DNA of 59,757 bases, the filler included, from Malassezia furfur (lineage: Eukaryota), in NCBI GenBank assembly GCA_052055015.1. It is 2 parts of 2 records of this genome, joined end to end, with 100 filler letters (N's around TTAATTAATTAA, not from the genome) between each part and the next. Parts side by side here need not be neighbours in the genome. Positions count along the whole stretch, not along the records: positions 1 to 30,187 come from JBQJIT010000102.1; 1 more part is not named here. One strand, given 5' to 3'. The notes under the pieces were generated by a model, which saw only the letters and a list, made by a program, of their open reading frames with translations, ran no database searches and had not been told where the DNA came from. Position numbers and translations under genes: made by a program. Within the stretch, counting starts at the first letter, position 1. Every line of letters starts with the position of its first letter. Below, piece after piece: positions 1-59,757 of this stretch.

Positions 1-449
1 CCGCCGACGCGGCGATCCCGCGCACGGACGTCGAGCGCGCCGCGTCGGTCGCGCTCGGCGCGGCGGCGTCCAAGGCGTACGTCCTTGCGTCGTACGAGGA
101 GCGCGAGTGCCAGCGCCTCGTGCAGCAGATCATCGAGGCACAGCTCAAGAAGATGCAGCTCAAGATGGCGCAGTTCGAGGAGCTCGAGACGCTCCTCGAC
201 GCGGAGCGCCGCTCGATCGAGGCGGGGCGCAAGCAGCTGTACGCGGACCGCCTCGCGGTGCAGCGCCAGCTCGCGGCGGTCAACGAGCTGCTGCGCAAGG
301 CCAGCACCGCGCCGCAGGACGTGCGGCCAGACGAGGTGGCCAGCGTGCAGAGCAGCGCACAGGGCCTGCCGCAGCAGGGGCCCATCGTGCGCCAGGGGCC
401 GCCCGCGCCCGCCGCGCCGTCGAACGGCTCGCTGGGGCGCATGGAGTAG
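1..449 (+). CDS. 3' end of SWI/SNF-RSC chromatin remodeller subunit (Swi3/Rsc8/SMARCC family), partial
   Basis: Frame open from base 3: AASVALGAAASKAYVLASYEERECQRLVQQIIEAQLKKMQLKMAQFEELE, matching the SWIRM-associated C-terminal coiled coil; stop at 449. Confidence 0.88.
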   Translation, partial: ADAAIPRTDVERAASVALGAAASKAYVLASYEERECQRLVQQIIEAQLKKMQLKMAQFEELETLLDAERRSIEAGRKQLYADRLAVQRQLAAVNELLRKASTAPQDVRPDEVASVQSSAQGLPQQGPIVRQGPPAPAAPSNGSLGRME

Positions 450-523
450 CCGTCGCTCGCTGCACGGGGGTGTGGGTGTAGGGATGTGGCTACCTCGCTC
501 TATAGTACACATAGGGTGCGGCG

Positions 524-2517
524 CTAGTGCGACTTGTCCTTGGGCGACTCGGGCCGCGACCCGGCATCCGCATCTGCGTCGCGCTCGTACGGCACCGCGA
601 CGTTCGCCCACACGGCGCTCGTGCTCTCCTCGCCGCTCGTCGCATCGCGCGACGCGACCCGCCGCGCCTGCAGCTGCTCCTTGCGCTGCTCGTGCTTGCG
701 GTTCGCCACCGTGTTGCTGAACATCGGCAACAGGTAGCGCTCGTCGATCCGCTGGAACCACTGGCCGTCCTGGAAGATGAGGTTCGCGCGGTCCAGCATG
801 TGCCGCGCGCGCAGCGCCGCATCGCTCGGCGCACCGCCCTCCTCGTCGTCCAGCTCGTCGCGCGTCAGACTCCGCAGGCCGCCCGGCCCCGCAATCATCA
901 CCTGCGGCGCATCGGCCGCCGCGCCGCGGTCAGGCAGCACCTCGTTCGCGTCCTCCGGCGGGGCACTCACGTCGCGGTAGCGGCCCGACGGCGTCGCTCG
1001 CATGCGCGCCGCACCGCTCCCACGGCCCACGCGCGTCCACGGCTGCACGTCGGGGTCCTCCTCGTCGAGGTCCGCGACCGAGTCGTCGTCCTCGTCGTCT
1101 TCGACGCCCGTCTCGATCTGCAGCACCTCGAGCATCTGCGCAGTGGTCCCGCCAAACACAATCACGGTCAGCACCACCACCACCAGCACGGTGGTCTGCA
1201 GCGCACTCGCGTTCGGGCCCGACATGCCCGCACTCAGCGCAAAGCCCACGGCACCGCGCAGGCCCGCCCAGAACAGCATCAGCTGGTACTCGCGCGGGAG
1301 CTCAAACGATACCTCGGGCACACCGGCGCCCAGCGCACGCTGCCGGCGCTGCGCACGCAGCTGGGCGAGGCGGTTCAGCAGGTACGCGAGCGGGAACACG
1401 GCGCAGTAGCGCGACGCAATCACGGCCGCCAGCGTAAACAGGATGAGCAGCGGCTGGTACACGAGGTGCTCGCCCGTAAACAGGCTGAGGCCCAGGTAAA
1501 TAAAGATGAAGTTTTCCGAGAGGCTCGCGAGCGTCTGGAAAATGTACTTGGTGGTGCGCTGCGTGCGCGTCGACATGTTGTGGTACGCGTAGTGCTTGAG
1601 CGTGATGCCGCAGAACAGCAGCGACACAATCCCGCTCATCTGCACCGCGTTGCTGAAAAAGTAGCTCGTGTACGCAATCAGCATCACGATGCAGCTCTCC
1701 AGCTCAGGGTACAGCCCCAGCCGCGAGTGCTTCAGCAGCAGACTGCACGACAGGCCATACAGCACGCCCAGGATCATGCTCAGCGAAAACACGACACCGA
1801 ACAGCGCCATCCCGTGGAACACGGAGAAGAGCGTAATCTGCGTGTTCTGGAACTTGGACAGCGTCTCGAACATGACAATCGACACGGCATCGTTCAGAAT
1901 GCTCTCGCCAAAGATGATGCTGTACAGCTGAGGGTCCACACGGTACGTGTTGAAGATCGCCAGGATCGTCACGGGGTCCGTCGCACTCAGCGTGCTCCCA
2001 AAAATCAAACACTCGAGCAGCGACAGGTGCGGCGCTTCGAGCCGCAGCACCGACGCAAGCCATACCACCACACTGCGTCAGACACACACGTACCCAATCA
2101 CAATGGCACTGATGAACGTTCCGAACAGCGCAAACGTCAGAATCGTGCCAAAGTTGCGGAAAAACTTGGCCTGGCGCAGGTCGTACCCGCTCGAGAGAAT
2201 GATCGGCGGAAGCAGCACGTTCATCATGATGGTGTTGCTGAAACCCAGCATCTCACGCACGGGCTTCAGCACATTGATGCGTAGGAGGATGCCCACAAAC
2301 ATGCCTGGGCGTTAGCCTTCCACGTACCGGCAAACAGGCCCACGATCGTCTCGTGCACGGCCGTAATGCGCTTGACTTTGAGGTAGTAGCTCGTCAGGAA
2401 ACTACCGATCAGCAAAAAGAGGACCAGGAACAGGGCCAAAGAAGAGAACCATTCGTTCTCTTCTGCATCCAGGATAGGCGAAACGCCCACCCCGGGGCTC
2501 GTCGCTGTTGCGCTCAT
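524..2517 (-). CDS. NHX1: Endosomal/vacuolar Na+(K+)/H+ antiporter (CPA1 family)
   Basis: Motifs [31 protein letters not shown] at 2517. Introns 2305-2327 (23 nt) and 2073-2093 (21 nt) join the three ORF-track fragments in frame. Confidence 0.95.
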
Positions 2518-2568
2518 TTCCACCGTCGTTGGTCCGCGGGGCTCGGAAAGCAGTGCGCCTCCACATCC

Positions 2569-3106
2569 ATGGCCGAGATTGGCCAGAAAACGACGCAGCT
2601 GCATGCCCTCGAGCAGGCATGCGCGGTGCGCCGCGCGATCCTCGCCGCGTACGTCGCTTGCTCACCCTAGTGCCGAAAGCTCGTTCGCGGTGATCACGGA
2701 ACTCCAACGCTCGGCGCCGCAGCAGGGCGAGGATACGGCCAAGGATGCGCCTACGAACGACGCGCGTGCCCTGCTCCGCGAGCGCGACGACCTCGCATTT
2801 GACGTGCTCACCACGCAGCGCGAGCTCGAAACCATGCGCGAAGAGAGCCAGAAACTCGAGGACGAAATTCAGCGTACGTCGTCCGCTGACGTAGACCTTC
2901 GCGCACGGGCCGTGTCGACGATGCACGACCTCCGCGACACCCAATCGACTCCGCAGCACGACCCGACTACGCGCCAGCGAGAATTGCTGCGTGGCGTGAT
3001 TCTCGTACGTGTTGCGCTGACACAGGGTTTGGCGTTGCGGTCAGATGCGCCGTGGTACGAAGACCCGGAGTTGACCGATTTGGTCCTCTCGATGGACGGC
3101 CCTTGA
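2569..3106 (+). CDS. Putative kinetochore protein, CENP-H/Fta3/Mcm16-like
   Basis: ATG 2569; introns 2649-2670, 2874-2894, 3005-3025. Coiled-coil body ending LRGVILGLALRSDAPWYEDPELTDLVLSMD, resembling the CENP-H C-terminal motif (LILGSxVxWAEDPxLxxxVL). Confidence 0.7.
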
Positions 3107-3421
3107 CCGTGAGCAAGGGCAAGGAGGAACACGATGAGAAACTTATGCGGCACATGCTTTTGGGCCGCGACTGCCGCGCACAGGTGCGGTGCCATCATGT
3201 CCCAGGCGGCATCAACCTCTGCCTCCCATGTAGATATATTTGATACCCAACGCTGCCCAAGGAGCTACGTGGTGCACAGCCCTTCTACGCATGTACATGC
3301 GAGCTAGCCAGCAGTGTAGCGCGAGAGCCGCTAGGCCTTCCCCCCTCGGCCTGCATGGCACCGGCGGCGCTGCCTCCGCACGCGCCGCGGCTGCGATGCC
3401 TCCACATTCGTATCTTCCACG

Positions 3422-5399
3422 ATGCTGGACCAGTTCGTGATCCTGTCCAAATGTACGCACGCGCCGGCTCACCGCAGCGGGATCCATCCTATGGTCCAAA
3501 TCGTTCACACCGTCCCCCTCCAACTTGGATGTTGTGAACCAGGTGATCCGCGGGACGTTCCTTGAAGAGCGCACTGCGCAGCAAAAAGTGGACGTCGGTG
3601 CATGCACCGTGAAGTGGTCGTTTGCCAACTCGCTCGACCTCGTGTTCCTCGTACGTGGCCTTCTGACCCAGGCGGTGTATCAGCGTATTCTGCAACTTAC
3701 CTACGTCGATGCCTTCCTCGAATCGGTCCAGGCGGCCTTTACCCAGCGCTATGCCCCTATGCTCAAGACGCTTCCTTCCTGTACCACATCGCCCGACACC
3801 CTGCGTGCGTACGCAGACAGCATGAACGAGTGGGCGACGCAGTTCCAGCAGCTCCTGCGCCAGGCTGAGCACGGTGCGCCGCGCCGCGCCGCACTGGAGG
3901 AACAGACCCCCAACCTGCCGAGCCCCAGCACCGAGACGCCGTCGCCGGGCGGCGCCGCTAAGAAGCTGCCGCCCACCCGGCTGGGACCCAAAGCGGTGGC
4001 CGGCCCCGGCGGCCAGCGGATTGTCTCGAAAGGGAAAAAGGGCAAGAACACCGGTGCCGCGCCATCCACTCCGCCGGCAGCGACGCCTGAGCCCAAGAAG
4101 GCCGGCAAGGAGCGCCGCAAGTGGGGTGCTGACGGCCAGGCCATGGAGACGAGCGACGAGAGTGCGCTCGACTTTAGCTCTGCGGCGCCCAAGGCCGACG
4201 ACTCGGTCAATCTCTCGCAATGGATCGACGAGTCCAAGCTCGGCAAGACGCGCGACGATGGGCTGTACGAGATTGCCGACGACGACGGCACGGCGCCGCC
4301 CGCGGACGACGACGCCGCGCTTGGTTTCCTGGGCAATTTGCGCACCAAGGCCGGCGGCTTCTCCATGACGCGCCTGCTCGGCGGCAAAGACGCGCTGACC
4401 GAGGCGGATCTGGCGCCGGTGGTGCAGGCGATGCAGGTGCATCTCCAGTCGAAGAACGTGGCGAACGACGTGGCTGCACTAATCTGTGACGGTGTGCAGC
4501 GCCGCCTGGTGGGCAAGCGGCTCTCGACGTTTGGCAGCGTCAAGGCCGAGGTGCGCAAGTCGCTCGAAGAGTCCATCACGCGGATCCTCACGCCAAGCAC
4601 CTCGACGGATATCCTGCTGGAGATTGCCAGCAAGAAGCAGCGCCGTGCCGAGCTGCTGAACACTGTGCCCGGCGCAGCATCGCGCAACGCGCGCACCGTG
4701 TCCCCGGCGCTCAACCCCTACTCTATATGCTTTGTCGGCGTCAACGGTGTGGGCAAGTCGACCAACCTCGCCAAGGTGTGCTTCTGGTTGCTACAGAACC
4801 GGTACCGTGTGCTGATTGCGGCATGCGACACGTTCCGCAGCGGTGCTGTGGAGCAGCTGCGCACGCATGTGCGGAACCTGGGCCAGCTCGAGATCGACGG
4901 GCGGCCCGTCGCGGCCGGCGACGAGCAGGGCGCGCCGCGGCTCGAGCTGTACGAGCGTGGGTACGGCAAGGACGCGGCCGGTATCGCCAAGGATGCGCTG
5001 GCGCATGCGCGGCAGCAAGGCTTTGACGTGGTGCTGATCGACACCGCTGGGCGGATGCAGGACAACGAGCCGCTGATGCGTGCGCTGGCGAAGCTGATTG
5101 CGGTCAATTCGCCGGACAAGGTGCTGTTTGTCGGCGAGGCGCTCGTCGGGAACGAGGCGGTGGACCAGCTGACCAAGTTCAACCGCGCGCTCAAGGACTA
5201 CAGTGGCGTGTCGAACCCCCGTGGGCTGGACGGGTGCCTGCTGACCAAGTGGGACACGGTCGACGACAAGGTCGGCACGGCGCTGACCTCGACGTGGGCG
5301 ACGGGCCTGCCCATCTTTTTTGTGGGCACCGGGCAGACGTACACGGACCTGCGCCAGCTGCGCGTGCACCACGTAGTCAACGCGCTGTTGCGTGAGTAG
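3422..5399 (+). CDS. SRP101: Signal recognition particle receptor alpha subunit
   Basis: Longin N-terminus MLDQFVILSKSGSILWSK; SRP GTPase motifs GVNGVGKST, DTFRSGA, DTAGR, TKWD. Introns 3453-3477 and 3651-3671. Confidence 0.97.
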
Positions 5400-5461
5400 G
5401 CAAATATGGTATGTGCATTTCGGTGGTGGTCTATCTCTAGGCCGGCGCCTCGGCGGCAGCG

Positions 5462-6622
5462 TCAGCCGCGCGACTCGAACAGCACTTCGGCACGGCCCAA
5501 CGGCTGCGGCGTGTAACGGTGCGACCCCAGCTGGCCGGCCGCGTGCTGCAGCGAGTGTGGCACAGGCGTGTTGCCTGCAAAGGTATCGTCCAGTGTCGAA
5601 GTGGGCAGGTCGAACGAGCCGTTCGGCCGCTCGGCAAGGTAGAGCCGCCGCAGCGCGTCCTCGGCCGCACGGAACTCGGCCATGCGGATCGAGCTGCCGG
5701 TGCCCTCCCCGAGCTTGACCGCACCACTGTACACGCCCACAACGAACACGGGCGAGATGCTTTTGCGGCCCGTCTCGGCCAGCAGACGGCTCTGCGGCGC
5801 GGGCTTCTTGTATTTTTTGCAGGTGGCAGACAGCACACGCTTCGGGTCCTGGAACTTGATCAGGCTCGCCAGGTCCAGGCGGCGCGAGAGCAGCTGGCTC
5901 TGCACAAAGCCGCGCGCGGCCGCCATGCCGAGCTCCTGGAAGACGACGGCGACCATGGCGCGCATCGACTGCGCGGCGACGTCCTTGCTCAGGAGCGGCG
6001 CCGCCGACGGCGCGTGCGACTTGGGCGCGTCGCGCTGGATGACCGCGGCGCCTGTCCGGTCCCACCGCTGGACACCCTGCGCGAGGATGCCGAGATCAGC
6101 GCCGACATCCGCCAGGGTGCTCGGCCCGACGTAGGCGCTGACAAACGCCTTGAGCACCCGTGTGGGGAGGTGCGGGTACTTGAGATGGAAGTGCTCCGAG
6201 GCAATGAGCCCGAGCAATGCGTTGCCGAGCGTCGCGAGCTGTGCGTTGTGCGCCACGTCCTCGCGCAGCTCCGGCACCTGCTGCCGTGCCTCGGTCGAGA
6301 GCGGGAGGTCGGCCGCGGCCGCCTGCACACGCAGCACGCTCGGGTGCGTGCACGCGGTGCGCACCAGCTCCATCCTCCGTGCGCGCTCGGCCATCCCGAG
6401 CGACGCAGGCAACAAGTGGAAGCGTGCGCCGACGGCGGCGACGGCCGACGGCACCTGGGCGCGCAGCGACGCCCACACCTGGGGGTGCGTGCGCGCGAGC
6501 TCCGGAAGGTGCCCCGCAGGTCCCGTACCGGTCATCATCCACTCGGCGCTGTTCGCCGCCGGCGTCGCATTGCGCCAGACGCTCGCCGTGCTAAACGCCC
6601 GCCGCAGAATCCCTCCTCGCAT
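5462..6622 (-). CDS. MRPL3: Mitochondrial large ribosomal subunit protein mL44 (RNase III-like plus dsRBD)
   Basis: Arg-rich presequence MRGGILRRAFST; degenerate RNase III motif HNAQLATLGNALL; dsRBD SRLLAETGR...FVVGVYSG...LGEGTGSSIRMAE. Confidence 0.9.
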   Translation of the reverse strand: MRGGILRRAFSTASVWRNATPAANSAEWMMTGTGPAGHLPELARTHPQVWASLRAQVPSAVAAVGARFHLLPASLGMAERARRMELVRTACTHPSVLRVQAAAADLPLSTEARQQVPELREDVAHNAQLATLGNALLGLIASEHFHLKYPHLPTRVLKAFVSAYVGPSTLADVGADLGILAQGVQRWDRTGAAVIQRDAPKSHAPSAAPLLSKDVAAQSMRAMVAVVFQELGMAAARGFVQSQLLSRRLDLASLIKFQDPKRVLSATCKKYKKPAPQSRLLAETGRKSISPVFVVGVYSGAVKLGEGTGSSIRMAEFRAAEDALRRLYLAERPNGSFDLPTSTLDDTFAGNTPVPHSLQHAAGQLGSHRYTPQPLGRAEVLFESRG

Positions 6623-6652
6623 GGCGGTCAGAACGGACAGGAAGAACACGCA

Positions 6653-6670
6653 GTCACGTGGTATCACGTG
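6653..6670. promoter_or_regulatory. Tandem CACGTG (bHLH E-box) pair in the 76-bp MRPL3/LST8 divergent promoter
   Basis: gtCACGTGgtatCACGTG with cores at 6655 and 6665. Confidence 0.5.
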
Positions 6671-6698
6671 CACGGCGCGCGGCCCTCGCCCGCCCACG

Positions 6699-7865
6699 AT
6701 GGCCTCGGAGCGCCTGCTGCCGACGCGCGCGCCGGCGCAGGTGCCGGTTGCGGCCGCCAACCAAGCGTCCTTCCTCGAGACGCCCGCACAGGCAGCGGCG
6801 AACAGCGCTGAGCAGATCGACCAGGACGCCCTCTCGGTGATCCTCGTCACCGCCGGCTACGACCACACCATCCGCTTCTGGGAGGCGTGGTCGGGCGTCT
6901 GCTCGCACACCATCCAGCACCCCGACTCGCAGGTGAATCGGCTCGCCATCAGCCCCGATAAGAAGCTGCTTGCGGTTGCCGGGCACAACAACGTCCGCCT
7001 GTACGACTGCCACCCGAGCGGCGCCGTGATGGCCAGCGCGTCGAACACGACCGACGCGAATGGGCGCGGGAGCCGCGTGAACCCCGTGGCGACGTTCGAC
7101 GGGCACAGCGGGAATGTGACGTCGATCGCGTGGCACTGCGACGCCAAGTGGCTCGTCAGCGGCAGCGAGGACGGCACACTCAAGATCTGGGACACGCGCA
7201 CGTCCCGGGCGCAGCGCGTCTACGACCACCAGGGGATGGTCAACGATGTCGTCATCCACCCCAACCAGGGCGAGCTCGTGTCGTGCGACCAGAGCGGCAG
7301 CGTCAAGGTGTGGGACCTCGGCGAGAACGGGTGCAGCCACGAGCTGGTGCCCGAAGAGGACGTGCCGATCCGCTCGGTGAGCATTGCGTCCGACGGCTCG
7401 TGCCTCGTCGCGGCGAACAACAAGGGGCGCGTGTACGTGTGGCGCATCCAGGGCGGCGGCGGCTATGCGCCGGACGGTACGCCGCTGCCCGACGACGGCG
7501 ACCGCAACGAGCTGACCGACTTGCTGCCCGTGACCAAGTTCCAGGCGCACAATACCTACATCACGCGGTGTGCGCTGAGCCCCGACGCGCGCTACCTCGC
7601 GACATGCTCCGCAGACACCACCGTGAAGATCTGGTCCACGGCGAACCTCAAGTTCGACCTCGATAAGACGCTCGTGGGCCACCAGCGGTGGGTGTGGGAC
7701 GTGGCGTTCAGCGCAGACAGTGCCTACCTGGTGACCGCCTCGTCGGACCACGTCGCGCGGCTCTGGGAGCTGTCGAGCGGCGAGACGATGCGGCAGTACA
7801 ACGGCCACCACCGCGCGGCGATCTGCGTTGCGCTCAACGATGCGAGTTTGGATGTGGGATTGTAG
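6699..7865 (+). CDS. LST8: TOR complex subunit LST8 (WD40)
   Basis: SVILVTAGYDHTIRFWEAWSGVCS, HPNQGELVSCDQ, GHQRWVWDVAFSADSAYLVTASSDH; intronless; ATG 6699. Confidence 0.97.
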   Translation: MASERLLPTRAPAQVPVAAANQASFLETPAQAAANSAEQIDQDALSVILVTAGYDHTIRFWEAWSGVCSHTIQHPDSQVNRLAISPDKKLLAVAGHNNVRLYDCHPSGAVMASASNTTDANGRGSRVNPVATFDGHSGNVTSIAWHCDAKWLVSGSEDGTLKIWDTRTSRAQRVYDHQGMVNDVVIHPNQGELVSCDQSGSVKVWDLGENGCSHELVPEEDVPIRSVSIASDGSCLVAANNKGRVYVWRIQGGGGYAPDGTPLPDDGDRNELTDLLPVTKFQAHNTYITRCALSPDARYLATCSADTTVKIWSTANLKFDLDKTLVGHQRWVWDVAFSADSAYLVTASSDHVARLWELSSGETMRQYNGHHRAAICVALNDASLDVGL

Positions 7866-7874
7866 CTGTATACC

Positions 7875-10415
7875 CTAGTAAATGTTCCAGTGCTTCCGCC
7901 ACTTGAGCCCGGGCCAGTTGGCGATGTCGCCCGACATGCCGAACGACACCGCACGGAACCACCAAAAGACGGCGACGAGCAGCGTGCCGAGGCCGATAAA
8001 CGTCAGGTTCTTGGTGCGCTCCGAGAGCGGCGTGCCGCGGCACGGCGCGTTGGCCGCCTCGCTCAGCTCGACGCCCGCCTTGCCGCCCGCGAGGTTGCCC
8101 GTGCGCAGGAAGTAGCCCAGGTCGAAGCGGTACCGCGCCGTCGCATCGTTCCACAAAAAGTGGTCCAGCACGTGCGCAAACACGATCACAGCAAAGTACA
8201 GCGTCGGGAGGTAGTGGTGGATGTACGTCACGCGGCCCATCACCAGGAACGGCAGGTAGTGCAGCACCCACCCAATCAGCCCGACCTTGACGCCGAACAA
8301 GAAGTCGTCCCACGCACGCGGGCCCAGGTCGAAGATGCGGCGCTGCCGGCGCAGCACATACCACACCACCAGGCCCACCACCACGTGCAGCGACAGCGTA
8401 CTGCCCCACCACACAAACGGATTGCCGATCAGATAGTACTTGTCCTGGTCCGCGCCCCAGCCGTTCATGCGCATCCCGCGCCACATCCACGGCCACTCGA
8501 GCGGCTTGGACGCCAGCGAGTCGCTCTTGTCCGCGTCGGGGACCAGCGCATTGTTCGAGATCATCATCGCGACGTTGAGGTGCACAAAGTCCTTCAGGAA
8601 GGGCGAGCGGAAGTGCTCCTTGGACGTCGTCTCCAGGCGGTCGTTCCAGTGGTTCTCGACGTTCCAGTGCGTAAACTCGTCGTTCGGGTTGTCGTGCGGG
8701 TCGCACGCCACCTCGATCTGCTTCCAGCCCCAGTCGGGCAGCACCACGTGCCCGGCGCGCAAATAGCACCCAAGCTGCTGGTTCTTGAAGCGCAGGCGCG
8801 ACGTCAGCGTGCGCACCGGCGAGCCAGGGTGGCCCTGGCCCAGCTGCATGTCGTCCAGCACCTCGACGATCCAGTAGTCGTTGTGCAGACCCTCCTCGAG
8901 CGAGCCGGCGCCCGACACTTCGTAGTGGTCCTTGCTGACGGGCGCCTTGAACTCTTTGTGCGCACGCAGGTTCTTGCCCGTCTCGTGGTGGTAGAAGCGG
9001 AACACATCGCCGCTCTTGAGCATGCGCGGCGGCGGCACGTTGGTATCGTTCGGACCGGGCAGTGCAGGCTCCTCGTACAGCGGCTCGATGATAAACTCAT
9101 TGTTCGTGTCCTTGTAGTGGTAGCACGTCACTTGCTGCTCACCACTGCCCTCGGGGTAGGTCTGGATGTGCGAGTGGAGCAGGCCGCCGCCGTAGCCCAT
9201 GTTCTTAAACGTCATCTTGCTGCCGTACGCCGCCTCGAGGGGGTACTCGGACAGCTCGCTGCCCTGCAGGTTGCTCTGGAACAGCGAGCTCATCTGCGCA
9301 TCGCCCGGGCCCGTCTTGTACAGGATGGCAAAGTGCAGCTTGAAGCTCAGCATGTAAATCGCCAGCGGCACCACAATCAGCGCCAGAATGCGCGCGCACC
9401 AGTGGCGCAGGTAGGTGCGCACCGGCATCTTGAGGTCGCCAAACTTGTTCCACAGGTCCTCCATCGTGTACAGGCCGACGAGCGACGTCGCAAACAGGCC
9501 CACCATCTTGACACTCGACACACACCCGATCGACGCGCCGGTGAAAAAGAGCCAGAGCCACCACGGTTTCGTAAACGGCTGGTCCTGCAGACGGTGGAAA
9601 CGCACCAGGCCCAGCACGACACACAGCGTGAACAGAAGCAGCATCGAGTCCAGCAGAATGAAGCGCGAGATCGTCAGCCAGCCATTGTCGAGCAGCACCA
9701 TCAGCGTAAACAGGTGCTTGGTGCGCCAATTCCAGTGCATCGATTGCGCGGTGAGGTAGGCCACCGGCACCATCAGAATCCCATAGACCGCCATCAAAAT
9801 GCGCATGCGGATGAACGGTACCTCCTTCGGATAGTCGTGTCCAGATTCAAACTCAAAGTTGCCGTCAAAACCACTCAGCACACCCGCCAGGCTCACCAGG
9901 ATCTTGCCCAGCGGGGGATGCACGTCAAAGTAGAACATATGGCGGATGTAGTACGAGCCAAACTTGCCAAAGTGCGCCTCGTCCCATACCACCTTGTGGT
10001 TGCTGCCGATCCGATACAGACGCGTAATGACCGACAGCAGCGTATATACCGCCAGCATCACGCGGTCGTCCTGCAGGTACGACTGGATCTTTTCCCAGGG
10101 CGTCATCGGCGGACGCTGCACGGGGATAAGACTGGCGTACTTGGACACGCGCGACGAGCGCATATCTGCCTTCTCGTCTTTTTCGTGCATACCTGGCACC
10201 CCACCAGAGGGGCTTCGTCGGTGCATGGGCAGCAATCCGGGGCCTTCGCTGACGCTTTCTGGGTCTAGTAAACCTCCCGCGCGGTCTGAACGCTCGGGGC
10301 TTGTTTCAATAGACAGTGCGTGTGCGTATGAACCCGTCTGCCGACTGTGCAGCTGAGACGATTGCCCTGCAGTACTGGTGTGGATGGGCTCTTGAGCGTG
10401 TCCACGAATGGACAT
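7875..10415 (-). CDS. PMT2: Dolichyl-phosphate-mannose:protein O-mannosyltransferase, PMT2 subfamily
   Basis: VVWDEAHFGKFGSYY, FDVHPPLGK, GPGDAQMSSLFQSNL, MIR domains, YIHHYLP. Start uncertain; 10415 chosen over the ORF-track ATG at 10634. Confidence 0.92.
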   Translation of the reverse strand: MSIRGHAQEPIHTSTAGQSSQLHSRQTGSYAHALSIETSPERSDRAGGLLDPESVSEGPGLLPMHRRSPSGGVPGMHEKDEKADMRSSRVSKYASLIPVQRPPMTPWEKIQSYLQDDRVMLAVYTLLSVITRLYRIGSNHKVVWDEAHFGKFGSYYIRHMFYFDVHPPLGKILVSLAGVLSGFDGNFEFESGHDYPKEVPFIRMRILMAVYGILMVPVAYLTAQSMHWNWRTKHLFTLMVLLDNGWLTISRFILLDSMLLLFTLCVVLGLVRFHRLQDQPFTKPWWLWLFFTGASIGCVSSVKMVGLFATSLVGLYTMEDLWNKFGDLKMPVRTYLRHWCARILALIVVPLAIYMLSFKLHFAILYKTGPGDAQMSSLFQSNLQGSELSEYPLEAAYGSKMTFKNMGYGGGLLHSHIQTYPEGSGEQQVTCYHYKDTNNEFIIEPLYEEPALPGPNDTNVPPPRMLKSGDVFRFYHHETGKNLRAHKEFKAPVSKDHYEVSGAGSLEEGLHNDYWIVEVLDDMQLGQGHPGSPVRTLTSRLRFKNQQLGCYLRAGHVVLPDWGWKQIEVACDPHDNPNDEFTHWNVENHWNDRLETTSKEHFRSPFLKDFVHLNVAMMISNNALVPDADKSDSLASKPLEWPWMWRGMRMNGWGADQDKYYLIGNPFVWWGSTLSLHVVVGLVVWYVLRRQRRIFDLGPRAWDDFLFGVKVGLIGWVLHYLPFLVMGRVTYIHHYLPTLYFAVIVFAHVLDHFLWNDATARYRFDLGYFLRTGNLAGGKAGVELSEAANAPCRGTPLSERTKNLTFIGLGTLLVAVFWWFRAVSFGMSGDIANWPGLKWRKHWNIY

Positions 10416-10496
10416 CCCGAGGCAACTGCTTACACCGTCCGTCTGGCAAGAAGGCGCGGAGACCTCCACTGTGTAGATCGACTCCACGTTCCAGGG

Positions 10497-10514
10497 CCAC
10501 GTGTATACACGTGG
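10497..10514. promoter_or_regulatory. Perfect 18-bp palindrome containing two CACGTG boxes, upstream of the proposed PMT2 start
   Basis: CCACGTGTATACACGTGG is its own reverse complement. Confidence 0.5.
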
Positions 10515-11142
10515 GAACGCAACAACAACACGCGTCGGTATACGGGACAGGACGCCTAAAGTGCAAAAGCGGCACGAGACACGCTGCAGCCACTCGGCTG
10601 GGTCTATAGTAATGAAACGAGTGGAGATCGACATCTTTACAGTCTAGTGATTGCCCAGATACTGGAACTCTGTTTGCAGCGTACCTGCACCACGCGTCCC
10701 TTTGAAACATTGTGCTGGAGGGTCGACACGCCTATGTACGTGGAACGGCCCAAGCATTCATAGAGACCGTACGCAGCTACACAACCACGTCACTTCCTCA
10801 CCGCGACCGCATGGCTCACTTTGTGCGCCGACGCATTAAATGCGCGCATGGGTCGCCCGGGCTCCTTTCTATTTCTTTCCTTAAACAGACCCAAGATTTT
10901 TCCGACTGGTGCCTGCGGAATCCGATTCGACCAAGCCTGGAATCCCATGTCCGGAATAATTAGGCCTTTCGGTTTTTTTTGTGGACCCTCGCATTCCTCC
11001 CAACCACCAAACCAATGAGTTGGCACCTGTCCAACCGAAGTGGCATTTTAATTTTCTCACGTGGAGGTAAGCTCGTGGGGAGTCGTAGAGTCGTAGCATT
11101 TTGCCCCTACTTGCGTAGCTGAGGAACGTTGGGAGCCTCGAC

Positions 11143-12617
11143 ATGTCTTCCGAGAACGCGGCTCCTACTGAGCCTGCACCAGCGCTACCATCTTCGGCTG
11201 CGCCCTGCTGCAATTGCACACCTCCATGCACGCACCCACATGATGCTATCGGTGGGGCCTTCTATGAAGATCCGGAGCGGTTTGCGCAACCTCAGTCGCT
11301 CCTCAACCGTCCGCCGCCACAACAACCATGGCACCGGCGTATCATGGCGGAGTGTGAGCGTATTACGATGAATTTCCCACCAAGTTGGTTCACAGTGGTC
11401 ATGGGTACGAGCATTTCGTCGTCACTGCTGTATGCCTTTCCCTATCAAGCCCGGTGGCTGCACTGCACTACCTCTCGTACATCGTTCTTGCCCTGGCCGT
11501 CTCCTTTTTCATCTTGTTCCTTACGATAAGTCTGGTGCGCTATATCCGCTGGCCCAGTCTGATCCGGTTGATGCTGCAGCACCCGCAACAATCCATGTTC
11601 CTGGGCGCGTTTGCCGTCGGCTTCGATGCCGTGGTCAATCTGTGTGCGACGATCATCTGCCCGCACTGGGGCTACAACTTTACCCTGTTTGTTTGGGCGC
11701 TGTGGATGTTTGCGTCGGTTGTGAGTCTGGCTGTCGGTATTGGCATGCCCATCATCCAATTCACCCGACACGAACATACACTATCGACCGTCACTGGTGT
11801 CATGCTGCTTCCGGTAGTGGGCCCAATCGTCGCTGCAGCGGCAGGTGCGAATATCGCAGATGTACTGCCACACGCACATGCACGTTTCACCATTTGTGTC
11901 TCCTATATCATGCTGGGGACCGGCTTTACAATGGCGATGCTGACCCTCGCTATGTTCTATGCGCGCTTGACGATCCACAAGATCCCACAAGCTGCACTGA
12001 CCGTGACCATTTTCCTGCCGCTCGGTCCTCTGGGGCAGAGCAACTATGCGCTACTGCGCCTTGCGACCGTATTGCTGAAGCTCACACGCGAATCGGGGGC
12101 GGCGTTTGTAGCCCCGTCCGAGTTCCTTCCGAGCGAAGCGCAGATGATGGCGTTTGCCGTGTATGGCATGTCGATTGCGATAGGGCTCATGCTGTGGGGC
12201 TTTGCACTGGTGTGGCTGATCATTGCCGTCAGTCTCCTCACAGACATGTGGCTCGTCTCGAAGCTCACATTCAACCTCGGATGGTGGGGCTTTACATTCC
12301 CTCTTGGCACGTTCTGTGCCGCGACCGGACAACTGGCCAAGATGTTCAACTCGGAGGCATTCCGCGTGCTGGGTTCCTTCTTCACCGTATCCGAGGTCGT
12401 GCTTTGGCTCGGGATCCTGACCATGACCCTGTATCGCGCCATCCAGGGCGAGATCTTTGTTGCTCCGTGCTTGCTCGAGGCAGGCGGTACGCCGCCTAAA
12501 GGCGGGTGCTTCTCGCTCGAGCGGCGTTACGAATACGAGCCGCGCAACCCTGCGCGCGCCAAGAAGAGCGCGCCTGTCGAGAAGACGACATCAACGGATG
12601 ATTCGAATCAATCGTAG
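11143..12617 (+). pseudogene. SLAC1/TDT-family anion exporter (Ssu1/Mae1-like), copy A, frameshifted as assembled
   Basis: NFPPSWFTVVMGT, IFLPLGPLGQ, GWWGFTFPLG. Frame broken by a duplicated CTGCA (11458-11467) where the paralog reads RWLHYLSY. Confidence 0.75.
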
Positions 12618-13019
12618 AAACTTTGGGCTAACGGGTATTCCTTGAATAGCAACAGACATTTTGACTGCTTCTCTGGACGGACGCGGCTGGGAGCTTCTCC
12701 GCATTGTCAGCCGCATGTCAAGGTGTCGTTCCACTTTCGCCACGTGCGACAAATCCAACTTGCATAGGACCTTGGTCGTTTCGACGTACCGTGGCCAGCG
12801 GTGATTCGGGCTGGGAACCTTCAATTTCAACGTCTTAGGAAGCCCAGATAACTTGTCGTACTACATGTGTTTGGTGCATTTTTTTTGCCTCCCATTTATG
12901 ACGCGCCAACGCGCCCCTCAACCCTAGCGAGATGAATTAAGTTGGCCCATGCGACGTCCCGAACACGGTTCTCCACGTGCAATCCAGATCTCAATTTTGT
13001 GAACGCGGGAGGGCCAACG

Positions 13020-14306
13020 ATGAAGCAGGCCCGGCCTTCATCCCAGGAGCAAAGGGGTGTATTGGAGAGCGCACAAGAAGATGTTGACGTTGAGCGCACT
13101 GATGGCGATTGGTCGCAAGCAGGAACGGGTAGAGACGACAAGACTTGGCGAAATCGAATCAGTGATGAAGCCAAGCGAATGAGCAAGAGTTTCCCGCCCA
13201 GTTGGTTCATGGTTGTGATGGGTACGAGTACCACATCAGCACAGCTGTTTAAATTCCCTTACCAGGCAAGATGGCTGCATTATCTCTCCTACATCATCTA
13301 CGGGCTCGCCATCTTTTTCTTTGTGTTGTTTGTGGTGCGCGCCCTCATCCGGTGTATTCAACAGCCGCGCGTTGTGCGCTATTTCCTTGACCATCCTGAA
13401 AAGGCCATGTTCCTCGGGGCGTTTTCCATTGCCTTTGCGTCTATTATTGATTCGTGCGCAACGATCGTCAATTCGACGTGGGGGTACAACTTTACGCTAT
13501 TTTTATGGGCCATGTGGATGGCGGCCACGATCTTGAGCTTGGCCATTGGCGTGGGGTTACCCATCGTACAGTTTACGAGCAGCGAGGTCATGGAGTCGAC
13601 CACGAGCGGCGCCATGCTGCTTCCCATGATCGGCCCGATTGTTGCGGCTGGTGCAGGTGCGGCCCTGGCTGAATTGCTACCGCCGGCCCACGCACGCTTT
13701 ACGATCTGTGTGTCGTATGTGGTGATGGGGACTGGGTTTGTCATGTCTTTGTTGACCTTGGGTCAATACTTCAATCGCCTGTTGGCGCACGAAATCCCCA
13801 TGTCGGCCTTGACGACGACCATTTTCCTGCCATTGGGTACGTTGGGGCAGTCCAATTTCTCGCTACTGCGTCTTGCACTGGAGCTGCTCCAGCTCACGCG
13901 GAAGTCGGGCGCCGCCTTTGTGGGCATCTCGGAATTCCCCCCTGAAAACGCCGAGACGATGGCCCTGAGTGTGTACGGAGGGTCAATTGCCATTGGCCTG
14001 ATGATCTGGGGCATGTCTCTCTTTTGGCTGATCATTGCAGTGAGCATGCTGGTCGATATGTGGCGTGTCTCGCGGCTGTCTTTCACTGTGGGGTGGTGGG
14101 CGTTTACGTTCCCGCTCGGCACGTTTTGCGCCTCGACGTCGATTTTGGCCGCCATGTTCAACTCGGAGGCGTTCCGAGTGATGGGTAGCATGTTTGCTGT
14201 GTCGGAAATTGTCGTGTGGCTGGGCGTACTGTTTAGGACGCTCTGCATGCTATTCCAGGGTGATATTGTGTCGCCCTGTCACGCCGACGTCGAAAAAGAT
14301 TCCTAA
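13020..14306 (+). CDS. SLAC1/TDT-family anion exporter (Ssu1 sulfite efflux/Mae1-like), copy B
   Basis: Intact intronless ORF: SFPPSWFMVVMGT, IFLPLGTLGQ, GWWAFTFPLG; about 10 hydrophobic segments; colinear with copy A. Confidence 0.9.
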   Translation: MKQARPSSQEQRGVLESAQEDVDVERTDGDWSQAGTGRDDKTWRNRISDEAKRMSKSFPPSWFMVVMGTSTTSAQLFKFPYQARWLHYLSYIIYGLAIFFFVLFVVRALIRCIQQPRVVRYFLDHPEKAMFLGAFSIAFASIIDSCATIVNSTWGYNFTLFLWAMWMAATILSLAIGVGLPIVQFTSSEVMESTTSGAMLLPMIGPIVAAGAGAALAELLPPAHARFTICVSYVVMGTGFVMSLLTLGQYFNRLLAHEIPMSALTTTIFLPLGTLGQSNFSLLRLALELLQLTRKSGAAFVGISEFPPENAETMALSVYGGSIAIGLMIWGMSLFWLIIAVSMLVDMWRVSRLSFTVGWWAFTFPLGTFCASTSILAAMFNSEAFRVMGSMFAVSEIVVWLGVLFRTLCMLFQGDIVSPCHADVEKDS

Positions 14307-14432
14307 CAAGGGACACTTCCACCCCCAGGGGTTGGTTTTGGTTGCTATGGGACGTGTAAACCCGGTACCCTGTGGGCCAGGTGCGCTGCAGGGCATGCGC
14401 GATACAAGAGGACGCGTGCGCGGGTGGGCCCA

Positions 14433-14933
14433 TTACAACCACGCAAACTGGTCCCACGACAGGGGGGTAGTCCTGTCCGGCCCGAATGCGGCCGGTCCAA
14501 AAAATACATCGCGGAGAGGCGTCGACGTTGGCGACGGAGTGCGCGGCTCGGCCTCGAGTGCCTCACATGCGCCCTGGGGTATCCCGTCCAAGCGGGGTTT
14601 TGCCGGATACACGGGCAAGGCCTGCAGGGGGGGAGCGTACCAGGGTGTACGATCGCAGGCGGCCTCGAGCAGCCGCAGCTGCGTCTCCAGTCCGGAACAC
14701 CGATCCTCTAGCCGCTGGATATATTTTTCGGGATCGGCGGGTATGCGGGGCTGAATGGAGCGGCTGCATGTCACGTTGGCCCGCGTGCAGGACGCGCATT
14801 GTGGCCAGTGGTCATCGCAACGTCGTTTGGTGCTGCGGCACCGCTCACATGCCTGGGAGGCCCGCTTTCGATACGGCGGTGTACACGCAAGCTCCCGCGA
14901 GTGGTTCCGCTTATGGTTGGTATGACCAAGCAT
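14433..14933 (-). CDS. Small Zn(II)2Cys6 transcription factor
   Basis: RKRASQACERCRSTKRRCDDHWPQCASCTRANVTC followed by a dimerisation coil YIQRLEDRCSGLETQLRLLE; about 166 aa. Confidence 0.85.
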   Translation of the reverse strand: MLGHTNHKRNHSRELACTPPYRKRASQACERCRSTKRRCDDHWPQCASCTRANVTCSRSIQPRIPADPEKYIQRLEDRCSGLETQLRLLEAACDRTPWYAPPLQALPVYPAKPRLDGIPQGACEALEAEPRTPSPTSTPLRDVFFGPAAFGPDRTTPLSWDQFAWL

Positions 14934-15389
14934 CGCGCACAACGTGGTAAACAGGACGGTGAAACCGGCGTGCGGTCCGCTTGGCAATCTGTATAGTCTG
15001 TTTGGCCTGATATAGCCCGCCGCCGCAGGTCGCAACGCGTCATGCTGTATGCAAGTGGATCGGCCCGAGCCGTAAGCCCCCTTGGTGTCACGCGCTGCTC
15101 CCGACCATTACGGCCGCACAGATGGGGAAGCGAGCACGCGCGTGTCCCGTGCGGGGTCCGATGGGTCGCGGCCCTTGCAGAGACCGCGATGAGAGGCCGA
15201 CACCGTGCGGGCCGCACCAGTCGCGCTGTGCTCCCCCCCACTTCCGCGGACTCGTAATCATTTTTGGACCTGCGCTAGATCTGTGGAGGATCCAAAGCGG
15301 CTATAGTACTAATGGTGCGCTATGCGCAATCGACGATACGGCCAAGGACCGCTCCCTCTCCCGCGCAAGCGAACGCGCAAAGGACGAGA

Positions 15390-16673
15390 TTAGATCAGGT
15401 CTGCGACGTTCAGAGGCATCTCCTCGACCTGGGTGTTGTAGAACTGCTCGATGTCGCGCATCATGCGGACGTCCTCGTCCGTAACGAAGTTGATGGCCAC
15501 ACCCTTACGACCGAAACGACCACCACGACCGATACGGTGGATGTAGTTCTCGCGGTTGGTCGGCAGGTCGTAGTTGATGACCAGCGAGACCTGCTGGACA
15601 TCGATACCACGCGCGAGCAGGTCGGTGGTGATCAGCACACGCGACGAGCCCGAGCGGAACTCGCGCATAATGACCTCACGCTGCTGCTGGTCCATGTCAC
15701 CGTGCATCGCCGAGACGGTGAACTCCTTGGCGTGCAGCTGCTCGGTGAGCCAGTCGACCTTGCGGCGGGTGTTGCAGAAGATGACCGCCTGCGTGATGGT
15801 CACCGTCTCGTACAGGTCGGTGAGCGTCTCAAACTTCCAGTCCTCCTTCTCGACGGCAATGTAGAACTGCTTGATACCCTCAAGCGTCAGCTCATCACGC
15901 TTGACGAGAATGCGGACAGGGTCACGCATGAACTTCTTCGTGACCGCCAGCACCTCCTCGGGCATCGTGGCCGAGAGCAGCACGACCTGGGTGTCCTGCG
16001 GGAGCAGCTGGAACACCTCGTACATCTGGTCCTTGAAACCACGCGAAAGCATCTCGTCCGCCTCGTCCAAGCAGAACATCTTGAGGTGGTCCGTACGGAA
16101 CGCACGGCGGTTGATCATATCGTACACACGGCCGGGCGTACCGACCACAACCTGGGCGCCGTCACCGAGGCGCGCCATATCCTCACGCACATTGGTACCA
16201 CCAATGCACGCGTGGCACTGAATGTTCATGTAGTCACCCAGCGCCACCACGACGTTCTGGATCTGCTGCGCCAGCTCACGGGTGGGGGCCAGCACCAGCG
16301 CCTGGACCGCCTTGAGGTTGGGGTCGATGCGCTGCAGAATGGCGATCGAGAAGGTCGCCGTCTTACCCGTACCCGACTGGGCCTGGGCAATCACATCGTG
16401 GCCCTTGATGATCGGCACGATGGCGCGCGACTGAATCGCGGAGGGGCGCTCGAAACTGGCATAAGTCACTCCGTTTGCTCGACGTACCCGTATGCGAAGA
16501 CACCACGGAGGAGCTCGGGGGCGAGGCCCATGTTGTCGAAGTTGTCGTGCACCTCATCCCAGTTGGACTGGATCTCACCATCGGTGATCTGCACGTCCGA
16601 GGCAGGGGGCTGCTGCGTCTCCTCAGGCCTGCACGGTTAGTCGCGCGCACGCAGCGCATACGTACTTAGACAT
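15390..16673 (-). CDS. TIF1: Translation initiation factor eIF4A (DEAD-box helicase)
   Basis: [32 protein letters not shown] 16673; introns 16629-16665 and 16456-16487. Confidence 0.98.
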
Positions 16674-16912
16674 GTTGTTCAAAAGTTGCTCAGAAAAACT
16701 CCTTCACACAGAAGAAGTCGTACGATCAGAAGGGTTTAATTCAACGGTGCACCAAGAGCACCTGCTGAAGAAAGCTGTAGGGAACCTGCGCTCGCCACTA
16801 GCGGGTGAAATTTTCACTGGAATACGCAAACTATTTTCCGGGTTGCCCCGTCGTCTTCGCATGCACTCCCACGTGATTCATGCACGCGTCATTCCCACGT
16901 GTCGACCCCGCT

Positions 16913-18094
16913 TTAGTCGTCCCAGCCGTGCATCCGGCCCCGGGGGGCACGGACCGAGCCACGCCCGCGGATACGCGCGTCCTCGCCGGCATCGCGGCCG
17001 GGCGACGCAGAACGGCTGCGACGCCGCGAGCGCCCGTCGTCATCCTGCCGGCTCGTGCCGATCCGGTCCAGCAGCGAACGCGGCGTATAGTCCTCGTCGT
17101 CCCAGGCATGCCCCGCACCACGCAGCTCCTCCCGCGGCTGCGTGTACGGGTCGTGCTCCTCGTAGCGCCGCTCTGACGGGAAGAGCTCGTCCCGGCCACG
17201 GCGCCGGCGCCGGCCGCCGGCGTGCTCGCCCACATTCAGGAGACGCGGCACCACCTCCTTGCCCGCACCACGCCCATGCTGCCGGTACCAGTTGCTTCGC
17301 TGTGCAGAACGCGGCGCTTTGGTATCATGGTGCGTAAGCGCGAAGCGGATCCATAGACTCTGTCGCAGCTGCTTGATGTGGCGCAGGTCGCGCGAAAACG
17401 TCTTGCGCTCCAACTCCTCGAGCTCCATGTCGCGGTAGATCTCGGGCACGGGCTCCGTGCCGCCGTCGAGCCGCGCACGCGCCTCGGCAAGCTTAGCCTC
17501 TGCCTCTGGAAGCTCAGCGAGCGACTGCTGCTCAATGGTATTGTACAGTTGGCTCGGGAAGGCCATCGCGAGGCGCGGCGTCAATAGCGCCGCTTGCGCC
17601 TCGTTCAGCGGGCCCTCAATTGCGTCGGCAGAAGCCAACTCGGACGGCTCGGGCGGCGCTGGCTCATCGTTCATCTCTGACTCGCTCCGCGGCAGCTGTA
17701 TCCGCTGCAGGCCGGCGAGCGCGTCGCCGTACGAGTCAAACACCAGCACACAGCGCGTGTCGCTGATCCATTCGATGCCGCGCGCACGCGAGCCCGTGTG
17801 CGCGACGTAAGCCATCAGGCGTGAAGTCGACAGCTGACTGATGGGCTCACCCTCCAAGTGCAGTGCCTCGATGCGCAGCTTTTCGCCGCTTTCAAATGGA
17901 GGACGCGGGGGAGCCACGCCGGGTTCCGGAATTTCCTGCTCTTGCGGCTTGTCCGTCACTTCCTCCTCGACACGCTCTGCCGCCGCGTCGCGTGCAAGCT
18001 CCTCTGGGATCTCATACAGGATGCGGCGAGGGCCTTCGGCCTCCTCCTGCATCGAGGGCGCGTCCTCGCGCGTGTTCATCACGTCTTCGTCCAT
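16913..18094 (-). CDS. Nuclear cap-binding protein subunit 3-like (NCBP3/DUF2414)
   Basis: EALHLEG...LSTSRLMAYV...IEWISDTRCVLVF and LWIRFA...D.K...S.WY motifs. Confidence 0.8.
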   Translation of the reverse strand: MDEDVMNTREDAPSMQEEAEGPRRILYEIPEELARDAAAERVEEEVTDKPQEQEIPEPGVAPPRPPFESGEKLRIEALHLEGEPISQLSTSRLMAYVAHTGSRARGIEWISDTRCVLVFDSYGDALAGLQRIQLPRSESEMNDEPAPPEPSELASADAIEGPLNEAQAALLTPRLAMAFPSQLYNTIEQQSLAELPEAEAKLAEARARLDGGTEPVPEIYRDMELEELERKTFSRDLRHIKQLRQSLWIRFALTHHDTKAPRSAQRSNWYRQHGRGAGKEVVPRLLNVGEHAGGRRRRRGRDELFPSERRYEEHDPYTQPREELRGAGHAWDDEDYTPRSLLDRIGTSRQDDDGRSRRRSRSASPGRDAGEDARIRGRGSVRAPRGRMHGWDD

Positions 18095-18227
18095 GCTCGC
18101 GGAAGCGAAGGCGTCTTCTGACTAAGCAAAATTGCTGGCGATAAAGCTCGCGTAGACGCGTTTCGTCGCCTGATAAGCCGGCGAGCGATTCGAATTCATC
18201 GCTTGTGCCTGGGACGCTGTGACCGCA

Positions 18228-21200
18228 ATGAGCACACACCGGACTTCGGGCAGTAGAACCATCTCGGGAGCTCCTCCAGACCAGTATGTGGACCTGGAGA
18301 GCTCCCAGGAGGCCGGCATGGCGAGCTTCTCCCAGCAGGCCTCGTCGTTCAGCGCGTTCGAGGGTCGGAGCTACCGGTTCCAGAATGTGCTTGCGGAGAG
18401 CCGTACGCGTCCCGGTGGATTTCAGCCTTCTTCGTACACGGCGAACACAGAAGACATCCGTGACGATACCGCCGAGCTGGGCGACATGGCGATCAGCTCG
18501 GACGACGGAAACCTGAGCGCTTTCTCGAACTACGAACAGGGACAGCCGTCGTCCAGCAAGCCTAAGGACGCCTCGTCCAGTCCGTGGATGCGTCCATTTA
18601 TGGGCTGGGGCCAGCGGCGCCAGGAGTACCGCAAGGAGTCGCCCATCGAGGAAGAGGCAGAGACGCCCAAAGGCGAACGCCATGCGTCGCCCAAGACGGG
18701 CTACTTCCAATCCACGACCTCGCCGGCAGTGTCTCCGTCCAAGCCCGATGAGGAGGGCCCATTGCTCCCGCCTGGCGCGGGTGCGACCGAGTCCAACTAC
18801 GGTACGCTGGACGACATGCAGCAGCACGTCGAGATCGAGAACCAAAAGCGGGTCGTTGCCGGGGACGCGGCGCTCGAGGCGGTGAGCACGCAATGGACCA
18901 CGATCCGGGAGGAAATGGCGGCCATGGCCAGTGCGGCGCGTTTGCCGCGCGATTTCCGCTCGCTGTACCGCAAGGCAAAGAACCTCGTGGGCACCGACAT
19001 GGGCACCATCTGCATGGAGCCCTTGCGCCAGATCCCGGCGGTGGTGCTTGGTCTGTTGCTCAACATTCTGGACGGTGTGTCGTACGGCATGATCACGTTC
19101 CCCACGTCGAATGCCATCTTTGCCGAGTTTGGCGGCGACGGTGTGTCGATGTTCTTCATGACGTGTGTGATTGCCCAGATTGTCTATACGTTGGGCGGTT
19201 CCATTTTCAAGGGGGGCAACGGCAGCATGATGATCGAGGTGGTGCCGTTCTACCACATTCTCGTCCAGGTGATTGTCAAGGTGGTCGGCGAAGACAACCC
19301 CAAGGCGATCATCGCCACGACGATGGTCGCTTTTGCGCTGTCGTCGCTGCTGACCGGCCTTGTGTTTTTGCTGCTGGGCACGCTGCGGCTGGGCGTGATC
19401 ATCAGCTACTTCCCGCGGCACATTCTCGTGGGGTGCATCGGCGGTGTGGGCGTCTTCCTGATCGAGACCGGCCTGGCCGTCGCCGGGCACATTGAGGAAG
19501 AGGGCGGCTTCAAGTATGACCGCACCTCGTGGGATGCACTCACGGCGAGCGGGCAAGTGTTTGCGCAGTGGTCCATCCCCCTGTTCCTCGCCGGGCTGCT
19601 TAGCTTCATCACGGCGCGCATCCACCACCCCCTCGTGCTGCCGGCCTACTTTCTGCTGATCCCCGTGGTGTTTTACGTGATTGCCATGGGGATCTGCGGT
19701 ATGAGCCTGCAGGACCTGCGCGAGACGGGGTGGGTGTTTGATGTGGGCAGCACGGCGAACGCGCCCTTCTACCGGTACTTCAGCTACTTCGACTTCCGCG
19801 AGACGAGCTTCGAGGCCCTCTGGGCCACGCTGCCGTCGCAGCTCGCGCTGGTGTTCTTCGGCATTTTGCACGTTCCGCTCAACGTGCCCGCGCTGGGTGT
19901 CAGTGTCGGCGAGGACAACGTCGACACGGACCGCGAGCTAATTGCGCACGGTGTGTCGAACATTGCGGCGGGCATGTTTGGCACCGTGCCCAACTACCTG
20001 TGCTACGTCAACTCGGTGCTCTTTTACCGCGTCGGCGGCGGCTCGCGGCTGAGCGGCATGATGCTCGCCGGCGCGACGGTGCTGGTGATGCTGCTCGGCC
20101 CGGGCATGATTGGGTATTTGCCGGTGATGGTGGTCGGCGCGCTGATCTTTGTGCTGGGCATTGACCTGGTGCGCGAGGCACTGCACGACACGATCGGCCG
20201 CGTGAACCGCCTCGAGTACCTGACGATCGTGGTGATCATTGTGGTCATGACGTGGTCCGACTTTGTCGTGGGCAGTTTGGTCGGCATGGTGCTGGCGTGT
20301 CTGTTCTTTGTGATGCAGACGTCGCGGCGCAACGCGGTGCGCTCCGTGTTCAACGGGCACATGGCGCGCAGCACCGTGCGTCGGCACGCGGCACAGCGGC
20401 GCTTCCTCGACGAGGCGGGCCGCCAGACGGTCATCTGCAAGCTGCAGGGCGCGCTCTTCTTTGGCACGATCAACTCGGTGGAGCAGCTCATCCGCCAGAT
20501 GCTCGACATTGCCGCGTGGAAGCACAGCCCGATGCGTTTCCTGGTGATGGATTTCACGCAGGTGAACACGATCGACTTCTCTGCGGCCGAGGCCATGACT
20601 CGCATCCACCGCATGCTCAACTCCAAGGGCGTGTTGCTGGTGCTGTGCGGCGTCCGCGCCGAGAGCGACGTGGCGATCGCGCTGCAGAACGTCGACCTGT
20701 GGACCGACCTGAGCCTGCACCTCGAGGTGTTTGCCTCGCTCAACGAGGCGCTCGAGTGGACGGAGAACGAGTACCTCCGCGGGATGTACGCGTCGGGCCT
20801 GTCGGCAGGCCATGCGCTGGGGCGCGTGTCGCTGTCGGACAGCACGGCGCTGCGTGTGCCGACGCGCAAGCCCGTGCTCAAGATGGACGGCGAGCCGATC
20901 AACTCGCCGCGCTACGAGCACCTGCACCAGGCGGCCAAGACGGCGTCGCAGGCGTTCGGCGAGCGGCGCGACCCGAGCCCGGCCGGGAAGCGCTCGCGCT
21001 CGCGCGACTCGGAAAAGAGCAGCGCGTCGCGGGCCTACTCGCTGCTCGCCGCGACGCTCGGGCCGTTTGCGGGCGACGGCAACTTTGACTCGGTGTATAA
21101 GCGCACCGCGAAGGAGCTCAAGGAGATGACCGTTGTCGCGGGCACCGAGCTGTGGGAGCGCGGCGACCAGCCCGATGCATGTACGTGTGTGCGACTGACC

Positions 21201-21508
21201 CAGTGTACTTTATCGAATCCGGTATCCTCAAGGCGCGCTACGTCTTCCCGCAGGACAACTACGAGATCAACGAGGCGATGCTTGCGGGCACCATCGCCGG
21301 CGAGCTCTCGTTCCTCTCACAGCAGCATCGCAACTCGACGGTGACCGTCGAGAAAGACGCCAAGGTCTGGCGCCTGGACGGCGAGTCGCTGCGGCGCATC
21401 GGGCAAGACAGCACCGAGGACTACGCCCAGCTCGTCCAGGCACTGCTGCGCGTCACGGCGGACGAGCACGACTGTCTGATGTCCTACCTCGTCTCACGCC
21501 TTAGCTAG
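18228..21508 (+). CDS. SulP/SLC26-family transporter with STAS and cNMP-binding-like domains (Vsb1/YGR125W-like)
   Basis: LLLNILDGVSYG, GSMMIEVVPF, NYLCYVNS, STAS LQGALFFGT, C-terminal cNMP-like domain. Intron 21181-21203 joins the two ORFs (PDA/LYFIESG). Confidence 0.92.
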
Positions 21509-21534
21509 ACTCTGTAATGTGTACCGCATAGCGA

Positions 21535-22417
21535 CTAGTGCCAGTCGTCGTCGTCATCGTCGTCCACTGCCGCAAACGACAGCGTCTCGACGCTCCCGTG
21601 GCCCTTGGCGTCCTCCTCGATGAGCGTATTGATCTGCCGCAGCGAGCCCGGCTCAATCGTGCCGACCAGCTCCCACTCGTCCGAGTAGTCCTCGTCCTCG
21701 ACGTCCTCAAAGAGCGCCACCACCTTGTCCTTGAGCCGCTTGCCGTCCTTCGGCGACATGGTCACCCGCACGCGCATCCTTGCGCGCTGGATCGGGATCG
21801 TGTTCTTCGCCTGCAGCAGCTTGAGCACGTCGAGTGACTGGCTCTTGGCCGACTTGCCCGTCTTGACGCTGTAGTGCACCTCCTTCATCGCCTTCTCGAT
21901 CATCCCCACCGTGTACGGCTTCTGCGACGCCGGTTCCACGCACGACTGCGCGAGCTGCGTCGCGATTTCGCGCCACAGGTTCGTCAGCTCGTGCGAGCGC
22001 TCCTTGTCGCCGACCTGCAGCTCGCCCTTCTTGAGGATCTCGATGATGATCTCCGAGACGTTGGTGGTGCCAAACGCCTTGTTCAGGTCCTCGTTCGGCG
22101 CCACCTGGCCTTTCGACACGTTCAGGAACACGTTCTCAATCTGCACGACCTCGTCCAGGTCTTTCTCGCTGCGTCAGTGCGCACACGTACATCCCCGCGC
22201 GCCACTCGCGCACCTTGTTTTTGTAGCACGCAATCTGCGTCAGCCGCGCCGCCGTACCTCGAATCGCTTGCCACCCCGGCGGTAGCGCACGAGCGACACA
22301 TTCGTGAGCCTGGCGTCAGTTGCAGCCCACGCACTTGATATTCGTCGCCGCTGCGTCAGAGCACACACGTACGCTGGTTGATCCTGCGGTCAGTCACGCG
22401 CCCCTGACGTACACCAT
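21535..22417 (-). CDS. SDO1: Ribosome maturation factor Sdo1/SBDS
   Basis: Removing introns 22384-22412, 22351-22372, 22310-22334, 22235-22257 and 22169-22190 gives [57 protein letters not shown]. Confidence 0.97.
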
Positions 22418-22525
22418 CCTCCTCGCTGCCTAAGCCGTGGCCGTCGTGCAAATTAGGCCCGATTTGGGGAAAAAAGAATAAAAAAAGGGACGTGCGCAGG
22501 AAGACGCGACCCAGTGCCTGCCACG

Positions 22526-24998
22526 ATGGTGTATTCGGCTCCGGTTCCCGCGTACAACACCGGTGTCCAGAACAGCTTTGCGTACGAGTCGGCGCTGCAT
22601 CGGTGGCCTGCGATCCTCACGCAGGCCATCGATGCCATGTATCGCCACTGCCACACGCTCTCGCTCCAGTCGCAGCAGGCGGCCGTCGACGAGGGCAAGG
22701 CGATTATCGAGCGTATCGCCAAACTCAAGTACGACATCACACACGACTGCCCGCTCGAGCCGCTCGGCGTGACCAAGGACAATGCCGCACACCTCGCGGA
22801 CGGCTACCGTGCGCCGCCTACGGATGCCTACGATGCGTGGATCCACGAGGCGCACCCGACATGGTTCAACGCCGTGTGGTACGTCGGCCCCACTCACCCA
22901 GGCTGTACGCCGAGTGCTATCTGTACCGGTACCTGCGCCATCTGTTCGACACGTCGACACACTGGCAGTCGTACGACCCCTTCTTCCAGACCAAGTCCGA
23001 CACCTTCCTCGCCTCCGAGGCGGGCATCCACGCCTGTGCCAAGCTCATCCAGGAGCTCCTAGAGAAAAACGCAACGCACGCCGTACACGACCCGGCGACC
23101 AACGTCATCTTTGACGAGCTCGTCTCGTCGTCGCTGTGGGGCAACGCCACGGACCTTAGCCTGCTCACCAACCTGAACTATGCTGATCTGCAGAAGCTGC
23201 AGGCCACCAGCGCCGAGCACCGCAAGGAGAAGCAGCAGTTTGTGTTGGTCAACCAGCTCGCCGATGCATGGGACGCCCTGCGCAGCATGGACCACGGTCG
23301 TGTCGACATTGTGCTCGACAATGCCGGCTTTGAGCTCGTGACCGACGTCGTGCTGGCCGACTGGCTCCTGACGCTCCGCGGCACGATTCCCCGCGCGTCC
23401 AAAGAGCGCGCGGCCGATGTGCAGGGTCGCCTCGACGCGGTCCACACGCGCATCGACCAAGCTGCGCAGAAGGCGTCGCGCCCGCCGCCCAGCCTGCTTG
23501 CCGTGTCCAAGCTGCAGCCGCCGTCGGATGTAATGGCTGCGTTCGAAGCTGGGCAGCGCCACTTCGGTGAGAACTACGCGCAGGAACTCGTCGAGAAGGC
23601 ACACGTCCTTCCGCAATCGATCAAGTGGCACCTAATCGGCGGGCTGCAGAGCAACAAGGCCAAAATCCTCGCACGTACGTTGCCCGCTCACCCAGCCATC
23701 CCGAATCTGTACGCCGTCGAGTCAATCGACTCGGAAAAACTCGCGACCAGCCTCGAGAAGGCGCTCGCCAAGCCCGAAAACGAGCTCCGCCGTACCTACC
23801 CTCTGCACGTCTATCTCCAGGTGAACACCAGCAGCGAAGAGGGCAAGAGCGGCGTCGCGCCGATGACCGAGGCATGGGATGGCAACGCACCAGAGCCGCC
23901 GCTCCTCGTGCTCGCCAAGCACATCCTCCTGCGCTGCCCTCACCTGCGTCTCGCGGGTCTGATGACCATCGGTGCGCTGGCGAACAGCCAGCAGTCGCGC
24001 GATGCGCACCACAACCCCGACTTTGAGGCCCTCGTGTCGACGCGGAGCAACCTGCTGCAGGCCCTTCGCAAGGACAGCGACCTCCAAGCAGAGGTGCGCA
24101 AGACGGCGTACTGGTCGCCCGACGGTTCGGCGCACGACGTGTACACATCGCTGTTTATCAATGCGCCTGACGCGCTCGAACTGAGCATGGGTATGTCGGC
24201 GGACCTCGAAACGGCGGTGGCCTACGGCAGTGGCCATGTGCGGATCGGCAGCGACTGTTTCGGCCCGCGCTCGAGCAACCAGGACGCGGCCAAGGTGCGT
24301 GAGCAGGATATTCAGCGCGTCGCCGACGTGCCGCTCGTGCAAGAGGTCGTGTTCCACACCAAGAACATGCCGTGGTTCGTGAGCGACACGTGTGTGCCTG
24401 ATGTGTGGTACACGATCGAGCAGCTGTGCACGACGTCGATGAAGGATTCTGCGCCGGTACAGGCGATGGCCAAGCGCTGGAAGACCCACTTTGACGAGAA
24501 GCGGTTCCGGCTACAGATGCCGCACGATGCGCCGCTCGGCGCGGATGCAGGGGAGCTGTCCGACTTTTGGACGATGCCGAGTGGCTACGGCGCTATGGTG
24601 CGTGACAAGAGTGTTGCTGACCTCAGCCGGAATTGGCGCCTGCGCTGCTTACGCAGCTGGCATCCAGCGGACTGGTGATCTTCAAAGGTACGTCGGAGAT
24701 CGACTGATGCAGGCGATTTGGTACGTCGCATGCACGCTCATGTAGAACTACCGCAAGCTCACGCAGGATGCTGAATGGCCGACCGATACGCCCTTCGTCA
24801 CGGCCCTCGGGCCACTGGCTGGCCACTTCCCAATCCTCGCGCTGCGCACCTGCAAGGCCGAGGTGTGCGTCGGTCTGCAAGCCGGCCAAGCGGCCGCGCT
24901 AGATCGGCAGGACCCCAAGTGGAGAACCAATGGACACTGGGCCGGTACGTCGCTTCCGCTAAGCTGATGCAGTGATGCAATTCGCTGCACGTCCCTAA
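22526..24998 (+). CDS. DUF89/ARMT1 damage-control phosphatase with an internally inserted YggS/PLPBP (PROSC) PLP-binding barrel
   Basis: DUF89 motifs SFAY..RWP, WLYAECYLYR, YDPF, LWGNATDLSLL, VLDNAGFEL, HTKNMPWFVSD, FKGDLNYRKL, LRTCKAEV flank YggS motifs AVSK, FGENY, WHLIG.LQSNK, QVNTS, GLMTIG, LSMGMS, VRIGS. Introns 22879-22901, 23675-23695, 24598-24626, 24688-24712, 24721-24745, 24945-24972. Confidence 0.93.
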
Positions 24999-25286
24999 GA
25001 TAGGCTCATCGGTATGCGGCTTAGTCAGCCGGCTGTGGGGAGAACTGCGCGTGCGCCGGCGGGTTTAACGAGGGGCCCCATGTCCGCTGTAAAAAAGAGC
25101 CGCGGGGGCCGGCGGCCTGATCCCTCTCGCTCACCACCTTCTAGTCTGCTACTAGAAGGTCGCTAGTTAGAAACCATTTTCTCGAACCAGCTTCGCTCGT
25201 GTCACAACCAGCACCGGGGCCAACGTCGTACTTGCGCTCCTCCTCTGATATCAGCCTAAACACCAGATCTCTGCAATTGACCTACA

Positions 25287-26966
25287 ATGGCCCCGGTTGC
25301 TAACTCTCAACAATCTTCCCAGGTCGCCTCGGGCAACGCCCCGGTGGACCCCACGGCCGCTCGTCACGAGCAGGCCGAGACGATCCGCGTCGCCTCGGAC
25401 CGGATCAACTACACGCCCGAGTTCATCACGGCGCACTACGAGTACCAAAACACGCACGTCGAGCGCAAGCCGACCGCGAACGGTACCGAGGAATTCGTCG
25501 CGACGCCGTACAAGCATGAATTCGAGTTCCGCACGGGCCGCCGCGTGCCCAAGACGGGCCTGATGCTCGTCGGCCTGGGCGGCAACAACGGCACGACCAT
25601 TACGGCGACCATCCTGGCCAACCGGCACAATGTGCAATGGCGCAACAAGGAGGGCGTGCAGACGCCCAACTACTACGGCTCGCTCGTGCGTGCGTCGACG
25701 ATGCGTCTCGGCACGGACCCCGCGACGGGCAAGGACGTGTGGGTGCCGTTCAGCAACGTGCTGCCGATGGTCCACCCCAACGACCTCGTCGTCGGCGGTT
25801 GGGACATTAGCTCGCTGCCGCTCGACAAGGCCACCGAGCGCGCCCAGGTGCTCGACTACGACCTGCAGCGCCAGCTCCAGCCGATGCTCGCCGAGATCCA
25901 GCCGAAGCCGTCGGTGTACTACCCCGACTTCATTGCCGCCAACCAGGAGGAGCGCGCCGACAACGTGCTGCCTGGCTCGGACAAGAAGGCGCACGTCGAG
26001 CAGCTGCGCAAGGACATCCGCGACTTCAAGGCGCAGAACCAGCTCGACCAGGTCGTGGTGGTGTGGACCGCCAACACGGAGCGCTACTCGTCGATCGTGC
26101 CGGGGGTGAACGACACGGCGGACAACCTGCTGCGTGCCGTGGAGCAGAGTCACGAGGAGGTCTCGCCGTCGACGATCTTTGCGATTGCGTGCATCCTCGA
26201 GAATGTGCCGTACGTCAACGGCGCGCCGCAGAACACGTTTGTGCCGGGCGCCATCGAGCTCGCCGAGCGCCACAAGGCGTTCATCGGCGGCGACGACCTC
26301 AAGACCGGACAGACCAAGGTCAAGAGCGTGCTTGCCGAGTACCTCGTCAACGCCGGCATCAAGCCGCTGTCGATCGCGAGCTACAACCACCTCGGCAACA
26401 ACGACGGCTACAACCTGAGCTCCCAGCGCCAGTTCCGCAGCAAGGAGATCAGCAAGTCGAGTGTCGTGGACGACATGTGCGAGGCGAACCACCTGCTGTA
26501 CCGCAAGGGCCAGCCCGCCAAGGCGGACGGCGAGGTGGCCGCGACCAAGGGCGAGCGCCCGGACCACTGCATCGTGATCAAGTACATCCCCGCGGTCGGC
26601 GACCAGAAAGTGGCCATGGACGACTACACGAGCGAGCTGTGCATGGGTGGACGCAACCGCCTGTACGTGACGAACTTGTGTGAGGACTCGCTGCTTGCCT
26701 CGCCGCTGCTCATCGACTTGGCCGTGCTTGCCGAGCTGATGACCCGCATCACCTACCGCGTGCCGGGCGAGGCCGACCAGGAGTGGAAGTCGATGTACTC
26801 GGTGCTCTCGCTGCTCTCCTACTCGCTCAAGGCGCCTCTCGTCAAGCCGGGCACCGACGTGGTCAACAGCCTGAACCGCCAGCGCGCGGCGGTGACCAAC
26901 TTTATGCGTGCCTGCCTGTCGCTGGCGCCCGAGAGCGACCTGCTCCTTGAGACGCGCCTGTGGTAG
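25287..26966 (+). CDS. INO1: Inositol-3-phosphate synthase
   Basis: [46 protein letters not shown]; intronless coding region. Confidence 0.99.
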
Positions 26967-27074
26967 GCGGCCGCCAACGTGCGGCGTGTCGTGTGTGGTG
27001 TTTCCGTTTCGTAGCTTTGGCGTAGCCTCCTTTGTCCGTTTGTCTTTTTTTCGTACTGCACCGTGGCTACGTGT

Positions 27075-29394
27075 CTATGGCTGCCAACACGCCGACAGAC
27101 CATGCTCCTGGAACCAGCCCGCACCTTTCTCCTCGTAGTCGGCCCGCGTCACCGACGTCGCACGGAACACGTCGGGCTGGTCGATGACCCATTGCCGCAT
27201 CCCGCGCCACGGATCGAAGCGCGCGTTCTGCGCCCGCCGGACCGACAGCGGCGCATTGGGCGGGAGCAGCGCGCGCAGGCCTGCGGCGAGGCGCGTGTCA
27301 AAGTGCGGCAGCTGCGCATAGCGTCCCGTGACCAGCACATTGCGGATCATGCGGTCGCGCACGGGCGCCTCAAACGAGCGCAGCACGTGGCCGGCGAGCT
27401 CGGTGAGGCCCGCCTGGTCGACGCCGGCCATGATGGGCTGCCAGGTGACCTCAGGCACGCGGATGCGCTCGACGTTCAGGTGCACTTGGTGGTACTGCGC
27501 GACGTCGTTCGGGTCCCACTTGGGTTCGAAGCCGCGCAGGTACGTGGTGACGAGCAGCGTCTTGCGTGCCTGCATCGCCGCATAGGTATCTTCGGAGGTG
27601 AACTGCGCGTCGTGCTCGAGCAGCTTCGCCTCGACGGCCTCGAGCTGCGCCATCGCCTCGCGCTCCTCCTCCTCGCTCGCATCCACCACGTTGCGGTACA
27701 CAGCCCAGTCGCTGTCGTCCGCGCCGAACGTGTCTTCGTCGTCGCCGCGCTTGCGCCGCTGTCGCGAGCCCGAGGAGCTGGACTGCTCGCTGGCCAGCGC
27801 GGTGATGTTCTTCATGCGCTGCTGCGCCGCGGCCGACTTGCGGTCGGGCATCATTTCCTTGAGCCGCTTCTGCTCCTGAATGCGCGCAATCACCTCCTGG
27901 TGCTGCTTGCGGATCTTGTCGAGCCACTGTTCGGGGTGTTCGCGCTGCTCTTTCCGCTCGCGCTCCTCGGCCTCGGCTTGGAGTCGCTCCTCCTCGGCCT
28001 TCTCGGCCCGCGCGCGCATGCGCGCATCGTAGCCGGCCTTGAGCAGGCGCTGCCGGCGCTTCTCCTTGATGCCCTCCTCATCGAGCTCCGCATCAGGCAC
28101 ATCCAGCAGCGGGAACGACGGCGGCTTCTTGTCCTCCTCGTTGTCCACCTCCTCGCCACGGAACCGCTTCACGGCCGCATCCAGCCGCTTGATAATCTTT
28201 TCGAGCTCCTGCTCGGATTCGAAGCCCTCCTCTTCGAGCCGTTTCTGGGTGAGTCGGGCGGCGGCGTACCAGGTAGGCCTCGTGCGGCTCTTTGTCCTTC
28301 CACTCTTTCAGCAGGGTATAGTACTTGAGGTCGTTCTCGTTCTGCTCCGCCTTCTCCTGGCGCATGGCGCGCGTCTGCTCAATCAGGCGCTGGCCCGCAG
28401 CGCGTTTCCGCTCGGCAATCTTCTCGAGCTCCTCTTGGGACTTTTCCTGCCGTTCGGGGGGAACATAGGGCAGCTGCACCACCTTGTCGATCTTGGCCAG
28501 GTTCTCGGGCATACTCAGCGAGCGGATCTCGGCGTCGTAGTCGGGCGAGATGTAGCACAGCTGCTCGAGCATCGTTTGCGACTCAAACGACGTGATGCGT
28601 TGCGGAAGGTTGGGGTATTTGAGCTGCAGCAGCCGGTGCAAAAAGTCGGAGCCCATCGCGCCGCCCCACGAGAGTCTGCATAAGCCACACACACGTACCG
28701 CTTCGCGTTGTCAAGGATGCCACGGCCGCCCACCAGCGGCACGACAAGCGTCGTGTTGCGGCCGGCGGACACTAGCAGGCCGTCCTCACGGACATTGTTT
28801 GCATACCCTGCAAAGAGCGCATCCAGACCATAGTTGACCGACGGCACACGGTAGGCCTCAAACAGCAACTCGTTCATCTCTGTCGTTAGACCAAGCTCGC
28901 ACGTACGGCTTCGGCTGTACTCGGGGTTGCACAGTGTCTCGGTCATCAACAGCGGGTGCTCGATCCGCTCGATGTCGATCCCGAGCTTGAGGAACGTATA
29001 GTCCAGAATGGCTTCCTGCGGTCAGCACAGCACGGAGGACGCACCATCGAGTCGAAGCCGCAAACGACGTCCCCGTCAAAGGGACTCTTCATCGCCGCGC
29101 GTCCCTGCGAGTCGACGTAGCAGTCATTCCCACACAAGAGCACGTTGCTGCTGCGTCTCCGGTCACGAAAACGCGACACGATGTTGTCGTACGCCAGCGG
29201 CGGACGGTCGCCGGAGCACGTCGAGAACCCTGCGCGCAATTCCGACGAGCCTTCATAAGACGACACGACGTACCGTTATCAATTAGGATGGGCGCACGTT
29301 CGGACCAGTGCACGGACGAGCGGTACTGGCCCAATCCGGTCACCGGTGTTGGTGTCGGCCATTCCGTGACTTCCAGTGCAGGCGTAAAAGACAT
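27075..29394 (-). CDS. ARP5: Actin-related protein 5 (INO80 complex)
   Basis: PILIDNGSSELRAG, MTETLCNP, DTFGADDSDWAVY, HLNVERIRVPE. Introns 29251-29273, 29016-29044, 28880-28906, 28676-28698, 28245-28269. Confidence 0.95.
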
Positions 29395-29888
29395 GTCGCT
29401 CAGGCACTAGGGACAATTCGCGAGATCGGTACTGCAGCGCGCGCGCACGCGCTTCCAGCGCCGCGTGCCACGTGGTTGAGCTGGACATCGAGGACACGTT
29501 TATTCAGCAAAAAGACATTTACGCGCCCCGAGTGCCAAGGTTGCACCTGACGCCTGCGCGTTGTGGGGAACCGAATTCAGCAGGTCATTTGCTTATGTCA
29601 CGTAGCCAAATTTTGGATTGGATACGCATGCATTGCGCTAGTCCTCATGACCATCTTCCCCCAGATTTTCGCGAGCAGTAGCTGCAGCGTATCGCAGGCC
29701 GCCAATAATTATGCACTCGACTCGTGAAGCTGGCTGGGGAGGTTTCTCAACGCGTAGGCTTAGTGGGGAGCCACGTCCAATTCATCCTTCGGTCACGATC
29801 ACCTAGGGCTATTTGCTAGGCCACTACAAAAGCAGATCGTGCTAGTTTCCTCTGCTAGTTTCCTTTTGCTCCTTCGGGAACGAGGGTC

Positions 29889-30187
29889 ATGAGCAGCTAC
29901 GAAGGGGACGTCGGTGTGCGCCGTCGGAACCCTTATTCGGACGACCATGACGAGCACTTTGGTGCGACGGGTCAAACGGGTTACCACCAGGCCGGTAAGC
30001 CTATCGGTTACTTTGCCGCCCGCAAGACTCCGTACGCTAAAAAGCTCGTCTCTAAGAAGTTGCTGATCTTCACGTTCGTTCTTCTTCCTATTCTCTTCAT
30101 TGTCAATCTCGTGATCATCCTACTTCCAGTTTTCTATGCCATTGCCAACCACACTCTCAATGTGTCTGTGATGCACATCTACTCGTC
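29889..30187 (+). CDS. 5' fragment of a single-pass membrane protein (possibly DUF3712-like), cut off by the contig end
   Basis: ATG 29889, hydrophilic N-terminus, basic patch, long hydrophobic stretch LLIFTFVLLPILFIVNLVIILLPVF; frame still open at the Ns. Family guess is weak. Confidence 0.6.
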
Positions 30188-30287
30188 NNNNNNNNNNNNN
30201 NNNNNNNNNNNNNNNNNNNNNNNNNNNNNNNTTAATTAATTAANNNNNNNNNNNNNNNNNNNNNNNNNNNNNNNNNNNNNNNNNNNN
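30188..30287. other. Artificial contig linker (N44 + six-frame stop TTAATTAATTAA + N44)
   Basis: Exactly 100 bp and symmetric; the 12-mer places TAA in all six frames. Confidence 0.97.
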
Positions 30288-30388
30288 CACGCGGCGTGGC
30301 CGGCGCCACCCGCATCCTACACGCCGCGCTACGGCAGCGCACACGGCGAGCGCCCCGCGGCGCCGCCACGGCCGCCACGGGTATGAAG

Positions 30389-33284
30389 TCATGCATCGCT
30401 CTCGGACGCCGTCGAGGACGCCTCGTCGGATTCGTCGCTGGGTGAGTGCAGAGACACGTACGGATCCTTGCGTGTGCGCGTGCGGCGCACGCGGCGTGGC
30501 TCGGTGCGCACGGGCGGCAGCGCGTCGAGGAGCGAGCGCAGGTCCGCAAACGCGTCCGTCTGCAGCGTGCCGTCGGCGGCCGCCTGCGACGGCGCCCAGT
30601 TGGCAAAGAGCGGCGCATAGCGCTTCTCGAGCGCCGCCTCGAGACGCGTACAGGCGGTGCGCAGCGTCGACTCCTCGGCGCGCTCGCGCACGGCCTGTGC
30701 CAGGATCGCGAGACCCTTGACGTGCCGCTCGTCGAGCGTGTCGGGCAGGTAGAATTTGCCGACGAGCGCAGCGAGCGCCTTGCGTTCTTCGCCTGGGTCA
30801 GTGAGGTCGACGTACCCTTCTCCAGCGTGCACAGGCGCTCGAGCACGGCGTGCGCGAGGTCGACGTGCACAGTCGTGTCGGGCGTCGACAGCACGAGCTT
30901 CTCCGGGTTCGACCAATCCAGGAGCTGCAGTGCGATCTGGGTGGGCGTCGCCATGGTCTGCGACGCGTCCTTCTCAAGGTACACTTGCGTAAGGAGGTCG
31001 AGCGTATCGAGGAAGAGGCGCTGTACCATGCGCTGGTGCCGCGCATGCGACGAACAGTATAGCGGCAAAAAGTAGCTCAGACACTGCCGGAGCGGCTGGT
31101 TCTGTGCGGTGTCCGGCGAGAAGTAGATCAGGACAAGCGCCTTGAGCACGTCGTCGTCGCGCAGCGCACCCGTGAGCAAAAGCTTGGCGATCCCCTCGCT
31201 CGCGGCCGTCTGCACATCGGGCTCGTCGTGCTCGAGGAGCGACAGCAAAAACCCGACCATCTGCTGCTGCGCAAACTGCATGCCCCGCTCGGCGTCCCCG
31301 TCAAACTCGGACTGCGCCGCGACCTCCGCGCTGCGTCGGCACAGCGCCTCGACGCCGTGCACCACGACCAAGTCAAACAGACACTGCACGCAGCGCACCT
31401 GGATCGTGCCCGTCCCGCGCTGGATCTGGTCAAGCAGCAGCGGGAAGGTGTCGAGTGCCATCTTTTCGTCGAGCAGCGAGCAGAGGCCAAGGCACACAAG
31501 GCCCTCTTCGCGCACCACCGCGTCCTTGCTGCGCACCGCCGGCACAATCAGCTGCGGGATCAGCCCGTGGAAGGCCGAGTTGTCCTGCAGCGCACACGAC
31601 ACGCGCTCGAGCATCGTACGCACAATCAGCAGCCGCCGCGCATCGAGCGCCGCGCGATGCGCGGCCATCTCGGGGTCGCTCTCGAGACGCGCGTGCCACG
31701 ACAGCGCGTGCTGCATACTCGTCTCGCCGTCCTCCTCGACGAGGTCCGCGTCGAGCTCCTGGACCAGCTCCACGACCATCTGCACAAAGTCGCGCTGCCC
31801 ACTCGACAGGCGCAGCAGCACGTCGAGGCACCGCGGGATGAGCGCCGCGGGGAGCCACGCGTTCGCAAGCATCTCGCGCACCAACATGAACATCTTGCGG
31901 CGCCCCATCTCGTCGCCATAGTCGCAGTGGATCGCCAGCGCCAGCATCTCGTTCACCACAAAGATGCGCGCAAGGGACGAGTCGTCCTGGATCGCGGGCA
32001 TCGCCTCGTCCTCGTCCTCGTCCTGCTCGCTCGCCTGCTGCTCGAGCAGCACGCTCAGCGTGCGGTACTCGGCCTCGATGCGGAACACGAGCTCAGTGAC
32101 CATCGGCAGACACGCGTCGAGCAGCGTCTCGCGCTGGTGCGCCTGGCAGAACAGCACAAAGCACCGCGCAAGCAGCGCGGACTCGGGCGTGACCGTCGCC
32201 CAGTACTGCGCGTGGTCGCGCAGCTGCTGTGTGACGCGGTCCACGACACTCGCATCGTCCTCGAGGAGCGCCATCACCGCCGCTTCGCCCGCGTCGGTAC
32301 GCGCGACGTGCAGCATGCCAAGCAGCACGAGGACGTGGCCCTCGGCCGCGGTCTCGAGCCAGTGGTGCACGAGCTTGCGCGCGGCCTTCTTGACGGACGG
32401 CTCGCGCTCGTGCAGGCCGATGCGCACCACCTCGGCGACCGCATGCTCGCCGAGGCCCAGGCCGTGGTCCTCGTCGGCGAGCATCTTGAGCGAACCGAGG
32501 TACACGCACCGCCGGTTCGTCGCGTCCACGTCCTGCAGACGCTCGAGGATGTAGGGCAGCGTCGCGGGCGACGCCGTGAGGTTGAAGAGCGCCGCGCGGC
32601 GGACCTCGGCGCTGGGGTCGTGCCGCAAGAGGTGCAGCAGGAGCCGCGTGGTGCTCGTGTCCTCCTCGTCGTCGCCCTGCAGCCGCGCGAGTGCCACGGC
32701 CGCCTGGACACGCACGGCCGACTCGCGGTCGGTGACGCGCTCCAGCAGAAAGCCCGACAGGGTCTGGTACAGTTCGTCGCTGGGTGAGTAGCGCACACTT
32801 ACTCGATGCTCTCGACCACGTTGACCAGCAGCGCGACGCAGCTGCAGCACCGCAGCCGCACGTTCTTGTCCTTGGCACGGAAGCCCTTGAGCAGGTGCTT
32901 GAGCAGGATCGTGACGAAGCGCGTGCCGGGCGTATCGTCCGCGCGCTTCCCCGCGCGCTGTGCCGCGAGCGCAAACTGCTCGATCGCGTACGCGGCGTAC
33001 GTCGCGACAAACTTGCACACGCGGTCCGCGGCCGCCACGCCCTTCTTCACGTCGAGCACGCGGTTCAGGCACCGGAAAAAGCCCTCGTTGAACGCCTTCT
33101 CGCCCACGAGGCGCGTGCCGCGCGGCGTCTGCTCGGTGAGCTGTGCACACTGCGCGTGCAGCCGGTAGAGCCCCACGGCATTCTTGCGGTGATTCGCGAC
33201 CGAGTGCTGCGCGTCCTGAAAGTGGCCCGGCACCTGCGCCTGCACGCTCTGCGCGAGCGCCGCGCCGTCCACACTCGCCGGCAT
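30389..33284 (-). CDS. YCG1: Condensin subunit CAP-G (Ycg1/Cnd3)
   Basis: FQDAQHSVANHRKN, LLKGFRAKDKNVRLR, HDPSAEVRRAAL, DYGDEMGRRKMF, NQPLRQCLSYF. Introns 32780-32802 and 30793-30815. Confidence 0.95.
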
Positions 33285-33336
33285 GGCCAACGCAAGTGAC
33301 ACCGCGCGACGCGTACGTCACGTGCCCTACGCCTCG

Positions 33337-34470
33337 ATGAGCGGCGCAGCAGCGGCGCACGGGGCAGGCGCAGCGCAGGTCGTGTGGTCGCGCACGCTGA
33401 ACCCCTACTTCAACCTGGCATGGGAGGACTACCTGCTACGTCTGCGTCCCACCACACCCGTGTGCTTCCTGTACCGGAATGCGCCGTGCGTCGTGGTCGG
33501 GCGGAACCAAAACATCTGGAGCGAACTCGACGCACGCGCCATGCAGCGCGCGCGTGTCCCCGTCGTGCGCCGCCGCAGCGGCGGAGGGACCGTGTACCAC
33601 GACGAGGGCAACATCAACTTTTGCTTCTATGTCGCACGTAGCGCCTTTGCGCGGAATACCCACACCGAACTGGTCGCACGCGCGCTGCGCCAGGCGCCGG
33701 TATCGCTCCCGACGCGCTTCGGCGAGCCGCCCGTGCAGGTGAACGATCGGAACGACCTGTATGTGTATGCGCGGGATGCACAAGCGCCGAATCCCGATGC
33801 GCGCCGCAAGGTGTCCGGCAGCGCGTACAAAATCTCCAGCCAGCACGCCTACCACCACGGCACGCTGCTCCTCGACGCCGACCTCGGCCGCATGCGCCTC
33901 CTGCGCCGCACGTCGGGGGCAAAAATCACCAGCCGCGCCGTCGACTCGGTGTCGTCACCGGTCGCCAATCTGCGCGCGACGTTCCCCGAGCGCGCAGCCC
34001 AGCTCACGCCGCAGGCCGTATTTGAGGCGATCCGCGGCGCGTTTGCAGCGCACTACGGCGAAGCACACACCACGCTCGTCGACGAGCGCGACCTCGGCGC
34101 GGCGCAGCGCGTCAACAACGTGGAGCAAACAGTGCGCAGCGCATACGACGACCTGCAGTCGTGGGACTGGGTGTATGGCTCGTCGCCGGACATGGAGACG
34201 CTGGTGCGCACCGACGACACGCCGTGGGACGGCGTGCGTCTTGCTATGACGCTACGCACCGAGCGAGGCATCGTGACCAGCGTCGAGGTGCACACGCTCG
34301 AGAGCGACGACGCCTCACTGCACGACGCCGTGCGTGGGCTGCAGGGCGAGCGGTACGACGTGCTGGCACCGGCGCCGCCGTCGGCCGTTGCGCCGCACCC
34401 GCGCGATGCAGACGCGGCACAAAGCGCGAGTGCGCGCGCGTTGCGTGCGTGGCTGTTGCGTGCACTGTAG
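33337..34470 (+). CDS. AIM22: Lipoate-protein ligase A / lipoyltransferase (Aim22/Lip3-like)
   Basis: PYFNLAWEDYL, VVVGRNQN, RRRSGGGTVYHD, KVSGSAYK, HHGTLL, WDWVYG. Confidence 0.92.
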   Translation: MSGAAAAHGAGAAQVVWSRTLNPYFNLAWEDYLLRLRPTTPVCFLYRNAPCVVVGRNQNIWSELDARAMQRARVPVVRRRSGGGTVYHDEGNINFCFYVARSAFARNTHTELVARALRQAPVSLPTRFGEPPVQVNDRNDLYVYARDAQAPNPDARRKVSGSAYKISSQHAYHHGTLLLDADLGRMRLLRRTSGAKITSRAVDSVSSPVANLRATFPERAAQLTPQAVFEAIRGAFAAHYGEAHTTLVDERDLGAAQRVNNVEQTVRSAYDDLQSWDWVYGSSPDMETLVRTDDTPWDGVRLAMTLRTERGIVTSVEVHTLESDDASLHDAVRGLQGERYDVLAPAPPSAVAPHPRDADAAQSASARALRAWLLRAL

Positions 34471-34504
34471 GGGAAAACTGCGAGTAATCTACAGGCCGAC
34501 GTGC

Positions 34505-37500
34505 TTAGTTGCCCGAAAGCAGCTCGTCGATCATCATATTGATTTGGGTGCGGCGCTTGCCGAGGTCGGCATTCGGCATCGACGCGCTCAGTGCCTCGCG
34601 CACGTCGCGCTTGGTGATGTGCATCAGACTCGGTTGGGCGGCGAGGAAGGTCTGCACCGCGGCGCGCAGCTCCTGGTCGCTCGGGTCCGTAGTGGTGACC
34701 ACCGGAAGCACCGAGGCGTCCGTCGGCGCGCCCGACCACGGCCGCTCGCCGGTGCCTGGCGTCGCAAAGGGTGCCGGCGGCATACCGTACATCGACATGG
34801 TCGGCGGCATACCCATCGGCATGCCATACATCGACATGGCCGGCGGCATGCCGTACATCGACATCATCGGCGGCATGCCCATTGGCATGCCGTACATCGA
34901 CGTTGTCTGCGACGGGGGCATCGCGTACGTGCTCGGCATCGACGCGCGCGGCATGGGCGTCGAGGCGTGTGATTCGCGCGGCTTTTTGCTGAGCAGATTG
35001 GTGTGCTGGAAGTAGTCGGTGTACTCGGGGTCCGGCGTCATGGTCCGCGTCGCGCGCGACGGCGCATACAGTGGCACGGTGTGCTGCGCCTCGCCCGATT
35101 CGGCAATTTCTTGCTGGTACTCGCTGAAGCGCTTGCGCGGGATCATCGACTCGTCAAACGGCTCGTCGTCCGTGCCGGCAACCACCTTCATGTTTCCCTT
35201 CTCGCCGACGACGACGCGCGTGTTGCCCCACGAGAAGTCGTCCATGTGCCAGAAGGAGTAGATGGGCAGTAGGAAACTGTACAGCGGGTAGGCGAGCAGC
35301 TGGGGTAAGTGCAAAGGCAACGTACGTAGATGACCATCCACCCAATGTACTGCCACTGGCGCTTTAGCAGGAAGATGATGGCCTGCAGACCGTACACGGC
35401 GCCGATCATCGCGAGCGCAATGTACGGCAGCGCCGACTCGCCCGTCGCGACCGTGATGATGAGATACAGCATGTACACGGCGGTCGCGGGCAAGATGATG
35501 GTGCCGAGCAGGTCGATGAACACGATAAAGCGCATCGAGAACTGAGTCAGTGGGCACGCGACGTACCAAGCAGAAGCCACAGAGGCCGTCCATCATGACG
35601 AGCTCGACAAGGTTGTGCACGGTGGAGTTGATCCACCGCCGGCGCTGCGAGAGCAGCACAGAAAACTTCTCCGGCGCGACGGTCGTCGCCGAGGCATCTG
35701 AGCGGAAGCGCGTGCGGTACGAGGGGAAGTGCTTGAGCAGCAGCGTGGTCAGGTAGCGGTCCTCGCCGAGCGCGAACAGGTTCTTCTTGTGCAGCGTATC
35801 CACCTGGTTCTCGGCGTAGTCGTCAATGATGCGGTTCGAGATGAACAGCGGCTGGCCCTTGTCTGCCGAGCGGATGCGGTACATGGAGAAGCAGCCCGGC
35901 AAACACGTCACGCTGCCAAACAGCGACTCGAACGCCTTGGCAAGATTGTGCGAGATGTAGTACTCGTACACCTGCACCATCGTCCACCAGCTGGCCTCCT
36001 CGTTCTCGAGCAGCGTCTCACCACACACGGCGATGATCGAGTGGTCGTGCACGGCGGCGGCCACCAGCCGGTTCATGCCGTCCGCCTTGATGCCCGTGTC
36101 GGCGTCGACCATCAGGATGTACTCGTAGAAGCTCGGGTCGATCCCGATCACGTTCTTCATGTGGTGGTACAGCTCGAGCTCGAGCGGCGACATGGGCTCG
36201 TCAAAGTGCACGCGGTTCAGATAGCGCATCAGCATCACCTGCGTGTCGCGCTTCCCGCGGTTGCCCGGGCGCGAGCGCTCCGAGGGGCGCCCGACCTTGA
36301 CGACGACGACGTACGGCACGACGTTGCCCTCGCACTCGTACAGACCCGAGTACACCTTGGCGTAGTTGAGCTGCTTGGAGCCCTCGGCGACCGAGTGGAA
36401 GGGCAGCGGCTCGGGGTCCACCTTGCTGTCCACGCCCAGGATGTCGAGCACAATGCGCGGCGTCGGGCGGTCGTTGCCGCTGCCGGTAATCATGCCGTCG
36501 CACACGATGAAGAGCAGCTTGCGCTTGTCGTCGTACTCTTGCGTGGTGAACGAGTCGATCGTCTTGCGCAGCGAGTCTTCGCCCTCGGTGTAACACGGGA
36601 TGTGGCAGATCACGAAGCGGTCCTGCTGCTCGGGCGTTGGCTTGCGCACGAGCTGCAGCGCACTCACAAACTTGGAAAAGATGGTGAGGAAGATGAGCAC
36701 GGAGAAGGAGAGCAGGATGTAGTTTTGCGTCTCGCACTTGGCCGTCAGGCGGAAATCGCTCTTGCCCACGTAGAACACATTGTCCAGGCACTGCTGTGTC
36801 TGCGTGCGCTGCTCGGACGGCATGCCATTCAGCACGTTGGCGTAGTCATGCGAGATGTCGCCGCCCGCCTGGGCGTCAAACAGGTCGGTCACGTCGCTGT
36901 CGAGGAAGCTGTACGCATCGTCGCCGCTGTGCAGGTTGATGGTGTACAGGTAGTTGGTCAGGTCGTACAGCTTGCCGTTCACCGTCGCCCACTTGCGCCA
37001 CGAGCCGTCGTTCGCGATCTGCTTCGGGTCGTACACGTAGATGCCCTTGTAGTACTGCTGCATCTTCGGCAGGAACCGCTGAAAGTACCACGACGGGCTG
37101 TCCAGCTTGGTGTTCTGGTACGTCTGCGCCGCGCCCGACGTGTGGATCGCCTGCCCGATCGTCGCAGTGAGGTTCTCGTTGGTCGAGAGCTGCAGCGTGT
37201 CGTCGGTCACCAGCCCGGGGCACCCGACGGACAGCGGCACGGGGAAGTACGGCGTGAGGTCCTGCCCGGCCAGCTTCATCATCACATCGGTCGTCACGGG
37301 CATCGCCGAGAGGTCCGAGTGGTCCATCTTGTAAAACTTGGTGATGTCGTACACCTTGCCCGCCACCGCGACGTAGAACGACTTGGATGTGCTGTGCCCG
37401 CCCAACTGGCCCTCGTTGTACGCCTTGTTGTAGTCGGGACACAGCAGTTGCCCAATGCCGATAATATAGAAGAGCACCGCGGCACACAGGAAAAAGATCA

Positions 37501-40291
37501 GCAGGCAGATGGTCAGCTTCTCGCGCCACGCCATCCGCACGTCGGGTCGCTTCATACCCCCGACGTTGGACAGCACCGAGCTGGGGATGTACCACGTCAA
37601 CGCCCACGTCAACCGCATCCACCACCGCCGCAGCCGCGTCGTGGGCACCGACTCGACCCCGGTCGGTGCCAGCAGGCCGTCTTTCTCATACGCCACCTCA
37701 CCAGGCGCCGGCGCCCACGACGTGAGCGGCACCGCATCAGGAGGGTATGTGGGCTCCTGCGGCAGCGGCTTCTCGTCGCCGGGCAGCAGCGACACCTCTG
37801 AACCATTCGCTTGGAGGTCCATCGGCGCATAGCCTGCTTCGTACGTCGCAGACCCATGCACGTCGCTGTATCCCGGCTCGACGTACGTGTGTGACAGTGG
37901 GTCGCTGCCATGCGCCTGGCTCGACGGCTGCGTACCGGACGCGGACGAGTACGCCGAGTAGCGCGGCAAAGCGTCTTGCCGGGAGGCACCGAGCGTCGTG
38001 CGCTTCGGCGCCGCGGCCAGCGCCGCAGCGCCGACGCTGCGCTCGCCCGTCGCATGGCGCAGCATGTCCTCGAGCGTAAAGTAGGCCACGTACGAGAAGC
38101 ACACCTGCGTGTTGCCCAGCACCATTTCGTTCGGCTCCGTCCAGCCCTGGGCGTACGCAAACTCGAGGAGCACACCGCGCGCGTCGGCGGCGGCCATTAC
38201 CGTGTCGCCGAGCGTCGCATGGAGCACCGGGTTGTAGCGCGCGCAGAATGCCTCGAACGACACGGGCGCAAGGTGGCTGTACTGCAGGCGACGCAGCAGC
38301 TGCGGCAGCGCCAGCGCCTTGATCTGCCGCGTGACGCGCTTCGTGTCGAAGGCGTTGGGCTGCGACAGGTCGTTGGGGCGCATGCACACGATGCGCCAGC
38401 ACGTGTCGGCGCTTTGCACGTTGTGCGCCAGTGCCAGCAGTGCCGTGTCGAGCTGCTGCGAGACGCTCTGCACGCGCCCGGCGTCCCAATGCACCGTGCG
38501 CCCATCGAGCGGCGTCGGGCGGCGCAGAGGATGCGTCGCGACCTGTGCGCGCAGCACCACCTGGTGGTCCGCAAGGTGCGACTCGATCGTCATGCCAGGA
38601 CCCGCAAACAGCCGCGTGATAAACGTGCTGCCCGACGTGCGCAGCAGCTGGTACTGCTGCGTGGGCAGCAGATCCAGCTCGGAGCGCTGGTGCTGCGTCA
38701 CCGTGTACGCACACGGGCCGAGCGTGTGGTTGATGTCGAACGACAGTGTGCCGCGGCGGGGGTCGCTCGGGCTGAACGCACGGTTCGTGCAGTAGGCGTC
38801 CAGGTCGGACACAAGCGCACGGTCGTCGCTCTCCTTGCGAATGCCGTCGAGCACGAGGTGGAACGCACGGTCGTAGTCGCCCATCAGCCCGCCGGGCGCG
38901 GGCGCATCGGCGTCCAGCGGCACGGGGCCGCCTCGCAGCAGCGACATGACATCGGCATACTTGCCCGAGGGCGGCACACTGAGTCCGTCGGCACGCAGCT
39001 GCGCATTGCGCGGCGAACTCTCGTCGAGGACGGAGCGCAGGTCGACGTGCCGCAGCAGCTCGGCCACATAGTTCTTCATCAGATCGTCAAAGTGGCCCGC
39101 ACGCGGCAGGCCCGCCTCCGCCCGCGTCACAAACCCGGGCGTGTCGAGCTGGACAATGTGGAGCGGATGCGTCGCCTGGTGCGGCGCGAGCTTCTGGTTC
39201 ACCACCTCGACCACAAATGCAAACAGCACCGCATACAAGTTTTCCACAAGCGCATCGCGCTGCCGCCGCGCGGCACGCACGTTGAGCATCTGCGTCACGC
39301 GCTCGTTGCCAAGGTACCGCGTGTCCATCACCAGGCACTGCGCCAAGTCCTCGGCGCGCACTTGCAGCACGTCAGCGGCGCGCTCCAGCGCACGTTGCGT
39401 CGTGATGTGCGCTGCCTGTCCGTCGGCAGGCGGCTCGCCAAAGTCGACATCGGAAAGGTGCAGCAGTGCGGCCAGCACACGGAACAGACCCTGGACGTGC
39501 TTCTCCTTCAGACCGAGTGCGGCCAACGCACTGCGCGTCCAGTCGCACGCGCGCGCATCCTCACGCGACGGCGACGTCCCTGGCGGGAGCATGGCCGGCG
39601 CGGTCAGGTCGCTCAGATGGTACGCCACCTGCTCGTCGTGTGTTGCACCGGCAAGCAGCTGGTAAAAGATGGCATAGACACGCTCGCCAGGCGCCTTGTC
39701 GTGCAGCCGGTGTTGGTCAAGGCCAAAGGTGAGTAGTTTTGCACCACACATCCGGCCCTCGGGGCCAAAGTGCAGCTCAAGGTAGGTCGCATGCCGCGAC
39801 GAACGCTCCGAGAAGCCGGTGCGCGCCGTGCCGAAGGCGCCCAGCACATGCTGCGCACACCGCACCTGGTCCGCGAGGTGCGCCTCCTGTGGCGTATTGC
39901 TCGATGCGAGCGTCAGCAGATGCTCGGTAACCAGCTGCATCGTATGCGTCTTGCCCGCATCGGTCATGCCGTGGTACACAATCGACTGCGATTGCTGTGT
40001 CCGCAACATGCGGTGGTACGCGCGCGCAGCTAGTGCACACGGATGCGGAGCCACCGCGGTAAGGTCGTGGTACACCGAGGCATGCTCCGCTGCCTCGGCG
40101 TCCATCCCGCTCTGGTCGCGGTAGGGGTTGACGGACACCAGCGTCGTCGCCGATGCCCAGGTATAGGGGTGCGAGTGCGCAAGCCGCTCACTAAGGACAG
40201 CTGCAATCGCAGCCTCACTCACTACGCCATCTTCTGCAGCCAGCACCAGGGCCGCAAGGTCCGCTGGTGTCTCCTCGCCAGCCTGCGCCAT
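34505..40291 (-). CDS. Chitin synthase with N-terminal myosin-motor-like domain, cytochrome b5-like domains and DEK-C tail (class V/VII)
   Basis: Myosin-like head (LVSVNPY, P-loop-like [14 protein letters not shown]), LGEDRYL, QRRRW, C-terminal DEK-C. Introns 35542-35566 and 35300-35325. Confidence 0.96.
34775..34900 (-). repeat. Coding tandem repeat, four SMYGMP(MGMP)P units, in the chitin synthase tail
   Basis: Recurring ggcatgcc(g/a)tacatcgacat units; translation [42 protein letters not shown]. Bounds approximate. Confidence 0.85.
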
Positions 40292-40366
40292 GGCGTCCCT
40301 GAAACTGCACTGCCTCGGAACGCCGAGTGTTGGTCTCGTATTTTGAATCGGTCGGCCGACGCGGCC

Positions 40367-41207
40367 TTAAGACGGGTGGAGGTCGGCCCACCACGCGTCC
40401 AGGACGTTGGTCAGTGCGTCGAGGGACGACGCGGTCAAAAAGAAGTGGTCCTCGTCGAGCGAGCGCACCACTACATGGGGAGCGGCGAGGGATCCGACCC
40501 ACGATGCATATGTCTGGTGTCAGCACATAGGCAACCCACCGATGCAGACGTAAATTGGTCGCGCGTCGTCGTGACCAGCAAGGCACGTGTATTGCCTTCG
40601 GCACACTTTCGCACCATCTGCTCCAATGCTCGCTGGAAAAAGCTGCCATGGAAAGACGTCAGGGCCCACCGGACGCCGAGGGGGTATGAGAGAAGGACAT
40701 AGCGTAAGGGTACCTCGCTCCATGCTCCCGTGCGCGGCGCGTGCGCGGTCGATGCCCTAGAGGTTAGCGAGCCACGTACTGCAGTGCGCCAGCACTGTAT
40801 CCCTGTGTGTGAGTTGCTTGTACATACACATAAGTAGAGCTCCGCATCGGCGCTGGGCGGCCCAATCTCAGCAAGCACCGCATCGACAACCGCCTCGATA
40901 AGTACCAAGACGCACCTGATAGTCCTCGCTCTCGGGGCACATGGTCCAAGAAATTCGTCCCCCACTCTCCCCAACGCCGCGCGTATCAAACGTCACGGCG
41001 TGCAGGCCCAATCGAACAAAGGTGTGTGCGACCGCCTGGACGACGTGATTGTCCTGCGATCCGCCGACGTACGCATACGCTGCGCTTAGACCCCGCCTAC
41101 GTACGATGCCCGATCACCACCACACCACAACTCGCACATTTCGGCACATGCACGCGCACATCCAGCGTGATGCGCGGCGCGACGCGCACCTGCAGCGCGG
41201 TCGGCAT
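40367..41207 (-). CDS. Alpha/beta-hydrolase-fold serine hydrolase, absent from the ORF track
   Basis: Removing introns 41080-41104, 40894-40915, 40803-40827, 40757-40779 and 40514-40539 gives one ORF of about 240 aa with HPYAYVGG, FDTRGVGES, GYSAG, RDQF and DHFF. Confidence 0.88.
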
Positions 41208-41236
41208 CGACAGCGTATATTAGGTAAGCTACGGAG

Positions 41237-43642
41237 CTAGTCGGTGTCCGGACCCAAGGTGAGGCTCTCGTGTGTGATCACACGGTCGACGGGGGCAGCG
41301 CGCTCAGCGTGTTCCATGTAGGTGCTGTGAATGGAGCTGTCACTCATGCCCCGTGCGCGGGGCCGGAGTGTGCGTGTGGGGTCAAAGAGGTCGCCATAGC
41401 GCATATGCATCGCATCGTCGTTCCGCATGCGCGTCGACTGACGCAGATCAGACGTGTCGCGCAGGCGTGAGGGCGGCGCCAGATGCGACGACCGCATCGG
41501 CATACCACGCGCTCCCATGTGTTGTGGGAAGTGCGAGCCGGCCACGGACACCTGTGAGCCGCATGCCTGGACGGCCATCGGGGTGGGTTTAGCCACCGAC
41601 GCACGCGGCATCATGTGCACAGGTAGCGCATTTGCGCGCCGCCGCTCGGGCACGGGCGTCGTTGGCGTAGGCGTAGGCGGTGCCGATCCGAGGATCCGCG
41701 AAAACATAGACTCCTGCGGCGTCGTCGGCGCGGGAGATTTAGGCGGCGGCGGCGGCGAAGGCGCTTCGGTGTTGCTGAGCGCACCCGTCAAGATGCGCGA
41801 GATCCAGGAGCCTTTCGGTGCATAGTCCATGCTGGCCTGCAGCTGCTCGTGGAGAATGCTGGCCGCGTTCGTTGGGTTGAGGTGCACGTCGTTAACCGCA
41901 CGCCGCAGACGCGCAACTTCCAGGAGCACTTCGCGAAACAGCTTAATCAGCGCGAAGAAGTCGCGGCGCGTCACCAGACTCATATCGGGGGTATCGCGCA
42001 CGCCCACACGACTTTCGCGCGCCTCGCGATCGATCTGGCGCCGGAAATGCTCTCGCAGGTTCTCCACGTCCCGAACAGATGACTGGATAGTGGTCTGGGA
42101 CAAATGCGAGACGTCGCCTGCGAGCTTCTGGCGCTGCAGCCGCGCTGCGAGCGTGTCGATATCGGCATTCGCAAGCTTGGTGTAGGCACGCTGCACAAAC
42201 TCGAGCACCGCGGCCAGCTGTGCGGTGCGCGCATCATGGTGCACATCATAGTCCCGGTCCGAGCTAAACGTGTGCATCGAATGCGCGTCGTTGCTCGACT
42301 TGTCGTCGTGCATCGTGTGAGAATGAAGCGAGGGTGTGGTAACCGACGTGCCGTCGCTTCGCCGGCCTTCGAAAAAGTGCTCGCCACGCGAGGAGCCTGA
42401 AGGAACGCGTGCAGTGCCATCGCTGGAGATCGTGGCGACGCTCGGCGCAGAGGTCATGGTCTGAGCGTCTTGTGATGGCTTGGCTGCAGTCTCGGATGGA
42501 GCGGTGTCGTCATGCGACATAGAGAGTTCGGCATCCGATGGGCCCTCCAGCGCAGGATGCTCGGGGTTGGGCACATCGTCGCGCATCTCCAGGTCCGTAC
42601 GCGCCTTGGACAGCTTCCGCAGGCGCTTGATCTCTTGCCGGCACGCATCGAACGTCGTCCGCAGCTTCGCGTTCTCGGCCGTGACCGACTCGTACTCGTC
42701 CATGAGCGACTGAATGGCCATCTCCTCTTTGGGAACTGCTTTGGACAGGCGCTGGAACAGGGGAGTCCAAGAAGATAGGGGCGTCAGTTGGTCGTTCATC
42801 CCACTGAGGACTTCGCTCAGATCAAAACACCGCTTCGCCATCACTTGCTCGCTCCGGCATTCGGCGGCACGCGCACGACGCCGCTCCACGTCGAGTTCAT
42901 GGCGAACGTCTTGCAGCTCGGACGTGGCATAGTCGAGTTTTGTTTCGAGATTCACGGCTTTCAGACGGTGTGCCTTCATTTGCTTCAGTTGCTGCCGAAC
43001 GTCAGACAGCTCGGTCAGGAGCGCGTGGTGACTCTGATCTGCAGCCTCCAAGTTGAACTTGGTCTGCGACAGCTGTCGCTCAAGCATCTGGTTGTCCTTG
43101 ATACTTTGGGTGAGTCGTGCAAGAAGCTGATCGCGTTGCTGTACATGTTCTTCGGTTTCTTGCTGGGTTTTGTGCACGAGGGCGTCTTGGCGTTTCAAAA
43201 GCGCCTGCCCAATCTCGGCACTCAGTTGCAAGTCAGATTCTAGGTCGCGGATCTGCTGCCCAAACCGCCGTGTCGCATCGCACTGCAGTTGTCCACAGCA
43301 ACATTGCACACGAAGTCCACTCGAGACCGAAGTGTCGTCATCTGCGACGCTAGCGCGACTCAAACTCCGCCCGTCTTCACTGCTTGTGAGGCTTTGGTGG
43401 GATACACGATGCAGGGACGAGCGCGACCCGTCCACAACGCGTCGATTCGCGCCCAACTCGGACAAGATCCGCGAAAACTCATCCACCGACGGTTTCCGCT
43501 GCAAACCACTTACCGAGTCTTCTAGCTCGGCTAATTCATCCAGAGAAATGGCACTTGATGCTGGTGTTGTATCAAGATACGCGCTGGGACGCCGCCGCAC
43601 TTGCCGCTGCGTGGCGCCCCAAGAGCTCGATGGGATGCTCAT
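41237..43642 (-). CDS. Uncharacterised coiled-coil protein with a CCCG motif and CC1-box-like motif
   Basis: About 800-aa intronless ORF; CCCGQLQC...DLESDLQLSAEIGQALL followed by long heptad repeats. First ATG at 43642. Confidence 0.8.
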   Translation of the reverse strand: MSIPSSSWGATQRQVRRRPSAYLDTTPASSAISLDELAELEDSVSGLQRKPSVDEFSRILSELGANRRVVDGSRSSLHRVSHQSLTSSEDGRSLSRASVADDDTSVSSGLRVQCCCGQLQCDATRRFGQQIRDLESDLQLSAEIGQALLKRQDALVHKTQQETEEHVQQRDQLLARLTQSIKDNQMLERQLSQTKFNLEAADQSHHALLTELSDVRQQLKQMKAHRLKAVNLETKLDYATSELQDVRHELDVERRRARAAECRSEQVMAKRCFDLSEVLSGMNDQLTPLSSWTPLFQRLSKAVPKEEMAIQSLMDEYESVTAENAKLRTTFDACRQEIKRLRKLSKARTDLEMRDDVPNPEHPALEGPSDAELSMSHDDTAPSETAAKPSQDAQTMTSAPSVATISSDGTARVPSGSSRGEHFFEGRRSDGTSVTTPSLHSHTMHDDKSSNDAHSMHTFSSDRDYDVHHDARTAQLAAVLEFVQRAYTKLANADIDTLAARLQRQKLAGDVSHLSQTTIQSSVRDVENLREHFRRQIDREARESRVGVRDTPDMSLVTRRDFFALIKLFREVLLEVARLRRAVNDVHLNPTNAASILHEQLQASMDYAPKGSWISRILTGALSNTEAPSPPPPPKSPAPTTPQESMFSRILGSAPPTPTPTTPVPERRRANALPVHMMPRASVAKPTPMAVQACGSQVSVAGSHFPQHMGARGMPMRSSHLAPPSRLRDTSDLRQSTRMRNDDAMHMRYGDLFDPTRTLRPRARGMSDSSIHSTYMEHAERAAPVDRVITHESLTLGPDTD

Positions 43643-43816
43643 CGCGTATGGCACGATCCAAAAAAGCCGCGCGCGTTCCTAGTGTGCTTTATTTTGCTGA
43701 CTCAGCGACCGACGCGTATCGCGTGCCAAGACTGCGGGGAGTCGCCGGGAGACCGACCAGGCGTGGTCGTCGCGGAGCGTAGGGGATGCGGCAGGTACAT
43801 GTGATGATGTCTATGT

Positions 43817-44547
43817 CTATGTAGCAGGGCGAAGAGCACGTAGTCTCTGTGCGAGTGCCTCGTCGGTATCTGCTTGGGCCTTTTGCTTGTCGGCCTCGCC
43901 GGTCGGCAGCTCTGCCACTTTGCCCTCTAGCCGCGCTTCACCCAGCTGGTGGTTGAGCTCAATTCCATTCTGGTCAGCGACCTGTTGCATGAGCGTGTCC
44001 ACTTGGTCCTGGGGCATGCCCGTTGCAGTCGTTGACCCCATGGTCGATTCCATGTAGGACGTTTGGACATCGACATCTTCGAGTTGGTTCTCAAACTTGT
44101 CCATTACCATAGAGATCTTCAGGTCAGTAGAGATACGTACGCGCTCCAGGTCCATGGTTTGCATGGCACGGTCTAGACCTTTGACCACCGAGGTCATATT
44201 CCCCGTTACTTGCCGCATTGCCACAGCCGTTTCCACACGGCTGGCAACCGCATCAATCCGGCTGCTAAGACGAAGCAAGTTCAGCGACTCGTTCTTCTTC
44301 CTGATCGAGTTCGCAGCGTAGATCCGGGCACCCTCGACATTATCCTGTGCAAGCGCCTAGATTAGACCTTGGAAGGCTCACCTTTTTCAGCTTTGCCTTC
44401 TCTGTGACTTCGTCACGGCTAGCCTTGTTTGCTTGGCGCTGGAGCGACTTGGCAGTGAACTGGATTAGCGAATACGCGTACTTTCAGCTGGAAGAGCGAC
44501 TCTGTCGTTAGTGTTTGCTTTGCCTACGCACTTTCCAATCCGCTCAT
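43817..44547 (-). CDS. DID2: ESCRT-III accessory protein Did2/Vps46/CHMP1
   Basis: Spliced start MSGLEKSLFQLKFTAKSLQRQANK...ARIYAANSIRKKNE; C-terminal LAQRLRALR. Introns 44502-44531, 44460-44481, 44357-44381, 44117-44140. Confidence 0.96.
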
Positions 44548-44609
44548 ACTCCACAAAGGCGAAGCGAGAAACGTGCGTTCACGCGGTGTGGAGGTTCCAG
44601 AAGGTGACG

Positions 44610-45143
44610 ATGGCTTCTGATTCTCCGATCAGCGCGCTCCAAGCCCAGGTGCTGCCGGTGTGGGAGTCGCTGCGCTCCAAGGCGACCGACCCACGCCCAG
44701 CATATGTCCTTTCTGGTATCTGTATGTTTCTAGCTAATCCAGGCGCCGCTGCGTTGCCTTTTGGTTTCGCCCATGCATCCTTGAACGCGCATGCGACCTA
44801 CAAAATTCCGCGACTCGTCCCTCCCTTCTGGCAGCTCGCTGGCTTCGGCGCACTATTTGCGACGGGTGGATATATTATTGGGCAAGGTGATACGCTGAAT
44901 GGGAGTGGCGTGATTACAGGTGCGTTGCATGGCTTGCTAACCCTAGCATGGTCCTTAACGTACGCGACGTTCAAGACGCTGCCGACTCTTCCCTGGCTGT
45001 GGAGATCGCCCATCTCGCTGGCACTGAGCACAGCGGTCCTTGGGATTGGTATCGGTGTATACGGTAATTACTATTTCGACAAGGCGAGTTGGCGCGGGGC
45101 CATTCCGGGGCTGATGCCGAAACCGAACACCAAAGACAAATAA
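44610..45143 (+). CDS. Aim19-like small mitochondrial membrane protein
   Basis: FGALFATGGYIIGQGDTLNGSGVITAWSLTY resembles the Aim19 family. Introns 44722-44742 and 44920-44946. Confidence 0.7.
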   Translation: MASDSPISALQAQVLPVWESLRSKATDPRPAYVLSGICMFLANPGAAALPFGFAHASLNAHATYKIPRLVPPFWQLAGFGALFATGGYIIGQGDTLNGSGVITGALHGLLTLAWSLTYATFKTLPTLPWLWRSPISLALSTAVLGIGIGVYGNYYFDKASWRGAIPGLMPKPNTKDK

Positions 45144-45156
45144 GGGTATATCTTGA

Positions 45157-47497
45157 TTAAGTGGGCACCTCGGGAGCAGGCAAGACACGGCTCATTGTAT
45201 TCCGGAAACTGCGCGCAAGCCGCAGCATACCTTGCGCCGCTAAGTCGAGCGACCATAGGCTTACGTTGCGAACACGTTGCGTATTCGCCTGTTGCGACGT
45301 GACGTGATTGGCGAGCGCCTCGTAAATCCTGCGTGATACGAGTGGCAGTAGGCCCGTTTGGGCAAGGTCCAAGGACCCATCAAATTCGCTCTGCGGTCAG
45401 AAAGGGGCACGTACGAGATCCATGACAATCCGGCAGTTCACCGGAATTAGTGTCTTGTGTGCATTCATGAAAGCCACAACGGGCCGTGCGAGTGCATAGG
45501 AAGAGTAGCTGAGTTCCCGTGTAAAGATCGGCATGGATGCTTTGATGTCTTTCAGGCGCACGTCCATTTCAATGACCACGGATGGGGGAATCATCTTTGC
45601 CTCGCCGTCCTCCGAATCGGTGACGAGCGACAGACGTGGCGCTTCGGTCGGAATGCTCGGCGCCTGGCCACGGCGCGCAAGATTTTTCGTTTCCTGGTCG
45701 TGCTCGACACGCTCCTTTTGTGCGCGCTCTGCGACCGGACCCACGGCGGCAACCGGCGCATAAATGGCCGGTCCACTCAGTTCAGGCTGACCAGGAATGA
45801 GTGCCTCTTGACTGGTACGTTTGGTCGGCTCGGTAGCAAAAGTGCTGCTGAGGTTCTCAAGGATCTCGGAGATGATCGTGTTGATATCAACATCCTTGTC
45901 ATACTCGCGCGGAAATTTGATATCGGCCACCACTGCGTTAGTTGTGCAACGTACGGTCAAAGCGACCCGAGTAAATCCAGGTCAGTGGTCCTGCCATGCC
46001 GGCCATTTTTTGCACATGATCAATGTTGACACCATCAACGCGCAGTCGAGACTGGGTTAGGAAAAAAAACATACCCAGTTCTGAAGGTAGTGGCCCTTGT
46101 GCTTCCCGTAGAGGTGGTGAGAGGTATGTTGGACGCTCTGCGGTTTGTGCAGGCTGAACAGACACCCGTCAATCTGGCCCGTGATGGAGTCGGCATTGAG
46201 CAGATCGTAAAAGAGCCACTGCAGACGCAGCCGAGGAACCCGCATTTCGAAAATGCTCGCGTTGAACGGACGGAAGTTCCCTGGCTGGTACACGGTCACG
46301 AGGAAGTCTTCCATCCGGAACGAAGCCAGATCCAAGTCGCCCGGCTTGGGCTTCCGCCGCGACTGACGCGGATCGTAGGGGACGTCAGGATCCCAGAACA
46401 CGTTGCGCCGGTCAACGATGCCTCGCACACCCCGCATCTCAGCCGCGTAGATCAAGCCATGCCCATCCAACCACCGCCGCAGACTCAGCTGGACGTCCAA
46501 GGAGTCGATCCGGAGCTCAAACATGGCAAAATTCTTGTCGTGCTTCTCCTCCTCGGGCAAAGACGCCAGCTCTTCATTACCAAGCGGCGACACGACTTCG
46601 TCACCTGTATCAAAGGCAGGAATGTCGTGATATAAGGTCAAGTGCGGATCGGCTTGGCGGTGGGTATGTCCATCGCTTTCATGCGCCTGGCGCTCGTTCT
46701 GCAGCTCCGCCGGTGCGATGGGCTCCGCTCGACGCGTGACCACAACATCACGAAAGCTGATCCGTCCTTCACGCCACTTGGGAACAATGGCGCTACCACA
46801 CACCACCGTGAAGCCAGTTTGTTTGGAAATGTAGTTGGCCAGGCGCAGCGCAATGTGTTCTGGATGAGCGGGAAGTCGAGCGTACCTTGCAGATTGAGCA
46901 GATTGAGCGCCGCAAAAATCACCGAGACAAACGTGGTGCTGTGTGAGTGTGCCATACGTACGTTCCAACGATCACCCAGATCGCCGTGCCAAGACCGCCC
47001 AACGTAAAGAAGGCACTGATCTCATCGATGTTAAACCGACGGAAACTGCGGATGGTGAACCACTTGAACCGGATACGCATGCGTGTCCAGAATCCACGCG
47101 CAATCCGAAGCAAGTCCTCTTGTGTGGGTGTATGCCGCGGGGTACTTGGTCGCGCGCCTGCCGACCCTTGGGCTGCGTTCGCGACTTCACCTGTCCGTGT
47201 ACGCGTAAAGCTCCGCGCTTTCAATGCTAGTTCACGCAACGAGCGCGGATAGTTGTCAAACATGCTTTTGTTGGCTTCGACAAGCTCATGACTCGTGCTT
47301 GATGCCTTGGTCACCTCGCTCTCGTGGGAAGGCTTGTGCATAGGGTCCTCATTCTTGTTGTCCAGCCACCGCACACTCCAGTGCAGTGCACGCGACATAG
47401 ATGGGTTGAATGCATGCCTCACGACCGGGCTGTAAATCCAGCGAGCCGGTCGCGAGGTGTGCAACGAGAGTCGAATCGTGCATGCCATACGGGACAT
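45157..47497 (-). CDS. MDM31: Mitochondrial distribution and morphology protein Mdm31/32
   Basis: RIRFKWFTIRSFRRFNIDEISAF, GTTTF, AIVPKW, SRLRVDGVNIDH. Introns 46939-46961, 46860-46885, 46052-46074, 45933-45954, 45391-45414. Start 47497 or 47488. Confidence 0.93.
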
Positions 47498-47575
47498 CGC
47501 CCGCTCCGGACAAGTTCCTGGCAATTTGCACCAGAAAAGTCTCCACACGGGCCAACTACCTCCACGTGGAGAAGC

Positions 47576-48230
47576 ATGCAAGGAGCAACCGAGGAAGAGC
47601 GGCTCGTCCAGGAGCGCCAGCGCCTGGATGACGCGATCCTGGCGACGCAGAGAAGTAGGTTGTGTCGACTAATAGAGAACTTTCGGCTCTGCCTGAGCTC
47701 AAGGATGATGGAGCATTGGTGGATCAGTTGCGAACGAGCATCGTCGAGCATAGATCCCTCCTTGCGTCGCTACGCCAAGACCTCAGTATGGAAAAGCATA
47801 AGGTCGAGCAGTACGTGCACATCTTACACAGGGATCGATCTGTTCTCAGGGAACTAAAAACCATTTCACAAACGCTGGAACAAGAGCGTGATGCATTTCC
47901 ACCCCCGCAGCCCAAGTCTGAGAAAGAACTCATGCAAGCACTCATCACGATTACCAACCGAGCATTCCAAGACCAAGAACAATGCGCAGAGCTTCGACTG
48001 TTACTAGAGGTACGTTGCGCTTGCTGACACAGACTCTGTTGAATGCGCTATGGGAAACCCCCAGCCATCCATACGTGTCCACGCAAGACTACGACCAAGG
48101 CGTGGTCACTTACCTCCGCGAAACAAATGTCGTTGAAACGCATCCACAAAATACGGAACAGCTACGACTCGTGGCATATCATGAGCCATTGCCCGATACC
48201 CATACTGTGCGGCCAGCAGTATATCGTTAG
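47576..48230 (+). CDS. Putative kinetochore protein, CENP-K/Sim4/Mcm22-like
   Basis: Introns 47655-47677, 47811-47831, 48010-48032. Coiled coil then LLETLLNALWETPSHPYV...YLRETNVVETHPQNTEQLRLVAYH, matching the CENP-K C-terminal pattern (LE.L.N...P.DPYV...HP.D..R.RL..F). Confidence 0.8.
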
Positions 48231-48251
48231 ATATCACAAAAGCAAGCCACG

Positions 48252-49304
48252 TCACTTCTTCGATCCAGTGAGTGCCAAGATCTGGCGGGTCCAGATCTCA
48301 AAGTAGTCACGGAAGTAGAAGAGGAGCGCCTGTGACAACACAGCCTTGGTGATCTGTGCCTGCATGCCCTGGTACCAACCCCCGATGCCCTTCTCTTCGA
48401 AAATGTGACCCAGGACCTCGAACGCGTTCTTGTACGGCGTGTTCTTGGCCTGGAGACGGATCTTGGAAAGGATATAGGGGAAGCTGCGTCAGCTGAGGCC
48501 AATACGTACGTGACCACTGTGGCCAGTGTCTTGGAAAGAGCACCGATCAAAAACGACTTTCCAGGCGTCATGTGTCCGTCGGACGCAGCCAGAATCACCG
48601 TTTTGATGCCTGGGTGAGAGGTGGACACGTACGCTCGTAAACACCGTAGGTGATCGCAGGGTTCACCGTGAGCACCAAGCTCGGACGCAGGCCGCGCCAG
48701 AAGCCAGGGATGCCGTCCTTGTGGTAGATTTCCTTAATGTGGCCCACGATCGTTTCGTCTTCTTCATGGGCATCCGCGCCGATCTGCTGGCGGGTAGCAA
48801 TCACACCGACAGGCGTCGTGAAGAGCTGGCCAAGCGCGGCAGACACGGCACCAAGGATCAATTCGGTAGCCGTGTTCAGAGCAGGGGCTGCCTCGCTGGA
48901 GCGCAATACACGGCGAATATACAGAGAACGAACGAGGGTGTACCAGTAGAAGTAGGCGAACTCTGACCCGTCAGTGTGTCACTTACGCTGGAAGAACGCG
49001 TTGGCCATGTTGGCCACAAAGCCGCGATAAAGCGCGCCAGGACCTTCCTTGCTCTTCACGATCGAAATGAGCGTGCCGATAATTCCGATCTGCTTCTTAA
49101 CATCCGGGTGCGCCTTGGCATCGGACGCCTTGTCGGCCTGGATACGTGTCTTGACGCTGGCGATTAACAGGGTATACGTACGTATCGAGGGGGTATACCA
49201 CAGCATTGGAGAACACGCCTGCAGTTAGTATTCATCGCAAAAGGCAACGCACCTCCCAAAGCGCCCGCAAGCGCATTCTCAAATGGAGTCAAAGGTTGCG
49301 ACAT
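48252..49304 (-). CDS. ANT1: Peroxisomal adenine nucleotide transporter (mitochondrial carrier family)
   Basis: Spliced MSQPLTPFENALAGALGGVFSNAVVYPLDTVKTRIQ, FAYFYWY, SLVLTVNPAITYG, QITKAVLSQALLF. Introns 49219-49252, 49157-49181, 48963-48986, 48610-48632, 48484-48509. Confidence 0.9.
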
Positions 49305-49591
49305 TGTTGCAGACGGACGTAGGATCTCAAGGGAATGCGACGAGAACCGAGCGTGGGGAAGGGGCTAAGTTCCAATGCACGTCCGCGGCTGAATCAGCAG
49401 AATTTCCGGCTACGTTGGCGCGCCGGGCCAAACGAGTCCAAACACTGGCTAGATCGGGCGCCGAAAGTGGAGGAGCGCGGAGAAAAGCAGTTAGGGGAGG
49501 GGATATGGGACCGGAGCTACGAGGCACTGCAGCGCAAGCATCTACACAGTCGACGTTGCAAAACTTTCTCTAGCATCCGTGCGTAGGCATT

Positions 49592-51239
<1,648 letters not shown>

Positions 51240-51590
51240 CCTGCCGGAATAATCTGTAGAGATCAAAGTTCGCGGTGGGATGAAAACAACTCGGCTTCGA
51301 GTTCAGGGAGTGTGCGAAGTCCTGCAGAGCCCACGCGTTACACAAAGCCCTGAAATCCAACACGCTGTGTCAGCCATTCACCAAAAGCACGCAGCATGAT
51401 TATGTAATTCCCGCTACGGAAATGCGCCGACAAGCCTTGTCCCCAGCAGGAGCTGCACCACTTGCCGTATTTAGGGTCCCGCATCCACGTGCAAAAACCC
51501 CCACGTTAGGTTATCCCTTCAGAACGCGCCCATGTGGGGAATGTAATTGTGCAGATCGCACTGCAGGACCCTATGGACAAGCTCAGGCAC

Positions 51591-52604
51591 CTAGCGCTCC
51601 CAGCCTGCCACGAGCTCCTCTTGAAGCTTCTTGGCATTCCGGCTGGCCTCCAAATCCTCGAGGCTGCGCAGTTGTTCCACGATGTCGTGTGTCTTCCCGA
51701 AATAGATTTCCTGAAAGTCAGTCAGGGAGGCCTACCTGTAGCTGGTTCCGGATCTTACTCTCGACGTCCTCGATGAGGCGACCCAGATTGATGATATGAT
51801 TGGTGACATCGGTCACTTTCATAGTTTCTTCCGTCTGGGTGAGTAGCATGAGACATACCTGTCGGCTCAGACTCCCACTGAGGTCCACGTTCTTGCGAGC
51901 ACTAGCATCGCCATCGTGTCTGTTCAGAGTCAACATCACCGTGCTTGACAGCTTGTATTTGGCACTCTTGACTGTCGTGCTCGAGTCTGCCGATCCACTG
52001 GATGGCACAGTGGCGATTTCAAAGACATGAATGGAATCCCATGTCCCAAATGTTCCTTTCGCTGTTGCATCCGCCGAGCCCTCAAGGTCTGTTGTCAGTC
52101 ATGGGCCGTACCTTTCTTGAAGAGCACAACCCCGGCAAAGTTGGCTGGCGGATCTCCGGGCGAGTCAACACCCAAATCCCAGAGATATGTGCTCGTGTAT
52201 CCGGTCTCATAGTAGCTAAGCGTCAACATACGATCCACGTACAGCTTCTGATACGTCTCGAACGCATCGTTGGCATGCAGCTCTAATTCACGCAATTTGC
52301 CAGTGGGAACAGGTGCCATTTCTTCGTCACCATCCTGTAGGGGAGGGACCCATGTATTGCTGATCCAGCTACGCCAGCTCTCACCGTCGCGATTATAGTC
52401 GCAGCACAGGAACTCGCGCCCAGCCCCCTCCTTGGACTGGTCAATGCGCAAAGTCAGCGGCTGATCCACACTCGATGCAAGGTCATCGGCATGATCCGGG
52501 AGCATGTGAATAAGACGTTGCACATTCTTTGTGACATTCGCAGGTGGGAGCCGACGCAAGAGGTCGAGCGACAAGGACAGAGGGTCTTCGGCAGTGGCAC
52601 TCAT
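51591..52604 (-). CDS. CAP2: F-actin capping protein beta subunit
   Basis: LDLLRRLPP, SVDQPL, LCCDYNRDG, NLGRLIEDVE, EIYFGKT. Introns 52216-52242, 52089-52111, 51835-51858, 51711-51735. Confidence 0.96.
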
Positions 52605-52687
52605 CGCGGAGTGTGTCGACGTTCTGTTGGTGGAGGCCAACGGTACCACGTGGAGGAAGTGGCACCGGCGCTTGCGCAAGTGCCAAC

Positions 52688-53846
52688 ATGGTCGAGAAAA
52701 AGGTACAGGTCGTGGGCGCGCCGCCCGTTATGCACGCCCCACCCCAGGAGGTGGAAACAGACTCGGAACACGAAATGGACCACGAACATGAGGAATACAA
52801 TGAAGAAACCGCAAAAGACGAAGAACATGCCCATCCCGACGAAGGCATCGAAGAACTCATGTCCGCATTCCCGGACGATGAGACGGACATTGACTTGACG
52901 CACTTGCGTCTCACATCCACCAAATACCTCGATCTCCCGCGGTTTGCCAAGACGCTCCAACGACTGGGTCTTCGACAAAATGAGATCCGCACCATGCGCG
53001 GGAAGGACCTCGGCATTCTGACGCACTTAAAAGAACTGGATCTGTACGACAACCAGATCGAACATATTGCAGGTCTGGAGAATTGCAAAGACCTCGAGTA
53101 CGTACGATGATGCTCACAAAAGAATCCTAGATCTCTCCTTCAACAACATCCGGCATGTGTCCCGAGTCTCGCATTTGGCCAAGTGCCACACACTCTACCT
53201 TGTGCAGAACAAAATTGCACGCCTGCGTCCCACGGACCTCCAGGCACCCATTTCCGAAAGCCTTCGGAGCCTGGAGCTGGGCGGAAACCGACTGCGGTCG
53301 CTCGAAAACCTCCAGCACCTCACCAACCTAGAAGAGCTGTGGGTGGGGAAGAACAAAATCACCTCGCTGGACGGAATCCAAGCACTCAAAAATTTGCGCA
53401 TCCTGTCGATTCAGTCGAATCGGCTTACCTCGCTGGAGCACCTGGATGCCCTCACAAAGTTGGAAGAGCTCTATGTCTCGCACAATGGTCTCACCCAACT
53501 GTCAGGACTGGAGCACAACCATGAGCTGAACACACTCGACTTTGGTGCGAACCAGGTCGACTCGCTCGAAGGCGTGCAACATTTGTCCAAGATGTCGCAG
53601 TTCTGGGTACGTTTGAGTGGCTAACAGTAGGCAAATGACAACCAGCTCCAAGATATCAACCACATTGACCAATTCCTTGGCCCGCAGCTGATGCCCCAAC
53701 TGGAGACGGTGTACCTCGAGGGCAACCCGGCGCAGAAGAAGGAGGGCACTGGCTATCGGCGTAAAGTGCAACTCGCACTGCCGCAAATCCAACAGTTGGA
53801 TGCGACGTATGTTTTACCTACTTATGACAGGCCAGTTTGTCATTGA
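52688..53846 (+). CDS. SDS22: Protein phosphatase 1 regulatory subunit Sds22 (LRR)
   Basis: LRRs LGLRQN, LDLYDN, LDLSFN, LELGGN, LWVGKN, LSIQSN and LRR cap VYLEGNP...YRRKV..LPQIQQLDAT. Introns 53098-53122, 53607-53630, 53807-53830. Confidence 0.95.
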
Positions 53847-53905
53847 TCGCGCAAAAAGAGGTCAAATCGTTGGGATTGGGATGTATGGTACATAGAAAGG
53901 AGAGC

Positions 53906-54349
53906 TCAAGAACGCTGCGACTTAGACAGCAGCATGCGGTCCACGAGGCGCGAGTAGAACGTGCCATCCATGTGGCCGTCAGGCATCTTGGGTGCGCCAG
54001 GCTGGCCCGGCTCGGGGCGCTCAGAGCCGCCGTCGGACTCTTTGCCGAGGTACACGTACGGCTTGAGCTTGGTATCGTTCAGCCCCGGCGGCACCACGAA
54101 CGAGATCGTGCGGCCTTCGTCGATCCGGTGCGTGCGCAGGTTCCAAGTACGCTCACGGCCGTACTGGTCGTAGAGCTGGTTGCCGGCACGGTCTGCCAAC
54201 GCAATGCGCTTGCGCTGCATAATGTTGCCCGTGCGGGTGCCTGGATGAGCGGTGTCTCACGTACCCTTGTAGAAATCCTTGTTTGCCCGCTTGGAGTTCA
54301 GCGGGAGGCGGCTAGCCTTGGACATCGTGGCGAGTGTCGCGCGAAACAT
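53906..54349 (-). CDS. MRPL27: Mitochondrial ribosomal protein mL41
   Basis: MFRATLATMSKASRLPLNSKRANKDFYKGTRTG...FVVP...LKPYV; intron 54241-54264. Confidence 0.9.
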
Positions 54350-54541
54350 GGCCCACGGTAGTGTCCAACACGACTTCGCTCGTGGAAGTGGAAGAACCGT
54401 CCTGGTCACATGACTTACCGTACTACGTCATTAGTCAGAGACAAAAAAAGACTGCCCGACGCTCGAAGCAGGCTCTTCCGCCCTCTGCCACCACGCAGAG
54501 ATCTTCTTTGCGTGTGCTGGATATTGAGAACGTAATACAAC

Positions 54542-56460
54542 ATGCCCCCTATCTCTGCATCGAAGGCGAAACGTCAGGCGTACGTTGTCCCTGCTTGCTG
54601 ACCTCCAGTGAAAAGGCTGCCAAGGCCGCTGCCAAGGCCGACAAGAAGAGCTCGTCGGGTGCCACGGACTCGACCGAGGCGACGACCGCCACGACGTCGA
54701 CCAAGGCGACCAGCGTTGATGAGAAGGAAGGACCCATCACTGATATGAAGAAGCTTGCGCTCGCGACGGAGCGTAACGCTTCGGGTGTCGTCATTAGCGA
54801 CAAGCAAAGCCGTGACCTGCATATCGACAGTTTCTCCATGTCTTTCCACGGCCGTCTGCTCATCGACAATGCCCTGGTTCAGCTCAACTACGGCCAGCGT
54901 TACGGTCTGCTGGGTGAGAACGGCTCGGGTAAGACGACGTTCCTGGAAGCGCTCGCGAACCGCGACGTCGAGATTCCCGAGCACATCGACATCTACCTCG
55001 TCCGTGGTGAGGCGGAGCCCTCGGACGAGGACGCGCTCGACTTCATCATCAAGTCCGCTCGCGAAAAGGTTGCGCGCCTCGAGAAGGAGATCGAGGACAT
55101 GTCGGTTGCCGACGATGTCGACGAGGTGGCGCTCGAGCTCAAGTACGAGGAGCTCGAGGAGCTTGACCCGTCGACGTTCGAGGCCAAGGCCGGTGCCATT
55201 CTCCACGGTCTGGGCTTCTCGCAGCAGATGATGCACAAGCCGACCAAGGACCTGTCGGGTGGTTGGCGTATGCGTGTGTCGCTGGCGCGCGCGCTGTTCA
55301 TCAAGCCGCACCTGCTCCTGCTGGACGAGCCGACGAACCACTTGGACCTGGAGGCCGTCGTGTGGCTGGAGGCGTACCTCTCCACTTACAACCACATCCT
55401 GGTGCTGACGTCGCACAGTGCTGACTTTATGGACAATGTCTGCACCAACATTCTGGACCTGACCATCCAGAAGCAGTTCATCACCTATGGTGGTAACTAC
55501 TCGACCTACGTTCGCACCAAGTCGGAGAACGAGGTGAACCAGATGAAGGCGTACCACAAGCAGCAGGAGGAGATTGCGCACATCAAAAAGTTCATTGCCA
55601 GCGCGGGTACCTACGCCAACTTGGTCAAGCAGGCCAAGTCCAAGCAAAAGATCATCGACAAGATGGAGGCGGCCGGTCTCATCGAGCCGGTGGTCCAGCC
55701 CAAGCAGCTGCGGTTCAACTTTGAGGACGTGCGCAAGCTGCCGCCGCCGATCATTGCGTTCAACGACGTGGGCTTCAGCTACAGCGGCAAGAAGGAGGAC
55801 TTCCTGTACCAGGACTTGAGCTTTGGTATCGACATGGACAGCCGTGTGGCCATTGTGGGTCAGAACGGTACGGGTAAGTCGACGCTGCTTAACCTCATCA
55901 CCGGCGCCCTGATGCCGGTCGAGGGTAGTGTCCAGCGCCACGCCGGTCTGAAGCTCGGCAAGTACTCGCAGCACTCTGCCGATCAGCTCCCGTACGACAA
56001 GAGCCCGATCGAGTACATGGAGATCATGAACAAGGAGAAGTACCCCGACAAGGACGTGCAGTTCTGGCGCGGTCAGCTCGGCCGGTTCGGTCTGTCGGGC
56101 CAGCACCAGACGGCGGCGATCCGCACTCTCTCCGACGGTCTGCGTAACCGTGTGGTGTTTGCGCAGCTTGCGATGGAGAACCCGCACATTCTGCTGCTCG
56201 ACGAGCCGACGAACCACTTGGACATGGGCTCGATCGACGCGCTTGCGGCCGCCATCAAGGAGTTCGAGGGTGGTGTGGTGATTGTCTCGCACGACTTCCG
56301 CCTTATCTCGCAGGTGGCCGAGGAGCTCTGGGAGGTCAAGGACCGCAAGATTGTTAACCTGAGCAAGCAGGACATTGGCATCGCCGACTACAAGAAGATC
56401 CTGATGCAGAACAGTGCGCAGGCGATCGAGCGTGCCAAGGTCACCGCCAAGACTTCGTAA
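54542..56460 (+). CDS. ARB1: ABC-F ATPase Arb1/ABCF2
   Basis: Two ABC cassettes (GENGSGKT/LSGGW/LLDEPTNHLD and GQNGTGKS/LSDG), no transmembrane segments, KFIASAGTYANLVKQAKSKQK. ATG 54542; intron 54580-54608. Confidence 0.96.
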
Positions 56461-56571
56461 GCGGATCGCGGGCGACCATAGCAAAATTCTTTTTCTCCTG
56501 CAGCGAGCTTCTTCCTGTTAATGACCACATTCACGCACCTTCCCTCCTTCACGCCGCCTCGCCCGTCGCGC

Positions 56572-56598
56572 GGCGCGAGGCGCGAGGCGCGAGGCGCG
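56572..56598. repeat. GGCGCGA tandem repeat, about 3.9 copies, in the ARB1-HAP3 intergenic region
   Basis: ggcgcga ggcgcga ggcgcga ggcgcg read directly. Confidence 0.9.
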
Positions 56599-56764
56599 CT
56601 CATGAGTTTTTAGTCAGATTTCACGTGGCTGCTTATGCATGTGTCTGCAAAGTGGCAAAAGGAACCTCTCAGCGGAGACGCGGAATCGGCTCAATCCCTT
56701 CCTCGATTGGCTGGCATCAACAACGCCGTGAGCATTCGGTGGGAGCGAGGCGACTTGTGGGAGG

Positions 56765-57424
56765 ATGTCGAACGCGGAGGAAAGCCAAACCGCGACCGCG
56801 GATCTAAATGTGTCCGCCAATGAACCCAAAACGCAAGAGCAGGGCGCCGACGCGTCCGAAGTGAACGACGTGTCCGCGTCAGGCGCGTCATGGACGGGAG
56901 AAGGGCAAGGCTCCGAGAGCTCTAAGCTGGGTGGGTCGAGCGCACCGACCTCCTGGCCCGCACACCTCCCACCCCTCCCTTCGCATTCGGCAGGAGCTGA
57001 CTTGCCTATTGCCAACATCTCGCGTATCATGAAACGCGCACTGCCCGACAATGGCAAGATCGCGAAAAACGCGAAAGAATGCATGCAGGAATGCGTGAGC
57101 GAACTGATCAGTTTCATCACCTCGGAGGCGAGCGATCGCTGCGGGAGTGAGAAGCGCAAGACCATTAACGGCGATGACATCCTTTACTCGCTCCGTGTTT
57201 TGGGCTTCGACAACTACGAACAGGTCTTGAAAGTGTACCTCAGTCGCTACCGCCAGGCGCAAGAAGAGAACCCGCGGCAACGGCGCCGGAGATCTACGAA
57301 GCGGCGCGCGTCGACAGCCGACGGCGACCCTTCGGTCGCGGGCACGGGCTCGCAGGCAGGCGACGATGCCGACGACGATGGGGACGACATTGAGAGTGAA
57401 GAAGAACCGCAAGACGAGGAGTAA
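56765..57424 (+). CDS. HAP3: CCAAT-binding factor subunit Hap3/NF-YB
   Basis: Histone fold [15 protein letters not shown]...[35 protein letters not shown]. Confidence 0.96.
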
Positions 57425-57666
57425 GCGTCGACAGGAGAGCTGCATGCTTCTACACCCTACTGCGCTTTGTTGTACCTAGTAATGAATCGAAATCCGCATA
57501 CGAGAAGGTTGTTACCCGCACCCGCGCAGCGCGTGCCTTACGCATACACCGCACGTGTGCCGCACAGGCAGCTGGGCCGTGGCGTACGTCGGTGCATAGG
57601 GGAGGGTAGTAGGGGTGCGCCGGAATTACGAGCTATGGTCCGATTATTCTGTGGTCAGAAGCGGTG

Positions 57667-58260
57667 CTACGCACCCGAAACCAGCGCGAGGATCATCCTG
57701 AGGGGTAAGCAACGCAGACCAACGTACCGGTAGAGGTAGTAGAAGAAAGACAAGAGGTAGAAGCCGAGTTTCAAGAAGCTCTCCTTTTTGTGGCTCATGA
57801 GCGTCCGGAAGATTTCAGTTGCGTCGAGCAAATAGTTATTGTTGATGACTCTGCACGTGTGAGAGAGCGCGGAACATACTTGTTGGCGTTGTAGGCCACG
57901 AGCGGGACGTTGAGCACGAACGCAATCCACTGGCCGCTGAGCAGGAAGAGCGTCGTGAGGAACGCCTGCGCGCCCATCTCCGGCAGCGTGAACTGGTGTG
58001 AGCACAGCTGGGACGGCGGCGACGTACGTTGTTCAACTTCGAGCAGAGATCGATCGGGTTAATGTAGTCCGACTCGAGATCCGAGTAAAGGATCACCTGT
58101 GGTGTAAGCCAAGCGGCTGTCAGGCGTACGTACGTAGAACACCATCACAAACAGCAGGATCGCCGTCAGGAGGATCGCGAAGAGAAACAGCCAACCTGGC
58201 CGGTTAGTCTTGTCCGTTCATGGCGGGGAATACCGCGCAGTACGTACCATCGCCCGGCAT
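57667..58260 (-). CDS. ERV14: COPII cargo receptor Erv14/cornichon
   Basis: Spliced [14 protein letters not shown]...[19 protein letters not shown]...[34 protein letters not shown]. Introns 58196-58247, 58097-58133, 57993-58027, 57851-57879, 57698-57727. Confidence 0.96.
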
Positions 58261-58416
58261 TTTCTGTATGCACACCAATCGGTCAGCCGCCGCTCACACG
58301 CAGCTCTAGCACGTACCGTGCAATTCGCCTCGACACGGACAGCAGCAAAAAGGAGCCTAATCGGCGGAAACACGGTGCGGCTGCACGCGCGCATGCGATT
58401 ACATAAGACATCGGGT

Positions 58417-59757
58417 CTACGACGCGACGAGGGCAGCGCGTGGGGCGGCGGCGCCTTGGCGCGCGCGCTTGCGGGCAGCGACGTCGGACACTGTGGTGAG
58501 CAAGGGAAGCGTACACTTGAGCTGCTCGGGGAGCCAGTCGCCGTTGTTGATCAGGAGTACCTTCATCAGCGCGTGGTAGCGCAGGCCCGATAGCAGCTTG
58601 GGCGTGATCAAAAAGTACTGCCCAGCCTCGGGGCGGCAGGTGATCGCGACCATCTGGTCGTGGACGGCGCGCTCCGCACGGGGGTCCATGCCCTGGTTGA
58701 TCTCGTCCACAAGTGAGAAGGGCGAACGCGAGAGCTCGGTGAGACTCAGTAGATACAAAATGGTCGACAGCGAGCGTTCCTGGGGTCAGTCCGTCCACAC
58801 GTACACCGCCCGACTGCCGCTGGCCCGTGAGCGGCTTGAGCTGCTCCGTGTCGCGGAACTTGACGAGGATATCGATGCCCCACTTTTCGTAGTCGTCGTC
58901 GCGCGTAAGGCGGACTTCGCCCGCACAGCCAAGGCCTGCGTAAGAGCGGCAAATACGTACGCTGAAACGCTGCGGAAAACCGCTCGTTGATGTTGGCAAT
59001 GAGCGCCTCGAGCGCGGGGAGCCAGCGGTTCTGTGTGAGTGCGGCACACGTACCTCGACGCGCTGGATCGCCGTCTCGATCTGGGCCTGCTCGACACGCG
59101 CCGCGCGGATCGCCTCCTGGAGCGCAGCGACCTGCGCCTTGCGCGCGCGGAACGCCTCGACGACGTTGGCGCCGACGCCCCACGGGATGTCAAGCGCGGC
59201 CTGTGCGCTCTGCAGCTGCATCTCGAGCTGGTCGACGCTGTCGGTGTCGTCGAAGTACTGCTCGCGGAACAGCTCGCGCATCGCATCGTCGCACTCGTCC
59301 ATGCGCTGTTCGTAGCGCCGCTTGCATGCGAGCGTCTCTTCCTTGGCCTCGGTAAAGGTCGCGAGCGTCTGCTCGAGCGCGTGGTGTGCGTCGCGCAGCG
59401 CCGCCTGCTTCTCGCGCAGCGCCTCGGCACACCGCGTGCGCTGCGTCGCGTACGCCAAACTGCTCAGCACGAGCGTGTCGCACTCTTCGCGCGCGCGCAG
59501 CAGCGCCTCGAGCGTGCGCAGCAGGCGCTCGGCGAGTTTCGCGAGCTCGATCGCCAGCTTGCGCCGCTGCTCGCCAAGCTGCCGGCGCTGCACGGCGATC
59601 GGCGCACGCGCCTCTTCGCGCGCGAGCTTCTGGCGCTCGGCGTCGAGCAGCGCAAGCGTCTTGCGGTGCTCGGTCGCGAGGCGGTGCGCTTCGTGCTGGC
59701 GTGCGGCGAGCGCGTCGCGCTCGCGCGTGAGCTCGGCGTAGCGCGCGGCGTGCGTGT
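58417..59757 (-). CDS. SMC5: 3' part of structural maintenance of chromosomes protein 5, partial
   Basis: Coiled coil then QSGGERSLSTILYL, PFSLVDEINQGMDPRAER, QYFLITPKLL. Introns 59031-59053, 58936-58960, 58780-58804, 58491-58514. Confidence 0.95.

What the first reader, a model, noticed from the sequence alone, without database searches (positions are those of the whole stretch)
22526..24998. Complete PLP-homeostasis protein (YggS/PLPBP) inserted inside a DUF89 damage-control phosphatase
Seen: one continuous frame runs from the DUF89 N-part (...VLDNAGFELVTDVVLADWLL, to 23370) through a full YggS barrel (about 23390-24270, from ERAADVQGRL to VRIGSDCFGPR, with the Schiff-base Lys of AVSK at 23509) and a short linker into the DUF89 C-part (VQEVVFHTKNMPWFVSD...KGDLNYRKL...). 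No stop, separate start or intron lies at either junction. The insert replaces what is normally a few-residue loop between the metal-binding DN and SD motifs, so this is a domain insertion, not two neighbouring genes. Known: DUF89 proteins (YMR027W/ARMT1) are metal-dependent phosphatases that remove reactive or damaged phosphometabolites, and another DUF89 subfamily is fused to pantothenate kinase (PANK4). YggS/PLPBP is near-universal, normally stand-alone and of unresolved molecular function; its loss perturbs B6 vitamers (PNP accumulation in E. coli, B6-dependent epilepsy in humans). Inference: a Rosetta-stone link suggesting a B6 quality-control unit in which PLPBP binds or senses vitamers and the phosphatase removes surplus or damaged PLP/PNP, or PLP occupancy regulates the phosphatase. 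I know of no description of this architecture but cannot search.
Basis: partly seen in the sequence, partly recalled or inferred. Interest (0 to 1): 0.92.

Follow-up and report, generated by a model that had tools for sequence, protein, structure and literature searches.

The report
PLP-binding barrel inserted in DUF89 phosphatase
A Malassezia yeast gene encodes one protein in which a complete vitamin-B6 (PLP) homeostasis domain sits inside a loop of a damage-control phosphatase; this genus-wide, apparently undescribed arrangement offers a lead on the PLP-binding protein's unknown function, but the evidence does not show that the two parts work together.

Summary
A spliced gene at 22526-24998 (+) encodes an ARMT1/YMR027W-type DUF89 phosphatase. 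A complete PLPBP/YggS barrel of about 320 residues is inserted in frame, replacing a 2-residue loop between the Asp-Asn and Ser-Asp metal motifs. Both junctions lie in one exon, with no stop or Met before the Schiff-base Lys (23509).

Two corrections. The "continuous frame" holds a probable 21-nt in-frame intron (23675-23695). The C-part needs four more tiny introns and an 8-nt microexon.

The fusion occurs in eight named Malassezia species plus this window, and arose once from the lineage's own PLPBP. No stand-alone Malassezia PLPBP or DUF89 was listed. In this species all seven DUF89 catalytic residues and all ten PLP-site positions checked are kept.

The proposed B6 quality-control link is not supported by two new findings:
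- The M. sympodialis group has lost the DUF89 nucleophile and other catalytic residues while keeping PLPBP intact.
- In sister lineages, PLPBP gene models are embedded in unrelated hosts (MCM-binding protein, an ADF-H protein).

Most likely there are two autonomous modules, with PLPBP dependent on its host gene for expression. The architecture sits unremarked in databases and I found it in no paper. Interest is moderate.

The parts
22526..24998 (+). Whole coding region of the DUF89-PLPBP-DUF89 gene. It gives 780 aa if 23675-23695 is read through and about 773 aa if that stretch is spliced.
   Evidence: Gene model built from GT..AG introns seen. The N- and C-terminal parts align with full-length homologues.
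22526..22878 (+). Exon 1: DUF89 N-terminal helices.
   Evidence: PF01937 profile 4-50. Nearly identical to the N-terminus of M. brasiliensis P0002.
22879..22901 (+). Intron 1, 23 nt (GTACGT...CTCAC...CAG).
   Evidence: It is needed to join NAVW to LYAECYLYR, the sequence seen in all homologues.
22902..24597 (+). Large exon holding both junctions: the DUF89 N-core, the whole PLPBP insert and the start of the DUF89 C-core.
23143..23154 (+). Codons of the Asn and Asp of WGNATD, equivalent to S. pombe Duf8901 Asn192 and Asp195 (lid, general base).
   Evidence: Mapped through the 7t7k alignment. Residue roles come from passages of PMC9062747.
23317..23322 (+). Asp-Asn of VLDNAGFE, equivalent to the nucleophile and metal ligand Asp248 and Asn249.
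23371..23400 (+). N-linker LRGTIPRASK. Its length is fixed, and the LRG motif is kept in 17 of 20 Malassezia sequences aligned.
23401..24288 (+). Complete PLPBP/YggS fold-type-III TIM barrel, from the N-terminal helix to FGPR.
   Evidence: TIGR00044 9e-48. Yeast YBL036C (1ct5) 2.8e-38. The fold of orthologue P0006 matches 1ct5/1b54 at TM 0.88-0.89.
23509..23511 (+). Schiff-base Lys codon (AVSK).
   Evidence: Aligned to the VVSKL Lys of YBL036C. K in 20 of 20 fusions and 52 of 52 stand-alone sequences with a residue there.
23675..23695 (+). Probable in-frame 21-nt intron inside the PLPBP part. If retained, it adds 7 residues to a loop.
   Evidence: Splice-like motifs. The 7 residues are absent in 17 of 20 fusion sequences and unconserved in P0001 and P0003. 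No RNA evidence.
24289..24330 (+). C-linker (AAKVREQDIQRVADV), a helix in the model of the orthologue. Its length is fixed across species.
   Evidence: Helix 573-588 in the P0006 model.
24385..24387 (+). Asp of WFVSD, equivalent to metal ligand Asp286.
24598..24626 (+). Intron, 29 nt.
24627..24687 (+). Exon (PELAPALLTQLASSGLVIFK).
   Evidence: aligned with homologues.
24688..24712 (+). Intron, 25 nt.
24713..24720 (+). 8-nt microexon giving (G)DL. Its Asp (24715-24717) is the equivalent of Asp363.
24721..24745 (+). Intron, 25 nt.
24746..24944 (+). Exon with NYRKL...LRTCK. The Lys at 24854-24856 is the equivalent of Lys401.
   Evidence: PF01937 profile 272-310.
24945..24972 (+). Intron, 28 nt.
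24973..24998 (+). Last exon and stop codon.

Best explanation
The gene makes a single polypeptide of about 773-780 residues. An ARMT1/YMR027W-type DUF89 metal-dependent phosphatase carries a complete PLPBP (YggS/YBL036C) barrel. The barrel sits in the helix-to-strand loop between the strand ending in the Asp-Asn nucleophile/metal motif and the strand leading to the Ser-Asp metal ligand.

Shown:
- The insertion happened once, in the Malassezia ancestor, and used the lineage's own PLPBP gene.
- The insert has no start of its own.
- No stand-alone PLPBP or DUF89 appeared among listed Malassezia proteins.
- In this species both modules keep every catalytic or binding residue checked.

Inferred:
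- The fusion supplies the cell's PLPBP function.
- The barrel binds PLP as a Schiff base at the Lys of AVSK and does whatever PLPBP does elsewhere.
- The DUF89 core hydrolyses phospho-metabolites through an aspartyl-phosphate intermediate with a divalent metal.
- The two modules act autonomously. The fusion couples only their expression and stoichiometry. PLPBP is locked into its host gene (entrenchment) rather than forming a catalytic B6 unit.

My odds are about 0.95 that the architecture is real and translated, and about 0.6 that no obligatory catalytic coupling exists.
For: Architecture:
- Family matches and the split DUF89 profile.
- About 320 aa replace 2 residues of S. pombe SPAC806.04c. 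The same is seen against six stand-alone fungal DUF89s.

Conservation:
- 23 of the 120 listed homologues carry both PF01937 and PF01168. The 6 named ones among them are all Malassezia.
- M. sympodialis and M. pachydermatis were added through cluster members.
- Linker lengths are invariant.

Single vertical origin: in a 44-row tree the 14 fusion inserts form one clade (100/98), sister to the other Ustilaginomycotina PLPBPs (100/98), with no long branch.

Sole copy:
- The 6 Malassezia-like hits among the 120 listed for the insert all carry PF01937.
- No named Malassezia protein with PF01937 alone appears among the 120 listed.

Intact sites here: Asn192, Asp195, Asp248, Asn249, Asp286, Asp363 and Lys401 equivalents are all present (roles from PMC9062747 passages). 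All ten PLPBP positions checked (Lys, GEN, SNK, GMS, R-G) are kept in 20 of 20 fusions.

Fold: the AlphaFold2 model of the M. vespertilionis orthologue P0006 has pLDDT 94.0 and pTM 0.92. Foldseek gives TM 0.92 to S. pombe DUF89 across the insert and 0.88-0.89 to YBL036C.

Autonomy:
- In 5 of the 20 fusions in alignment A2, and in the curated M. sympodialis protein P0414, the nucleophile Asp is Gly. Part of the WGNATD lid segment is deleted and WFVSD has become WFVN-N/E. The PLPBP residues stay invariant.
- In that clade DUF89 diverges faster relative to PLPBP: identity ratio 0.70-0.76 in 3 pairs, against 0.78-1.06 in 15 pairs with intact sites.
- PLPBP sits in unrelated hosts in sister lineages.
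- Only 8 of the columns conserved at 90% or more in stand-alone DUF89s changed in the 7 full-length intact fusions, against 90 kept. Two of the 8 are the junction itself and one falls in the misaligned stretch. So there is no sign that the active site was remodelled.
Against: - No transcript or peptide evidence for this locus was available. The only indirect support is that the M. sympodialis model P0414 appears to come from an annotation whose authors state that all genes have RNA-seq support (passages of PMC5389616). That P0414 belongs to that annotation is my inference, and the one supplement held named neither yeast homologue.
- The short, length-invariant linkers, the conserved LRG motif and the pTM of 0.92 suggest a fixed domain packing, which would suit allosteric coupling.
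- The review PMC9605639 (section 2.1) reports that the C-terminal helix anchoring the PLP phosphate moves with PLP occupancy. Here that end of the barrel is tied through one helix to the strand carrying a metal ligand.
- Both families are tied to metabolite homeostasis.
- 'Sole copy' rests on lists cut at 120 hits and on annotated proteomes, not on whole-genome searches, because no genome was held.
- I could not read model coordinates, so the distance between the two sites is unknown.
- One search's alignment misplaced the segment just after the insert, so its counts are rough.
Confidence: 0.6

Rival explanations
1. B6 control unit. Either the DUF89 module dephosphorylates surplus or damaged B6 vitamers (PLP, PNP) handed over by the barrel, or PLP occupancy of the barrel gates the phosphatase allosterically.
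For: - Both modules are intact in this species.
- Linkers are fixed and short, with a conserved LRG motif.
- The two-domain model is confident, with pTM 0.92.
- PLP-dependent movement of the C-terminal helix of PLPBP is reported in PMC9605639, section 2.1.
- There is a precedent for a DUF89 fused to an enzyme of the pathway it polices: PANK4 (passage of PMC8669784).
Against: - The M. sympodialis group keeps the fusion with a DUF89 that lacks the nucleophile and other catalytic residues. In S. pombe, Ala or Asn at the nucleophile abolishes activity (PMC9062747 passages).
- PLPBP is embedded in unrelated host proteins in sister lineages.
- Conserved DUF89 columns show no remodelling in intact fusions.
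- The insertion point is at the N-terminal end of the strand whose C-terminal end carries the metal ligand, so it faces away from the active site (topological inference).
- No paper I searched links DUF89 to B6. The terms DUF89 and pyridoxal occur together in 7 papers, none about such a link judged by titles and abstract openings, plus passages of one.
Confidence: 0.2
2. Non-catalytic scaffold or sensor. The DUF89 shell serves mainly as a protein-binding or regulatory module, with the barrel as ligand sensor. Catalysis is secondary where it survives.
For: - S. pombe Duf89 phenotypes depend on the protein and not on catalysis, since D252A behaves like wild type (abstract of PMC10187668).
- The catalytically dead DUF89 of the M. 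sympodialis group is still conserved at 55-62% identity within the clade. It still models as the same fold, with pLDDT 94.5.
- PLP-independent functions and RNA binding are reported for PLPBP (abstract of PMC13102913; listing of PMC11602438).
Against: - All seven catalytic residues are kept in this species and in most of the genus. For example, the nucleophile Asp is kept in 15 of 20 fusions, which argues for selection on catalysis there.
- The confident fold of P0414 may merely reflect an alignment dominated by intact homologues.
- No partner is known.
Confidence: 0.12
3. Artefact or nested gene: a mis-assembly, a merged gene model, or a PLPBP gene lying in an intron and expressed on its own.
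For: No RNA reads could be examined. Introns exist in the gene, and one probable intron lies inside the insert.
Against: - The same in-frame arrangement, with identical linker lengths, is seen in eight named species and many independent contigs. One cluster alone has 621 members.
- There is no stop and no Met before the essential Lys in 7 of 7 sequences inspected.
- The gene's other introns are 21-29 nt, against about 960 nt for the insert.
- Mean intron size in the curated M. sympodialis annotation is 30 bp (PMC5389616 passage).
Confidence: 0.04

Closest known systems
Fungal and animal subfamily of DUF89 damage-control phosphatases: S. cerevisiae YMR027W, S. pombe Duf89 and Duf8901, human ARMT1
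   Same: - Same Pfam family.
- 47-55% identity to stand-alone basidiomycete orthologues over the DUF89 parts.
- All seven catalytic residues defined for Duf8901 are present.
- Same fold in the orthologue's model, TM 0.92.
   Different: - A 320-residue foreign domain replaces a 2-residue loop inside the core.
- In one Malassezia subclade the catalytic residues are lost.
- Substrate and metal preference are untested.
PLPBP / PLPHP family: E. coli YggS, yeast YBL036C, human PLPBP, cyanobacterial PipY
   Same: - TIGR00044 match above its cut-off.
- The Schiff-base Lys and the other nine positions checked are conserved.
- Same barrel fold.
- Placed as the vertical orthologue of Ustilaginomycotina PLPBPs.
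   Different: The family is described as made of single-domain proteins (PMC9605639). Here the barrel has no free termini and no start codon of its own, and it is translated inside another enzyme.
PANK4-type fusion (DUF89 joined to a pantothenate kinase domain)
   Same: A DUF89 phosphatase joined in one chain to a protein of cofactor metabolism (passage of PMC8669784).
   Different: - PANK4 is, as I recall, an end-to-end fusion of another DUF89 subfamily.
- Its DUF89 acts on damaged products of the partner's pathway.
- Here the partner is inserted into the DUF89 core, and no shared substrate is shown.
PLPBP embedded in the MCM-binding protein in Ustilaginales and Violaceomyces gene models
   Same: The same PLPBP orthologue group lies inside another protein's Pfam domain. 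In P0065, MCM_bind profile 1-121 comes before the barrel and profile 160-576 after it.
   Different: - The host is different and functionally unrelated.
- The linkers are long and of low complexity, not short and conserved.
- I saw only protein models, not DNA.

Membership tests
DUF89 / ARMT1-like (PF01937), YMR027W-type | Profile match above Pfam's gathering score | tested here: met
   138.7 bits against a cut-off of 25 on the large exon, in two stretches around the insert. The N- and C-terminal exons match profile 4-50 and 272-310.
DUF89 / ARMT1-like (PF01937), YMR027W-type | Catalytic set defined in S. pombe Duf8901: Asn192, Asp195, Asp248 (nucleophile), Asn249, Asp286, Asp363, Lys401 | tested here: met
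   All seven equivalents are present in the window's protein. The residue list comes from passages of PMC9062747. The feature is not met in the M. sympodialis, M. equina and M. nana orthologues.
DUF89 / ARMT1-like (PF01937), YMR027W-type | DUF89 fold | tested here: met
   The model of orthologue P0006 gives TM 0.92 (target-normalised) to 7u1x and 0.82 to 5by0 and 3pt1. The window's own spliced protein was not folded.
DUF89 / ARMT1-like (PF01937), YMR027W-type | Metal-dependent phosphatase activity | not testable with these tools
   Needs purified protein.
PLPBP / YggS (TIGR00044, PF01168) | Profile match above the curated cut-off | tested here: met
   TIGR00044 at 162.9 bits against 106.25. 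PF01168 at 39.6 bits against 24.1.
PLPBP / YggS (TIGR00044, PF01168) | Schiff-base Lys and conserved PLP-site motifs | tested here: met
   The Lys at 23509 aligns with the Lys of YBL036C. The Lys and the GEN, SNK, GMS and R-G positions are kept in 20 of 20 fusions. Which of these contact PLP is recalled, apart from the Lys.
PLPBP / YggS (TIGR00044, PF01168) | Fold-type-III TIM barrel | tested here: met
   TM 0.88-0.89 to 1ct5 and 1b54, and 0.82-0.84 to E. coli YggS entries, on the orthologue's model.
PLPBP / YggS (TIGR00044, PF01168) | Single-domain, stand-alone protein, as the family is described in PMC9605639 | tested here: not met
   The barrel is inserted in DUF89, with no start or stop of its own.
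PLPBP / YggS (TIGR00044, PF01168) | PLP binding; role in B6 vitamer homeostasis | not testable with these tools
   Needs spectroscopy of purified protein and complementation or vitamer profiling.

The most novel reading that the evidence does not exclude
The inserted barrel is a built-in PLP sensor. PLP-dependent movement of its C-terminal, phosphate-anchoring end would be passed through the short linker helix to the strand carrying a metal ligand. Free PLP would then switch a phosphatase that trims B6 or other reactive phosphate esters. In the M. sympodialis group the same chassis would survive as a non-catalytic, PLP-responsive scaffold. If true, this would give PLPBP its first defined molecular output.
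Probability: 0.15. Interest if true: 0.85.

Novelty: new variant of a known kind. Interest (0 to 1): 0.55.

Why it matters
PLPBP is near-universal, and its loss causes B6-dependent epilepsy in people, yet its molecular function is unresolved. Reviews also describe it as always single-domain (PMC9605639). Three points follow.

1. **A testable natural experiment.** Here PLPBP works only as an internal domain of another enzyme. Malassezia can be manipulated genetically (recalled). The question is whether PLP occupancy or the Lys affects the host enzyme, and whether the barrel still does its job when tethered at both ends.

2. **An internal control within the genus.** Some species have an intact phosphatase host and others a decayed one. 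This speaks against a catalytic partnership. It also illustrates how a domain insertion can lock a dispensable host gene in place.

3. **A caution for Rosetta-stone reasoning.** In this subphylum PLPBP appears in several unrelated hosts, so reading function from a single fusion is risky.

Tried and rejected
- **Own genome.** No whole genome is held for this window, so I could not search it for stand-alone copies.
- **RNA evidence.** I did not try another route to reads.
- **Complex prediction.** I submitted the stand-alone DUF89 (P0118) and PLPBP (P0181) of one agaricomycete. The result was 'no answer' (scores 0.01 and 0.09 against a mark of 0.34). This is neither support for nor evidence against binding.
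- **Earlier notes of this scan.** Nothing was found by place, words or sequence.
- **Huang et al. 2016.** The founding DUF89 paper (PMC7001580) is not held. What I say about it comes from passages in PMC8669784 and PMC9062747. Whether PLP was in its 96-substrate panel I could not check.
- **M. sympodialis proteogenomics supplements.** One file is held as text, and it contains none of YBL036C, YMR027W or the accession. Peptide tables I could not see may hold junction peptides.
- **Residue counts on the large alignment A2.** MAFFT placed the post-insert DUF89 segment of stand-alone proteins onto PLPBP columns. The hmmalign repeat still misplaced that segment. I use those counts only as rough figures and rely on the smaller alignments A1, A5 and A6 for catalytic residues.
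- **Other intron candidates.** The splice-like 21-nt stretch at 24295-24315 and the candidates at 24191-24230, 24390-24423 and 24865-24902 were rejected. They encode residues conserved in other species.
- **Horizontal origin of the insert.** Rejected on the tree.
Full report
**Observation**

The window is GC-rich (about 0.60-0.65 here). One frame is open from 22492 to 24678. Reading the DNA gives a spliced gene, 22526-24998 on the + strand, with GT..AG introns of 23, 29, 25, 25 and 28 nt and an 8-nt microexon.

The large exon (22902-24597) holds both junctions. Its translation matches three families:
- PF01937 (ARMT1-like/DUF89) at 3.1e-40, in two stretches.
- PF01168 between those stretches.
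- The YggS equivalog TIGR00044, at 162.9 bits against a cut-off of 106.25.

The first exon matches the start of the DUF89 profile and a later exon matches its end.

Against solved S. pombe SPAC806.04c, residues 1-157 of the exon align with chain 111-267 and residues 478-516 with chain 270-308. So about 320 residues stand where that enzyme has two. An alignment with six stand-alone basidiomycete DUF89s shows the same clean gap, between ADWLL(T/S) and (T)PxVxxVVFHxK.

Two details need correcting:
1. A 21-nt stretch inside the barrel (23675-23695) looks just like the gene's other introns (GTACGT, CTCAC, CAG). Its seven residues are missing from 17 of 20 fusion sequences. In the two ORF-style calls that keep it they are unconserved. 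It is probably an in-frame intron.
2. The C-terminal DUF89 motifs exist only after splicing.

**Is it real?**

No reads could be examined and no genome is held. The case therefore rests on conservation.
- Of the 120 best homologues listed (of 2155 with E <= 1e-5), 23 carry both Pfam families. The six with names are M. brasiliensis (90% identity), M. psittaci, M. vespertilionis, M. cuniculi, M. equina and M. nana.
- Cluster look-ups add M. sympodialis (758 aa) and M. pachydermatis (778 aa). One unnamed cluster has 621 member sequences.
- Both linkers have the same length in all sequences aligned, and LRG follows the junction in 17 of 20.
- No Met lies between the junction and the essential Lys in 7 of 7 sequences inspected.
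- The gene's introns are 21-29 nt. The curated M. sympodialis annotation reports a mean intron size of 30 bp and RNA-seq support for all genes (passages of PMC5389616). That P0414 is from that annotation is my inference.

A mis-assembly or a nested gene is very unlikely.

**How wide is it, and where did it come from?**

- A scan of 1.84 billion representative proteins listed 150 hits. Six of them span a junction by their best stretch, and all six are 54% or more identical to the query. Scores then drop to single-domain levels.
- The ESM Atlas shows two clusters with both families, of 51 and 169 members, labelled Basidiomycota.
- In a 44-row tree of PLPBP domains, the 14 fusion inserts form one clade (100/98), sister to the other Ustilaginomycotina PLPBPs (100/98). 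Their stem is no longer than the sister's. Group labels for unnamed rows were assigned by me from architecture and similarity.

This points to one insertion of the lineage's own gene, and no acceleration afterwards.

A search with the insert alone listed 120 proteins of 175-559 aa. The six Malassezia-like ones all carry PF01937, so they are pieces of the fusion. The other 114 are PF01168-only proteins, none named Malassezia. No named Malassezia protein with PF01937 alone is among the 120. Subject to those list limits, the fusion is the only PLPBP and the only DUF89 of this type in the genus.

**State of the two modules**

The S. pombe work defines Asp248 as nucleophile and metal ligand. Asn249, Asp286, Lys401, Asn192, Asp195 and Asp363 complete the site, and Ala or Asn at the nucleophile abolishes activity (passages of PMC9062747). 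All seven equivalents are present in the window's protein. The Asp363 equivalent is encoded by the microexon.

The PLPBP Lys and nine other conserved positions are kept in 20 of 20 fusions.

AlphaFold2 on the full-length M. vespertilionis orthologue, with a 110-sequence alignment, gives pLDDT 94.0 and pTM 0.92. Foldseek matches S. pombe DUF89 across the insert (TM 0.92) and YBL036C (TM 0.88-0.89). I did not fold the window's own spliced protein.

**New evidence bearing on function**

1. *Catalytic decay in one subclade.* In P0019, P0022, P0024, P0025 (M. equina) and P0026 (M. nana), which are 5 of the 20 fusions in A2, and in the M. sympodialis protein P0414:
   - VLDNAGFE has become VLG(N/H)xG.
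   - The WGNATD lid segment is degenerate or deleted (about 26 residues in P0414).
   - WFVSD has become WFVN followed by N or E.
   - In M. nana the Lys401 equivalent is Ala.

   Some of these sequences are unspliced ORF calls, but the Asp-to-Gly change lies in unambiguous alignment. PLPBP residues stay invariant.

   Within that clade the DUF89 N-part is 55-62% identical where the barrel is 79-84% (ratio 0.70-0.76, 3 pairs). Among six intact sequences the ratio is 0.78-1.06 (15 pairs). The M. sympodialis protein still models confidently (pLDDT 94.5, pTM 0.91), though its alignment is dominated by intact homologues.

   So the host enzyme has become a pseudo-phosphatase in part of the genus while the fusion persists.

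2. *Other hosts in sister lineages.* In ten named Ustilaginales and Violaceomyces models, PF01168 occurs with PF09739. In P0065, MCM_bind profile 1-121 lies before the barrel and profile 160-576 after it. Microstromatales models have an ADF-H domain in front and PLPBP at the end. One unnamed protein joins MTHFR to PLPBP. I saw only proteins, not DNA, so some may be merged models.

[quoted passage not shown] Two of the eight are the junction itself, and one (position 313) falls in the stretch that the alignment misplaced. The alignment near the junction is imperfect.

4. *Position of the insertion point.* The loop joins a helix to the next strand of a beta-alpha-beta unit. By general topology it lies at the opposite edge of the sheet from the catalytic residues. 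This is inference. I could not read coordinates.

**What it most likely is**

It is a genus-specific domain insertion that put the indispensable PLPBP under the control of the DUF89 gene. In this species both modules should work: PLP binding at the Lys, and aspartyl-phosphate phosphatase chemistry in the core.

The balance of evidence favours autonomy, with PLPBP entrenched in its host. I give this 0.6.

The fixed short linkers, the confident two-domain model and the reported PLP-dependent movement of the barrel's C-terminal helix (PMC9605639, section 2.1) would suit allostery.

A non-catalytic scaffold reading gets 0.12. It draws on S. pombe Duf89, whose phenotypes do not need catalysis (abstract of PMC10187668).

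An artefact gets 0.04.

**Literature**

No paper holds both DUF89 and YggS. I also searched:
- DUF89 with pyridoxal (7 papers).
- Malassezia, PLPBP, ARMT1 and related terms (65 papers, 20 listed, none with Malassezia).
- COG0325 with fusion (20 papers, 15 listed).
- Malassezia with DUF89 (1 unrelated paper).
- PLPBP terms with domain insertion, fusion protein or Ustilago (18 papers, 15 listed).

None of these gave a description. The passages I checked in two of the papers concern laboratory fusions or other proteins. A 2022 review calls all PLPBPs single-domain.

The proteins are in public databases as hypothetical proteins or 'pyridoxal phosphate homeostasis protein'. The architecture is therefore deposited but, as far as these searches reach, unremarked.

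**Verdict**

The structural interpretation is supported and the functional inference is weakened. This is a new variant of known kinds, of moderate interest.

Noticed in passing
Homologues P0414 (M. sympodialis), P0025 (M. equina), P0026 (M. nana), and unnamed P0019, P0022, P0024: The DUF89 half of the fusion has lost its nucleophile Asp (now Gly), part of the WGNATD lid and the second metal Asp. The PLPBP half is untouched. The result is a pseudo-phosphatase host retained around an intact passenger domain.
   Followed up: yes
P0065 and nine other named Ustilaginales or Violaceomyces proteins; P0045, P0031, P0049, P0071; P0229: PLPBP gene models in sister lineages are also not stand-alone. The barrel lies inside the MCM-binding protein domain (profile 1-121 before it, 160-576 after), behind an ADF-H protein, or behind MTHFR. 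Only protein models were seen, so some may be merged or nested genes.
   Followed up: partly
window 24713-24720: An 8-nt microexon flanked by two 25-nt introns encodes the Asp-Leu of KGDLNYRK. This includes the equivalent of catalytic Asp363.
   Followed up: partly
window 22879-22901, 23675-23695, 24598-24626, 24688-24712, 24721-24745, 24945-24972: The introns are extremely short (21-29 nt), mostly starting GTACGT. This is in line with the 30-bp mean reported for M. sympodialis. The 21-nt one is in frame and free of stops, so retaining it would only add a 7-residue loop.
   Followed up: partly
window 21535-22146 (-) and 25287-26966 (+): The neighbours are an SBDS/Sdo1 ribosome-maturation protein, transcribed divergently, and myo-inositol-1-phosphate synthase downstream. 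Neither has an evident link to B6 metabolism.
   Followed up: partly
P0033, P0043, P0094 (Ustilaginomycotina DUF89s, alignment A1 columns 700-940): Stand-alone DUF89s of Ustilaginales, Violaceomyces and Tilletiaria carry a separate low-complexity insert of about 140-240 residues in a later loop. Malassezia and other fungi lack it.
   Followed up: no
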